From the NCBI GenBank assembly GCA_900088475.1, contig FLMG01002472.1, forward strand, positions 1-64,000: a stretch of 64,000 nucleotides of DNA. Reading direction: 5' to 3'. A model generated the notes under the pieces. That model was not told the origin of the DNA, ran no database searches, and saw only the letters and a program-made list of their open reading frames with translations. Within the stretch, counting starts at the first letter, position 1, and each line of letters begins with the position of its first letter. A program made the translations under genes and the position numbers. Shown here one piece after another: positions 1 through 64,000 of the stretch. The stretch is from Hyphochytrium catenoides. Lineage: Eukaryota; Protista; Hyphochytriomycota.

Positions 1-556
1 AGACAAAAAACTGTGAGAAGAATCTGATCTGGAAAACGGATATCGTATGACTGCAGTTGAGGACCGTAACGGGGGGCATACGTATCTTGCTGTGGGTCAT
101 ACACACCCGATTGGCTTCCTCCCTTTGGTTTGAGAGTCTTTTGGTGGAGGGCGGCCACTGTGGCGACCATTGTCAACACCATTTGCGATCCCAAGTCGCT
201 CGGCCGGTTGCAGCTGCATGTGATGATGTACATGTCTTTCTCTCTCTTTTCTTTCTCTTCCTTCTGTCCAACAAGTTGCCGCCGCCCTTGCTCCTGTCAC
301 CTCCTCTAGTTGTTCGAGACGAAGATCAAGATTCCTTCCTCTCTTCCTGGGAGGAGACGAAGATGACTTCCCTGCTTTCTCGGTGCCGCCGCAGCCGCTG
401 TCAGCTTCCCAGCCCTAGGTGGCCGGGTGAACAACTCTCTGCTGCTTCCTTGCTCTTCTTTTCTATCTGCCTACTAGTTCTAGTTGTTTCTCTGGTTCTC
501 TTCATAACGCAGTACATGCATACATCTTTTTCTTCTTCGTAGTAGTAGTCTACTAG

Positions 557-1022
557 TCACTCCTGAATAGTTGCTCGATAAGAANNNNNNNNNNNNNNNN
601 NNNNNNNNNNNNNNNNNNNNNAAGAGGAAGAAGAAAGAAACAATTGGCTACTACTCAAAGAAGGAAAAAGAGACGAAGAAGAAGATCCAGAAATAGAAGG
701 TATAAAAGAAGAAGAGAGATAAGAAGAAGCTTAGATATAATTACGGACTTCGTCCTACTACTCTGTCAGAGTAAAAGTATGTTATATCATCACTCCTGAT
801 TGGCTGCTCGGTAAGAAAGACCAATTCACCCAGAGACAAAAGAAAATATATTTCTAAAAGTCTATCTCACTGTTTTCCTATAATTTTATTTTGGCTACTA
901 CTCAAGAAGGGAAAAGAGAAGAAGAAGAAGTAAGAGGAGAAGAAGGATTTAAAAAAAAGGAGAGATAAGAAGAAGCTTAGATATATTTACGGACTTCGTC
1001 CTACTACTCTATCAGAATAAAA
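557..1022. repeat. Imperfect ~235-250 bp tandem duplication, GAA-rich
   Basis: TCACTCCTGA..GCTCG.TAAGAA occurs at ~557 and ~790. TTGGCTACTACTCAA(A)GAAGG...AGAGATAAGAAGAAGCTTAGATATA(A/T)TTACGGACTTCGTCCTACTACTCT occurs at ~644-765 and ~891-1010. The first unit spans an N gap. Confidence 0.85.
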
Positions 1023-1567
1023 TTTTTTATACAATCAAAAGACTACAAGGAAAAAGACCACGGTTAGCTAATGCTTACTAGTTAGTAAGTGACTGTTATC
1101 AACCTTCAAACCGCCCGTCGCTTACGCTACCCATCCTTCGTACAAAGCCCGCGTCAAGCATTGCTCCTTGAATTCTTGGGTGCTGCGAAAACGGTATCAT
1201 TCTGGAGAAGGCGAGCATCATAATAGCTGTTGAACCACAAACGCTGATTTATAAGCGGACAGAGGGGAGGATGAGGGAAGAGCAACGAAGGGAGACAGCC
1301 GACTGAACGCCAGGTCGCTCAAGATGGACGTGGGAAAGGTTAGGTTCTATGAAGAGAGAAGAGCTCCCCAGACTCTGACCTGACCTTCCCAATTTAGCTG
1401 AGCGCTTTTCTCTGGAACTTGATGAATGAATGAATTGTGAGCAAATTGCTCTTAATTAGAGCTCTAACTACACGGAGCTTCAGTAGAATCCCATACTTTC
1501 ATCATCACCACCTAACTTACCTAAGCTTAGTATCGACCTCCTTTTCGTCCTTTGAGTGGTCCCATAC

Positions 1568-1570
<3 letters not shown>

Positions 1571-1602
<32 letters not shown>
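1571..1602. repeat. (GA)16 microsatellite
   Basis: Direct reading of the sequence. Confidence 0.97.
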
Positions 1603-1604
<2 letters not shown>

Positions 1605-4600
1605 AGAGGACAGCAGGAGGTAGGATAAGATAGACGCACCCGAAGAGTCTACCTGCCATCCACTACCTCAGTCAGACATAGAGCCAGCTCCTCTGCGTGG
1701 CCACCAGCTTGCAGCCACAGGTCTTCAAGAGATAGATGATGCTGCAATAAATTCAGCCGCCATAACTCCTACCATTGCAACATAGTCAGGACGCTCGCTC
1801 TCGCAACACGCAAGTGGTGGCCAATGGTAAGGTGCAAGAAAAAATACTTCCCCCAAAACTAAGAGACCAAATTGCGTCAAATGTTGAGAAGAAGAATGGA
1901 AAGCAATCCAAGGGGGCTGCAACGTAACTTAGCGGCGAAGCCATGGTAGAATAAAGAACAGTGGGGTGGTGATAATAAGTAAGGAGGGGGTCCATGGCGA
2001 GACTGGAGTACTACCTGATGATTGTGGTGATACAAGAAAAAAGGCATCTTCCGGCGCTCCTCAACCCCAGCGCACACGTCATGGCAGTCCGTAGACAGCA
2101 CCAGACCCCTTTGTGGATTGTGGTCCGTGGTCCCACATCATGTTGTGCTGCGGCCGTAATGGCGGCTGGCTGACTTCATAATACTGCCCTATCCACTAGC
2201 GGCAGATAGACGGTTAGCAGGGTTCTGGTCGTAAGAGGGATATAGGGGGGACGGACTGGGAGTAGTATGAGTGTCGTTGCAGCGATCGCCGTGGTGCTTC
2301 ACGCAGAAAAGGGGTCGAAGAGGAGGGTATTAGAGACTGGGAACTGCAGCTCATGTTACTGGAAGTAANNNNNNNNNNNNNNNNNNNNNNNAATAAACTC
2401 GACACTATCAAGTAATCAATCAATACCGCCAACGATTGAATAAGCTAAAAATTCTGACAAGAAAGAAAAGACGTATAAAATTGTCAGAAAACTTGAGGAC
2501 GGTGACAGTGTTATATTCAAGTTCTAGTGAAACTCCGGGATTTAGTCAAGGGGGTTCCATTCAGCGTCATCGGCCCAAGCGAGGAAAGTCGCCTGAGCGA
2601 TTATGGACGGAGATAAGTATGAGAGGATCATCGGCCGGAATTGTGCTTTCTATAATAATGTTTCTGCTCCCACGAAGCCTCATTTATCCAGCCATCTCTG
2701 ACGCGTCTCAACTGAGAGAGAATCAGTGATGAGACTTACATACCATTACAGGGCCTAGCATGTCTGCAGGTCGACGTTTTGAAATGTCAAGGTTTTTATT
2801 GAACAGTCACCTTTGAACTTCAGACAAAAAAAAGATTCGCCTGGTCGATGGTGAATTCTTGAAAAAGTTCCAAGAAACTTCGACCTTCATGCCGTACTTT
2901 CCACAAACAGGATAAGTTTGTGCCCCATAAATGAGAGCAACAATGGGGTCATAGCGCATTATCATCATGTGCAGGCTGTTGGGAATCGACTTCGCCCCTT
3001 ACCGTTCTTGCGTAAGTGTATGTGTTTTACATCCAAGAAATCGGTGAAAAAAGTCTGCAGCTCTCGGTCGGTGGCACTCTACTAGGTCTCAGATCAGCTT
3101 CAGAGTTCATCAACTATGTCTCAGGAAAGCTTTAGATCTCATCAATTTCGCATGGGGACATATTGTTGTAGCCATAGTAGATACGGTTCTACAGGTGTTC
3201 TTACCATTGACTGGTCCTTATTCATATTATTAAGTACGGGAAGGCCGTTTTCAAGCTCTTACTCCTGACGTTTCTGCGGTTCAATGATGTCTGTTTAGCT
3301 TGAAGTTCCGAGTGTTTCACCATCTTTGCCCCAAAATCCCTCACCTCTCACGGCTGAAGCCTCAAACCCATACAGGTTGCAGTCACGCTCTCTACTAGAC
3401 GCTGATGGAGCCATCACAGGCCACCACCAGGTCCATCCCCATCGGCTTTCACAAGTTGTACTTGTATCCCGCCCCAGTGTTTGTGACGACCGGTCACAAA
3501 ATAGGTCTGCAATAAAACTTCTCATTACTTAGAATGGCACCATCGCAAAGTAAGTTATTTCAGGGCTGAAATGGAAGAGGGGAGCCGTGGTACCTATTAC
3601 TTGACACCGAGGGACACCTCTTCTGTGTAGAAGCAGCCCGACGACTGACTCTCCTCGCACTGGAAGTAGAGGACCAGTACTTTTTGCTTCCCGATCAGGT
3701 GGATAGGCGCAGAAGGTGCTCACGATACCTTCGCTGAGGAGTGACAAGGACGAGGACGGACAGTCCTGATTATCAGCTGCCAAGGATTGGCTATAATCAG
3801 TGTAGCGCTTGTGGGTTGGTAGCGTAGCATTAGCCGTTATCATGGGCTCGGAGTCGGTCCCTGTGGAAGGAAGAAGGGGACAATCTGTAGCGTTTAGAGC
3901 CTGCCGGAATAGATTCCCGGCACCCGTCCTCACTGCACGCTCATGGTAGGCACAGAGAAAGCCTAGGAAAGAATACCCTGGCGCAATAGCCGAAGGCAGA
4001 TCGTCTGGAAGTGTGAAGTGGGAATACAGATTAGGGCGTGACCACGCAAGCACGGTAGTAATGGCACATGGCATTGCTATGCTGCGGAACATGCAACCCT
4101 AGTTTACTACGATCAGCTAAACTTGCAAGAGGGTGTCATCATCAGGAGTATCTAGTGTGAACTACCACTTCTGATAAGCGCGTGACCCTTCTTGGCTTGG
4201 ATGGAAGCATGTCCAATGCTTCGATGACTCAAAGGAAATGCTACATATTTAGAGTCAAGGGGTACAGATGATTGGGTGGCTGGAGGCGTCACCCTCTCAG
4301 ATATCCCTAAGCATAGGAGAAAGTTTCCCCCGCAGCTGAGATTGTAGGGGTACAATCGGGTGGTCGACTCCACCTAAGATGATAAAGTTAGGCACGAGGA
4401 GGAGGGAGAGCCAACGTCAGCTTTCGCTTTTGTCCACCGGAGGATATTTTGCTCACCGGGCCTTTATTTGACCACCGTAATTAGTTGTTGGTGAAGATTA
4501 GAGCTGGACCCTGTGAGACCTTAGACGCGTTCTTATTGAGACCAGCACATATCGGAAAGATATACCGATATCACCGTTACCGCCAGCTGGTTTAGAGCCC

Positions 4601-4771
4601 CCTGATTTGGCTGAAATTTCCCCTTAGGTGCACCCTACCTATCCTCCCATGATACGCATCATCCTAGTCAACATCAAACTACTTTGTTCATACAGCCTGG
4701 GCCTTGTTTCATGATTACTGTAAGTTGCTGGAGAGTAGAGCGGGACCCTGTGAGATCTGATGATATTAACA

Positions 4772-4959
4772 GGGGGGTAGATGGTGGTTGATGACGAGAG
4801 AAGCTCTGTCTAGATGAACATAGAACAAAGGGACTTCAAGATATCTGTGAATTGACTCAAGAATGTCTCCCACCATCACACTCGAGAATGTTCTGCACGC
4901 ACCCAGTTTTAAGAAGCATCTTCTCTCAATTGGACAAGAACTTTTTAAAAAGGGATATC
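4772..4959 (+). pseudogene. Degenerate Ty1/Copia protease-region fragment
   Basis: Manual translation gives TITLENVLHAPSFKKHLLSIGQELFKKGY. This resembles the Copia pol motif 'L.NVL.VP.L.KNLLSV.QL.KKGY'. It is interrupted at 4960 by LTR family C. Confidence 0.65.
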
Positions 4960-5036
4960 TGCTAGATTTTAATCATTGGATGGTGAGCACTTTGAATTAA
5001 TATTGGGGGGTGTCTGGATATACCGGAGAAAAGTTT

Positions 5037-5121
5037 TGTACGCTCCGGTTTTTGAACCCAGGACCTCCCTCTGTCTTTGATGCCGACACCCTAACCAGTA
5101 TGCACCATACGCCAAACGTAC
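5037..5121 (-). ncRNA. Second, more decayed copy of the LTR tRNA-like gene
   Basis: Same acceptor stem GTACGTT/AGCGTAC. The T arm is mutated (GGTTCAAAAACCGG) and there is a 4-nt insertion. Confidence 0.7.
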
Positions 5122-5307
5122 TCTTGCTAATCTTCGTTTTTGTTTATATNNNNNNNNNNNNNNNNNNNNNNNNNNNNNNNNNNNNNNNNNNNNNNNNNNN
5201 NNNNNNNNNNNNNNNNNNNNNNNNNNNNNNNNNNNNNNNNNNNNNNNNNNNNNNNNNNNNNNNNNNNNNNNNNNNNNNNNNNNNNNNNNNNNNNNNNNAA
5301 TCGCTCT

Positions 5308-5319
5308 GAGCGTACACCA
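5308..5319 (-). promoter_or_regulatory. Primer-binding site of the family C element
   Basis: TGGTGTACGCTC directly abuts the LTR end ...CTAACA. It starts with TGG, the complement of tRNA CCA. Confidence 0.8.
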
Positions 5320-5396
5320 TGTTAGATTTTAATCGTTGGATGGTGAGCACTTTAAATTAATATTGGGGGGTGTCTGGATATACCGGAGAAAAGTCT

Positions 5397-5477
5397 TGTA
5401 CGCTCCGGGATTTGAACCCAGGACCTCTGTCTTTGATGCTGACACCCTAACCAGTATGCACCATACACCAAACGTAC
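5397..5477 (-). ncRNA. tRNA-like Pol III gene inside the 5' LTR of family C (possibly tRNA-Pro(AGG)-derived)
   Basis: GTACGTT TGGTGTATGGTGCATACTGGTTAGGGTGTCAGCATCAAAGACAGAGGTC CTGGG TTCAAAT CCCGG AGCGTAC A. It has a 7-bp acceptor stem (one G-U), an intact T arm and B box (GGTTCAAATCC), an A-box-like TGGTGCATACTGG, discriminator A, and TTTT 4 nt downstream. D and anticodon arms are non-canonical. Confidence 0.8.
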
Positions 5478-5575
5478 TCTTGACTAATCACCGTTTTTCT
5501 TTATATACCAGGGATTTTCCCCTCTGCGTCGTCCGCTGTACACTTTTTGGTTTCAGCGTCGATCACAGTTCAACA

Positions 5576-5727
5576 GTATCCTGGGGTACTGACCATAAGT
5601 CTTAGATATAAATATGGACATTTCCTTTACTTCATATCTCGGCTTCTACTGGGAGCTTAGAGCTGAAACTTTGGTCGTTAAGCTTGCCAGCTTGTAGGCC
5701 ACATAGCTGTGCCCTCAGACTCCAACA
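5576..5727 (-). mobile_element. Truncated LTR, family A
   Basis: Matches ~8521-8672 and the reverse complement of the start of 9847-10169. It begins TGTTGGAGTCTGAGGG on the minus strand, abuts an LTR-B fragment, and is cut by LTR C on the other side. Confidence 0.9.
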
Positions 5728-7292
5728 GAAGGCACAAAACAAAGTGTTTCAGAGTTATGATAACTAGGATATTATCATTACCGGGCATTTAAAAGTCGTA
5801 AAATTTGGGCGGATCCTTATAATCACGTTTTGAGCCCCACCTGCCCAATTGTGAGGAAAGGGCATTTAAAGAAGAACTTTACAATATGCCGTTCTAGTTC
5901 ATGATAGAAAGCGTTCTGTCAAGGACTTTGACTTGTGCGCTGTGCGCTTTCGCGCCGCTTGCTGGCGCGTTTGTTGGTGGTTGTTGAACTGCTGTATTTG
6001 AAGGCGGCGGCATGATGATGACACGACGATTCATCACAGAGACCACGTCAGCGGCAAAAAAAAGGGAACCTGTAGAGCATATATGCCGCCTCATCAATCT
6101 TCACCATCGTCTGATACTACCAGCAGCTTCCCCTATTTATTTCCTTTCCCTATAATTGAGAATTCCTCGGAGAGGGAGGATCTTCTACTCCCAGAGATCC
6201 TTCAGACAACATCATCAGAAGAAAAGATGGTGGCCTTCGGGTGCAGGATCATCTCCATGCATTTTGCATTTATTCGCTATCTTCTTCGTAGAGCACTTTT
6301 TTGGTGATAGTTCTCAGGTTGGTCGAGACGAGAAAGGAGCTGTGCATCCTGCTGCTGCTTGTTTTCTTGATGGCTTTATGTAGTGCACTAGAGCTAGAAG
6401 AGCAGCAGCTGATGAGGTTTTTTGTGCCGACCTTCTTTTACTTTCTTGGCAATGCGTATAATAAGACGGCACGATCTCCAGGCCTCTTCTTCAGATCGGT
6501 TGGTCATCCAGCAGGAGGAACTGTTTGCCAGGCGGTGTTCAGCAGCTCGGGGCGACCGATCAGTCAATCGACACAGAGCTGCTGCGACTACTCTTCTTCT
6601 GCAGACGACGCGGCGGCGGGACCGACGAGCATCATCATCCTTATCATCGTCAGAGCAGATTGGGGCGGCAGCATGCGTTGCTGCCAAATCTATTCTTGCC
6701 GTCAAGTATAGTCAAAACTCATGGAAGACAAGAGTATCGAGGATCCAGGTTATTTGACAAGAGAGACTCTGTAAATATGTATACAACCCCAGCTGACCAA
6801 CTGGGTATTTGTCAGACCCCAGTTGTAGTCGGTGATTTAACTCTAAATTTGACAATTGGGGGCGATTTGTGATCAGCATTTATAACGTTTCCACAACCAG
6901 CACGGATTTCATACTGATAAGGGATAAATGTTGGTCTATCGTACTGTATTCTGGAATGCCCCAATTATTAAGGGTCGAAACCGTACAAATTCCCCATAGT
7001 ACATTTGTTAGAAAGTCGACCTTCACAATTGTGATCACAAATTTCCCCCCCTTGGGTGTCGATTTGTAACAAAATCTCAGCTTGGCCGACTTTTAAATGC
7101 GCGGTATTAGGTAAGTCATCATGTGACTTCAAGAAGTAGTAACTGAGTCTGGTAGTTTATATGAGTTTATCTGCAGAACTAGACAACATGATAACTAGGA
7201 AACAGGGTTCCATAAGCCCTCATACTCACTGAGTATATCAGTAGACCACGTAACCTAAATAAGAGTGTCTTCAAATCCCATACATTATAGCA
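5728..7292 (+). mobile_element. 5' LTR of family B, split by a DNA transposon (pieces 5728-5780 and ~7105-7292)
   Basis: Both pieces align consecutively to the intact LTR B at 11283-11590. It ends ...TCCCATACATTATAGCA and is followed by a PBS. Confidence 0.88.
5781..7104. mobile_element. Non-autonomous TIR DNA transposon, TA-flanked (Tc1/mariner/pogo-type by TSD)
   Basis: 18-bp TIRs CCGGGCATTTAAAAGTCG (5781-5798) and CGACTTTTAAATGCGCGG (7087-7104), one mismatch. TA lies on both sides and the element precisely interrupts LTR B. No transposase motif was recognised inside. Confidence 0.8.
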
Positions 7293-7305
7293 GTTTATGG
7301 GCCCA
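7293..7305 (+). promoter_or_regulatory. Copia-type PBS (half-tRNA iMet type) of element B
   Basis: GTTTATGGGCCCA right after the LTR, one mismatch from the GGTTATGGGCCCA PBS of Drosophila copia-like elements. Confidence 0.8.
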
Positions 7306-7447
7306 CGCTTTCTTCAGGACTTCAGCGAGCTCTCTGGACCAACCAAATCAAGAACAAGAACAAGACTTACCCCTGTAGTAACCAACTCTCCTCCAGGATC
7401 AAGACCAAGACCACCCCTGCAGTATCCAACTCTCCTTCAAAATCGTA

Positions 7448-7497
7448 GAGCACTCTCATCTAATGACATTGTCCAGTCATCCCATACAAATCCAACA
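7448..7497 (+). mobile_element. 3' terminal 50 bp of an LTR A copy
   Basis: GAGCACTCTCATCTAATGACATTGTCCAGTCATCCCATACAAATCCAACA matches the end of 9847-10169. Confidence 0.9.
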
Positions 7498-7737
7498 GTC
7501 AGCCGCTGCCAAAACAATCTTGTTGAACGCCCTTTTGTCATTCTTTAGCCAAGAAGACTGCATCGTAGCCGTAGAAGTGGACATGGACTTGTTCTTTGAG
7601 GAGATATCAGGGGATCCTTGGCTCCCGTCAACATGATGGAGGTTCAGTTCATCGAGATAAGCCTCCATCTTCAATCGCCAAACAGGGTAATCCTCCATCC
7701 CTTGTAGCTTTGATATCATAATCACGAAGGAGCTCAT
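7498..7737 (-). pseudogene. gag: Copia gag N-terminal part (inverted)
   Basis: MSSFVIMISKLQGMEDYPVWRLKMEAYLDELNL...WLKNDKRAFNKIVLAAAD is a typical Copia gag N-terminus (KL.G..NY..W...M.AYL; W...D.KA...I.L). It ends at the LTR junction. Confidence 0.85.
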
Positions 7738-8338
7738 AATGCTGATGATTCTGGCGGCTTGAAATAGGTCTTGATAATGAGAATGGAAAGAGAAATGGAC
7801 AATATGGGACTTTGTGTCCGTATGATTCGGTGTTCTTCTTCCCTTGATAAATGGGACGATATCTCCAAAACGAAGCGGTTTCAGAAGAAAATGATGGCAC
7901 CAATGAACTCAGCGATGCCGATTTACCCCCTGTCACTCTTGGAAAGCTCCGAAAAGAAGTGATTTTGGGCCGAAATCGTGCTTGAAACTTTCCCTTTAAA
8001 AAGTGCTCGTATGGTTGAAATTTTTGGTGTAGGGGTTGAAATTTATACCGAACTTTGGATGAAACTTTTCAATGTTTGGAAAGTTTCTGCAAAGCTTTCG
8101 TTGAAATATTCCCGAAAGTTTCGATGGAACAGGATTGTCGTTAGCGGCTATATAACCGTACAGGTAGCCGGTACTGGCTAGCTGTTAAGTCCGCGGGCGA
8201 GACCGGGTAGCCGTTTTTGCCCAGTGGAGCTCGTGGCTGCTCCAGGGGGGCCGACTTGATCTTGGTCTCGGTCGGGATCGCAATGGTCCAGTGGTTGGCT
8301 CAGAGGCCTCAGAAACAAGTTTCCGAGTCCTGGGGGAC

Positions 8339-8348
8339 GCCCATAACC
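8339..8348 (-). promoter_or_regulatory. Copia-type PBS of element A
   Basis: GGTTATGGGC immediately after the minus-strand LTR end ...TCCAACA. Confidence 0.85.
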
Positions 8349-8672
8349 TGTTGGATTTGTATGGGATGATTGGACAATGTCATTAGATGAGAGTGCTCGA
8401 CTTATAAGCCCAACTGGGGTCCCATAATCTAGAGCTATTCTGACTATGCCAACTATTCCGAATAAACCCTAGGATATGGAGCTATAGAGATATCCCTGTC
8501 TAGAATAGTCAGTCCTGAAGGTATTCCGGGGTACTGACCATAAGCCATAGACATAAACAGGGACATTTCGTTTGCTTCATATCTCGGCTTCTACTGGGAG
8601 TTTAGAGCTGATACTTGGGTAGTTAAGCTTGCCAGCTTGTAGTCCAGATAGCTGTGCCCTCAGACTCTAACA
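8349..8672 (-). mobile_element. Complete LTR, family A (324 bp)
   Basis: TGTT...AACA termini. It is the reverse complement of 9847-10169 with about 8 differences by manual count. Confidence 0.95.
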
Positions 8673-9583
8673 CTGACAACATTATTCCACTTCTACCTCG
8701 TAGAGGAACCGCGAGAGAAGCTTGGCTCAAATTGGAAGAATCTTTTGAGAGCAGAAGCGCAAACAACATTGTGACTACTCTTACCTCCTTCTTATCGGCA
8801 AAGGCAGATGAAGAACAAGACCTTAGCCTATTCCTGTGCGAGCAGAGAAGAAAACTTGATTTACTTCGAGAAATGATGTAGAAGAAAGATTTCTACGACA
8901 ACCTCTACAAAGCCGCAGTACTTATGGCCCTTCCACCATCATATGAAGGTATTGCTCAAGCCATCCAAGTGCGTGGAACGGGGGAACCATGTGCAAGTGC
9001 CATAGATGAAATTCTTATTGGAGAACAACACCGACGACGTGCTATGCGCTTTACCAACAAGAGTTATGATGAAGAAGAAGGCTTTGCAGCATACACTCTA
9101 CATCAACAAACGATAAAGGAACCTCACCATCACCGTCATCACGAGACCAAGAACAAGGCTCATCCAGGGTCATCAGCATCATCATCAAACATTAAAGTTC
9201 GCGACCAATGGCTGGAGTGCCCATTTTGCGGAAGTCGCAGTCATTCTTCAGAAAAATGCAGGGAACTCGAGCAGAACGCTCATCACAGGCCGTCTTTCTG
9301 GAAATCACGCTCTAAAAGGAATCTGTCAAAAGCTTTGAAGAAAATTATTGATTTATCTTCGTCAAAAACGAAGACTTCTTATCGTGAAGCAGTCAAGGCA
9401 ATACTGAGAAGAACTGAAGAACACAACCAGCTCATCACTAAGGAAGCATCTCAACAACCAGCTAAAGTATCTCTTTCCGAAGAGGAAGCACGGACAGGAG
9501 TCAACCAACATCAAGGTCCCAAGGATCCAAATGAAGGACAATCAAGCAATACGCAGGCAGGCCTCGAATCAAGGAAAGCTTGA
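8673..9583 (+). pseudogene. gag: Copia gag C-terminal part with CCHC zinc knuckle
   Basis: DNIIPLLPRRGTAREAWLKLEESF..., in-frame TAG at 8879-8881, LMALPPSYE, and CPFCGSRSHSSEKC (CX2CX4HX4C). Confidence 0.88.
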
Positions 9584-9837
9584 CGCAAAAAACAATATTC
9601 TCCACTCTTTCTACCTAGCACTGAAGCAATCAGACAATGTGGATATTTCTGGAGATCTCGACGCGTTTATCAAAGAGGCAAAGGAAACAACATCTCGCCA
9701 ACCTCGCTGTTCATCGTACATCGAAAAATGTGTGCAATGGAAACCCAAGAACCAAGCAATCTCTTTCTAGCGGGTCTACAGCATGCGGAGAGGTGTTGAA
9801 TGTTCAGCTTCGACCCTTCACAATAGGAGTTCGAGCT

Positions 9838-9846
9838 GCGGGGAGG
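9838..9846 (+). promoter_or_regulatory. Polypurine tract of element A
   Basis: GCGGGGAGG directly before the TGTTGG LTR start. The same motif precedes the LTR at 12635. Confidence 0.85.
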
Positions 9847-10169
9847 TGTTGGAGTCTGAGGGCACAGTATGTGGACTACAAGCTGGCTAGCTTAACTACC
9901 CAAGTTTCAGCTCTAAACTCCCAGTAGAAGCCGAGATATGAAGCAAACGAAATGTCCCTGTTTATGTGTATGGCTTATGGTCAGTACCCCGGAATACCTT
10001 CAGGACTGACTATTCTAGACAGGGATATCTCTATAGCTCCATATCTTAGGGTTTATTCGGAATAGTTGGCATAGTCAGAATAGCTCTAGATTATGGGACC
10101 CCAGTTGGGCTTATAAGTCGAGCACTCTCATCTAATGACATTGTCCAATCATCCCATACACATCCAACA
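9847..10169 (+). mobile_element. 3' LTR, family A (323 bp)
   Basis: TGTTGG...CCAACA with a PPT upstream. The right flank is mid-RT coding sequence (FAPVV), so it inserted into another element. Confidence 0.95.
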
Positions 10170-11282
10170 TTTGCGCCAGTAGTCAGCTATGAGTCTGTCC
10201 GATGTATACCTCTCTCTAGCTGCGATGTACGACTTTGAGATTCATCATCTGGATATTCGATCTGCCTTTCTCCATGGAGATCTTGAGGAGACCATATACA
10301 TGTGCCAACCACCGGGATTCGCTCAACCAGGACAGGAACATCTGGTTTGTAAGCTAAAGCGCAGCATTTATGGGCTCAAACAAAGTCCTCGCCAATGGAA
10401 CAAAGTATTAGACAGTTATCTTCGCGACAACGGATTTGAACCCAGCTTGTGTGAACCTTGCGTCTACATCAACAGGTCCGGGGAGGATGGCAAGCCGACC
10501 ATCGTGTCGACTTTCGTAGACGACCTGCTGATCTTCGCGCCAAGCAACACTCGTGCGGATCAAGTTAAAAGACTTCCAAAGGACAGATTTGATGGAAGGA
10601 CTTAGGAGAACTCCATTACTTCCTAGGAGTAGAAGCTATTAGGGATCGAAAAAATCGAAAGATTTACCTTCGCCAACGAAGATTTGTTCAAGACCTTCTG
10701 AAGCGTTATGGCATGGAAGATTGTAACCCAATCAGCGCGCCTGTTACTCCCGGTGAAAAGCTACCCAATGCAGGCTCTCTCTCTACGCTGACTTCTGAAG
10801 AGGAGGAATATTTACTCAAGATGCCGTACAGGAATGCTGTTGGCAGTCTTATGCATCTGATGGTAGCCTCCAGGCCAGATATAGCCTTCGCGGTACAATC
10901 GGTTAGCCAGCATATGACTAACTATAGATAGACTCACTGGGCCGCTGTGAAGCGGATAGTGAGATGTCTGAAAGGGACTGCAGACCACTTCTTATGTCTA
11001 GGGGGAGAAGCTACCTCAGACATCAATCAGAGTCCAAGACTACAGTACAACTCTTTGCAGATGCAGACTGGGCAAATGACCCTATGAGCAGGAAACCCAT
11101 TTCAGGCTACTTTCTTCCACTGGGGACTGGCGCTTTTAGTTGGAAGGCTAAGAAGCAAGACATAGTGGCTTCTTCAACTACTGAAGCTGAGTGCATCTCA
11201 CTTTGGACTGGAGCCAAACATGCAGAACACATCTCTTATTTCTTACAGGAGCTTCAGTTTCCACTGAGTAGACCCATCCTCG
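10170..11282 (+). pseudogene. pol: Ty1/Copia reverse transcriptase-RNase H, frameshifted
   Basis: FAPVV, HLDIRSAFLHGDLEETIYMCQPPGF, CKLKRSIYGLKQSPRQW, FVDDLL, YRNAVGSLMHL, RPDIAFAV, FADADWA, SWKAKKQDIVASSTTEAE; several frameshifts and stops. Confidence 0.97.
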
Positions 11283-11590
11283 TGTTGAGAGCAGAAGCTG
11301 ACAAGAGCTCTAAAAGGCTCACAGTTTCAGACTCTATCTGACAAGAGGAAGAAGGCACCAAACAAAGTGTTTCAGAGTTATGATAACTAGGTTATTATCA
11401 TCAGGTAAGTCATCATATGACGTCAAGAAGTAGTAACTGGGTCCAGCAGTTTATACGGGACACAGTTACTCTCCAGAACAACTAGACAACGTGATAACTA
11501 GGAAACAGGGTCCCATAAAGCACACTCTGAGCATATCAGTAGACCACATAACCTATATAAGAGTGTCTTCAAATCCCATACATTATAACA
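11283..11590 (+). mobile_element. Solo LTR, family B (308 bp), no TSD
   Basis: TGTTGAGAG...ATTATAACA, homologous to 5728-5780 plus 7105-7292. Flanks CCTCG and CCAAA differ. Confidence 0.9.
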
Positions 11591-12545
11591 CCAAAGTCAC
11601 TCAACTCAAGCAATTGCTCGCGAATCGCTTCGATGTCACGGACATGGGAGAACTAACATGTTTCCTTGGGGTTTAAGTTCTTAGAGACCGACCGACCAAA
11701 TCGCAGGATATACCTTGGACAAACGAGATATATCCAAAATATACTGAAGAAATAATGTCGTATTATGGAGAAATTCAACCCAACCAGCACCCCAGCTGTG
11801 GCAGGGGAGCATCCTCTCATGGCGTGCGTGCTACCAGCGTTGATCCGGCCGAAGAGCAAGTGTTATTACAAATCCCGTACCGCAATGCTGTTGGAGGACT
11901 GCACTGACACCTCATGGTTGCGACTCGACCACCAGACATAGCCTACGCAGTACAGTCAGTAAGTCAACATATGGCCAACTTCCGGAATGTCCACTGGAAG
12001 GCGGTCAAGAGAATCTTTCTTCGATACTTGAAGAAGGGTACTAGCAGGTACGCACTATGTCTGGCGGAAGGAGACGGTGACAACCTCAAGCTCTTTGCCG
12101 ATGCTGACTGGACTAGTAACACATTCAGTCGTAAGTGAGTCAGAGGATACTTTATGACTCTTGGCACCGGTGCTTTCGCTTCTTAGAAATGCAAAAAGCA
12201 AGACATTGTATCATCTTCAACAACAGAAGCTGAGTGCATCTCTCTCTGGACAGGGTCCAAACATGCAGAACATGTAACCTTTTTCTTGAATAAAATCATT
12301 TACCCGCAAGCAGGAGCTGTAGAAGCATTCCAAGATAACAAAAGTACCATCACTATATGCCAACAAATGCCAAGACCAAAGTCCAAATACGTCGATGTCA
12401 AACGTTGTTTGTGTTATCCGCGACAAGTCAACTGCAATGTCCTAAGGATTACCTACTGTCGGTCCAAGGACATGACCGCAGATATCTCACCAAGGCACTA
12501 CCGGTTCCACTGGTCCAAGCCTTACTCCCTCAGCTAGGATTAGTA
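11591..12545 (+). pseudogene. pol: Second, more decayed Copia RT C-terminus and RNase H
   Basis: RFDVTDMGELTCFLG, YRNAVG, ATRPPDIAYAVQSVSQHM, FADADW, STTEAECISLW, FQDNKSTI, KSKYVDVK, DMTAD; many indels. Confidence 0.93.
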
Positions 12546-12634
12546 CCACCATACCCACCAATATGATCATCCTCTCTCTCAGAATCGAATCCTTCAACCT
12601 CTCTTACCTACAGACATATGGAACTGCGGGGAGG

Positions 12635-12929
12635 TGTTGAAGTATGGATTATCTGAGTCTTACTTATAGGACTAAGCTGTACCAGAAAAAGTGTCCAAGT
12701 TATAGTCCCAAACTCCAAGTAAAAGCAGAGATATGAAGGAAGAAGTAGACTCTAGTGTTAACTATGGTTTATTACTAGGAGAGACAGGTACTCTCTAATA
12801 GGAATACATCTCAGTAGTATCAGGATCCTAAATCCAACAAGGTCCCTCAATCTAGAGATTACCCTTTCTGGCTTATAAGCCGAGGAGGAACAACTAATAT
12901 AATTATCCCCGAATCCCATACATTCAACA
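12635..12929 (+). mobile_element. 3' LTR, family D (295 bp), with PPT at 12626-12634
   Basis: GCGGGGAGG|TGTTGAAG...ATCCCATACATTCAACA. It shares AGATATGAAG, GGCTTATAAG and TCCCATACA motifs with LTR A. Confidence 0.88.
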
Positions 12930-13545
12930 CCAGTTGGTGCTCCTAGAAATGCAAATCCGTTCCGCAACCCAAAGGACTAAAAGGTTACAAGGGACCGCGG
13001 GCGGTGGACGCTTTGTAAGATGGAGACAGCAATAGAGAGGTTAACCACCATCCGGTCCTCCCCTCCCCCACTTACCCCAACTTTGAGCACGATGGACCGC
13101 TTCGATTATGGCGAATTGTTCCACTCCAAGGCGTTTTGCATCTTCGGAATCAGGTCTCATTCTTCCCTTTCCGGCGGACCACCATGCCAATCCATTCATC
13201 AGGAGAGCGTTTTCGAGACGCAAAATCATCCTTGTCCCACTTCCGCCACTGTATAACGGGCTGGGTTTCGGCCGGCGCTGAGGATAGATCGACGACAACA
13301 CTTTGCTTCTGGGGGTCTAATGGCGAACCAGCCTGAACATCTGCACCGACGGAAACAAGGATCGGGGCAACATGCTATTGCTGATTATTCTTCAGCAGCT
13401 GCTGAGGACAACATCGCCTAATATCCCTTTTCAGATGGGATTTAAACTAGACTTTGAAGGTGCTGCTCGTTAGGGTTACCCTGGGGTTCCTTCTTCCGTA
13501 TTCTATGCTTCGACGGGAATCCTTCTCTCACTTCTCTGTTTCTGC

Positions 13546-13569
13546 TTAGGGTTAGGGTTAGGGTTAGGG
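13546..13569 (+). repeat. Interstitial telomere-like repeat (TTAGGG)4
   Basis: Direct reading of the sequence. Confidence 0.9.
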
Positions 13570-15773
13570 TGTCGCCTCTCCCTTACACTTTATTCTCCAT
13601 CCCTTTCTAACAAGAAGCCAGAGAGCAAGACAAAGCGAAAAAAATTACCAACACCTTCTCCTTGTAGGAAGGGATATACCCTACGGAAAGGATGATGAGG
13701 CAAAGAGGATGATGAGGCTTGGATAAGCAACAACAGCAGGAAATCGGAATTCTTAGGGAGCTGCCATGGTGTAGGATGGCCAGTTTGAGAATCCTTTGTT
13801 CTTAGATGGGACGCCACTGATAGCTGCAGACCACTAAGGACTGCTCAAGCAACGCCATCATGGCAAGGCTGAAAATTACCCATATCTCAAGAATCAGAAT
13901 TCAGGACAGCTCAAGTTGAACCCTCCAAACGACAAGCGAGGAAGGTCCACAAATCCTGATTCTCCCGGTTCAATTAGCGGGACATATTTGCCATTTCGAA
14001 GGCTCTCTTACGACCAAAAAAGGAGAAGGAAGCTAATTCAATAGGAAAAAGTGCTCCCGGAATCCTACACCAGGCCCTTTTATCCTCTTCAAATGTAAGT
14101 ACATTGACTTGGTCATCTTATCCTGCTATGACCTATGTTACATATACTTATAAGTGCTTTCAAGCAGCAGCAAAAAAAGTGCCGGATGACCCACCATTGT
14201 CTGAGACAGCTGCAACCGCTGTTCCTTCCATCAGAGATTCTTCACGTCGATCAAAGGTAAGTGTCAGTACCTTTACTAACCTAGCGAGGTGCGTCCTTGT
14301 ACGTCTTATCACTCTAAGTGACAACTGATTCCATACTGCAGCAGCCGCACCAGAAGAAGAAAGCGAAGGTAGTAGCTGAGGTCTGTGAGGGAGTACTCTG
14401 AGAATGGCACGACTGGGTGATCTCCTGATGTGATTCCGGCCAGTGTTTCTCACGACGACTTAGGAGGAAAAAGATAGTGTCCACTAGGCTAGACACACCC
14501 AAATCTGCTACGGTGGTTGGCCCAGTAAAGCTTCTTGAGTTTCCCACTCTCCTTTTGGCTCAGTTCTCTTCATCACCTTCTCTCTCGTCCTGCTCCACCA
14601 TCAACAAACTGGTCCCTTCCTCTTCTTGTACTCGCTCTACCTGCCCACTGTCGGTGCTAAAGGCTCGACTCATTGACGGGCAAGTACCTCTTCGCAGATA
14701 CCACGCCACACTATCGGAGCTTCAGCGTCAGCTCCATCTTTCAACTGCTGATAAATATACTCAGAAGTGCCTATTAAAGGACTAAATATTCAGCTAAATA
14801 GAACTCAANNNNNNNNNNNNNNNNNNNNNNNNNNNNNNNNNNNNNNNNNNNNNCAGTCCGTTTACAGTGGTCCCTGCTACTTGATTTATCAAGAGTGTAC
14901 AGATGGACCGGTAAAGACAGTAGATTAATTCACAACCACACAGTTTTGATTGATGGACCCGCTTACAAGCAAGAAGGTAGTCTATCGGGAAAATCCAGGG
15001 TGAGCAAGGGTGTTTGTCTGTCAGGTTCAGTCCAATGGACGGACGTGTCTCTATTGAATGTCGCTCAGCTCTGGACTACTTTCGTCCTGCAATAATTGTT
15101 GTCAACAGACCACCTCTTATCATCGGGCATCGGGTCAGTTTTACTTGGCAACGGCCGGATCATAGAACGAAGGATCGGTGAGGATGGGCAGGTAGGGAGT
15201 GAGTAATAGCTTTTATTATTAGGTGCTGTCTTTCCTAAAGACAGGCTTGCCAACAGCGTCGTGTTGGCGCTCGAAACGAAGCTACCAGCGGTGTTAGCCC
15301 ACGGAGCGCGATGGACATCATATCAACACCTGTAAATGAGGATGTAATCAAGCCAGGAGGAGCTCGGTCCATCGACCGTTCGCGTCAACTACTTGATCCC
15401 TTAGAGCAGGCCACACTAAGTAGGAGCGGTAGGAGGAGCAGCAGGTGGCGCGGGAAGAGGAGGAAGAACAGTAGCAGATGATGGGGAATGGGAAGTGGGG
15501 CGATTATGTATCTGAGCCAACGCCAGACGAGTGCTGACGGCTGATCACCTTCCTGCCAGTTCTATTCAGCTTCAAGGACCTAATCTCCAGCGCCAGCGAA
15601 GGATGACGACAAATGTCAGGAGCAATGGTCTCTTGGGTCTTAAGAGTCGCTCTTGGAGGGCCTTAATTAACCCAAACCCTCTCAGGTAGTGGTTTTCTTC
15701 CAGCGAGCCTTTTAACTTCCGGGAACTTTAGTAAGGTATCCCTTTGGGCTGTAACCTTCCCGTCCTTCCACGT

Positions 15774-18700
15774 CTAAAGGGACGAGGAAACGTTTTCAGC
15801 AGTCTGTTGCCCCTGCGTGGAGGATTCATTCTCCACCCCGCTTGCAATTAGACCGGCATATAGCGCCTTGATATCGTCCGCATATTTGGTCAGAATGGTC
15901 TGCCTCCTCACTTTTAAGGTGGGAGTTAGGAGGTTCTCAGTTTCAAATGGTTGATCAAGGACGTGAACGGCTCTTGGGACTTCCCATGACTTCAGGCCCC
16001 ACTGATGGCAGACTCGAGTAATCACAGCCAACAGTGTGGAAGAAAGTACTCCTTTTGCTGCCAAGACGGGACCATCTCGACCCAAGACCTATTAGAGAGA
16101 CAACGTTAGTGGCTAATTGCCGCTAAAGGTTAGGTCATCACAAAAGCTCGACCTGTCGATTAGGCACTACGAGTGCCACCACGCAGCTTCTTGAAGTATC
16201 GCCATGTACGAGGATTTGATAGATATCGCGTGCTTTGAGGCAGACTTGTTCAACTCTTTGTGGGCTAACATACACTCCCTGATGGCGACTAGGCGTGAAT
16301 ACTTTGGGACACACTTACGAGAAAACATTTGACACATACCTGTGAGAGCCTTATAATATCCCTCTTTCTGTCAATAATACCAAGCGTGCCATCGGGATAG
16401 AAGCAGCCAATATCACCCTGTAGCTAGAGTTAACTTTTTGACGCAGCACAGTACACCAGTAGTTATTATGACACAATCTCACCGTGTGAAGCCACCCTTC
16501 AGCGTCCAGAGCCTCGGCTGTCGCCTCCTCCAGACGATAATAACCGCGGAAGAGGTTTGGACCCCTCAAACACACCTCTCCTCTATAGCAGAGTTAGCGT
16601 ATTAATAAGTAGGGCTCCTCTGACCTCTGTCCTCCTGTCGCACACAGACTTACCGAGGAAAAGGCTTATCTTTGGAGGTAAAATTGAATTCTGGGAGGTC
16701 AATGAGCTTCATCTCACAACAGGCAATCGGAGCCCCCACACAAGTGTTGGAGAGGGACATTTCTGGAGTGGCGATCGTGGCTACGGCGGCCGTTTCGGTG
16801 AGCCCATAGCCCTCTATCAACTTGTCAGACAAAGCACTTTAGCAATCGTCAGGGAGAGATACATCATGGACGCTAGTTTACCGGACAGCAGAAGCATATT
16901 TGCATAAAGTACTTCACTTCAGCATCGAGAGGGGCAGCGCCTGAGAAAAGTCGTCGCACTCGCCCGCCTATCAGCCGTGAGAGAACGGTTAGCATCACCT
17001 TCGCGCTTGGACTTCTCAGTGACAGACGTGACTACCTACCCATCAAGTCGCGGCTCTTCTCAAAGACGACCTTGTCCCAAAAAGGGTGAGTGAATTTCCC
17101 ATTTCGAACGAGCTCCTGAGAAAATTATAGAGGGATGATGATGTCAAGGCAGATAGTTGACAGTATCATACGGCAGTCTCACCAATTTGGCGGCGTAAGC
17201 GTAGTCGAACAGCAATCTCGCTGCAAGATTGGAGGCCATGATGGGAGTCAACAGAGCGTCATAGAGCTGCCGGTAAACTTTGGGAACGGACACGAAGATC
17301 GTGGGCTTCAGTTCCTTTAAATCTTGCAGCAGCTTTGAAGAATCTCCCTATAAAACCATATCAGAGAGACCCACTTCTTTGAATCTTGTTTACTTTGTCA
17401 TCGCCAAGATAGGCCAACCTGACAAAAGCCAATCCCAGCCCCAACGTGCAGCATACAAGCCTGGATGAGCCTTTCCAGCACATGCGCCAGCGGTAGGTAT
17501 GAGAGATGGACGTCATCACAGGTGATTGGGACGGCCTCAAGAATTCCAGCCATGCTTGCAACTAGACTCCTATGTCTGTTGGCGGGGGGCCATGAACGGA
17601 GACCTTCATCAACTGATAGCAAAAAGAGCTTAAGGAGCAGCCTAGAGATTTACATGAGCTTCACTCCTTTAGGCGTGCCCGTCGTGCCGCTTGTGTAGCA
17701 GAGGACCGCTAAATCGTCTGGTTGCGGCGGGCTGGAGTCTATGGGGTGTCGCTCGCCTTTCTCCTGCAGCTCCAAAAAGGAGACGACTTGAATCTTGGAG
17801 TGATTCGCCCAACTGTGTTGCTGTTTTGCAAAATGCAGGGTCGAGGAGGGGACATGGCAATTCCGACACCAAGGCCGTATGAAGGGGACAATGTTCAGCG
17901 AGGGACTAGGGTCGCAGATGGATTAACCTAATATATCCTTCCTAGCGGTAACCACTGACCTGGGCATTCGGCGTTGGACCATCCAAAAGAACTATAAGGC
18001 GTAAAGAGGGACAGCGGTCTAAACAGCTCAGTAGTTTCGGGCTATCTTCTATTGAAAGGAAGAGAGTACGAAGTCTCGCATCATTGATGATAAATGCAAG
18101 CGCCTCAGAGCCTGCGCACCAGTGACGGTCATATTAAACGCGGGAGGAAGCCAGAGTAGATAACATGGCCGTGCAATGCTCACCAAGGTTGCCATAAACT
18201 GGCACCATCACGAAGGTCTGTCGGTTGCAGGCCTGGTCAAGAATAACCCACTCTGCTCGGTTATGGGTAGCCAAAATGCCTACGAAATCTCCCTAACGGA
18301 GTTCTGTAAGGCTGTTTGCAACCTTGATGTGGAAGCCTACTTACTGTCATGACGCCCAGGTGTACAAGGCCTGTGAAAGAAAGCATGTAGGACAGTGGGA
18401 TGTAAGAACGGACGAAAAAGGAACTTTGAAAGACACGGGAAAACAGGAAAAATGCATCAGCCAGTGCACGTGGTGGAGCTTCAATGGGTTATCGTGAAGG
18501 CAAGAATAAGAGACTAGCAGAGCCGACTAGTGGAGCCGACAACCGCCTGCCATGGAAGACGAGGGAAGGGGAGACAGCTGACGGTGACCCAGAACTGCCC
18601 AAAACCATGGACGATGAGTTGGAACGCCTGAGAGCTGAAGATGCAGTTCCCGCATGTCTGAAAAAGGGGCGTACCCGATGCGATGCTGTCAGCGGCTCCC

Positions 18701-18812
18701 AAGACTTCTCCGTAGCTAGACCATTCATAATGCTTGTAGGTGCCCTCCTTGGATTTCCGCCGTCGTCCGAGGCACTTCCGGTTACGGTTATTCGCTGCGC
18801 CATACCTGTCAT
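15774..18812 (-). CDS. LACS: Long-chain acyl-CoA synthetase (AMP-binding), multi-exon; 5' end uncertain
   Basis: Spliced motifs: [116 protein letters not shown] introns; stop TAG at 15774-15776. Confidence 0.93.
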
Positions 18813-20620
18813 CACAAATAGCGCGAAGTCATCGACGAATATGAAGGATAAGCCTTTAGATCTTTGTTCTTATTATGACCTAAAGCTCTCATAAAGAGTG
18901 GTGCATCCATGATAGGACGATAGCAGTTCATGGGGCGATTTAGCGTTACGATAGTGAGGCGTTTCTCCGTCAACCGTCGATGCGAATCCAGAGACCTGAT
19001 TGGGGGCGTTGAGGGCAGATGTGAGCTAGATGCGGTTTTGGCTTATAAAAGCCTGTCTATACATATACCTGCACAGCCAATTGCTCATTGGTCTTGAGAT
19101 GCTGTTGAGAGCCCATGATAACCCGGTTATGCCCGACTCCTGCTTGCCTACAGTTGTACGAGATCTCCCCTCTAACCTCAGATCTGCGTAGGCAAGTGTG
19201 CTTCCCACCCAGTCTATTTTAATGGGATCAACGGCGAGGATTGAGTTCCATTCTGCCGTGTTCTGCGCTCTATTGCATGACAAGGCAGAAGGAAGAAAGA
19301 GCGGCCCCCAAGCAGCAGGAATCAGCCCTCAAGCATCTCTTTCTTTCAGTGGGAAAGGCCGGCGCCGAAAGGTTTGTTGATGCATCAGATCGTTTGGGGT
19401 CAAGTTGCCCTAAAGACCAACAGGGAATATTACTCGTAGGAACTACCGCTCGGCATTGTAGTAGTCGTATATGTAGTTCAGAGTACAGCTGAGACTAATA
19501 ATGGGCGTTACACCCAGGCCTTGACCAGGCTCATGTTCTCGGTCCTCCGTTCTCAACAACTATCACAGAGACAGCGCGCGACACACCACTGTCTTGCCTT
19601 CACTTGAGGAGCAGCAGAGGACTTGGCTCAATCCTGCCCAAACCAAGGACAAAGAAGAGCGGGAAAGACTGCACGCTACAGTGCTCAGACGAGCTAGGAG
19701 CAGCCAGCTGGAAATGGACACGGTCAGCTGGCCATTAGGTTCTCACCCTAGCTACATGAACCAACCTACCTCTACATCCCCACTCACATCATATAACGAC
19801 GAGCGTTAATAATTACAGCTTCTGAGTACCATCAGAAATCTGTTATCCAAAGGTCGCCGCTTATGAAACCATCAAACCCCTCGAGATGGCCCAGAGATCG
19901 TCAGGTGTGTACCGCTAATAGCAAGATCAAGACTCCTCCCACATATCCTCCTTCGACCTACTATTCAGGGAGCCCCCGAAGCCGTCAAATGGCTGGCCAG
20001 GAATTGAAGCTCGCTCATGCTGAGGTGACTTCTGCTGCCCTCGAAAGCCTCCCAGTTTCCTCCTTTTAATTGTCCCGGCGTCCGCTCCCAGGTCAATGGC
20101 TACCCCTCAAGACAGGCGACTGCACCCGCCATCCCAGTTAGCGATCAAGCTTTTGGTTTCGAGGAGGTTCAAGTTCCAGGGAATACGAGGAAGCTTATCC
20201 CCATTACGGCATTACAATCAGGATCAGCCGAGGAAAGGCGTGGACCAGGCCTCTACTCGCCATCAGTGAGAGCCATCCCAAACCGCCGCAAGAGCGCTGC
20301 CTCTCCTTTGCTTTGACCGTGCTATACTGCTTTCTTCCACTCATCCGGCTCTTCTCGGTGTCTGGCTGTCTCCAATTTCGTTTGTGATCTTTGGACATCC
20401 TATATCTGGCTCTCTTTCACTCCACCGCCCTAAGAAAGTTTCGCTTTCAGCCCTTTTATTCTGTTCTTCTCAGCGATATCGACCATCGTTCTTCGTATGT
20501 CTGGAGTTTCAAGCCCGTCTAATCCTCACCTCCCAACTCCCCTTCTCCAGTTCGTTTGAATATCTCTTATCTTTGCTTACGTATGGCGATGCACACATCT
20601 CACTTCCACCCCGGCTTATC

Positions 20621-22685
20621 ATGCAGTACCCTAAAAGCCCAGGCACACAGGGACCTCGCTTTGGCCAGTCAAGGTCGAAGCGCGAAGTTTTCAAAACCAA
20701 TCCTCTACCCGTGAGTAGAGACAACTGTTAGCCGTGAAATATGGTAGACTAGTTAGTTTTCTAAGGCTTTCCTGTCAACTCTTGAAGAGTCCAGCCCAGT
20801 ATACGACTGGCCCTACCAATGGTAACGGAAGAGCCATAACCTCCCCATTTGCATCCCGTACCCAGAGATCGAAGGTAAGAGAAGTGGTCAGTCAGTGTGA
20901 GATAAAATGGGCAGAAACTCAGTTCTCTACTGCATTGTAGTTAGAAGAGAACTCCGACGCCACCCCTGGTCCAGGATCCTATCATGGAGATACGAATACG
21001 AGCCTCGCCGCGAACGCCAAAGGTAGCGGAAGATATGTTCTAGCGAGTGGCATCGATGCTAAAGCGCGGCCACGCAGCCATCAGTGCAGTCAGTGCAGTT
21101 GGCTTTGGTCGGAAGAGCCCTCGGGAAGGGTGGTATAACTCTATCGAGGCTCCCTTTAGCACGCCCACTGCCATGATAACTCCGGGACCAGGGAGCTATA
21201 ACCAGCAGAAGCAAGGTAGCATACAACTACTCGTTCCTGCCCCTTTGGGTCTTCGTTTCTCGATCCTGTTTCCATCCTACAATTCCCGTAGACTTCTTTT
21301 AATCCTTGCACCCCTTGAACTGCTCTATCTTTCGTATGCTCGCTTCTAAGTTTGCGGAAACACCACTTGATGACATTTTTCTGTAAGAATTCCTTGTAAT
21401 CGAGAGCAAACTAAAAGATGAGGAGAGTCACCCAGCCGCCTTTCTGAGTAGTTCAGCACGGACCTGCTTCAATGTGAGGAGTCAAGAATCAACGCCAGTA
21501 AGTTCTTTCAATACTGTTATGTCATTGCTCAGCCACTAACCTGCAAATGCCTGACAGGGTCCGGGAAGCTACTCAGTGCTAAAAGAAGATGTAAGACCGC
21601 CAGGTGTTCAGAATGATGCCCGCGGGTTCATAGGGTACGCTGGGGAGGTTTTGCATCCACGTGGGGTCTGCTGACGTGAGTGTGTTGGTCCTAATCACCG
21701 TTTCTCGCCAAAGATCGAGGCAAAACAGATTTGGGCACGATAGTTGGGCCACCTGCAAATCAGAAGCCCCTGGTCCCGGAGCATACTCGTTGGAGCCAGA
21801 CACAGACAGTCCGGCGTCCCGCGGTTTGCAGAAACGGCCTGGATTTCAGTCTTCACAGAGCAGATTTTCCTCCAACGTCCGTGAGACTTGTGACTCCCCC
21901 ACTCCAACCGCCACTCACAGAACTGCAGAGGAGGTGCAGCAGATGCAGCCTGTGGCATCAGCAGCCTTGAAAGCAGGGCACCAGCCACAATCGCCAGGTA
22001 AAACCCTTTAATCATATGGTATGGCCATCCAGCTGTCATCATCTGACATTTGCTTCCCGCCATATTACTTCAGCGAGCAGAGTTACGGAACTTATGGGAG
22101 CTGACGAAGGAAGGGAGGAGAGGTGCTCTTCATTAACAAAAAAATGCAGCGGAGGGTTTTGCACTTCCGCCGCGCGGTTTCAAGAGCAAATGTTTCTTGG
22201 AGAGAAGCTCTCGGATACGCCGGGACCCGGTACAGTGGTTGCTAAGCTATATGCACGAAGTCCATCTGATCTTAGGGTATTTATATGGCTGTCTCCCTTC
22301 ACTTTCAGGCTCCTACGGAACACTCTTGCGGAGATCTACAGTCCATCGAGGACGAGGTGCCAGTCAGGGCGCCCCCACTGTCCCACAATCAAGCTTGCAG
22401 GTGGCGAAGCTCCTGGCACCGAGAGTCTCTTCCAAGACATGTACTGGGGATGCCTCTGAACTTCTGACATCTCTGACACTTAAACCCCTTCCCAACCCTG
22501 CACCCTACAAGGTGCAGTCTTCGGCAAACCCACCTGGGCTAGAAGGCGATGATGTTGTTGCTCCTCAAGGCTCCAGTAAACCGGCCACTATTTCGGATAC
22601 GAGTGACCTTTGGAGGCTTAAGGAGAGCATAAGCATTAAAGGCGCGAGGGTAAGGACTGCTGTTGAAGAGATCAACCATGTTTAG
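20621..22685 (+). CDS. SHIPPO/PGP-repeat protein (STPG/ODF3-like, axonemal), multi-exon
   Basis: Repeated TPGPGSY / APGPGAY motifs at ~20961, ~21179, ~21494/21558 (split by an intron), ~21766 and ~22217/22309 (split by an intron). They are preceded by F.S...R(F) elements such as PFASRTQR, GFQSSQSRF and GFCTSAARF. Start and end are approximate. Confidence 0.8.
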
Positions 22686-23830
22686 TGGAACCGCGGGGAT
22701 AGGAATAGGGTAGGGCACCGCATACCTACCTCTGGCTTAGGTTTTGGCGTATACGGCCAACTGCCATGATTGGAAGAAATCTGTGTGTTCTCGATCACCC
22801 TGGAAAGGAGGCTACAAGAGACTGAGAATGACTCTTTCTTCAAGCTATTCAAGGAAATAGACGGCGGCCGCGGAAGATTGTCCTCACACAATGGTCGTGG
22901 CAAACTCCTCATGCCGAGGAGAGAGATCCTCTTCGCTACCCTGGGGTTTATCTTGAATTTGGTACCACGCCCAGGATTTGTTCACATAAGCTGGCTATCA
23001 AATGATGGCTCATTTAGGGCTCTAAACCATCAGCTCTCTCTTCCCCTCTCTCGGCCTTACTTTGCCAATCTTCCAACTAACGATAGTATAAGAAGCATTT
23101 TAGAGTTCATCTTTGGTTGTTATTTAGTGCGACAAAAAAAGATTGTTACTTGAGAGAGAAAGACTTAGCCTCATGCAGACTGTTGTCAAGAATCAGTACG
23201 GATAATGCTAGCACTCTCCTTGCTCTTATTAAAGCTCGAGCTGTTTCGGGGTGCCTCTAACCATTAATCCTCATGCTACGTACTGTAACAGCCTGAACTC
23301 TAATCAAATCGGGTTCCGACATAGCCGGTTAAAGAGGGATTGTTAGCGAATAAAGCATGGCCATCCATTTTGTGTCTACAATGTGAGCCACGACTTACGC
23401 AGTTGACCCTCAACTCCTACTGCGCAAGAAATTATCTTATTATGGCCATCCAACGCTCCCCCTACTATAGGCTGCCCACTAGACTCTGTAACAGAGACCG
23501 GCGGGCGAGGGCAAGGCGACTCTCTTAAAGTGCTGAATACCCCGGATTAGATGAAATTGAAGGCTCAAACATGAACCAGACGATTAACAACCAAAAGCGG
23601 CGTCATCTTCACTCTTCCTGCGCCTCAGCAACCTACTGTACTGCTATCGCCGCCTCAATCACTTCCAGGCGCGCGTTGTCGAACCCTCTGTGTTAGCATG
23701 TCAGCATCTACAAACTGATGAGTCGAAGGCCCACCGTCACTGTGCTGCGAGCTGCAGGCGTAACGTCGAAGTGCCTACTTACGTTTACGCAGTTTAGATT
23801 TCTTACCTCTCCACGGTTATCACAACAGAA

Positions 23831-23902
23831 GCTCTTGTAGCTCAGTGGTAGTAGCATTCGCTTAGTAAGCGAAAGGTCCTGGGTTCAATCCCCAGCAGGA
23901 CA
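23831..23902 (+). tRNA. tRNA-Thr(AGT), possibly pseudo
   Basis: GCTCTTG TA GCTCAGTGGTAGTAGC A TTCGC TT AGT AA GCGAA AGGTC CTGGG TTCAATC CCCAG CAGGACA. Anticodon and T stems are perfect and a T7 terminator lies at 23908-23914. The top two acceptor pairs are mismatched. Confidence 0.85.
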
Positions 23903-24804
23903 ACTTCTTTTTTTCCCGCTGAAACACTAAAGTGAAGGTCTTGGGAGTGCAGGGGCTGAGCAGGGAGTGTGGGGTGTGAGCTGGACCTACAGTACTGTAC
24001 TCCTTTAGACCCTCCTAGACCACTCTGATTTATAAGTCTAATTGCACTGTGTAAATAGTCCTACTTGTACTTGGACAACTTCAAATGTGAGGGAGCTGGG
24101 GAGCTGGACACTGGAGTAAGGAATCATAACTACAAGTACAAATATTAGAACTACTGTAGGAGTGTTGTACGTACTTGTACTTTGTAAAGTTGAGGAGCAG
24201 TGTGGATGGTCAATAGAATGGGTCCAAGACGGCACAAGCACACAAGACACGAGCAGCTCCTACACAGTATACAGAATTAGAGGCTGCGAATCAGGTATGA
24301 GTGAGGCTCAAATTCTGGATCTACTGGAGGTTCTTTCAGATTTTGCACAATTGTCGAAGTTGAAGGAGCGATGAGAGAGAAGAGGAAGGCTGGCCTGGCG
24401 AAAGGACATCTTCAAGAGAAGCAAAGCCTTTTCTCTACTTTACTGGCAAGATCAGAGGCACAGACGAAGGACGGAGGGTGCGCTATCGTCACCTCCTGGC
24501 GCCCATGCCCGTGCTTCTGGATGTTGAAGATCAAAGGCGAAGAAGAAGGGTAGAGAGAGTGATCATCACTTTCTGGCCCCTTCCTTGCCCATGCTTTCAG
24601 GGTGTATGACGAACTTGGCGCTTGCCGCTAGTTGGCGTCATTAAACGCGTTATAATAGCACTTACTTAGTTGGCGGGTTCTATCTCATAGCCGGAACGCC
24701 AACAATGACTCTCTTAACCTTTGGTCCTAGCGTCGCTAATTACAGGCCCAGTCGTCTTTGATTGCCACTGTTGAAGTTTGGGGCGTAGCACACTCTTTGC
24801 CACC

Positions 24805-27800
24805 ATGGTGCGGGTTCAGTATCTCTACACCTCTCTGCTCACACAATGCCTCCTGGTGTGGGCAGTCTCAAATGCCGCCGAAATGGTGACGCCAGCTGAC
24901 TTTGTTCATCTATCTTGCGATACTAGCCCTGACACTGTCGCGTCGCCTTCGAGCAGGTATATTGTCATAATACTTAAGAGGCTAACTCAGTTTCTGATGC
25001 TAACCCTTCCCTCCATCTGCCGCAACGTCAGAATCAATGTCCAAAGCAGCATGGTTATTGTTGAGCGGGATGGTCTACCTGTCTGCTACTTTGACGAAAG
25101 CTCTTTTATCACAGTGACGACGCACTTTGAAGATGCCACAGCGAGCTGCTCATTTGGTGGATCGGTACTAGTTAAGGAAGGCCCGGTACGCCAGCTGGGG
25201 CCGGTAACGCTAGTCAGCTCCGAAGGGAGAGGGGAGCTTGAGATCCGGCCAAGTTCCTCGAATCCCCTTGAAAGAGAGGTCGTCTTGAAAGGAGAGGGGC
25301 TAGAGGGCGGCGATGTGTTGGTTCTCTCTTTGCCAAATGATATCGGTTGGACATCTTTTGCCCTCTCAATAGACGAAGCCTCACAGACAGTAACACTATC
25401 GGTCAATCATCGGCACATCACTGCCACCCTAGGCTCTGGAGGTCTTGACATCTGCAAACAGTTGAGCGTGGGCACCGCGCCTGGAAGTAGTTTAGGGTTC
25501 CAAGGCTTTGGGCGAGACTTCTTTTATTTCCCTTCGCTTATGAGATACTCAGGGCAGACACAGCTGGCCTATACACATTCAGGCCCTGACGTTATCGCTG
25601 GCAATGCAGGGTATGCCTTCCAACTAGCTAGCAGGAGCCATGTCACGGCGGAAATATATTTAGGCCCTGAAGCCTCACTTCCAATCACCCTACAGGGCTG
25701 GGTGCGACCGCACAGTATTCAGATTGGGTCAAGTCAGCATATAATATCTTTGGAGGGACTGGGAACGCAGTCGTCGCACAGTATCCTGGCAGTAAGTGTT
25801 CTAGGTCTTTCAAACAACCAGGCTGCATTGGCGTTGGAGTACTGGACAGTCGGACGTGAAGAAGGTTTTACGTGGGCCTCACCTCCTCTAGACTTTCGCA
25901 GCTTAGAAGGTGTCTGGAGTCATCTGGCGGTAGTGTGTCACTCTAATCAAGTTCAGATCCTTGTTAACGGCACAGAAATGGGGCTTCTCAGGTTCCCTCT
26001 AGATAGTGCTCTGGCGTGCCCTCGTTGCGTGCTGCAACTAGGTGGGACAAGGGTCAGTACTCCAGGGCCCACCTTTTCATATCGAGGTTACGTTGGAGAA
26101 GTGGACGAGTTCCAGCTCTGGCAAGGTGCAGCAGGTCCTGAGGAAGTTAGGCGTTACATGAAGTTGAAGCCAACAGGAGTGGAAACCGGGCTCTTAGGAT
26201 ACTGGTCCTTCGATGAAGGGGAAGGTAGCGTGATAGCTAACAGAGTCTACCATCAAGAGGTTTCGAAAGACATGGGGGTTTATAATACAGAGGCTCGTGT
26301 GGCAGGCGTTTGGACATCTTCTACGGTCCCTCTAGCTCACCAGGAGACAATGATGGGTGATTGGGAAGTCCCTCTCAGGTTCGAGGGTGTCAGCCGTAGA
26401 TGCCGAAAATTGGAGGTAGTCTTAGAGTCAGTTCCAATTGTTGGCCTTCTTTACCTACATCACGATCGGCACAACGGAGAGTCAGACGCATATGATTTAG
26501 GTGTCGGCGACGCCTTTTCCCTTAACCACACCGTGCGCTTTAGAGCTTTGACGACGGATCTGACTAAGGAAGTCAAGACGGAGGTCCAGTACAGGGTGCG
26601 GTGCAAAGGTTCGGCGGGTCTTTCAAGGAATGTGGCATTCATAGGACTAAGTATCATTCCCTCCCCGTCAAGTCCTTTATTGACCCTGACGCCAGATGCT
26701 TCTATGGTTTTGCGCGGACTTAAAGTTGAAGATATTGATGAGTGGGAAGACAATGCCGGTCTAAGAGCTGCTATCTCTCTACAGAGTAATGAAGCATGGC
26801 CTACTTGCAACCTGTCTAGCCCTTTCGCCTCGATCGTGGTAGGGTCTGATGGTGATAGATGGCGCACAACACTTCCAATGGTGGCTGCAACCCTTTCTGG
26901 CAGAGCCTCTCAAGTCTCGCAGATGCTAGGAGAAGTCAAACTCCGTACTGGCGGCGGTGATGTCAAGCATGGGGAGGTAGCTCTCGCAGTCCATGATGGA
27001 CAGGGAGGATCAGCCTCTATGTCAATGGCTTTCGGTATCTCATTGACAATACCGCCGCCAGAAGTGCTGAGCGCCTGGCCACTGAGTGCACCGGTCGGTG
27101 GTGGTAACTTTGTCGTTGCTGAGGGACTGAACTTGGCGACAGGTAAATAGTTGCTGATTCCGCTCCGAGCGCCTTGTGGGGGACTAATTCTCAACGTTTC
27201 CTTTGTTTTCCGTCTATTGACAGGGCTAGTTTTCTGCAGCTTTGGCGGGCAGCGGCAACAAGGTGTTCTGATATCTCACTTCAAAGTGCGTTGCCGCATT
27301 CCTCCAGTGCTTAGACCAAGTGCCATCCCTTTCGTCGTAATCACACCGTCAGGACAGAGCCTACCACTGGCCTTTACCTACTATGAAGAGCCTCACGTTG
27401 ACACTGTTTCGCCATTGAGTGGTCCGCAACTGGGTGGAACCCGCATCTACATTAATGGAAACTTCTCTCAGGCACATAAAGCATGGTGTCGCTTTGGCTG
27501 GGAAAAGGTGAATCAGGTGGAGGCTGTAGCCATTTCTGAGAACCAGATGGAATGTATCAGCAGACACCAGTCAACCGCAGGAGATTTGCCTGTCTTCCTC
27601 TCGCTGAATGGTATCCACTTTCATCAGAGCTTTACCTTCAACTTCTATGAAACAGAGGTGGTATTAGCCGTCCAGCCGTGGCCTTCGGACTCAGATCACG
27701 ACATGCAGACAATGGTTGTCTTGGGTATGAATTTTAGGAATTTCAGCTCGCTGGGATGTCAATCTGGGCTCCAGCGTCTTAAAGCTACATTCATCTCTTC

Positions 27801-30800
27801 GAATATTGTTCACTGTTCCTTGCCGGTTGAAAAAAGCGTCAGGATAGCCCAAGGAACTCTCGCTGTGGCAAACAATGGGAGAGATTATGGCTCCGCGGCG
27901 CAGTACGAGTTTGCCTTAGTTCCTACTCTTAGCAGTAGCCTCCCTTCTGCCATTCAGGGCACACGTGAGCAAGATATACTCTTGCTGGGGCAGGGTTTCG
28001 CCCCAACGTCTGCTTTGCGTTGTCGTGAGGGTCGAGCGGTGACAAAGGGAGTCTATTTGTCCGCAGATAAAATGCGGTGCCGGCTTGGGAAGGCGATACC
28101 AGGAGAGGAGCGTGCGATCTCGGTTTCCCTCGATGGCTCTGCTTATAGTTCTCCTCTTTATATACCGGCAGTGCCCGACCCCGTTGTCCTCTCAATTCTT
28201 CCCCCTCATCTGCAATCATCTGGAGGGGATCTTATTACCATTTTCGGAAGGTATTTGGGTCAAGGCTCGAGTCTGATCACAAGGATTGTCTGTCGCAGTA
28301 ACTCCACTATGACCACTGTCGCCGCGAGGGTGATCAGTGATGGGGTGGCCACATTTGATTTGCCCAAGCTTCTCCCGGGTGTCTACCGTCTTCAATTAAG
28401 CTTTGATGGTCAGCAGTTCTCACCTCTGTCTGATGAAGGAATAACCATTTTATCCGATAGGCTTGCTGTGGCTGGCATTGACGGGCTTGAAGGCCCAGAA
28501 AGCGGGGGCACCAGGATCTTGATGACTCTTTCGCAGCCCTTAACCCATGGAGGTGCTCTTTCATGCATCTTTGGAACCTTGAGGGTCAAGGCATCCCTCA
28601 CTGACCCACAGACAGCAACCTGTCTCTCGCCTCCAATGGTAGACGATGAGCCAGCTGTCCGAATGGCACTCACCTTCAACAACATGGAGCTACCTGGAAA
28701 AGAGGTTCATTTTCAATATTTCCCAAACCCTCAAGTTCTATCTGCGGAGCCCACTTTTGTCCTGACTGGCTTAGCCGCTACGATCATTACTGTTGGAAAC
28801 CATTTCCACAAAGGCGAGAGGCTTGCGTGTCGTGTAAAAGGGTGGGAAGAAAGGACCTTGAAGTTGGATTACCTATCTCAATCTGTGTCTGCCTGCCACA
28901 TACCGCCCGAGATCACCGCCAGCCAAGAGGGGGCGTTAGAACTGGAGTTCTCCTTTAATGGAGTGCAGTGGTGGACTCTGCCGACGCTGGTGCAGATCCT
29001 CCCTTTGCCTGAAGTAGTGAGTATTCGGCCGACCTCAGGCATAGAGACAGGTTCAACTCATGTCTACGTTCAAGGCTCAGGCTTCCGAATGGAGATGGGG
29101 TTAGAGTGTCAGTACGGTGACTCGAGGATAACGGCGGAGCTCATTTCCGGCCGTCAGCTGTTGTGTCGATCCCCTCCCAGAGGGAATGAGGGCGAAGTGC
29201 CTCTTTCGCTGGTGGTGCCAAACCAATATACGGTGAAAACTGATATTCACTTTACCTACTTTTCCCCCCCAAACTGCAACAGCATATCCCCCATCATGGG
29301 GAGTGTGGGTGTGTCTCACTTAGTAAGAGTCCATTGTGAATTAAAACATCCTTTGGAAAGTATGTACTTCAGCTTTGGAGACCATAAGAAACGATGCGAA
29401 CACAAGGACGGCGGGCTCTATTTATGCGAGATAGGGCCATTGGTAGCTCCGGGCTCGCTGGACGTGTTTGCCAGCCTGAACGAGGTTGATTTCACAGCCA
29501 CAGGGCTGAAGTTCAAGGTCCATCCGCCCCCCACCATAAAAAGCGTGAGGCCGGCTTACTGGAGCGGTAGCAGCCAGCAGGCCATTCATCTGACCGGAGC
29601 TCACTTTGAACAAAATGCTGCCGCGAAGTGCCGGTTTTCTGCTCCAGGAATGGAAACTATCATCACCTCTGCGACAATTCACTCTCCAGTGTCTGTCACT
29701 TGTCAAGCACCTATTCTTAGCTCTTTCCAGTCAACCACAATAGTCCGTGTGCAATTCTCCTCCAACGGGGAAGAGTTCAGCTTCAGCATGGGCCATCTCA
29801 CGGTATTGGGGGGAGCGGAAGGAACACAAGTTCACCCTCCAATTGGAAGCCCCGAGATGAGGGTACCCATCGTCTTCTATTCCTCACTATTTCTAACCAT
29901 GTCAGGCAAGGCGAAGGCGGGATGTGTGTTCAATGGTACGACTTTGTCGCCGGCGAAGGTCAGATCCGGAGGCTGGGTATCCTGCGCTCCCCTCAATTTA
30001 ACGGTAGGGGAAGCTACAGTTTCGTTCGTGGTTGGAAACGCCTCACAAAGAGTCGGCCAGTTCAAGTACCTGGTGCTTGATGATCCTGTGATCGAGAATT
30101 CACATCCTCCTGTCATTATTGCCGGCAAGTCCACTGAGGTGGTACTGACGGGGACAAATTTCCACAATTCTGGCGGTGGCTCTTGTAAGGTCGGCAACTT
30201 AGAGGCGCCGGTTGTGACGCGTATAAATGCAACGGCTCTGGTATGTCATGTGCCTCCGTTGTTTCCCGGGAAGCACCCGCTGGGCCTCAGCATACACCTG
30301 CCCCACTTTATAAGAGCCCCTATTGACCTCACGGTTGTTCCGCAGCCGACAATCCGGCACATCTCCGCCATGTGGGGTTTCTTTGGCACCAGTAACTCCT
30401 TAGTACTCGAAGGGCGGAATTATCTGGAAAATCGAACATTCTGCAGGTTCACAGCCGATGGCAGTACTGAAAGCGTGATTGTGTCTGCCATAGGAGATTC
30501 GCGTACCATCTCTTGCACAGTGCCGGAAATGAAAAGTGCTAGAGGGCTTCTCAAAGTAGAACTGACCCTCAACCATTACGATTACCTTCTAGTTGGCTTC
30601 TACGAACTGTTGGAACCGCCACAACTGCTCTCCATTTCTCCTTTGATGGGCTCGGAGGAGGGTGGGACTACCGTAACAATCACTGGAGGACCATTTCCCA
30701 ATAGGCCTCTGAAGTGCGGCTTCGGTGATTACGCTACTAACCTTCAAGTGGCGGAGTGGGTGAGCAACGAGCAAATCCGTTGCGTGAGCCCTCCAGCATC

Positions 30801-33800
30801 TCCTGGAGTGGTCCGTCTCTACATAACTTCAGATGGTTTATCGTTCAGTCACGGCAGGCAGAACTTTACCTATCACAGCCAAATTTTCTTGACATCTCTG
30901 AAGCCCGTGCACCTGCCAATCACTCGTTCCGCTGGGATATCAGTGTATGGAACTGGATTTCAAAACACTTCAGATTTAGCTTGCTTGTTTGGTACTAATA
31001 TCACACCAGCTAAATTCCACAGCTTGTCGCACATCACCTGTTACCCGCAGCAATCTTTTGAAGACCTTGCCATGGACCAAATAGAGATAGCGGTCTCACT
31101 AAATGGGGTGGACTTCTCAAAGTCCTCAGTTCCATTTCCTGTTGAGCGTCCAATCTCTGCAAGAGCGTTACCCTATGCCGGGCCATCCTCTGGAGGGACC
31201 AAGGTCGTGATTACTTCCATTGAGGAAAAGCATAACAGAACAGCCTTCGGGTGCACGTTTCAAGATCGCTTCGTTCTGGGTGTGTGGGAGCCTAACGGAC
31301 TCAGCTGCACAACACCTCCAGGGATTGGGACTATTAAAGTGACTATATCGTCAGAGGAGACGACGCTATATAAGCCGCAGATATTGGAATTTCACTATTA
31401 CGGTGAGAAAGGGGTTTTAGTTTGATTCAGAAGCATCGTGAGGCTGATGTACGTTTCTCCTAGATGACATTATTGTTAGCACTATCTTCCCAACGCAGGG
31501 ACCGGATGTTGGGAATACCAGAGTGTTACTGCTAGGTATATTTCCTAGCCACGAGACTCTGTCCTGCAGGTTCGGTGATGTATTAGTGGAGGCGTTTTGG
31601 CACCACAAAGGCGCTGTTGAATGCATATCTCCTCCCGGAAAACCAGGACCGTCTACAGTGCAGGTGACTGGAAATGGCAGAGACTTCTCCCAACCCCTAA
31701 GATTCCACTATACAGGTAAGTGCACCAGCTACTTATCAGTTATATGTTGTCTCTAACCTCTGCCGATAGGTGTCTTGACCGTCACGGCGATCCACCCGTA
31801 CGTGGGAGTGACAAATGGGAACTCTGAAGTCGTTCTGTACGGAACGGGGTTCACTAACGACTCTAGATGCGTTTTTGGGGAGATGCATGGTAGAGTTCTT
31901 CACTTCAGTGATACCAGTCTTCGCTGCTTCTCTCCACCTCAAGCACCTGGGACCTACCCCATCGGTGTGGTCACCGGCAAAGAGCTCGTCATGTCACGAG
32001 ACCTATGGTATACATACCGAGCCCTACCAGAAGTGGGAGCGCTACGGCCGAACTCTGGACTTTCACGAGGGGGGACACTGGTTGAGTTGGACGTCATCTC
32101 CAACCTCCCACCAAGTGGCTTGTGGTGCAAGTTCGGTAGCCTGGCCCCTTCTATGGCTATCATCGACACAAACAATAGGGTCTTTTGCCAGACTCCAGAC
32201 ATTAACTCTTCCAGCAGCTCAGAGCTTGCTATGGTGCAAATCTCTGTGAATGGCTACGACTTCTTCAGCGTCGGGTTATCATTTCTGTACTATCGCGACT
32301 TTGAAATGTCTAAAGTGGTTCCTGACACTGCCAGCGAGTTGGGGGGGACAAGGATTAAAGTGTTTGGTGCATTTCCAAAAGGGAAACTCTACTGTTTATT
32401 TGAGGACAAGTTTGGGAATGTGAAAGCTGGTAGCGCATCTCCTTCTCCCACCTTCGTGATCTGTCGGACCCCTCCAGCCCCACCCGGAAAGTACCATCTC
32501 AGCATCGCCCCAAATGCCGTTGACCGGTCATCTACAAAGCTGACCTTTACCTACATTGAGGCGACGTGGGTTTCGAAGAGTTTGCCTGATACAGGGCCTG
32601 CAGAGGGGGGAACAACCGTCAGGGTACTTGGATCAGGAATCCGGAACACTACACGGCTGGCATGTCGGTTCGGAAAGGTCATTGTTCCTGCGAGATTTAT
32701 TGACCGCACCGCCGTCTCTTGCACGACTCCACCGTACACCGATAGCACACCTGCTTCCGTAACCCTTGATGTGAGTTTGAATGGCGTGGATTTCAGCATT
32801 GGAGGTGTGATGTACAAGTACGTAAGGCCCATGAGCCTGTTAGAGATTCAGCCAAGATTAGGACCAAGCAGAGGCAGTACCAACGTCACCATCAAGATTG
32901 ATGGAGCACAGGGCCGGGATAAGCTGCCCTGTTACTTTGGAGATCAGCATGTCATTTGTCACGTGATAGGCAGCGACCTTTTCTCCTGTTCATCTCCTCC
33001 GCATGACCCAGGAACAGTGGCGGTCAAACTCATACTTGAGAATCAAGAGATGTCGATACCGTCCAAGACCTTCCATTACTATTCCCCTGTGAGAGTCTCG
33101 AGTGCTATACCTCGTGTTGTACCCTCTGGTGGGCGGACGTGGCTGACAATATCAGGTGGTGGTTTTCTGCCGAGTCCTGACCTCTCGTGCATGGTAGGAG
33201 AAAAGAGAGCCCAATTCTCGTATTGGCTCTCTTCTACCGCGGTAGCCTGCTTTGTACCAGGTCATAGGCCGGGAAAATACCAAGTCAGGGTGTCGAACAA
33301 CGGTCAGGACTACAGTCAGGGAGCCCGATATGTCGTATACGAGGACCCTATAACCGTGACTGCGGTGACGCCATCTTCTTTACTGCTAACGGGCGGCATA
33401 GTGACAGTCAGGGGAAGTGGCTTCAATTCCTTTCAACATCTGGAGTGCCACATTGGAGGCATGGATCCCACCCCTGCTGTGTATCTAAACGCATCAGCCG
33501 TCAAGTGCTTTTGCCGCGGGAATGAAGCTGGTCAGTACGAGGTCGTGCTAATGGACGCGCTAAAAGGATGGGCCAGCAGCAAAACAACTCCTGTCCATCT
33601 CAAGTACCAGCCATTGCCTGTTGTCGACGATATAAACCCGTCGAGGGGAGGACTGAAAGGCTCCACAGTGATAACCCTCTCGGGGTCAGGTTTTGTCAAC
33701 TCTACGACTGCGATTTGCAGGTTCTGCTGGAACTCTAATGGACACTGTTCACCATCTGCCCAGTCACCAGCAGAATACGTGTCTTCCGAGATAGTACTTT

Positions 33801-36800
33801 GCCGGTCCCCCCCATCGTCATATCCGAGTACCATCTGGTTATCTTATGCTCCTGATGGTCTTGTCTTTACCGTTGCGGAAATGTCATTTCGCTACGAGAA
33901 CGGCCCTATAGTCCATGAGAGTTACCCTCTAAAGGGCTCTGAACTGGGTGGAACGCTCGTTCGCTTCAGGGGAGAGAACTTTTGCGCTGGCCCTTACTCT
34001 TGTCTTTATACTGGTTCAGCTGGACCGGTAGCTACGACCGCCAAAGCTTTACAACCAGGACTGCTTGCGTGCAAGTCACCACCCTACAGACCTGGGAGAA
34101 CGTTACTCTCCTTAGTCTCTAAATCGTGTCCTTCCGAAAAGCTGACTTTCGAATATTGGTACCACGAAGCGGTGACACTGCGCCATTTAACACCAGCGAG
34201 CGGAAATTTGCGAGGTGGCTCTACTGTAAGAATTTACGGCAACAACTTTATCAACAGCTCCTCTATGACCTGCAAATTCGGCGCAAAGAGGTCCCCAGCA
34301 ACGTTTTTATCAGCCTCCCAGCTTAGCTGTAAATCTCCGAGCAATGAGGTCGGCGAGGTGCATGTGACGATTAGCGTCAACGGGTTTGACTACACAAGCG
34401 AGCACCTTCTTTTTACCTATGTCAGAGGACTTGAGGTGGTCCAAGTGGAGCCAGCCAGTGCACCCGTGAGTGGGAGCACCCGGATACTAGTTCAAGGTAC
34501 GGTGAGACGAGGTGTCCGAACACTTGTATATTTTATGAGTATTAATTAATGAAACAAGCCCCTGATTGACTTTCACGTGCAGCGAACTTCTTGCAGGAAA
34601 CCTACAACGTGACTTGCCGCTGGAGTCATCATGTGGATGCTGTAAGGGGAGTGCGTGAAGCTGAAGGCCTTATCTCCTGCCTCGCTCCTCCTTCTCCTCG
34701 AGCACAGATCGTAAGGCTCGAACTACACGCGGAGGACACATCACTGCCTACGTTTGGCATCCGCTTCCAGTACTTCGACCCACCTCTTGTGCAGAGGATT
34801 ATGCCTTCTTCTGGTAGTGAAATCGGGGGGCCTCCTCTAAGGATCTTCGGAGAAGGGTTTTTCTCATCCTCACTCATGCTCTGCCGTTTCGGAGAAGAAG
34901 AAAGGGACATAACATCTGCTCGCTGGATCTCGTCAACGGAGGTGCACTGTCAACCACCCGTCCGCCAACCGGGAGAGCTATCGCTATACCTTGCCATGAA
35001 TGGGGTTGACTTTCTTTCGACTGGTCTCACCTACACTGTGCTACAGAAGTTGGAAGTATTATCGTTGAAGCCCTCCAGAGGCCCCTTGTCGGGCGGCACA
35101 ATTGTCCATCTACAAGTCAACATAGTTGTAGCAGCAGGGTGCATCCCTACGTGCAAGTTTGGTGACGTTCCGGTTACAGGCCGATCGGTTCAAGGCCACG
35201 TGATATGCATTGTTCCCCCTTTTTCGGGGTCGTTGTCAGGCCAAGGACGCGAGGATGTTAGCGTTATTCAGGTGCCTGTTCGGCTCAGCCTGGACGGAGG
35301 ACCCTTCACCCCCAGCGGTCAGGGTTTTGAATACTACGAGCCCCTCTTGGTTTTCGACTACTCACCCAAATCAGGCTCGATACGGAAGGGCATCTGGGTA
35401 ACTCTCATAGGCTATGGGTTTCTACCTAGCCAATTACTTGCTTGCTCATATGGCGGTGTTCTGGTCCCTACACTTTATCTGAATCATTCAGCTGTGCAGT
35501 GCTATGTGCAAAGCAATTCCTCTACCTTGATGGATGTGGCCGTTAGCAACAACGGCCAAGATTTTGCGGTAGCCGGAGTCCTTGTAGAGAGGCAAATTCC
35601 AACAGTTGGATCGGTATCTCCGCAGTCTGGCTCCATTAGCGGTGGAGGGTACATTATAGTCAGAGGAAGCGGTTTCTTAGATTCTCGACAACTTAACTGC
35701 CGCTTCGGCTTTTTCTCCTCTCCCACCGTCCAGTTCGTTTCTGGGTCCGTACTCAAGTGCCAGGTCCCCGCTGTTGTCTCTGCTGGCCAAATGGTAGTAC
35801 AAGTCAGCAACAATGGGTTGGATTTCTCAGAATGGGGCCCGAAGTTTTATTTCTTTGAAGATCCTGTTATTGACAGAATAGCTCCTTCCTCTGGACCAGA
35901 CACTGGAGGAGTGCCGGTATCTGTTTATGGCAGGGGATTCTCTGTGTTTGGTGGACTCTACTGCTTGTTTGGGGATAAAATGGTCATAGCTACATTCCGC
36001 TCAGAGGAAGAAGTTATTTGCAGAAGCCCCTCAGCCATCGAAGCAGCTGGCGAAGGTAGACAATCTCCGTGGTCAGGGGTGAGTTCTAAGGCGATAACAG
36101 TTCGCGTCGTAAACCATATGGGAGAGGGTGGCAACAGCAGTCTCCTTTTCACCTACTTCCAGACTCCTAGAGTGCAAAGAGTTAGCCCCTCTTACGCCTT
36201 TGCTGGCCTTGAAGTCACTTTCGAGCTCCATCTTGACACTCAATACCTGCAACTGGAAGCCTGGGATTGTGTTTTCCTAGGAGAGAATGTTAATGTGGAT
36301 CAGACAGAGCGCGCCACACTCTTCGGTCGAAACGGAGTGTCCTATTGCCGTTATACGCCACGCAGCTTGGGATACTATCGTGTTGGTCTACTGCAAAAGG
36401 AAAGTGGGGCGCTCATCACCGGTAAGGCTAAAAATAAGATGTTTGTCAACTCCCTATTCTTATCCGGTGGGCCCACTGAGTTGATATTTGTGATGCAGGC
36501 CCATATGTGTCGGTGCTCCTGACACCCAAAATCCGCAGTGTGTTCCCAACTGCAATTCCTGTGTCTAGCACGGGAGAGCTTCATGTTAGCGTAGAGAATC
36601 TCGCGACCGATAATTGGTACTGCAATCTGGGCGTCGAGCGGTCGAGAGCCCGATGGCTTGCTCAGGATGTGATTGCATGCACATACAATAGTTCGCACTC
36701 TCCGGGACTCCTAAGTCTTCAGCTTTCCAACGATCTCTATACCGTCGAACACGAAGGTGGGATAGAAGCCTATCCAGAAGAGGTTATCAGTAGCATTCGC

Positions 36801-39800
36801 CCTCCATCGTGCATCAACAGCGGGAGTTGCAGGGTTACGGTTTCGGGCCATAACTTCAGAAACTCGACGTATCTAAGCTGCTCCTTTAATGGAAAGCCGG
36901 TTCAAGCAAAGTTCCTGTCCACGAGCAAGCTGGAGTGCGTTGCCCCTTACATTGAGGCTGACAGCGAGGGTAAGTTCCCCAATTTAGTAAGATTCCCGCG
37001 ACACTGACCTGGGCTTATGCAGGTGCAGTTTCCCTGTTGCTGCGCGTAAGTAACAATGGGGTTGTCTACAGTCAGAGGTCCGTACCATTGGCTCTATATG
37101 GCCAACCGGACGTCACTTCAATCGTTCCGACGAGTGGATTGAATAGCGGTGGGACACGAGTTCAATTGACTGGACACGCCTTCCCGTCAAGTGCAGTCTG
37201 CCTATTCGGGAGGACAGTGGTTGAAGCCACTGTCTTCTCCAGTACCCGGGCCACTTGCATTGCCCCCAAAATGACAGGCAATACTTCAGTTCACCTATTG
37301 CTTACATCTGAAGACTTAGGCTTTGCTGGCTCTGGGCCACTTTTCTCGTATATCGCCAGACCATTAATCTCTAGGTTGAGCCCCCCGATCGTTGATGAAG
37401 ATGGCGGGAAAACTGTGACCGTCACGGGGTCCTACCTAGACCACGGCGTTAGTGGATGTCAGTTTGGCAACCTCAAAGTCACCCCCGTGCAAATCTCCGC
37501 TATAGAGGTCAAATGTCGAAGTCCGCCTCTGCCTGTCGGCAAAGTCCGCTTCAGGCTTGTACTCCATGACGCTCATGTTATAGAGGGTGATGATTTAATT
37601 CTGAGTGTGACTCCTGCGGCACAACTGGCCTTTTCGAGACCCAATAGTTCGCCTGTGACAGGAGGAACATATGTGAACATCTTCGGCTCTAACTTTTTTA
37701 GCTCTGAGCAGGTTCTCTGCAGGTTTGGATCCTACTTAGTGGCTGCAAAGGTAATCAACGAGAAGCAAATAACGTGCAAAAGTCCCCCGGCAGAGCATGA
37801 GGGTCAAGTGAACCTGACCGTCGCTTTAGATGGAGTGGACTTCCTACCTTCAAACCTTGTATTTTCTTTCACATCTGCAATCGTTGCTACAGGAATTTAT
37901 CCATCTCAAGGTTCCCTCCGGGGCGACGCTTCGCTGTATGTGAAGGGTGAAAACTTTCCTGCACGAGCCCTTTACGAAGGAAGATTCACGTTGCTAAATG
38001 AGGTAGTCAGGATAGTCCGCTGCACATTTCTCACCTCCACTGAGGTCAGATGCGACATTCCGTCAGGGCTGCACGAGGGTGTGGCTGTCTTCCAGCTCTG
38101 GGTCGACGGTCAGAGGAAGGGTGACTTTAACTACCAGCTGTACAAGGAGCCCAGGGTATTTGAAGTCTCACCCAAGGAGATCATGGAAGGAGGGCAGCAT
38201 TGGATCACTGTTGTGGGTGAAAATTTCATTAAAACGCAGAGCTTAGCTTGCAGACTGGGTGACCTTATGGCAGAACGCGTAGAACGGGACGACTCTACAA
38301 GGGCCAGATGCCTCTTCTCGCTGAAAAAGAGCGGAGTGCTCCCTTTGAGTCTCTCGCTCAACGGCTACGACTTTTTATCTTCTGAGGAATCAAGGGAATC
38401 AACGGTTCGCGTGATAACGACCCCCACCATTACCCATATTCACCCTTCAAGGGGCCCGCCCTCGGGTGGTACCATCATCACGATATATGGCAACAGTCTC
38501 TCTCAGGCCGCGAAGGTATATTGCTTTTTTGGATCGTCACTTTCTCTAGCCGTAGTTGTTTCTCATTCGGAGGCCAACTGCCGGTTGCCCATGCGCAGCG
38601 ACGGTACACCCTCTACTCTGCCGGTTGGCTTGGCGATAGAAGACCGAAAGCTCTATGCAGACCACAACTTCAGCTACGTACCATTGCCAGAAATAGAGTC
38701 TATTGAACCATCCGTCGTTACTGTGGGTTCGAGTTCCAAGATAGAATTGAGCGGGAAGAACTTCTTGACGGATCCGAGTTGCGATATGGTATGCCGATTT
38801 GGCTCAACGGTTGTGGAAGCCACTTGCGACGGGCCGACAAAGCTGCTATGTAAGACCCCCGAGTTCACCGAAGAGGGGGCAGTAGCGCTTGACGTCTCCT
38901 ATAATTGGAGAGACTGGAGCGTCTCTCGTTTGCTCCTCAGGGTTCTGAATCCACCCTCGATCGTCGATGTGGCTCCTCTCTTCCTAGACGACGTCGGGGG
39001 CACACCAGTCACAATAGTTGGTACTGACTTTGTACCAGGCAAGGTTTTCAGGTGTAAATTTGGAGACACTCTAACCACGGTTGCAAGGTGGGTGGATAAA
39101 GGGACAATAGTCTGCAAAGCTCCACCTCACAGAGCTGGAGTGGTTTTGCTGTCTGTATCAAATGACGGCATATCCTTTTCAACGTCGTCCCGGTTAGTGG
39201 AGTACCAGACTTCACTTTCAGTATTTAGGTGGAGTTTCCGAGGACCTGAGGACTCAACCATTGCTCTCTATGGAGGTATCTTTAGGAAGAGAGATCCTCT
39301 TTCTTGCGCATTCCTGGACACCGAACGAGATGGCTCTATGTGGTTTAGTCCTGCTCTTGTTGTCAACACTAGCCTTGTCCATTGTGATACCCTTGGCCTC
39401 CCGCCCGGGAAATACCATCTAGAGCTCACCTTAGATGGTAAGCACTTCACTGGCAACCGCGTCCTTTTTTATGCAGGCAGTCCACCCACGCTTGAATCCA
39501 TCTTCCCACGTTGGGGAAGGTCCACGGGTGGCACCGCCGTAACAATTACAGGCCGTGGCTTCAGGGAGTCATCTGAGCTACGATGTCAGTTTGATGGCAA
39601 AGTGCATACCCATGCAGTTTATGTTGACGAGACGCGCATACATTGTCACACTCCGGCCTATGATGTACCTCATACCAGTCAGATTCTTTTGGTCCGACTA
39701 GAAGTCTCCAATTGGGGCAATGTCTACAGCGTTGACGAGAAGACCTTTGGCTTTTACCCAGAACTTACGATAGTCGATTTGGATCCGAAAGCAATAGGGG

Positions 39801-42800
39801 AGAATGGGGGCACCATTTTCCTATATGGATCAAATTTTCTGCCGTCGGACTACTTGGGTTGCAAAATTGACGAACAGGAAATGAAAGCCACGTTCATCTC
39901 ATCTACTCTAATATCCTGTCCGGCACCGTCCCTGGAGCCACGTCAATCAAAGGTGTACGCTACCAACAACGGGGCAGATTACGTGGAGAGTCCATACCAT
40001 CTGGCATACGTTCCCAACAGCGTTTCCTTCGGAATTTTTCCTTGCAGTGGGCCTCTAGAGGGAGGAACAGAGGTGACAGTGACGGGTCAAAATTTCTTAC
40101 AAGCAGCCCCGGTGGGGTACCATAGCAAAGTCTTTTGTAGCTTTGGCAAACTCGAGGTGGCAGCTAGCCATGTGTCAGACACTGCCATCAATTGTTTCAG
40201 CCCATCCTCTCAAATCATTGGTCCGTTACCTTTTTCGGTGATTATGAGATCAACAAGATCAAAGCGGAGAATTGAATTCTTGGCGCAGAACTTGAGCTTT
40301 GCCTACTACCGTCAGCCTTCCCTAAGGGCTGTGGCACCGTCTTCAGGTTAGCATGATGGAAACCTTAGCTAGCTCTAACTCTCGTTGCTCTTCTCAGTCT
40401 CACTATCGTTTGATGTAGGCAGCTGCTCCGGCGGGTCTCTTATTACACTTCTTGGAGATGATTTCAACCCTGAAGTCACCTATTCCGTCCGATTCGCCCT
40501 CAATAATGAACAAGTGACGGTGAATGCTACTTACATTTCCAAGGATATATTACAAGTCGTTACCCCTCCAGGCCTGCCAAACATGGCCGGAAGGCTAGTG
40601 GACGTCACGATCAGCGCTAATATGGTAGACTTTGGTCGTGATTCTGCGCTATTCTATTATAATCTTGATAGCCAGATTCATGCTTTATACCCAAATGAAG
40701 TGGATGAGACTGGTGGAGGATTACTCTTGGTCATTGGGAGCAACTTTCGAGAGGTAAGCATGTCGTTTTCTCCTACAAAACCTGCAGCATGCTAACGTCC
40801 ATACTTGCCAGTCTTTTCCAAACCTCCTTTCATGTAGGTTTGATGGCCTAACGGTAAAAGAGGCAACATTCCTGAACTCGACGCATCTTTTATGCCCCTA
40901 TCCAGCCCATCACCCTGGAAGAGTGATGGTGGAGGTGACGACCAATGGGGTCGACTATTTGGATCAGTCCATAGAGCTCTTGTACGTTGTTGCCCCTACT
41001 ATTTTAGACGTACAACCTAGCCTGGGCCCTGCGAATGGAGGCTCAAGAGTCACTATTATCGGAGACAACTTTCGCAGCGCTTCCCACCACTGCTGCTTTG
41101 GTGCCCATAAAGTGCCTTTGGAGTTTATCAATGGAAGCCGTATTGTTTGCACATCTCCGCTCCTGGAGGTTAATGGAGACGGTCACGCAGTGCCATTGAC
41201 AGTGACTTCGAGTCAATGCAAGCTAGATAGTTTGATGGACATGAGACTTGCTCTAACTTCGGAGAGCATTTACCGGCCATCATTCTACTTCCATAGTCCG
41301 CTTGCTTTAGTTAGCATATCTCCTTCACGCGGCCCCTTGGCAGGGGGGACGGAAGTCTTGGTTACACTGGATCCTATGCTTGAAATGGGTGGAGTCTACT
41401 GCAAATTTGGTGACCTCGTCGTCCAGGGGTCCACTTTAGGCCCTACTCTAGTACAATGCACTTCTCCCGCACAACCCAACCTGGGCCTCAGAAATGGAGT
41501 GGTCCAAGTGTCATTGAGCTTCAATGGTCAGGACTTCTCCATCTCGACTCTGGGCTACACGTATTACAATTCACCAGAAGCAGTCAGAGTGAATCCTCGG
41601 TTTGGGACAACTGACAAGGAAACCACGGTTTTAATTATTGGTTCAGGCTTTACTTCGGCATTCCCTTCTGCTTGTCGCTTTGGGTTTTCCGAAGCTACCG
41701 CAGCTGAAGTGCTCTCTTCCACGGAGCTGAGGTGCACTACACCTCCACATCCGGTAGCTGAACTTGTTACTATATTCTACTCTTTGAATATGGTAGACTT
41801 CTTTGACCTAGGTGTAACCTTCGAGTACACTTTCAGACCAATAACATACCAGATCCGGCCGACGTTTGGCTCTCTAAGCGGTAATACCCTGTTGACCGTG
41901 GTTGGTAGCAACTTTGCCGAGGCTGCCGAGTTGTGGTGCATTATTGGAGGGATGCCTGTTCCTGCAACTCCCATATCGACTGAGGAGGTTACTTGTCGAA
42001 CCCCATCATGGGACAAGTTAGAACTGGAAAAACTGGAGGTGTCCCCTCCTTTGGAAGCAGCAGTATACGTTATGGAAAGCCCCACACCAGGTTTCTTGGA
42101 GAATTATTCCGGAAAACGAAACCTACCCGATAGCTATGTCTTGTTTCAATATGTGGCCGAATTAGAGATTGTCTCAATCTTTCCCCGCTCCGGCTATACT
42201 CGTGGTGGTACTAGAGTTGACATCCGAGTTCAAAACCTGCAGAACTCCTCAGCAACGGGATGCCGTTTTGGAGGAATTAGGGTGCCAGCTACCCTCATCA
42301 GTTCTGGAGAACTGTCGTGTCTAGCTCCCGCCGTAAACCAAACGGGCGTCGTACCTCTGGAAGTAACCACGAACGGGGTGGACTTCTCTACCGCAGTTCA
42401 GTTTGATTATCGCCTGGAGCCCAATATTTACAAAACCACGCCCGGTAGAGGAGGATGGAAAGGTGGTTCTCAAGTGACAATAACTGGGTCCAATTTCTAT
42501 CCAGACAGCAAAATCACTTGCATGTTCGGAAGTCAGGTTGTTAGAGGGTCATACGTTGACAATGAGAATGTATTGTGCCTGACACCACCAGGGGAGGCAA
42601 GGAATGAAATCCAAAGAATATCTCTATTTGCATCGCCCGCCTGGGATCCGGAAGTGCAGAGAGTGACGGTTAAGGGGGCGAGTCATGCCGAGGAGGTCCA
42701 GGTGATATCTACCTCCGCGTGGGGAGATGTGCAAGAGGTGCAAGAGCTGAGCATAGCACTGCCAATCAATAATCCGGAGATTCAAGTCATAAGTACAAGA

Positions 42801-45800
42801 CTGACTCATCGACTTGAAGTACAAGAGGTAAGCTTGGATGGAACCGCTTTTGTAGCTGAGGAGCAACGGCTTTCAATCGTTTGGGAGAAAGGAGCCGACG
42901 TCAGTGGCATTGTAAAATTGACCTACAATGACCAAAAAACCGATGGGCTTCTGTGGGACGCACTGTCTTCTGAGCTGATCGAGGAGGCGCTGTCAAAGCT
43001 GAGGGGCATGAACAGGCCAAAAGTCAGAGTTGAAGACACACCGATGTCTAAAGACCTGATCGTAACGTTTACGGGTACCATGGGTGATCTGAATGATCTT
43101 CAGCTTGATATCTCGCAGTTGAGCGGCAGAGGTCTTCAATGGCAGAGCATTGAAGTCGTTAAGGGAATACCAGCAGCGATACAGTCAGTTATCCTCCAGA
43201 CAACTAACGCCACATCCGTGACAGGCTCCTTTTGGTTGGGCTTTCAGGATGCGAAGAGCGACCCTATCCACCCGCGCTCATCTGCCCTCGAATTTGCCGC
43301 CGCCCTCCGCCCACTTTTCTCCGTCGTAGGGCAGCTAAATGTTTCCGGTCCGGTGAGGAACACGTATGGCGGCTGGACTTGGGAGGTGTCTTTCGTCCAG
43401 AGAGGAGGTCCTCTTAACCTTTTGAGGCCTAATTCGTCTCTCTTGTCAGGTGGGGGCTATGACGGTGTATCGATAGAGGTCAGAGAAAAAGTAGCTGGGA
43501 CTAGCGCTCAAGTAAGTGGCTCCTTTGCTATTGTCGCGCACAATGGCAAGCGCAGTGGCCAAATCTCCGTTAAGGCCAATCCTGCTGACCTTGAGAGCGC
43601 TCTTGGCGCACTGGAGCTGGGTCCCATCAAGGTGACGGAAGGACCACAGGGCTGGAATGGCGGCAAAGCGTGGCGATTAACCTTTCAGGCACCAGGGAGT
43701 GTACCGGCACTGACAGTTGATACTTCAAATGTTATGGGAACAGTTCCACAGTGGAATGTGCTCAGGCAAAGTAAGGGAACGGACCCTGTTGTGCATGAAG
43801 TCACATTTAGTTGTCCGAACAGTGCGACCATCTCGGGCCCCATATACTTTGTATATAATGGGGAGGAGACAGCAACGGTTTCATTAGCTACATTATCAGA
43901 GATGCAGCTAACTACACTTTTAGCTGCCTTGCCATCAATTGGTTCAGGTGGTGTGAGTGTTTCAGCTGAGCTGTCATCGTTACATAGCCAAAGTTATGAA
44001 GTTACGCTAAAACAACCCCCATTTCTGGATCCCAAGACTATACCCGAACTCATGGTGGGCAATCCTGCAGCTGTGACTTGTGGAGGAATCGTGGGCGTCG
44101 CACAGTCAGTTGTGAAGCTAATTGGCAACCCCTTGCAGCCTCTGACTGGTGAAGTTCAAATATCCTTTGGATCTGAGAGAGTCAATGTCCCTTACGACTC
44201 TTCCTCAACCGAAATGGCCTCAATTCTCTCCGTAATTCCCGCTGTCGGTAAGGTTAGAGTGTCACGGACGGCCGTTGACGTTAACCTTAAGACTTTCGCA
44301 TGGTCTGTTACATTCATTGAAAGAGCTGGAGCTCTTCCCCTCTTCGCAGTAGACGACTCGCTTTTGCAGACAAATGGTGTGGCGGCAGTTACCGCTGACC
44401 GAGTTACTAGCAGCGGTGATCGTTGCTGCCTGACGGGGACCTTTACTCTTTCCTATGGTGGCCATACAAGACTCCTTCCTGGTACAGCAGCTGCGACAAC
44501 CGGAGCGACGGCGGTAGTTACGTCGGAGGATTTGAGGTCCTTCATTGCCGCCGGCGATGATGTATCCATTGGCGGTACTGTGTACTCCGTCGACACGAGT
44601 GGGCTTTTTTCCGCGACTTCTCTGCCCCTTAACATGACCTACGTGGGTCCTACGCGGACTGGGATTGAAATTTATACTCAGTTTAGAACCGCGGCATTAA
44701 ATGTTGGGTCGTCGGCTAGCCAGATTTCAGCGGCGCTGGACGGCCTTCCGCAACTTGGGGATCAGATCAACGTCTCGCAAATAAGCGCATCTCCGAACGG
44801 TTTGATGGCGTGGAGAGTAACGTTCCGAAGCCCAGGACCTCGATCTCTCATTCGAATGAACGCTGAGCAGGTGAGCATTACGGATGGCACTGCTCTGGCA
44901 GCTATCGGAGGTGTCAGGAGGATACAGTCTGGAAGCTTAGGGCCAGTTCAACGTGTCTTCCTTACGGCACCAAGCCTCATTATGTCCGGTAGCTTCCGCT
45001 TATCTTACAAAACATGGCTCTCGCCGTTTCTACCTTTTGATGCTCCATCCTCACTCGTCAAAGAAACATTGGAAGACTCAGGACTCTTTGCATCAGTAAC
45101 GGTCATAAGGACTAGGGCGGATGAGCACCCTGACATACCTGGCATAGGGTATGTATGGACAGTAACTTTTCATTCTATCGCTACTAATCTCAACCCCATT
45201 GAAGTGATTCCTAACGTGGAGACGCAGTTTCATGGCACCGCAGCGTATGGGCAAGGGTTGCCTTTCACTGCGGCAACTGGGAGTACTCTCTCAGGTTTAT
45301 TCTGGCTGGTCTACGACGGTCTCGTAACGCTGCCACTCTCGTATGACGCTTCGGCCGAGGATGTTGAAAATGCCCTTAATCAGATTCGAAGCGTACCGCG
45401 CGTGACTGTCAGTCGCGAGGGACCTGATCTAAATCAGGGCTATACCTGGACTGTAACCTTCAAGGACAGGCCTCTACCATTGAAGGAAGTCTCTACCACC
45501 TTTGTGGAACGACGACAACTTGTGGCTCATCATGACCTTTCAGGCACATCGCCCGCAATATCCGTCAGGAAGGTTGTAGCTGGTTCAAGGCCCTCAGGTT
45601 ACTTTCGCCTGGCATTCGCGGGTGCTCTGACTCGAGCCATCCCTTATAATGCCACGGCAGAAACGGTAAAGTTAGCACTCGAGGAGATTCCCTCATTGGC
45701 TCTACACCGGGTAACAGCAGAAGACAGGACTGAATTAGCATACTCTTGGCTTGTAACGTTTGCGAACGCGGATGATATCGGCCTTTTATCTGTGGGGGAA

Positions 45801-48800
45801 AGTCATCTGGGCGCAACGAGCTCAGAAGTGATGGTTGAGCAGGTCAGTGATGGGACTGTTGCGTTGGGCGGAAAGTTCTCAATAGAATATGAAGGCTATG
45901 CGACAACCCTCCTTCCGGTCAATAGTGGTCCTGGTGCCGTGGAAGAAGCCTTCACTTCATTAGCCTCAGTTGGTAAGGTCAAAGTCACGCTTTCTCAGCA
46001 GTCCGACAAGAGAGTCGCTTGGGACATTGAGTTTTTGACCCTGGGCAATCCCGAGAACCTTGGTCTCCTGCCACTTGTAACACTACATACACACTTGGTG
46101 TACGGTACTGAGGTTCAAGGTGAGGTAAGAAGAATACAGGACCCCTGCTGCACTTTACGTGTCTCTACCAATGGAGTAGACTACAGTAGCGACCAATCGT
46201 TCTTTCAGTATGAGGAAGGACCAATGGCACTGGAGGTTTTACCTTCATATGGTTCGACTCAGGGTGGTACTCTTGTCAAGGTTAGGGGGAGAAACCTTGC
46301 TGATCATGGCATCCACTATTGCCTTTTCGGAGATGCGCCAGAGGTGCTTGCAGAGTGGCTGGATAGCACTTTCTTAGCTTGCACCACCCCCTCGCATGCT
46401 GAAGGGCTGGTGGAAGTCAAACTCAGTCGGTGGCCCTCCCTCGATGGCGCGAGTCCTATCATCGGAAATTCCATTGCTTCTTATCGCTTTCTGCCAGATA
46501 TTGAAATCCTCGACATATTCCCCAAAAAAGGGAAGCCATCGGGGGGCACCAGGCTTACTATCTCTGGAATAGGCTTTCTCGAAGATCCTCTCCTTGCCTG
46601 CAGATTCCGCTCAACTCCAGATGTATCGATCCAGAAAGCTAAGGAGGTTAAAGTATCTGCACAGTTCATAAACACCACCCACATTACCTGTGACACACCA
46701 GGCATTGGATCCTTTTTCAGCAACACCAATGAGTCCTGGGAAGGTCGTGTGTCAGGCTTAAGCCATGTCGAGGTGACCGCGAACGGCATCGACTATTCTA
46801 TCAACAGTGCCACTTTCTGGTATATTCCTCTGCTGGCTATAGATGCCATCTATCCGATACGAGGTCCATTATCTGGTTCTACACCTGTGGTGGTGACGGG
46901 TGCCAGATTTAGCAGCCCTACTTACTGCCACTTTGGTGAAGCATCACCATACGAAGCTGAGTACGTTTCGGATAGGTCCGTCATCTGCTCCAGCCCCTCT
47001 CACGAGGTCCAAAGCTCTATACAGCAAGTATCAGCCACCTGGGATACTCTCGTCTCCGAGATCCAAAAGATTTCTCTGAAGAGTACGACGCCGATTGCCA
47101 CGCTACCTGGTTACTTCACTCTCTCACTAGGTACCTATATCTCCGATCCTCTACTCCCAACTTCGCCAGCCACGGGTGCAGGGTCCTTGGGAGAAACCTT
47201 GCAAAAATTGCCCCAGGGATTCGGCGTTACAGTAGACAGGATTATATCTACCGATGGACTAGAAGTTCAGTGGACAGTCACCTTTCCCGATGCCTACGGG
47301 GATGTTCCTCCAATTAGGGCAGATCCATCACACTTGGACGGAAAGGCCGTTCAGATGTGGGTGGAGACCTTAAGGGAGGGTGATATGGGGAGCATCAAGT
47401 CAGAAGTGCAGGTGATTAGTACCGTGCAGCCGTACCAATCCAACCAAGTGGACATAATAGTCCAAAACAACCTTGTCCCAACTCTAGAGGTTGGGAGACT
47501 GACTCTGGCAGCAGATGACAGGGTCTCCGGAGAGTTTTTTCTTCTGTACAATGGAGCTGTTTCTCCAGCATTACCCTGGAATGTGTCTGCCGCCGCCCTC
47601 TCTTCGACCATTTATACCCTGACGGGCCTGGAGGTTGTGGTTTCAAGGCTGAGCCACGCCTCCCGTGGCTTCATATGGAATGTGACGGTTCAGCGTTTTG
47701 CTTCCATTCTATCAGAACTAAGCGTCAGCTCTCACAACCTGGTTTGTACCACGGGGTGCGCGATTACGCTTCGCTTGACATTGATACAAGGCCTCGTGCC
47801 GGAGGTGGACGGTTACTTCACAGTCAGCCATGGTGGTAGACACACCCAGGATATTCCATATGATGTTTCTTCCCTAGACCTTCAGAAAGAGTTGCAGGCA
47901 ATATTACCTGTAGAAGTGGTAGTCAGCTCGGCGTTGCCTGGTAATTCTTCCAGAATCTGGAGAATTACTTACATCGCCCCAGGAACCTACGACATCGATG
48001 TCATGTGGGTCAACCGAACGCAAGCTGCAGCAACAATTGAGCGATATGTGGTTAAGGACGGATCTACTCAAGCCGAGGGCGAATTCCGAATTGGCTTAGG
48101 AACTCTTTGGTCTTCATGGCTGCCCTTTGACGCCTCTGCGGAGAGAGTCAGACAGGCGTTACACTTGGATCTCGGGGCATCTGGCCTTACTTCGAATATC
48201 GTCGTTGAAAGATTGACACTTTCAGCTGGAGCTGATATCGTGGATTATGAGTGGACCATTCTGTTTGATCCCCAAGGAGGTGACGTACCCTCTTTGGTAC
48301 TTGACAAATCACGACTAAACGGCGAGTCTGTGGATATGACAGTGACCACCGTAGTCAATGGGAACTTCGTTCCCCGATCAGGATCTTTTGCTCTTTCGTT
48401 CGAGGGGATGACAACATCAACACTGCCATACAATGCAGATAGTCGTACTCTTAGCCTAGCATTGGGAAGCCTTGCCACCATTTCTGATTTGTCCGTGGCG
48501 CAGGAAATTACACCTAGTGGCATCACATGGCAAGTTACCTTCAGAAGCAGCAATCGGCAGCGGCCGTTAGGCCGACTGCCAATGCTGCAAGCGAACGCTG
48601 TGGATTTGCAGGGAAACGGGGCTACTCTCGATGTGTACGAAGTTTTGCCTGGCTATGGTCCAAGCGTCGCTGTCGGCGTTTCGGCGAATAAGAAAGACAT
48701 CGTCTTTTCAAGCGTAAACTTCGAATATCATGAAGCTTTGGATGTCCAGTCATTTTCTCCAACAGTGGGAGGGGAACGGGGAGGTACGGAGGTTATAGCT

Positions 48801-51800
48801 AGTGTGGATGCATCGCCCGGTGTCATGTTTCCGGAAGCGGGTGTCTTCGCATTTCAAGCTTCAGATCTGGGGGTACGATGCCGCTTTGGTGATGAAGTGG
48901 TGGGGGGAAAGGTAGTATCGGCTAGGACGGTCTCCTGTACCTCACCCCCTCATGTTCCCGCAACCGTTATATTTGGTGTTTCTTTGAATGGAATAGATTT
49001 TTACCACTGTCTACAGCGCTACACCTTTCTCAAGGAAATGGATAATTTCCTGCTTGTTCCAGTACGGGGGCCATTGGAGGGCGGCAACACTTTGACTGTT
49101 TACGGAGCATTCGCTGAAGCGACTGCGGCACTTGGGGAGGAAGGAAGTAACAGCAACGGCACCTTTAGCTGCCGCTTCGACGGACAAGATAAAGCGCAGG
49201 TTGCTAGTGTCGTTGCCACGGACTTCATTACGTGCGTCGCACCACCTTCAACTTCTCCTGGACCCGTGGCGGTTCAGGTCCTTCTGAACTCTCAGGAGGT
49301 TACTCTTGCATCAACACAATACTACTACGAACCGAATTGGTATGTGACAGAAGTAGTTCCCTCATCTGGACCTGCTAGAGGTGGAACGATAGTGTCAATC
49401 CGGGGTGGACGATTCCGAGACTACAACTCAGATCTTCTGTGTCGGTTCGGATCCAAGGTGGCCAAGGCGCGCTGGATATCAGAAAACGAGCTAAGCTGCG
49501 AAACTCCATCTCAGAGCCCCGTTGATGAAGTTCAGGTACTGGATATAACACCAACGACTTCGCAGGGTATCACTGGTACCTTCGCCCTGAGTGGGGGTGA
49601 AGTTTGTCTCGAGGATTTGGAGGGCATTTATTGTGAGACTCCCAAGACGGCAGCCCTGCCCGCTAACGTTAGTGCTTTTGTACTGCAACATGAGCTAGAG
49701 CTTCTTCAGGTGAATGGACCGGTGAAAGTCTCTGTTGCTTCTCCATCCGTCCCGACTGTTTTCAGATACTTAATCACATTCACCGGCGGACTCGGAGCCA
49801 TCCCCCTACTGCAAATAGCTGAAAATAGCCTTGATCAAGGCACGGCCATGATGAGCCGGTTGGTGTCTGGTAAACGACAAGCTGCCATGACTGTGCCTTT
49901 GCATATCTCGTTCAATGGGCAAGACTTCGTGGCTGGAGGGTACAACATCAACTTTACCTACCATGATGAAGCCTTGGTATCAGAGATAGTGCCTGACAGG
50001 GGGCCCTTAACAGGCCATACTGAAGTCTTGGTGCTTGGCGAGAACTTCATCAACCATGCTGGTCTAGCATGCAGCTTTGGAGAATCTCCGGAGGCTGTTG
50101 TTGCTGTATCCCGCTTCATCAACAGTTCCGCGGTCATCTGCATATCTCCCCGGTCTCTTAGGGAACATCCTACAGAAGTCATCGTCAGGGTTTCGAATAG
50201 CTTCAATGGCGCGCTGGAAGGCTTCTCGTCCATTGGTGTTCCTTTCCGCTATGAAGAAGTCCTTTCTGTTAGCGACCTGGTGCCATTCCAGGGCCCAGTA
50301 TCGGGCAATTTCTCCGTTAGAGTGCTTGGCAAACACTTTTCTAACTCTTCGAGATTACGTTGTCGCTTCGGCAGCGTAGTTGTTAAGGGCCTCTGGAAGA
50401 GTCATGAAGAGATGCTTTGTATGGCTCCTCCCCACCCGGCCGGGATGTATCCTGTGTCCGTTTCCAACAATGATCAAGACTATGCGTCCTCCAAAGCTCC
50501 TTTCTACTTCTACCCTGACCCCTCCCTTTCTCGTATAGTTCCGATAGCAGGACCTGCCCTGATTGGTGGCACAGCCGTGACTGTTCATGGCAGAGGCTTT
50601 GTCAATTCGTCCCTTCTCGGTTGCCGCTTTGCCAACGTTACTGTACCGGCAGAGTTCCGCAGCGCGAGTGAGATAGTGTGTAGGTCTCCCTCTGTCACAA
50701 CAATCATAAGGAACGTTTCCGAAGTTCTGGGGCGGTACTCTCTTTCCGAGTTCCGAACCCGCCATCCGAACCCAATGACTGGCAGTCGCTTGTTGTTTCC
50801 TGGATCACAGTACTATCCTACTTACCTGGCCAAGCTTGTCGGCTTAGAGGTGACAAATAATTGGCAAGACTACACAGATAATGGTATAACTTACCTATAC
50901 CAAGCTGATGCCTTGGTGACAGGAATCTTCCCCCGATCGTCCTGGGACAGTGGCAGAATATCTCTCTTCGTTCAGGGCAGAAATTTCGTGAACTCAACCC
51001 ACCTCTCGTGTCGCATCGGGGAACAATTAGTACATGGTTCGTTCCTGAGTGACACCCTTGTCCTTTGCCATGGGCGGTCACACGCGCTGGAGCGGCCTCA
51101 GCAAGGCTTTTACAGTCACCATCTCCCTCAGACGAAGAACCTTCCCCATGCAATGAAGGGCGTTCCAGGTCCAAAGGATCCAGCCTCACTTTATGTAGAA
51201 ATCTCTAACAATGGTGTTGATTTTACTTCTAGTCGCACGGTTTTCGAGAGCCTTGGGCCCTGTCCAACTGGTTCCTATTGCCCTCTTGGCGTTGGGACAG
51301 CCAAGTACATCTGTCCACGCGGAGCCTACTGCCCTGGCTCTCAAAACGCGAACTTCACCCTCTGTCCTGCCGGCACTTACCAACCATCCTATGGTCAAAA
51401 TGACTGCCTCCGTTGTCCTATCGGGTACATTTGTCCTGAGTTAGGCATGCATGTGCCTAGAATTTGTCCCGCGGGCTTCGTTTGTGATGTTAGCGGGTTA
51501 GTTAGCGCAGAACAACCATGCCCTGAAGGACATTTTTGTCTAGAAGGAACAGCGACAACTGTGACTACATGCGGGCATCCCAGGCCGTCTAGCAGGCTAT
51601 TCCCGACACTATCACACGCTGAACTCCCGACAACGTTCCGGAGGAATCGTCGACCAGAGGGCTCAAGGCTTGTGCTCGGTGCTAGAAATGCAGGCTGCTG
51701 GAGTAATAGCACTTCTGACTTTGGGCTCCAGGTTAGCGATGAGCCTGCCCGGTTTTGGATGGAGAGGCATCTGATGCCCTTAGCAGCAGATTCCCCTTTT

Positions 51801-54800
51801 AAGCCGTTTCGAGGTCGGTACTGCCTGGATGATAGCTGTATGCTGCTAGATGATCTGGAAAATCTGGCTGTCGCAGACTATGCCTTCGATTACTCCTCCA
51901 CGGCTTTTGCTATGCGCAGGCCCGTTCCGTGCCCAGCAGGAACTTATTGTCACCCAGGCACCGCCAGCGAACTCACTACAATGCGAAACCTAAGCTCCCC
52001 TCAGCCTTGTATCGAAAGCATGTACTGCCCGACTGGTACCACTAGTCCGCATGGAGTAGGTGATTGTCCGCGGGGATTTTATTGCCCGTTTGGTGAGAAG
52101 TTACCATGCCCCGCAGGAACCTACTGTCCACGCTCAGGACTGTTCGATCCGCTTCCATGCGCGCCTGGAACCTTTAATGCTATGGTCGGGCAAGAAAGTT
52201 GTACACTGTGCCCTGCTGGATACATATGCCCTGGTTTCGGTCGCCTGCAACCCACAATTTGTCCAAATGGATACGTTTGCAGCAAAGAGACTCTAGCCTC
52301 GCCAAATATTCGGTGCCCCAAGGGATTTTTCTGCCCCAACGGCACCATTACGTCTGATCCATTCCGCAACGATACTACTCTAAGACCTTACCCCTGCGCG
52401 CCAGGAAGTTTCTGCATGGGTGGTGTTGGGTACGACGAGGTCCGACCTGGTGATTTCCTGTATGCCCAGCCGTGTAAGCCAGGCTTCTACTGTGAGCTCG
52501 CATCGGTATCTCCTCAAGGTTCAGGTCTTTGTCCCAAAGGATTTTACTGTCCGGAAGGGACGGCGGTACCTATCCCTACGCCTAAGGGCAAGTATGCTGC
52601 CACAGAGGGAACTGTACGACCAGCAGACTGCTTGCCAGGTTACTACGCGCCAACTATAGAGACTGTACTTTGCTACCCATGCCCCCCTGGAACCGAGTGC
52701 GAAAGCGACGGGATGAGTGAGGCTGTGGTCTGCCCCCCTGGTACATATAGAGGCTCTCTGGAGGACGATGGTATCACTTGTCTTCCATGCCCTAAGGGTA
52801 CATGGTCTAAGAATTGGGAACTCCGAGATATTTCTGAGTGCACGCCTTGCCCAACAGGAACAGTCTGTCCAACCGATGGTATTATGGCGCCTTGCAGTAT
52901 GGCAGATCTTCCCACGCCTTACGAGCCTGTGACTGGAAAGATGCTAAATCAGGAGGACTGTCTCAAGTTGGGAAGTAACTACTTCTTTGGGGTCCTCTTA
53001 GAGCCATGGATTGATAACAAGGGTAGAGGGCCACACTTCCGGTCATGGAGAAATGGCACCTGCTTTTACAACAGACAGAAGGACGGCTCTGTGGTGTACC
53101 AACGGTTCAGAGATTACTTTGGGCCCATGTTCGATATAGTAAGGGGCGTGCCGCATCAAGGATATGGAGACGCTGGGCAAGTAACCCCACCTCACTTTTT
53201 CGGTCGGGGGTCCTTGTACATCAATCTGGACAACTCGCGTAAGTTCAACCAGACCTTTAACTGTACTCCTGGATTTTTCCAGTGGAACGATATTTTGCAA
53301 GGAGACCAGTGGTATCCAGGAACTTGTGAAGCAGATATTTTTTGCTACTCTTCGGAACCTTCAAGGGTAAAGCCTTGTCAGGAAGGGTTTGTCTGTGATG
53401 AGCGGACGGGCTTCGTGGAACAGTTCCGCAGCCCTTGCAAAGAAGGTTATGTATGCGACTTTGGAACAACACCAGATACCTCATTACTAGCTCCTCAAGG
53501 GCAGTACAAACGGCTATGCCAAGAGGGGTATTATTGTTTAGATGAGTCAGGACCAAGTACTTTCAAGAACTTTCCTTGCCCGACAGACTACTTTTGCCCG
53601 ACAGGTACCGCCCGACCAATGATTGGTTTGATGGCGAACGATGCTTTGAATCGGCAGCTAGACACACAATCAGCAGATCCTTTCTTCAATGTTGTTCACC
53701 AAGTGGGGCTCTCCATTGATGACCACAAACTCATTTCCGACCACGATTTCCGTTGTCTGAAAGGTGCTAGCCAGGAGCTGCAGCAAAACTACATCTATCA
53801 AAGGGATCCCGTCAATGGCAAAACCAACTGGACTACCGTGGCGATTATGAATGACCTTTACTGCGGCAGGGACCACAAATGGAGACACGTGGCGAACGCT
53901 ATTCACCGCAAAGTTTGCAACTGCACGCAGCAGATGCAGGTTATCCAGCGTATCTTTGAGTTTTGGAAGTGTACCACCAACCTCTCTAAACAATTTGATG
54001 ACATTGGCTATGCATCTTTTGAGGCTGTAGGTGGTGGCTATGACGTCTGGCACCCTCGAAGGAAGCTGCTGTCTGCTAATCAATGCCGCTATTACTCTCA
54101 AAATGGCGGGCTACGGGACTATCGGGCTGAATTAGAATCCGGTGGTGTGAGCTTTCGATGGGCTTGGGCAAACACAAGCCGCTTTGGATCCTACGAGAAC
54201 CTGAAGCAGTTGGTGACAGAAGAATTTGATCGACAGGAATTAGAGTTGGCCTTCCAGCAAAGATGGGAAGTAGATCCATTTCTTTACGATATCTGGGCTG
54301 GGCTGCGCCTCATCAATCAATACGGCGACAATGTGCCCGAGCTTATCAAGCTCAATTTGACTACAATGGAACCCCTCCGTCTGGATGTCTGCGAGTGCCA
54401 ACACCTTCTTCGGTGTCCAAATGGGACCTCCTCGACTGCCTACAGCAAAAGTGTGTTCGATTGCGGGGGCTTGAAGGACCCAGTTGTCATCAGAAGGTTC
54501 ATGCCAATCCCTCTTACAAACGGTAGACTTGATAATGGAACGGACTTCAAAATGCTGACTGGCTCAACCGGCACTGCTGGACTTGGTCAAGTGGAGTTGC
54601 AAACTATGGAGGTAGCCATACTTTCACTGAACTTTACTAGTATGTCCACGAACCTTACGTATGGGCAACATTATGAGATCTCTGCTTATGTGGGTTGCAA
54701 GCCCTGCCCACCGCAATACATGTGCCGGTATGACCTAACAGAGCCGTATTGTCTTTCCCCCTCTGAGGATGATCAGAGCTTGGCGTATACCGAATGCGCC

Positions 54801-57800
54801 ACCCAACGAGGTGCTCAGTACTGCCAGAGCTTACCTTACTTCTGCTCTGAAAAAACCTGGCCAGGTTACGCTGTAAATGTTGAAGGAGAGGCCATCATCC
54901 AAAATCACGTCCAACCAGGCTGTTGCTCTTGTATGGCAAAGAGGATGCCCTTCTACTTTGCAGACTCATCAACTAAAGACCCCGGCTATCCAGATAACAA
55001 GCACACGCTCTTGCAGACGTCCTTCACTGCTCTGAAGCCTCTTAACCTCACGCTGGCCGTAGAACTGAAAGATGCCCTTTACCTTGCCGAGTTTGATAGT
55101 GCCATGGCAGCATCTCGCCCCGACCTCAAGATCTTTTCCCCATCCAGAGCTGTAGTGGATAAGAAGATAGAGCTAGGGAACAATGGCGAGGTCCTTCAGA
55201 GGGATACTAACATCTTCTCTTTCCTGGCAATCATTCAAATGGAGGATTTTGACGAGCTGATGCTACCACTGAACCTTCCTCTAAGTCAATCCAAAGACTT
55301 GAAGACAGGGGCTGTATTAGGAGGTCTGGAGGAAGATTTACTAGTTGACCGCATTTCCGATATTCGTGTCGGGAACGAAGACTATCTCAGAGACTTCAAT
55401 CTTTCTAGCTACACAATGGAAGATAGCTATGATCCCACCTATTGCCAGCAAGCCTTAGCTGACTCCTCGAACGAGCCTGACAACGATTTGGTGGGACAAG
55501 AATGTCCCTCTTTGGGCTCTGATCTCTCTCTCACCCCGTCGACGTACCTGCTCGGCTCTGGAGGAATAGACCCATATCCAGTAGTCATTCCTACGGAAAA
55601 GACGCAGATGGGGTCCTCCTTTTGGACGATGGGAGACACGGAGCCATTCGAGTTCTTGACTCTGCCCTATCTGCCATTCTTTTCAAATTGTGAAGGCTAT
55701 GGGAGCCGGTAAGAAAGTGTTCTGTTATGCAGTTGCATCATTGTTTCCGAATCATTGAACTTTGTGCTTTAGTGTGAGCATCAGCAAGCTGGTTGAGGAT
55801 CATCCCGAGTGTGAGCTGGTGCCAGAGAGCAGCACTATGGAGGTTGATCAATACCCATGGAACGACAAAATGACCCCAGTAGCAGACCAATGCCTTCACA
55901 GGGTTACTACACCAGCTGGGGAAAACGTCACTGAAGGAATAAGCCTAAAGTGTCAATATGAGGTAAGCCTGTGGTGACACAGTAGTAGCCCTTCCCGTGT
56001 TCTCGATATTCAAATCCTAATCCGTCAGTTGACATTTTCCGCCCCTCTGAATCTCCTACAATGAAGTAACGCCCTTTAATCTATCCCTACAGGAAAATAT
56101 TGATGCTCCTGCGGAGAAGAAGCGATGGTTTGAGGTTGATGCCGGAGAGACACTCTTTTACTTAACAAAAGAAGCAATTGCTCAGAGCCAGCTCGAGGGA
56201 GTACCGTACACAGGTAAACAAGAAACGACTTCCGTGTTCAGGCAAAAGGTTGCTTGTCCACCCATGTGACTCAACCGTTTGGGTGCTCCACAGGCCCATC
56301 GACGGTACCTGTTTATGAGCGACCGCCAGAGCAGAAGTGGGGAAGGACGGACTCACTCGAAAAATTGCGGAAGTCAGACATGCTTATCACGGTGGCACGT
56401 AAGTTGCATATAGAAGATCAAAGAGGAATTTAAAACATGACAGTTTCCCTGCTTTGGCAGCTATTGAAGACCGAGGTGGCCAGAGGTTTTGGATACCGAG
56501 AAAAGTGAGACTCACCATTGAATACTATCAGGTTCGAGCAAGTAAAATTCCTTATTGCAAGGTGGCCATTTTAACGCCATTCTCCAAATGCCTATCACTG
56601 TAGAGAACCAAGGAGCTAAAAGAGCTTGTGAACGCCTATCTTGCTTTCGAGGACTCGTGTACGACTGTGAAGAAGTAAGAATAGTTTTGAGATAACTCTT
56701 GGCGGCAACGTTTCTCCTTGACTTAGAACTCCCCCTTTTTCTTGGTACGCTACTCACTTGTCTCTTCCTGATGTGACAATAGCACAAATGCCACTTGCGA
56801 GCTAGATGCGATAACAAGCACCATTAAGAGTCGAGAGTATGAGCTGGTGGTGATCTATGAGCCCCTTTCGTGGTTCTACCTTCTAAATCGCTTCCAGTTT
56901 TCCTTCGACGTCTACATTGCAATGTTCTTTTTGGTTGGTATGTCAACCATGGTGGAAGCGGTAAGTCTCGATAGGTGCGGAAGCAGCAAATTCTTAGCTA
57001 GGCCGGTGGTAAAAAAGGTTCTGAATGGCCAATTCATATTGGGCAATTATGTCTGAAATTGAAAAGGAACATACACGGAGCTATACGTGTCCCTGACTCG
57101 AGTTTTCACGTGTGCAGATTCTGATCTGGTTGATCAATCGGATCCTGACCCGACTACGTTACCCTCCACCTCTAAGGATCAAGGCATTTCTACCTGTCAT
57201 CGTACCTCAGCCGTTCTTTGGAGTCGCAATTGCCTCACTTCCATTCATCTTATTTATGATCATTTTCTGGGTCTGGTGGGTTGTTTTCTCCTCGTCGGTA
57301 AGTGAGCATTACGGGAAAGTAGAAGCAACGCCTAGAGCATACCAACGACCTCAAAGTCCAATGTGTTGTTTTCCGAGTTAAATCTTACAGCGCTGGGCCG
57401 TCTTGTCAAGCACGTACTTTCCTTGTGGAGTTGACACGTTTCCAACAGGACCCCAAACTTCGTCCCAATCCTCTGTCTTTTGAAGACTGGAACGGCGATT
57501 GGATGAATGTTGCAGCGCTGGACGCCACCCTAGTTCGTCAGTATAAAGTTGGGCGATTTGGGGTCTCCTTGTTTGCGCTAGGCGTCTTCGGCGTATTCAC
57601 ATGTGAGTCCGGAGTATGGCTCTGTCTTTTACGCACATCCACAGAAAGCAAGGAACAGAGAGGGGTTGTCGTGTGAAGCATCCGGGAGAGGTTCCCTGTG
57701 AATCATTGGTAGTCTAATTGGGATACGGGAATAGCAAGCGAATGATCAAACGGCAGAGCGCAAGGAGACTCTCGCAGAAAAATACAACTGAACTGGTTGC

Positions 57801-60800
57801 CATTGTCTAATCTCTCTGCCTTGTACAGCTATGAATGCCATGATCAATGACAAGTTCGACAATCGGCCAGAGGACGACGTGCAGCAAGAAGCGGCCCTTG
57901 AGGACCAACTTGACGAGGAGATCGACATTTCCGACCTAAAGCCTAATCCACTATGGCAGCCAAGACAGTGGCGACGGTCCGCTTACCTCCTTGCCATCGT
58001 AGCGACAATGTTTCCCCTCCTTATTGTCTGGGAGTTTTCGTATTCAAAGGCATTTGCAGACTATTTTCTGCAATTAACCTTCATTTACCGGTTCCTATCG
58101 GCAAGGCTGGGTCTTATTCCAGAAAGGTACGGTCTGCTACTGGTTTGCTTTAGCGATTATTGGCAGCTTGCTTCTGTCGGCATCCTTGCCTACCTTTTTA
58201 CGGCGAAAGAGCTTGCAGTGATAATCCCCACCTAAATGGCGGTATTGGCCACTTCTCTATTCTTTCTATGCAATGATCTCCTCTAATCTGCTTCGGAACT
58301 CTTTTAATCTTTTGCTGTAGATTCGTAGATGGCGAGAAACTCTTAGTGGACCCAATGAACATCATGATAGACTTTACTGGCTTCGTGGTTGGAATGGGTG
58401 CACCAGAGTTCACTTCTTTCCTATGGGGATCATTCATGGACACGGGCCTCAACCTTCTATTCAGAATATATGTGGAGTTTGCAATGGAAGAATTTATCAA
58501 CCACATTCCGAAATGGAAAATGATGATTAAGAGGAAGTTAAGAGGGAGGAAGAGACTTACAAGAGAGGAAAGAGCTAAAGAGGTAAGAAGTAACCCTAAA
58601 AAGGGCATCCGGACCTGTTCTTCTAACTTCTCCCTGCAGGAAGCACAATGGCGGGAAATCAACGAAGAGTTGGAGCTGAAGGCTGAAGGAGTGGAACCAC
58701 TACTAAATATGTTCAACGCCTACACTCCAGGCGTGGTCTGCTCGTACTTCAACCCTCTACTACTTCTCTTCTTCATCGCCTTCTACGATATTATCCAGAT
58801 CCCTTCTCTGTATGGGCTTTCGAGGCTGTCTCTTCTCTACTACTTCCTTTCTCAGGTTATGCTCATCCCTGCATGCCGTTTCCTGGATATATTCGTGTTC
58901 AACATTGTGGAACTCGTGTACGGTCTCAAGGTGTATGATTACATATCGTATCAGAAGTATCGTTTCAGTGTCCGAGAGAAGAGATGGCAGCTGGACAACG
59001 ATGTCTTTGATGAGAGTATTGAAGAACCGATGCAGTCTATGGACAACCTTTGCTTCTCCTCCCAGTACTACTTCATATCCACCTTCTCGGGGTTATCGTG
59101 CTTGTTCATTCTCTTTGCAGTACAGATTTTCCATCACACCAATTATCATTTCCTAGCGGATCCAGCTCTTCCGTTGATTGTTGTTATCGTGTGGGCAATG
59201 GCCTTTGTGATGAAGATCATCCTTCTCAAGGTAAGGAGTTGGGGAATTCTCCCTTTACCTGCCCTGCTTGTACCTCTCTTTGGGCTATCCAAAGATCGTC
59301 TGCGCGAGGTGGTCTTATCAGTTTATCTTGTCTGACCTGCTTGTCTGCTGGCTCTGCTACGTTTGTAGCTGGCCGACAAAGCAAAGCTCTGGAAAACCAA
59401 GAAGCTGGAAGGGACAGTGGATGACGACATTGCGGCCAAGCTCGCACTGGGAGAAGGCAGGAACGCTGATCTAGAGAGAGAGAGATTGGAGCTACAGGCC
59501 ATGAACTCAGAAAGGTTTAGGCATCGCTTTCTTGAGAGGAATAGACCATGGATTCTTCAGCACATGGTAGGCATGTCTCGACCTCCTCGTTCTCCTGATG
59601 ACCCTTTGTCTTCGCTGCGGTCGTCACTCTGTCGACTATCTCCTTTGGTCATAGAAACTGTAGGTAAACGTAAGCGCTTTGTTTATTCGGTGTTCTATAT
59701 CAGGTCGAGCTGCTAACGCCGCGCACTCTCGGAATGCCGGGTCCTGATGGACGGCCCAACGTTGAGTACATTCGGGACGTATACAACGACCTCATGAGGC
59801 TAGGAGAAACTGGAGCCTTAGGGGGAGGAAAAGGACCGGGGGGCGCAGGAGCAATCGCTGGGTGAGCGGATTGCACCATCTCCAATCGTGTTCGTCGTAT
59901 TGCTTGCGTTCTGCAGTGGATGAGGTCAACATATTGACCGCTTGTTTCTTCTTTCCGCATCTTATGAACGAAGCTCAACACTACGGTGTATCCTCCCTCT
60001 GGCACATAATTGCCTTCGACTCACCTTCCCTCACTGCAGTTTACTAACACCTTAACGCCATTGATTTAGAGATATCTCGTCTGACAGTGAGGACGAACAG
60101 GAGCGGCAGAGGAGAAACTGGTCCAAGGTCCCTTTGTCAGGCACATCGCGCGTTATCGCCGTCATGTGGCTGAAGAGGGCAAGAAAGAGAAGGACCTTCT
60201 CCTCTCTGATTGCTGGTAGGAAATTACCCCATATCGAGCTTGCAAACCTTGCCACGGTCACTTTTGAAGTCCTTGCTCCCATCTGCTCTGTCAACTCTGG
60301 CCCGCTCGCTCATATTTCTTGTGCTTAGTCGGTTCGTCTGTTCGTTGACCCATTCTCCCCCAAACTATAGGTCTGCTTTGCCAACTCTGGCCCGCTGGCT
60401 CATATTGCTTGTGCTTAGTCGTTCCTCTGTTCGTTGACCCATTGTCCCCCAAACTATAGGGTTTATAAAGCAGAACGTGGGCGATGAATGTGCCCTCTGC
60501 CATAAACGGACAGAGCATGGTGCATCAATGGTTTGCCATCTGGCTTCCGAAGACGGTGCAGAGGCGGATCCTCACGCTTTGGATAGAATTATTCGAGGAT
60601 TTGAAGAGAAGCATGGACCAGAAGAAACAAATCCGGAGCTGTGGAAGGCATTCTTCCGGTATGCCCGAGTGTGCTCTATTAGTAAAAGCGCTATTGGAGG
60701 CACTTATTAGGGTCGCATGAGCTTTGTGAAGAGATGAGAGTAAATGAGTTGTGGAAGGAGGATGCCCTTTAGTCTACGGTGCTCTAGGTTGGCACCAATT

Positions 60801-62580
60801 ATCATAGCAAAGATTGGGCAGCGGTGGGCACAGAATGACTGCTTCAAAGTTAGGACTGCGTACTAGAAGTCCGCTGAGGTTGATCGAATAGGTAGCGCTA
60901 ACTCTCCTCCAATTCTTGGTCTCTGCGATCACTCAATGCAGCACAAACGCGAGATACATCACGCGATGCACAGCGTGCATATCCTCTCTTGAGAGAAAAC
61001 ACCTTGAGGCCCTGGCACAGGCCAGAGCGACGCGTCCGGAGGACATCTCCTCTGACGAGGAGGAGGAAGAGGTCGTGTTCGACCCTGTTGTTGTCGCTCG
61101 ATCATCTGCAGAGGGGAGGGTGATGTCCAAATGGCTAGGGGCCGCTAGAAAGAGACTAGGCGGTGCCTTTCCTCGGCCTACTGCGCAAAAGGAGATGGAG
61201 GCCTATGCCAAGAGGATGAGGGAGAAGAAGGCCGCAAGAGGAAGAAAGCGAGCAGTACGTCAACCTTATACTATTCCTATCGTTTTATCGTGACACTTTA
61301 TATGAGCCCTCTGGTTAGCTTTCCCCTAGAATTTTTATTGTTGGGCAATATTGTGAGCGACGTGTTCTCTTTCTCCATTCTCTAATCACTATTATTTTCT
61401 CTTCTTATTCCTGTAGCTGGCGGAAGAGAGAGATGAGCATCCAGAGTGGCAAGTGGAGCTTTCTTTTGCTTCCAAGGCCATTGCAGTCAAGTGGCTAAGA
61501 AAGGGAAGAGAGAGTCGTTTTACTGCCCTGAGAGAGAAAGGCAACAATTTGCGTCTCCAACTCGATGACTTGGTAAAGAAGATGCCTCCAGGCGAAGACT
61601 GGTTCTTTGGGGCAGAGGTCAGGTTGGAAGGAGAAGGCTTGCTGAAGAAGGGAGAAGAACTAAGGGAAGAGCAGGTGAGAAGTAGAGATAACTCAATGGA
61701 GATTGAATGTTGTCTGTCTATCTACCTTGGGAACTGACTACATCCTCTTATGCTTGGTAGCGCAACATTGAAGCTGAGGAGCGCGTGAAGATCAAAAAGG
61801 TGGAGGAAGACCTGAAGAAGCACCTTCTGGAAAAGAGAGAGGTAGTCCAGCCTTCTCTCCTCATTGTATCTCTATGACTATAGTGTTTCATCTTTCTTGA
61901 CGCCAAATGAATCCAGACTTACCATTTGTCACCGTCTTATGCCTTTCCCTAGGCCCTCGATGTCGAACAAGTCGGATTCGATCAGAAGCTCGCTGCAGAA
62001 TGGCAGAGCATGATGGAGAGAGTAGAGGCACGAGAAAGAGAGCTTCTGGATTTCAGAAGAGCCAAAGAATCTGAGTTTGCGGAACTAGAGAGGATTGCAA
62101 AAGAAAAGGACGGCGCTCCATCTTCGAAAATGATAGCAGAGCACCATAAAGCCCTCCAGGATCTGGACAAACAGCGAGAGGAAGAGAAGGCTCGCCTTAT
62201 CGCTAGCCAGGAGCAGAGCCACGCGGAATTAAGAACCGAGTTTGACAATAACTTGAACGCCGCAGAGACTGCTCTTATTAACCGTCAGGTCATGGCGGCT
62301 GAGAGGATTGAAAACATCCATAAGGATGCGCTCAACAAGATGCAAAGCAAGGAACAAGAGTGGCAGCAACAGGTAAGGTGACTGCATTCGATAGTGTGAT
62401 CGTTCAGAATACCACCACTTGATTGTCCTACGTTCGCTCATGAGTCTGACTACTTTATCCACACATTCTGTGCCCCTTCAGACCTCTGCCTGGATAGATA
62501 AGGCCGCCCGAAAGGTCTCGGTAAAGGAGAGGGAAGATGCAGAAGCTGCTCTCAATGAGAAGAAGAAGAGACGTGCATAA
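24805..62580 (+). CDS. Giant (~11,500 aa, estimate) cell-surface multipass protein: signal peptide, LamG/ConA-like domain, ~65 IPT/TIG domains, nested beta-rich repeats, GCC2/GCC3 Cys repeats, TM bundle, CxxC pair, coiled coil
   Basis: GCCACCATGG start with a hydrophobic signal. LamG motifs WSHLAVV..ILVNG, GEVDEFQLW, GYWSFDEG. Repeated P..GP..GGT.V.I.G..F...C.FG...C..P...VS.NG.DF, and CP.G.YCP repeats at ~51260-53600. The long ORFs are joined by short GT-AG introns (e.g. 24957-25031, 27143-27223, 31403-31463, 40754-40811), with one 14.9-kb exon (40812-55708). Many small 3' exons carry TM segments; final stop TAA at 62578-62580. Confidence 0.88.
60281..60459 (+). repeat. ~90-bp tandem duplication of an intron 3' end
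   Basis: Copies at 60281-60370 and 60371-60459 both end GTTCGTTGACCCATT.TCCCCCAAACTATAG. Confidence 0.92.
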
Positions 62581-62852
62581 GCTCTTTTCTACAATTTGCA
62601 GAATTATGATTATGATTGGCGGTGGCTGAGAAAAGCTAGGCCAATACCTCAATTATTTAATGGTGGTAACTGAGTTCTCTCAGATCCGCTAGGAAGAGAG
62701 GAAGCATCAGCTTTCTCTCGCCCTCATGTTACATGTGAAAGCAGAGTCTGGTCTCTCATTGGTGTCATATGTTCATTGTAGGTTGACATTTAACTTATTA
62801 ATTTTATATAAGATCTAGTGGATGGTCCGGACCGCCGGGAGCCTTTCGTCTT

Positions 62853-64000
62853 CTATTGATATCGAAAGAAAACCAAGTCCATAATATCTTCTAGCTCTGC
62901 CAAGGTCGATGGGCAGAAACAGATGACAGTCAAGAAGGCACTCTTTGCTATAGGAAATGGACCAAGTACGCTTGTATAGAGGATAGAGTAACGTCCGGAG
63001 TTGAGCATGATTATCAGACCGTGTGCTGAGGGTAGTCGTGTGGTGACGCCGAGAAAGCTTAAGAGCTGCCCAAATTGCGTGATCATTGAACGCAATGGAA
63101 ATGTAGCCGTGACATTGTGGCTGGAGGAGTAAAACAAGTACCGACCATGGTTTCAACGTTGCTATTCATTGACCTAGATGTTTGCATTACGGCCACCTAC
63201 CAGAGTGATAAGGACCTCTTTAACTAGGGATGCACACTTATTTCCTGAGGGCCATTTAAAAAGAGTATGGCGTAATCTACGGAAGGGGAAGTCAAGCTAC
63301 CCGCAGCGGGACCTGCTTTAGTCATCGTCCAACGACCGGATGCTTCATGGCTCGGTAGCAGCGAATGGGAAGTTGGAACGGTATGTTCGGTATGCTAGTT
63401 CTTCTCCGCCCACCAAGACCTCTCCTGTTCGCTCAACCATGTCTCCGTGTAACGTGCTCAGTCCGCCAGTGGTGCTTGACCATTAGCACCTAGACTTCGT
63501 CTTTAGCCTGGCAAATGAACAGGAAATATGGCGGGTGTGGAGGTGGACATTGGACGTCTTCGAGCTGGCCGTGCAGGAGGCGAATTACTAGGTTCTCGAG
63601 GAGGATCCAATGTCTCTTCTAACAGCTCCTCTGCCATGAAGAGCCATCGGAAGGTTACTAATCCTACCGGGCTAATTGAAGGTCTCAGATGCATTGCATG
63701 GTGAGATAGGAAATGGGTTGTTGCACAAAGAGACCCTAGTGAAAGAGGTACAGCGATCCACGTTTAGACTCAGCGCATTCGAGGTCATGTCTTTCCGGAG
63801 CCTCACTCCGCTGTCCTGGGTCTGTTGCTTAAAAGTACTTGTACGGCAACTCAATAACGTCCAAAACTTTTGAGTCTCTGCTCAATACCTCCATGCGGCG
63901 CTGAGGGGCCGGAGTTGGTAGGAGAACGCGGTATGGCGAGGAAGAATAAGCCAAAAGTTCATCATCTGCATGTATGGGAGGCACAAAGAGAGAGGCCGAG
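62853..64000 (-). CDS. Possible 3' part of an unidentified spliced gene
   Basis: Several minus-strand ORF pieces (62853-63137, 63503-63854) converge on the giant gene. No recognisable domain. Confidence 0.25.

Follow-up and report, generated by a model that had tools for sequence, protein, structure and literature searches.

The stretch of Hyphochytrium catenoides DNA analysed here (hereafter, the window) comprises the 64,000 nucleotides at positions 1 to 64,000 of contig FLMG01002472.1 (assembly GCA_900088475.1). On its minus strand lies a 256-bp LTR with TG...CA ends (5575-5320), which begins TGTTGAAC, finishes TCTAACA and belongs to a family for which 69 distinct full-length copies were aligned. 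The LTR divides into a U3-like part A (5575-5478), a tRNA-like part T of 81 nt (5477-5397), delimited by ARAGORN and by its predicted fold, and a U5-like part B (5396-5320). The tRNA-like sequence is in sense orientation. Approximately 23-30 nt upstream of its 5' end is a TATATAAA box (5507-5500), also present in the family consensus, and 5-8 nt past its 3' end is a TTTT run (5392-5389) that is a candidate Pol III terminator. In some organisms tRNA genes require an upstream TATA, and the TATATAAA box could serve either Pol II or Pol III. The primer-binding site (PBS) TGGTGTACGCTC is flush with the LTR end (5319-5308) and is followed by the start of the internal region, AGAGCGATT (5307-5299), which matches the 125-nt internal region of complete copies. 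An earlier inspection made from the letters alone (the sequence-only reading) had described this LTR, the sense tRNA-like sequence inside it and the TTTT that follows, and our own reading of the sequence together with ARAGORN bears the description out.

Beyond an assembly gap of 149 N (5298-5150), a 3' LTR corresponding to LTR positions 70-256 is found on the same strand (5149-4960), with 92% identity to the 5' LTR over the alignment. Its copy of the tRNA-like sequence (5121-5037) carries a 4-nt insertion and is mutated in the T-loop and T-stem (TTCAAAAACC). Judged from the complete copies, the gap should comprise approximately 104 nt of internal region, with a polypurine tract (...CCGGGGGAG) among them, and then positions 1-69 of the 3' LTR. 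With this expected length of ~173 nt set against the 149 N present, the order and orientation of the two sides fit a single element. Putative 5-bp target-site duplications, GATAC on the 5' side (5580-5576) and GATAT on the 3' side (4959-4955), are identical at 4/5 positions. Homology to a neighbouring LTR family ends at the 5' end of the element and is not resumed past its 3' end. Continuity of the window copy across the gap is unproven by these flanks, the duplication being matched at 4/5 positions only, and the copy may be a scaffold join of two copies or a product of inter-copy recombination. The main finding is unaffected by this caveat, because complete gap-free copies show the same arrangement.

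The element belongs to an abundant family of Helenus-type TRIMs, that is, non-coding miniature LTR retrotransposons, here of ~640 bp, whose LTRs each contain a tRNA-derived sequence. The 61-Mb assembly contains at least 170 LTR candidates and ~41 internal regions, and 20 LTR-internal-LTR arrangements were identified. The intact ones, as seen in gap-free copies, are composed of a 256-bp LTR, an internal region of ~125 nt and a second 256-bp LTR, for a total of ~637 bp. In these the PBS, TGGTGTACGCTCCG, is flush with the 5' LTR end and the polypurine tract ...CCGGGGGAG (GGGGGAG) is flush with the 3' LTR start; clean 5-bp target duplications (AGAAG, CTAAA and CGTAG) flank gap-free copies. Judged from its length of 125 nt, the internal region is too short for a protein. 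The family thus combines all the hallmarks of a TRIM, with short TG...CA LTRs, a short non-coding interior, an overall length below ~1 kb, a PBS, a polypurine tract and target duplications. It also has the defining feature of Helenus, a sense tRNA-derived sequence with Pol III boxes in the LTR, the A box being partial. The 5-bp duplication and the TGTT...AACA termini suggest a Copia-type source for the reverse transcriptase. Members of an LTR pair are no more than 90-97.6% identical, so the family may be extinct. The search for an autonomous partner, which the sequence-only reading had proposed, returned no other element in the assembly with the same PBS or internal region; one candidate (L079) was discarded since it contains the 12-mer by chance within a coding sequence. 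Neighbouring Copia-type LTRs in the window have a host-tRNA PBS of the initiator-tRNA anticodon-loop type (GGTTATGGGCG), and the PBS of the TRIM is therefore not the default of this genome.

The tRNA-like module was called by ARAGORN as a gene of undetermined type with a 4-base 'anticodon' (5397-5477, minus strand). It ends ...CCCGGAGCGTACA, followed by AGAC and then by TTTT (5392-5389), and no CCA is encoded. Its predicted fold has a 7-bp acceptor stem, including one G-U pair, and a 5-bp T-arm, with non-canonical D and anticodon parts. The B box, GGTTCAAATCC, is a perfect fit, so that of the A and B boxes and intact acceptor and T arms claimed previously, the acceptor stem, the T-arm and the B box stand and the A box is reduced to a partial fit. 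The Rfam tRNA model (RF00005) gives no match to the module even at E<=10, and this, together with the 4-base anticodon from ARAGORN, sets the module apart from a functional tRNA gene. Given this degeneracy (no Rfam match, partial A box), it is uncertain that Pol III transcription and processing would be efficient.

The module is nonetheless maintained across the family. ARAGORN calls a tRNA-like gene in the window copy and in 56 further copies; the acceptor stem is paired at 7/7 positions in 55 of the 69 aligned copies and the T-stem at 5/5 in 51, while a TTTT occurs within 14 nt after part T in 51/67. When variability was compared over the alignment of 69 distinct full-length LTR copies, variation in an unbiased subset was 0.023 for part T versus 0.043 and 0.050 for the flanking LTR parts (Fisher p = 3e-7), and shared variants occupied 5/81 columns of part T versus 23/98 and 19/77 in the flanks. 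In the lineage that transposes, constraint acts on the tRNA-like segment, which has about half the variability of the remaining LTR. The sole common polymorphism in part T is A/G at T-loop position 57, where tRNAs accept either purine.

The PBS of the window copy is the exact 12-nt reverse complement of GAGCGTACA+CCA, corresponding to the last 9 nt of part T and an added CCA. The earlier claim of an exact complement to the tRNA-like 3' end plus CCA, adjoining the LTR, is thus verified at 5319-5308. With the family consensus PBS, TGGTGTACGCTCCG, 14 nt are matched, as against 12 nt in the window copy, which has C13A, and the 14-nt match is seen in every copy with both parts readable. The PBS 12-mer occurs 30 times in the genome, versus 2 occurrences for a reversed control, and the 30 occurrences of GAGCGTACACCA are accounted for by the PBSs of the family, two units that are described below and one chance site in a coding sequence. 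The probability of an 11-nt match placed exactly at a tRNA 3' end beside TGG is ~2e-7 (4^-11), and a chance origin of the complementarity is excluded. In the LTR DNA the tRNA-like sequence is followed by AAA, not CCA. That the LTR is followed by TGG, and not by TTT, indicates a PBS shaped by a CCA-ending primer and not by an inverted duplication of LTR DNA. Past the 14 nt, the first part of the internal region shows no significant similarity to the antisense of the tRNA-like sequence. A 20-nt match in copy L071 lies in an indel-prone hairpin and was not used as evidence.

A host tRNA with the same 3' end was searched for in the whole assembly, seven times with patterns anchored in the T-loop or the acceptor and once with a tRNA covariance model, the latter scoring 63 of 1710 candidates. 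The sequence-only reading had named such a tRNA as the result that would speak against it; within the 61-Mb assembly, GAGCGTACA is the 3' end of no canonical host tRNA and of no other gene. Of the 85 matches to TTCRANNNNNNGAGCGTACA, every one belongs to this TRIM family, with 0 for the control, and the anchored searches of the whole assembly returned no other tRNA-like gene with a PBS match of at least 9 nt. Relaxed patterns gave background-level counts in the assembly, and the one tRNA-looking match among them was no tRNA according to ARAGORN. It is conceivable that a host tRNA primes the element all the same, either absent from the assembly or pairing over 8-9 nt only, and that the LTR copy derives from that tRNA and acts as a promoter only. 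Described Helenus families all have a host tRNA as their default primer (PMC10886601). With the assembly broken into 4759 contigs, a host tRNA could be missing from it, the covariance scoring amounts to an incomplete inventory, and one candidate 3' end, the best alternative found, pairs with the PBS over 8 nt only. Such a match is, however, far weaker than the 14 nt shared with the element's own RNA; moreover, tRNA genes, which are short, usually occur in several copies and normally assemble well, and the seven whole-assembly searches returned no such gene beyond the single match that ARAGORN rejected. We regard a host tRNA primer as distinctly improbable.

The complementarity could also be something other than a primer-template relation: either a relic, such as a remnant of the way in which the element originated, or a structure that acts in cis at the RNA or DNA level, such as an inverted repeat of the tRNA-like 3' end and the leader that aids packaging, dimerisation or strand transfer. 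The family would then now be inactive. The tRNA-like 3' end and the PBS do form an inverted repeat of 11-14 nt, 77 nt apart, the LTR pairs are 2-10% diverged, and the rearranged copies L056 and L062 join inverted LTR ends a few nucleotides past the tRNA-like sequence. Against this, the block lies exactly at the place required of a PBS, begins TGG and abuts the CA of the LTR. A cis hairpin of the tRNA-like 3' end with the PBS is absent from the predicted fold of the tRNA-like sequence, spacer and leader, the stability of which is no better than that of shuffles (z=-1.07). Furthermore, at least 170 LTR copies with 5-bp duplications imply that the family transposed in this genome and hence had a primer here. 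We consider a relic or a cis-acting structure unlikely.

The reading that we prefer is that the element is primed by a tRNA-like RNA of its own, which appears likely. The tRNA-like sequence would be transcribed from many LTR copies, as suggested by the perfect B box, the upstream TATA box and the downstream TTTT run. The transcript would then be trimmed at the discriminator base by RNase P and RNase Z, given that the acceptor stem and T-arm make up the minihelix recognised by RNase P, RNase Z and the CCA-adding enzyme, and the trimmed RNA would gain CCA. The predicted primer is an RNA of ~84 nt running from the tRNA-like 5' end to ...GAGCGUACACCA, with a non-templated CCA. Once tailed, it would pair through 14 nt with the PBS in the element's genomic RNA and prime minus-strand synthesis by the reverse transcriptase of an autonomous element. 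Either a small RNA in free form or a longer element transcript, through its tRNA-like 3' end, may act as the primer. Each step of this scheme, from transcription and processing through CCA tailing to priming, is inferred, and the private-primer interpretation of the sequence-only reading is, as a whole, partly supported; the accompanying proposal of an escape from tRNA-fragment silencing at the PBS is speculation.

Two independent loci speak for self-priming and also bear on the form of the primer. Each contains LTR sequence from nt 1 through the tRNA-like 3' end, then CCA, then unrelated flank. These units would be compatible with a form of self-priming in which the primer is a long element transcript and not a small RNA in free form: the genomic RNA would start near the tRNA-like 5' end and be cut by tRNA-type processing where the tRNA-like part of the 3' LTR ends, and this 3' end, CCA-tailed or extended on TGG, would pair with the PBS in cis or on a partner RNA. 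The first nucleotide of the units is exactly LTR nt 1, at the boundary with the polypurine tract; they thus include U3, which makes them a better fit to a copy of a genomic-RNA 3' end than to a copy of a 5'-processed small RNA. The TATA box ~25 nt upstream of the tRNA-like 5' end supports such a start site. Related sequence was also detected, in small shares, in four soil metatranscriptome and metagenome runs as five short, low-depth contigs of ~90% identity, and one metatranscriptome contig stops at the 3' boundary of the tRNA-like part in the 3' LTR, contig ends being weak evidence. However, there are two units only, and identical processing would also sever the 5' copy from the genomic RNA. 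The units can, moreover, arise without a CCA-adding enzyme by a template switch, in which a nascent plus strand ending ...CGGAGCGTACA would anneal to the PBS of an RNase-H-trimmed template, with three templated nucleotides then added before run-off. In one of the two, the CCA could be part of a 4-bp target duplication, CCAT. Overall, priming by the end of a long transcript strikes us as possible but doubtful.

Other rearranged and related sequences were also considered. Copy L056 was rejected as a fossil primer-cDNA junction, a nested or inverted insertion being simpler: L062 has an inverted LTR end joined ~5 nt past the tRNA-like sequence with no CCA, and LTR variants reading ...ACAACAC exist. 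A divergent relative, L082, is a single relic copy with no PBS. Two metagenome scans returned no second family or related-species sequences in which covariation of PBS and tRNA-like sequence could be followed. Two of the soil-metatranscriptome contigs (~90% identical) differ from the reference only in spacer B, the 3' part of the tRNA-like sequence and the PBS being unchanged.

A more far-reaching form of self-priming can be envisaged as a closed loop. The R region would be the tRNA-like module itself, and the genomic RNA would be cut and CCA-tailed at the module in the 3' LTR instead of being polyadenylated, with priming by that end or by the free small RNA of any of more than 85 LTR copies. 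We put this forward tentatively, and hold it to be doubtful as it stands.

Among known elements, the closest resemblance is to Helenus (TRIMp3), which is likewise miniature and non-coding, has a sense tRNA-derived sequence with A and B boxes in its LTR and a PBS and polypurine tract between the LTRs, shows 5-bp target duplications in fungi and plants, and has many solo LTRs. The PBS of described Helenus matches the 3' end of a host tRNA or, as in the majority of fungal families, its anticodon loop; most of their tRNA-like sequences are not predicted as functional tRNA, and the proposed role is that of a Pol III promoter (Kojima 2024, PMC10886601). In the present family, by contrast, the PBS fits the 3' end of the element's own tRNA-like sequence plus CCA over 14 nt, and the PBS complementary to a host tRNA that described Helenus has in common with an autonomous Copia or Gypsy partner was not found; that trait characterises the known members and does not belong to how Helenus is defined. 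A PBS that is complementary to the element's own tRNA-like 3' end plus CCA and matches no host tRNA found is new in comparison to described Helenus. The sequence-only reading had suspected as much, and the literature agrees: complementarity of the LTR tRNA-like sequence to the PBS was sought in described Helenus families and none was found (Kojima 2024, PMC10886601). The strings of our family are absent from the supplementary text files of that article. The comparison with Helenus and Cassandra drawn in the earlier reading is apt. Cassandra and Ajax also have a Pol III-type small-RNA gene inside a TRIM LTR, with tandem and solo-LTR forms; there, however, the embedded gene is derived from 5S rRNA, is not CCA-tailable and is unrelated to the PBS, and Rfam scans gave no 5S rRNA match in our element.

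A primer supplied by the element itself, and not by a host tRNA, is shared with Tf1 of S. pombe, where Levin and colleagues are said to have found that the first 11 nt of the element's own mRNA fold onto the PBS and are cut by RNase H to serve as primer. The Tf1 primer has neither tRNA-like structure nor CCA, whereas here the block forms the 3' terminus of a tRNA-like module inside the element and TGG faces a non-encoded CCA. The complementary block lies 77 nt upstream of the PBS and not at the transcript 5' end, and the predicted cis fold lacks the pairing. Outside the LTR elements, tRNA-like 3'-end modules of long transcripts are known from MALAT1 mascRNA, the tRNA-like ends of plant viral RNAs and the Neurospora Mauriceville retroplasmid. 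Such modules, degenerate in their tRNA-like fold but possessing an acceptor stem and T-arm, can be cut by RNase P and RNase Z and CCA-tailed, and in the Mauriceville retroplasmid reverse transcription begins at the tRNA-like CCA end. None of these is an LTR element with a PBS, and kinship to the present family is inferred.

LTR retrotransposons and retroviruses are thought to start reverse transcription from a host tRNA or, in the Tf1 group, from the 5' end of their own mRNA. If self-priming is true, an element carrying its own tRNA-like primer gene would be a third solution to priming, and the retention in the LTR of a Pol III-type gene, until now read only as a promoter, would be explained. 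Since the author of Helenus weighed self-complementarity and rejected it lacking any example, the field has a direct interest in a clear case. The idea is testable by standard tRNA sequencing and by a retrotransposition assay with compensatory mutations. The closed priming loop, if true, would give an LTR retroelement with an internalised tRNA primer, linking tRNA-primed retroelements to 'genomic tag' replicons, whose 3' ends are tRNA-like. For the family itself, self-priming would mean independence of the host tRNA repertoire, which would bear on host jumps and on defences in which tRNA fragments target the PBS.

The element lies on the minus strand of the window (5575–4960). Its 5′ LTR (5575–5320, 256 bp, TGTTGAAC...TCTAACA) is directly followed by the primer-binding site (PBS) string TGGTGTACGCTC (5319–5308) and nine more bases, all read from sequence, and an assembly gap written as N (5298–5150) separates the two LTR copies. 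By alignment, the second copy (5149–4960, minus strand) comprises the last 187 positions of the LTR and is 92% identical to the first. Within the first LTR, ARAGORN places a tRNA-like gene in LTR sense (5477–5397, minus strand), returned without a determined type and with a four-base 'anticodon'. The predicted structure shows an acceptor stem of 7 bp, one of them a G-U pair, a T-arm of 5 bp whose loop reads TTCAAAT, and a single long irregular hairpin instead of the D and anticodon arms; the Rfam tRNA model gave no match to the sequence at the gathering score, nor at E ≤ 10. In general, RNase P, RNase Z and the CCA-adding enzyme need no more than a minihelix of acceptor stem and T-arm, and the degenerate middle would therefore be no obstacle in principle. 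The 3′ end, ...CCCGGAGCGTACA, runs into AGAC and TTTT, and thus no CCA is encoded. In this copy GAGCGTACA extended by CCA is matched, as an exact reverse complement, by the first 12 bases past the LTR. The LTR, tRNA-like gene, TTTT and PBS complement described in the sequence-only reading were thus all recovered in place.

The element lies 170 nt (152 nt aligned) into the 3′ LTR of a second, Copia-type LTR family, and the remainder of that LTR is absent beyond it. One copy of this LTR (~324 bp, TGTTAGAGTC...ATCCAACA, minus strand) lies at 8672–8349, and the other runs from 5745 to 5576, at which point the 5′ end of the element begins; the family ends ...ATCCAACA, followed by GGTTATGGGCG, and encloses ~2.6 kb devoid of long open reading frames. 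Order and orientation on both sides of the gap are compatible with one element, and the span expected from complete copies is ~173 nt (internal region, 104 nt; LTR, 69 nt) versus the 149 N written. Homology to the second family stops exactly at the 5′ end of the element and does not resume past its 3′ end, and the putative target duplication is identical at four of five positions (GATAC/GATAT), so that continuity as one element is not established; the window copy is possibly a scaffold join of two copies, or a product of inter-copy recombination. The complementarity finding is independent of that continuity.

The 61-Mb assembly (4759 contigs) yielded at least 49 scored LTR matches from 170 candidates, and among the 86 loci sampled for the family there were 69 different LTR copies of full length, 26 different internal regions and 20 arrangements of the LTR-internal-LTR form. 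Querying the genome with the internal region returned 41 candidates, every one from this family, which indicates that solo LTRs make up most of the copies. Complete, gap-free copies consist of a 256-bp LTR, a 125-nt internal region, too short for a protein, and a second 256-bp LTR; the PBS directly abuts the 5′ LTR, a short polypurine tract (...CCGGGGGAG) directly abuts the 3′ LTR, and clean 5-bp target duplications (AGAAG, CTAAA, CGTAG) were seen. LTR pairs are 90–97.6% identical, and the family is therefore not very young. The element is a terminal-repeat retrotransposon in miniature, or TRIM, with tRNA-derived LTR sequence, which is the definition of Helenus, a group defined in fungi, animals and Selaginella (Kojima 2024, PMC10886601).

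The consensus PBS, TGGTGTACGCTCCG, which is also present in most copies, is complementary over 14 nt to the tRNA-like 3′ end once CCA is added; in the window copy, position 13 is changed from C to A. Complete copies with a readable PBS and a readable tRNA-like 3′ end all show the full 14 nt, beyond which the internal region has no significant similarity to the antisense tRNA-like sequence. The triplet directly past the LTR is TGG, so that the PBS bears the signature of a CCA-ending primer. RNA from the LTR tRNA-like module is the probable primer for reverse transcription of the family, a reading that we hold with moderate confidence. The complementarity might instead be a relic, or a structural inverted repeat with no priming role, but this is unlikely given the exact position of the PBS, the TGG triplet and a predicted cis fold in which the pairing is not used. 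At one locus (L071, C4384:460533) the match of the PBS region to the antisense tRNA-like sequence extends to 20 nt instead of 14. A PBS re-copied from the primer would have this appearance, but it is a single case, and the change is inside an indel-prone hairpin.

A host tRNA with the same 3′ end was the principal observation that, according to the sequence-only reading, would speak against self-priming, and none was found in the assembly by pattern searches and ARAGORN. A T-loop-anchored pattern with the last 9 nt gave 85 matches across the whole assembly versus 0 in the control, and all 85 share the tRNA-like body and the LTR sequence upstream and downstream. With the T-loop, discriminator and positions 66–68 relaxed, counts were at control level, the matches being mutated family copies and strings lacking a T-stem; allowing any 7-bp Watson-Crick acceptor stem with an unconstrained T-loop retrieved one string, which is not a tRNA. 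The best other candidate 3′ end pairs over 8 nt only. The 12-mer GAGCGTACACCA occurs 30 times in the assembly, versus 2 for its reversed control, each time as the antisense of a family PBS, as part of one of two CCA-bearing units or, at one site outside the family, as a chance match within coding sequence. From these searches and the 12-mer tally, a PBS-pairing 3′ end could arise in this assembly only by addition of CCA to the LTR tRNA-like transcript. Priming by a host tRNA absent from the assembly, which is fragmented (4759 contigs) and in which the tRNA covariance search scored 63 of 1710 candidates, is distinctly improbable. The only match resembling a tRNA 3′ half (9 nt) lies at a locus where ARAGORN detects no tRNA. 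A stand-alone tRNA-Thr(AGT) gene with no surrounding repeat is present in the window (23831–23904, plus strand; Rfam 47 bits), and its T-arm, AGGTCCTGGGTTCAATCCCCAG, is closely similar to that of the tRNA-like module; judged by this similarity, it may be a relative of the module's ancestor.

Across the 69 LTR copies, the tRNA-like sequence has a mean minor-allele frequency of 0.032, versus 0.068 and 0.067 for the flanking parts, and variants common to at least four copies, which reflect changes in transposing lineages rather than post-insertion decay, occupy 5 of 81 columns versus 23 of 98 and 19 of 77. Some copies had been gathered with a pattern demanding an intact 3′ end, and the count was therefore repeated on 31 copies from BLAST-collected loci (0.023 versus 0.043 and 0.050; Fisher p = 3e-7, with cells not fully independent), where the lower variation is equally present in the tRNA-like portion outside the collecting pattern. 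The sole common tRNA-like polymorphism is at T-loop position 57 (A in 38 copies, G in 31), where tRNAs accept either purine. Acceptor stems are complete (7/7) in 55 of the 69 copies and T-stems (5/5) in 51, and TTTT follows within 14 nt in 51. The low variation and the retained stems and TTTT run indicate that the whole module has mattered for transposition, a constraint that fits a primer but also a promoter or R region.

Two independent loci run from LTR nucleotide 1 to the tRNA-like 3′ end, then CCA, then unrelated sequence, with no 5-bp duplication at either. The one on C1131 shares 87% identity with the window LTR and the one on C2516 shares 98%. Given truncation at the same nucleotide, we calculate the chance of CCA following in both as ~1 in 4000, (1/64)^2. 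These units are reverse-transcription by-products connecting the tRNA-like 3′ end to CCA. They might be copies of a U3-carrying, CCA-tailed RNA, for instance the 3′ end of genomic RNA cut at the tRNA-like module. A route independent of the CCA-adding enzyme could also account for them: a nascent plus strand ending ...CGGAGCGTACA, complementary to the PBS, could anneal there to template that RNase H had trimmed up to the PBS, run off after gaining three templated bases and so acquire the CCA. A 4-bp duplication (CCAT) that includes the CCA is moreover a possible reading for one of the units. Because of this route and the CCAT reading, the units count as consistent with self-priming, not as proof. 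The self-primer could be a Pol III transcript acting as a free RNA, or a longer element RNA could supply it as its processed 3′ end; the U3 content of the two CCA-bearing units tilts towards the longer RNA.

A run search identified four soil metatranscriptome or metagenome runs with small shares, and five short, low-depth contigs align to the element at ~90% identity, uninformative for RNA ends or CCA. Two cover the 77-nt spacer together with the PBS on one side and the 3′ portion of the tRNA-like sequence on the other, with all differences from the reference within the spacer. A soil-metatranscriptome contig (L022:1577-1842) includes internal region, polypurine tract, U3 and tRNA-like sequence, and stops, with one unaligned base, at the tRNA-like 3′ end of the 3′ LTR. 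That is the expected site of a tRNA-type 3′ end of element RNA; contig ends are weak evidence, and this stop and the spacer-only differences are taken as leads only.

Some copies are rearranged. On C3117 (L056, a 1007-bp contig) the tRNA-like 3′ end is followed by ACA and an antisense LTR terminus, the joint lying 3 nt past the tRNA-like end, and L062 (C3699) has a similar inverted joint ~5 nt past it, without CCA. Since that joint is without CCA and LTR variants ending ...ACAACAC exist, C3117 was set aside as a primer-cDNA joint, and nested or inverted insertion is the simpler reading; both loci could have arisen by nested inverted insertion, or by rearrangement where the tRNA-like 3′ end and the PBS form an inverted repeat. 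A foldback/MITE-like element of ~310 bp, with terminal inverted repeats starting AGGTCAGGGACTTCTCCTCACATC, adjoins or lies inside copies at L040 (C1131, about 2140–2450), L082 (C3723) and L054 (C2982). Ends of the second LTR family abut different positions within the tRNA-like sequence at L039 (C1121), L065 (C4053) and L048 (C1893); these three independent insertions in an 81-nt target might mean that integration is directed to Pol III-type genes, or may simply be nesting in repeat-rich DNA. Many contigs bearing the element also carry Copia fragments and so represent repeat-rich regions, and the window contains a Copia-type reverse transcriptase fragment (10207–10599, plus strand; RVT_2, 119 bits).

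Copia-type reverse transcriptase genes are abundant in the assembly (288 candidates), with fewer of RVT_1 type (63, Gypsy-like and others). The TGTT...AACA termini and 5-bp duplications suggest a Copia-type helper; assembly searches found no autonomous element sharing the PBS or internal region. Most fungal Helenus families and their Copia partners have a PBS of the type seen in the second LTR family, matching the initiator-tRNA anticodon loop (Kojima, PMC10886601), and from the presence of that type in the second family the PBS of the element is not the default for LTR elements in this genome. The source genome is eukaryotic, with very long intronless genes; protein-atlas matches give a weak lead to protists or oomycetes, and a look for elicitin genes found none. 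On the plus strand of the window (24778–55712) are six successive long open frames (790, 1424, 924, 643, 1104 and 4929 aa), possibly one giant intronless surface-protein gene of ~10,000 residues; a Pfam scan of the 1424- and 924-aa frames found them packed with IPT/TIG domains, and a protein-atlas look-up grouped the 643-aa frame with IPT/TIG proteins.

The element itself is of known kind (Helenus/TRIMp3), and what is new is the relation of the PBS to its own tRNA-like sequence. Complementarity of this sort was sought in the study that defined Helenus and was not found (PMC10886601), and the PBS and tRNA-like strings of the family are absent from its supplementary text files. A 2026 survey cites Helenus solely as an example of LTRs acquiring tRNA-derived regions, and our search of a literature library on self-priming LTR elements and retrotransposons with their own tRNA-like primer returned no description of the arrangement. 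If priming were confirmed experimentally, LTR elements would be seen to have a further, new means of acquiring a primer.
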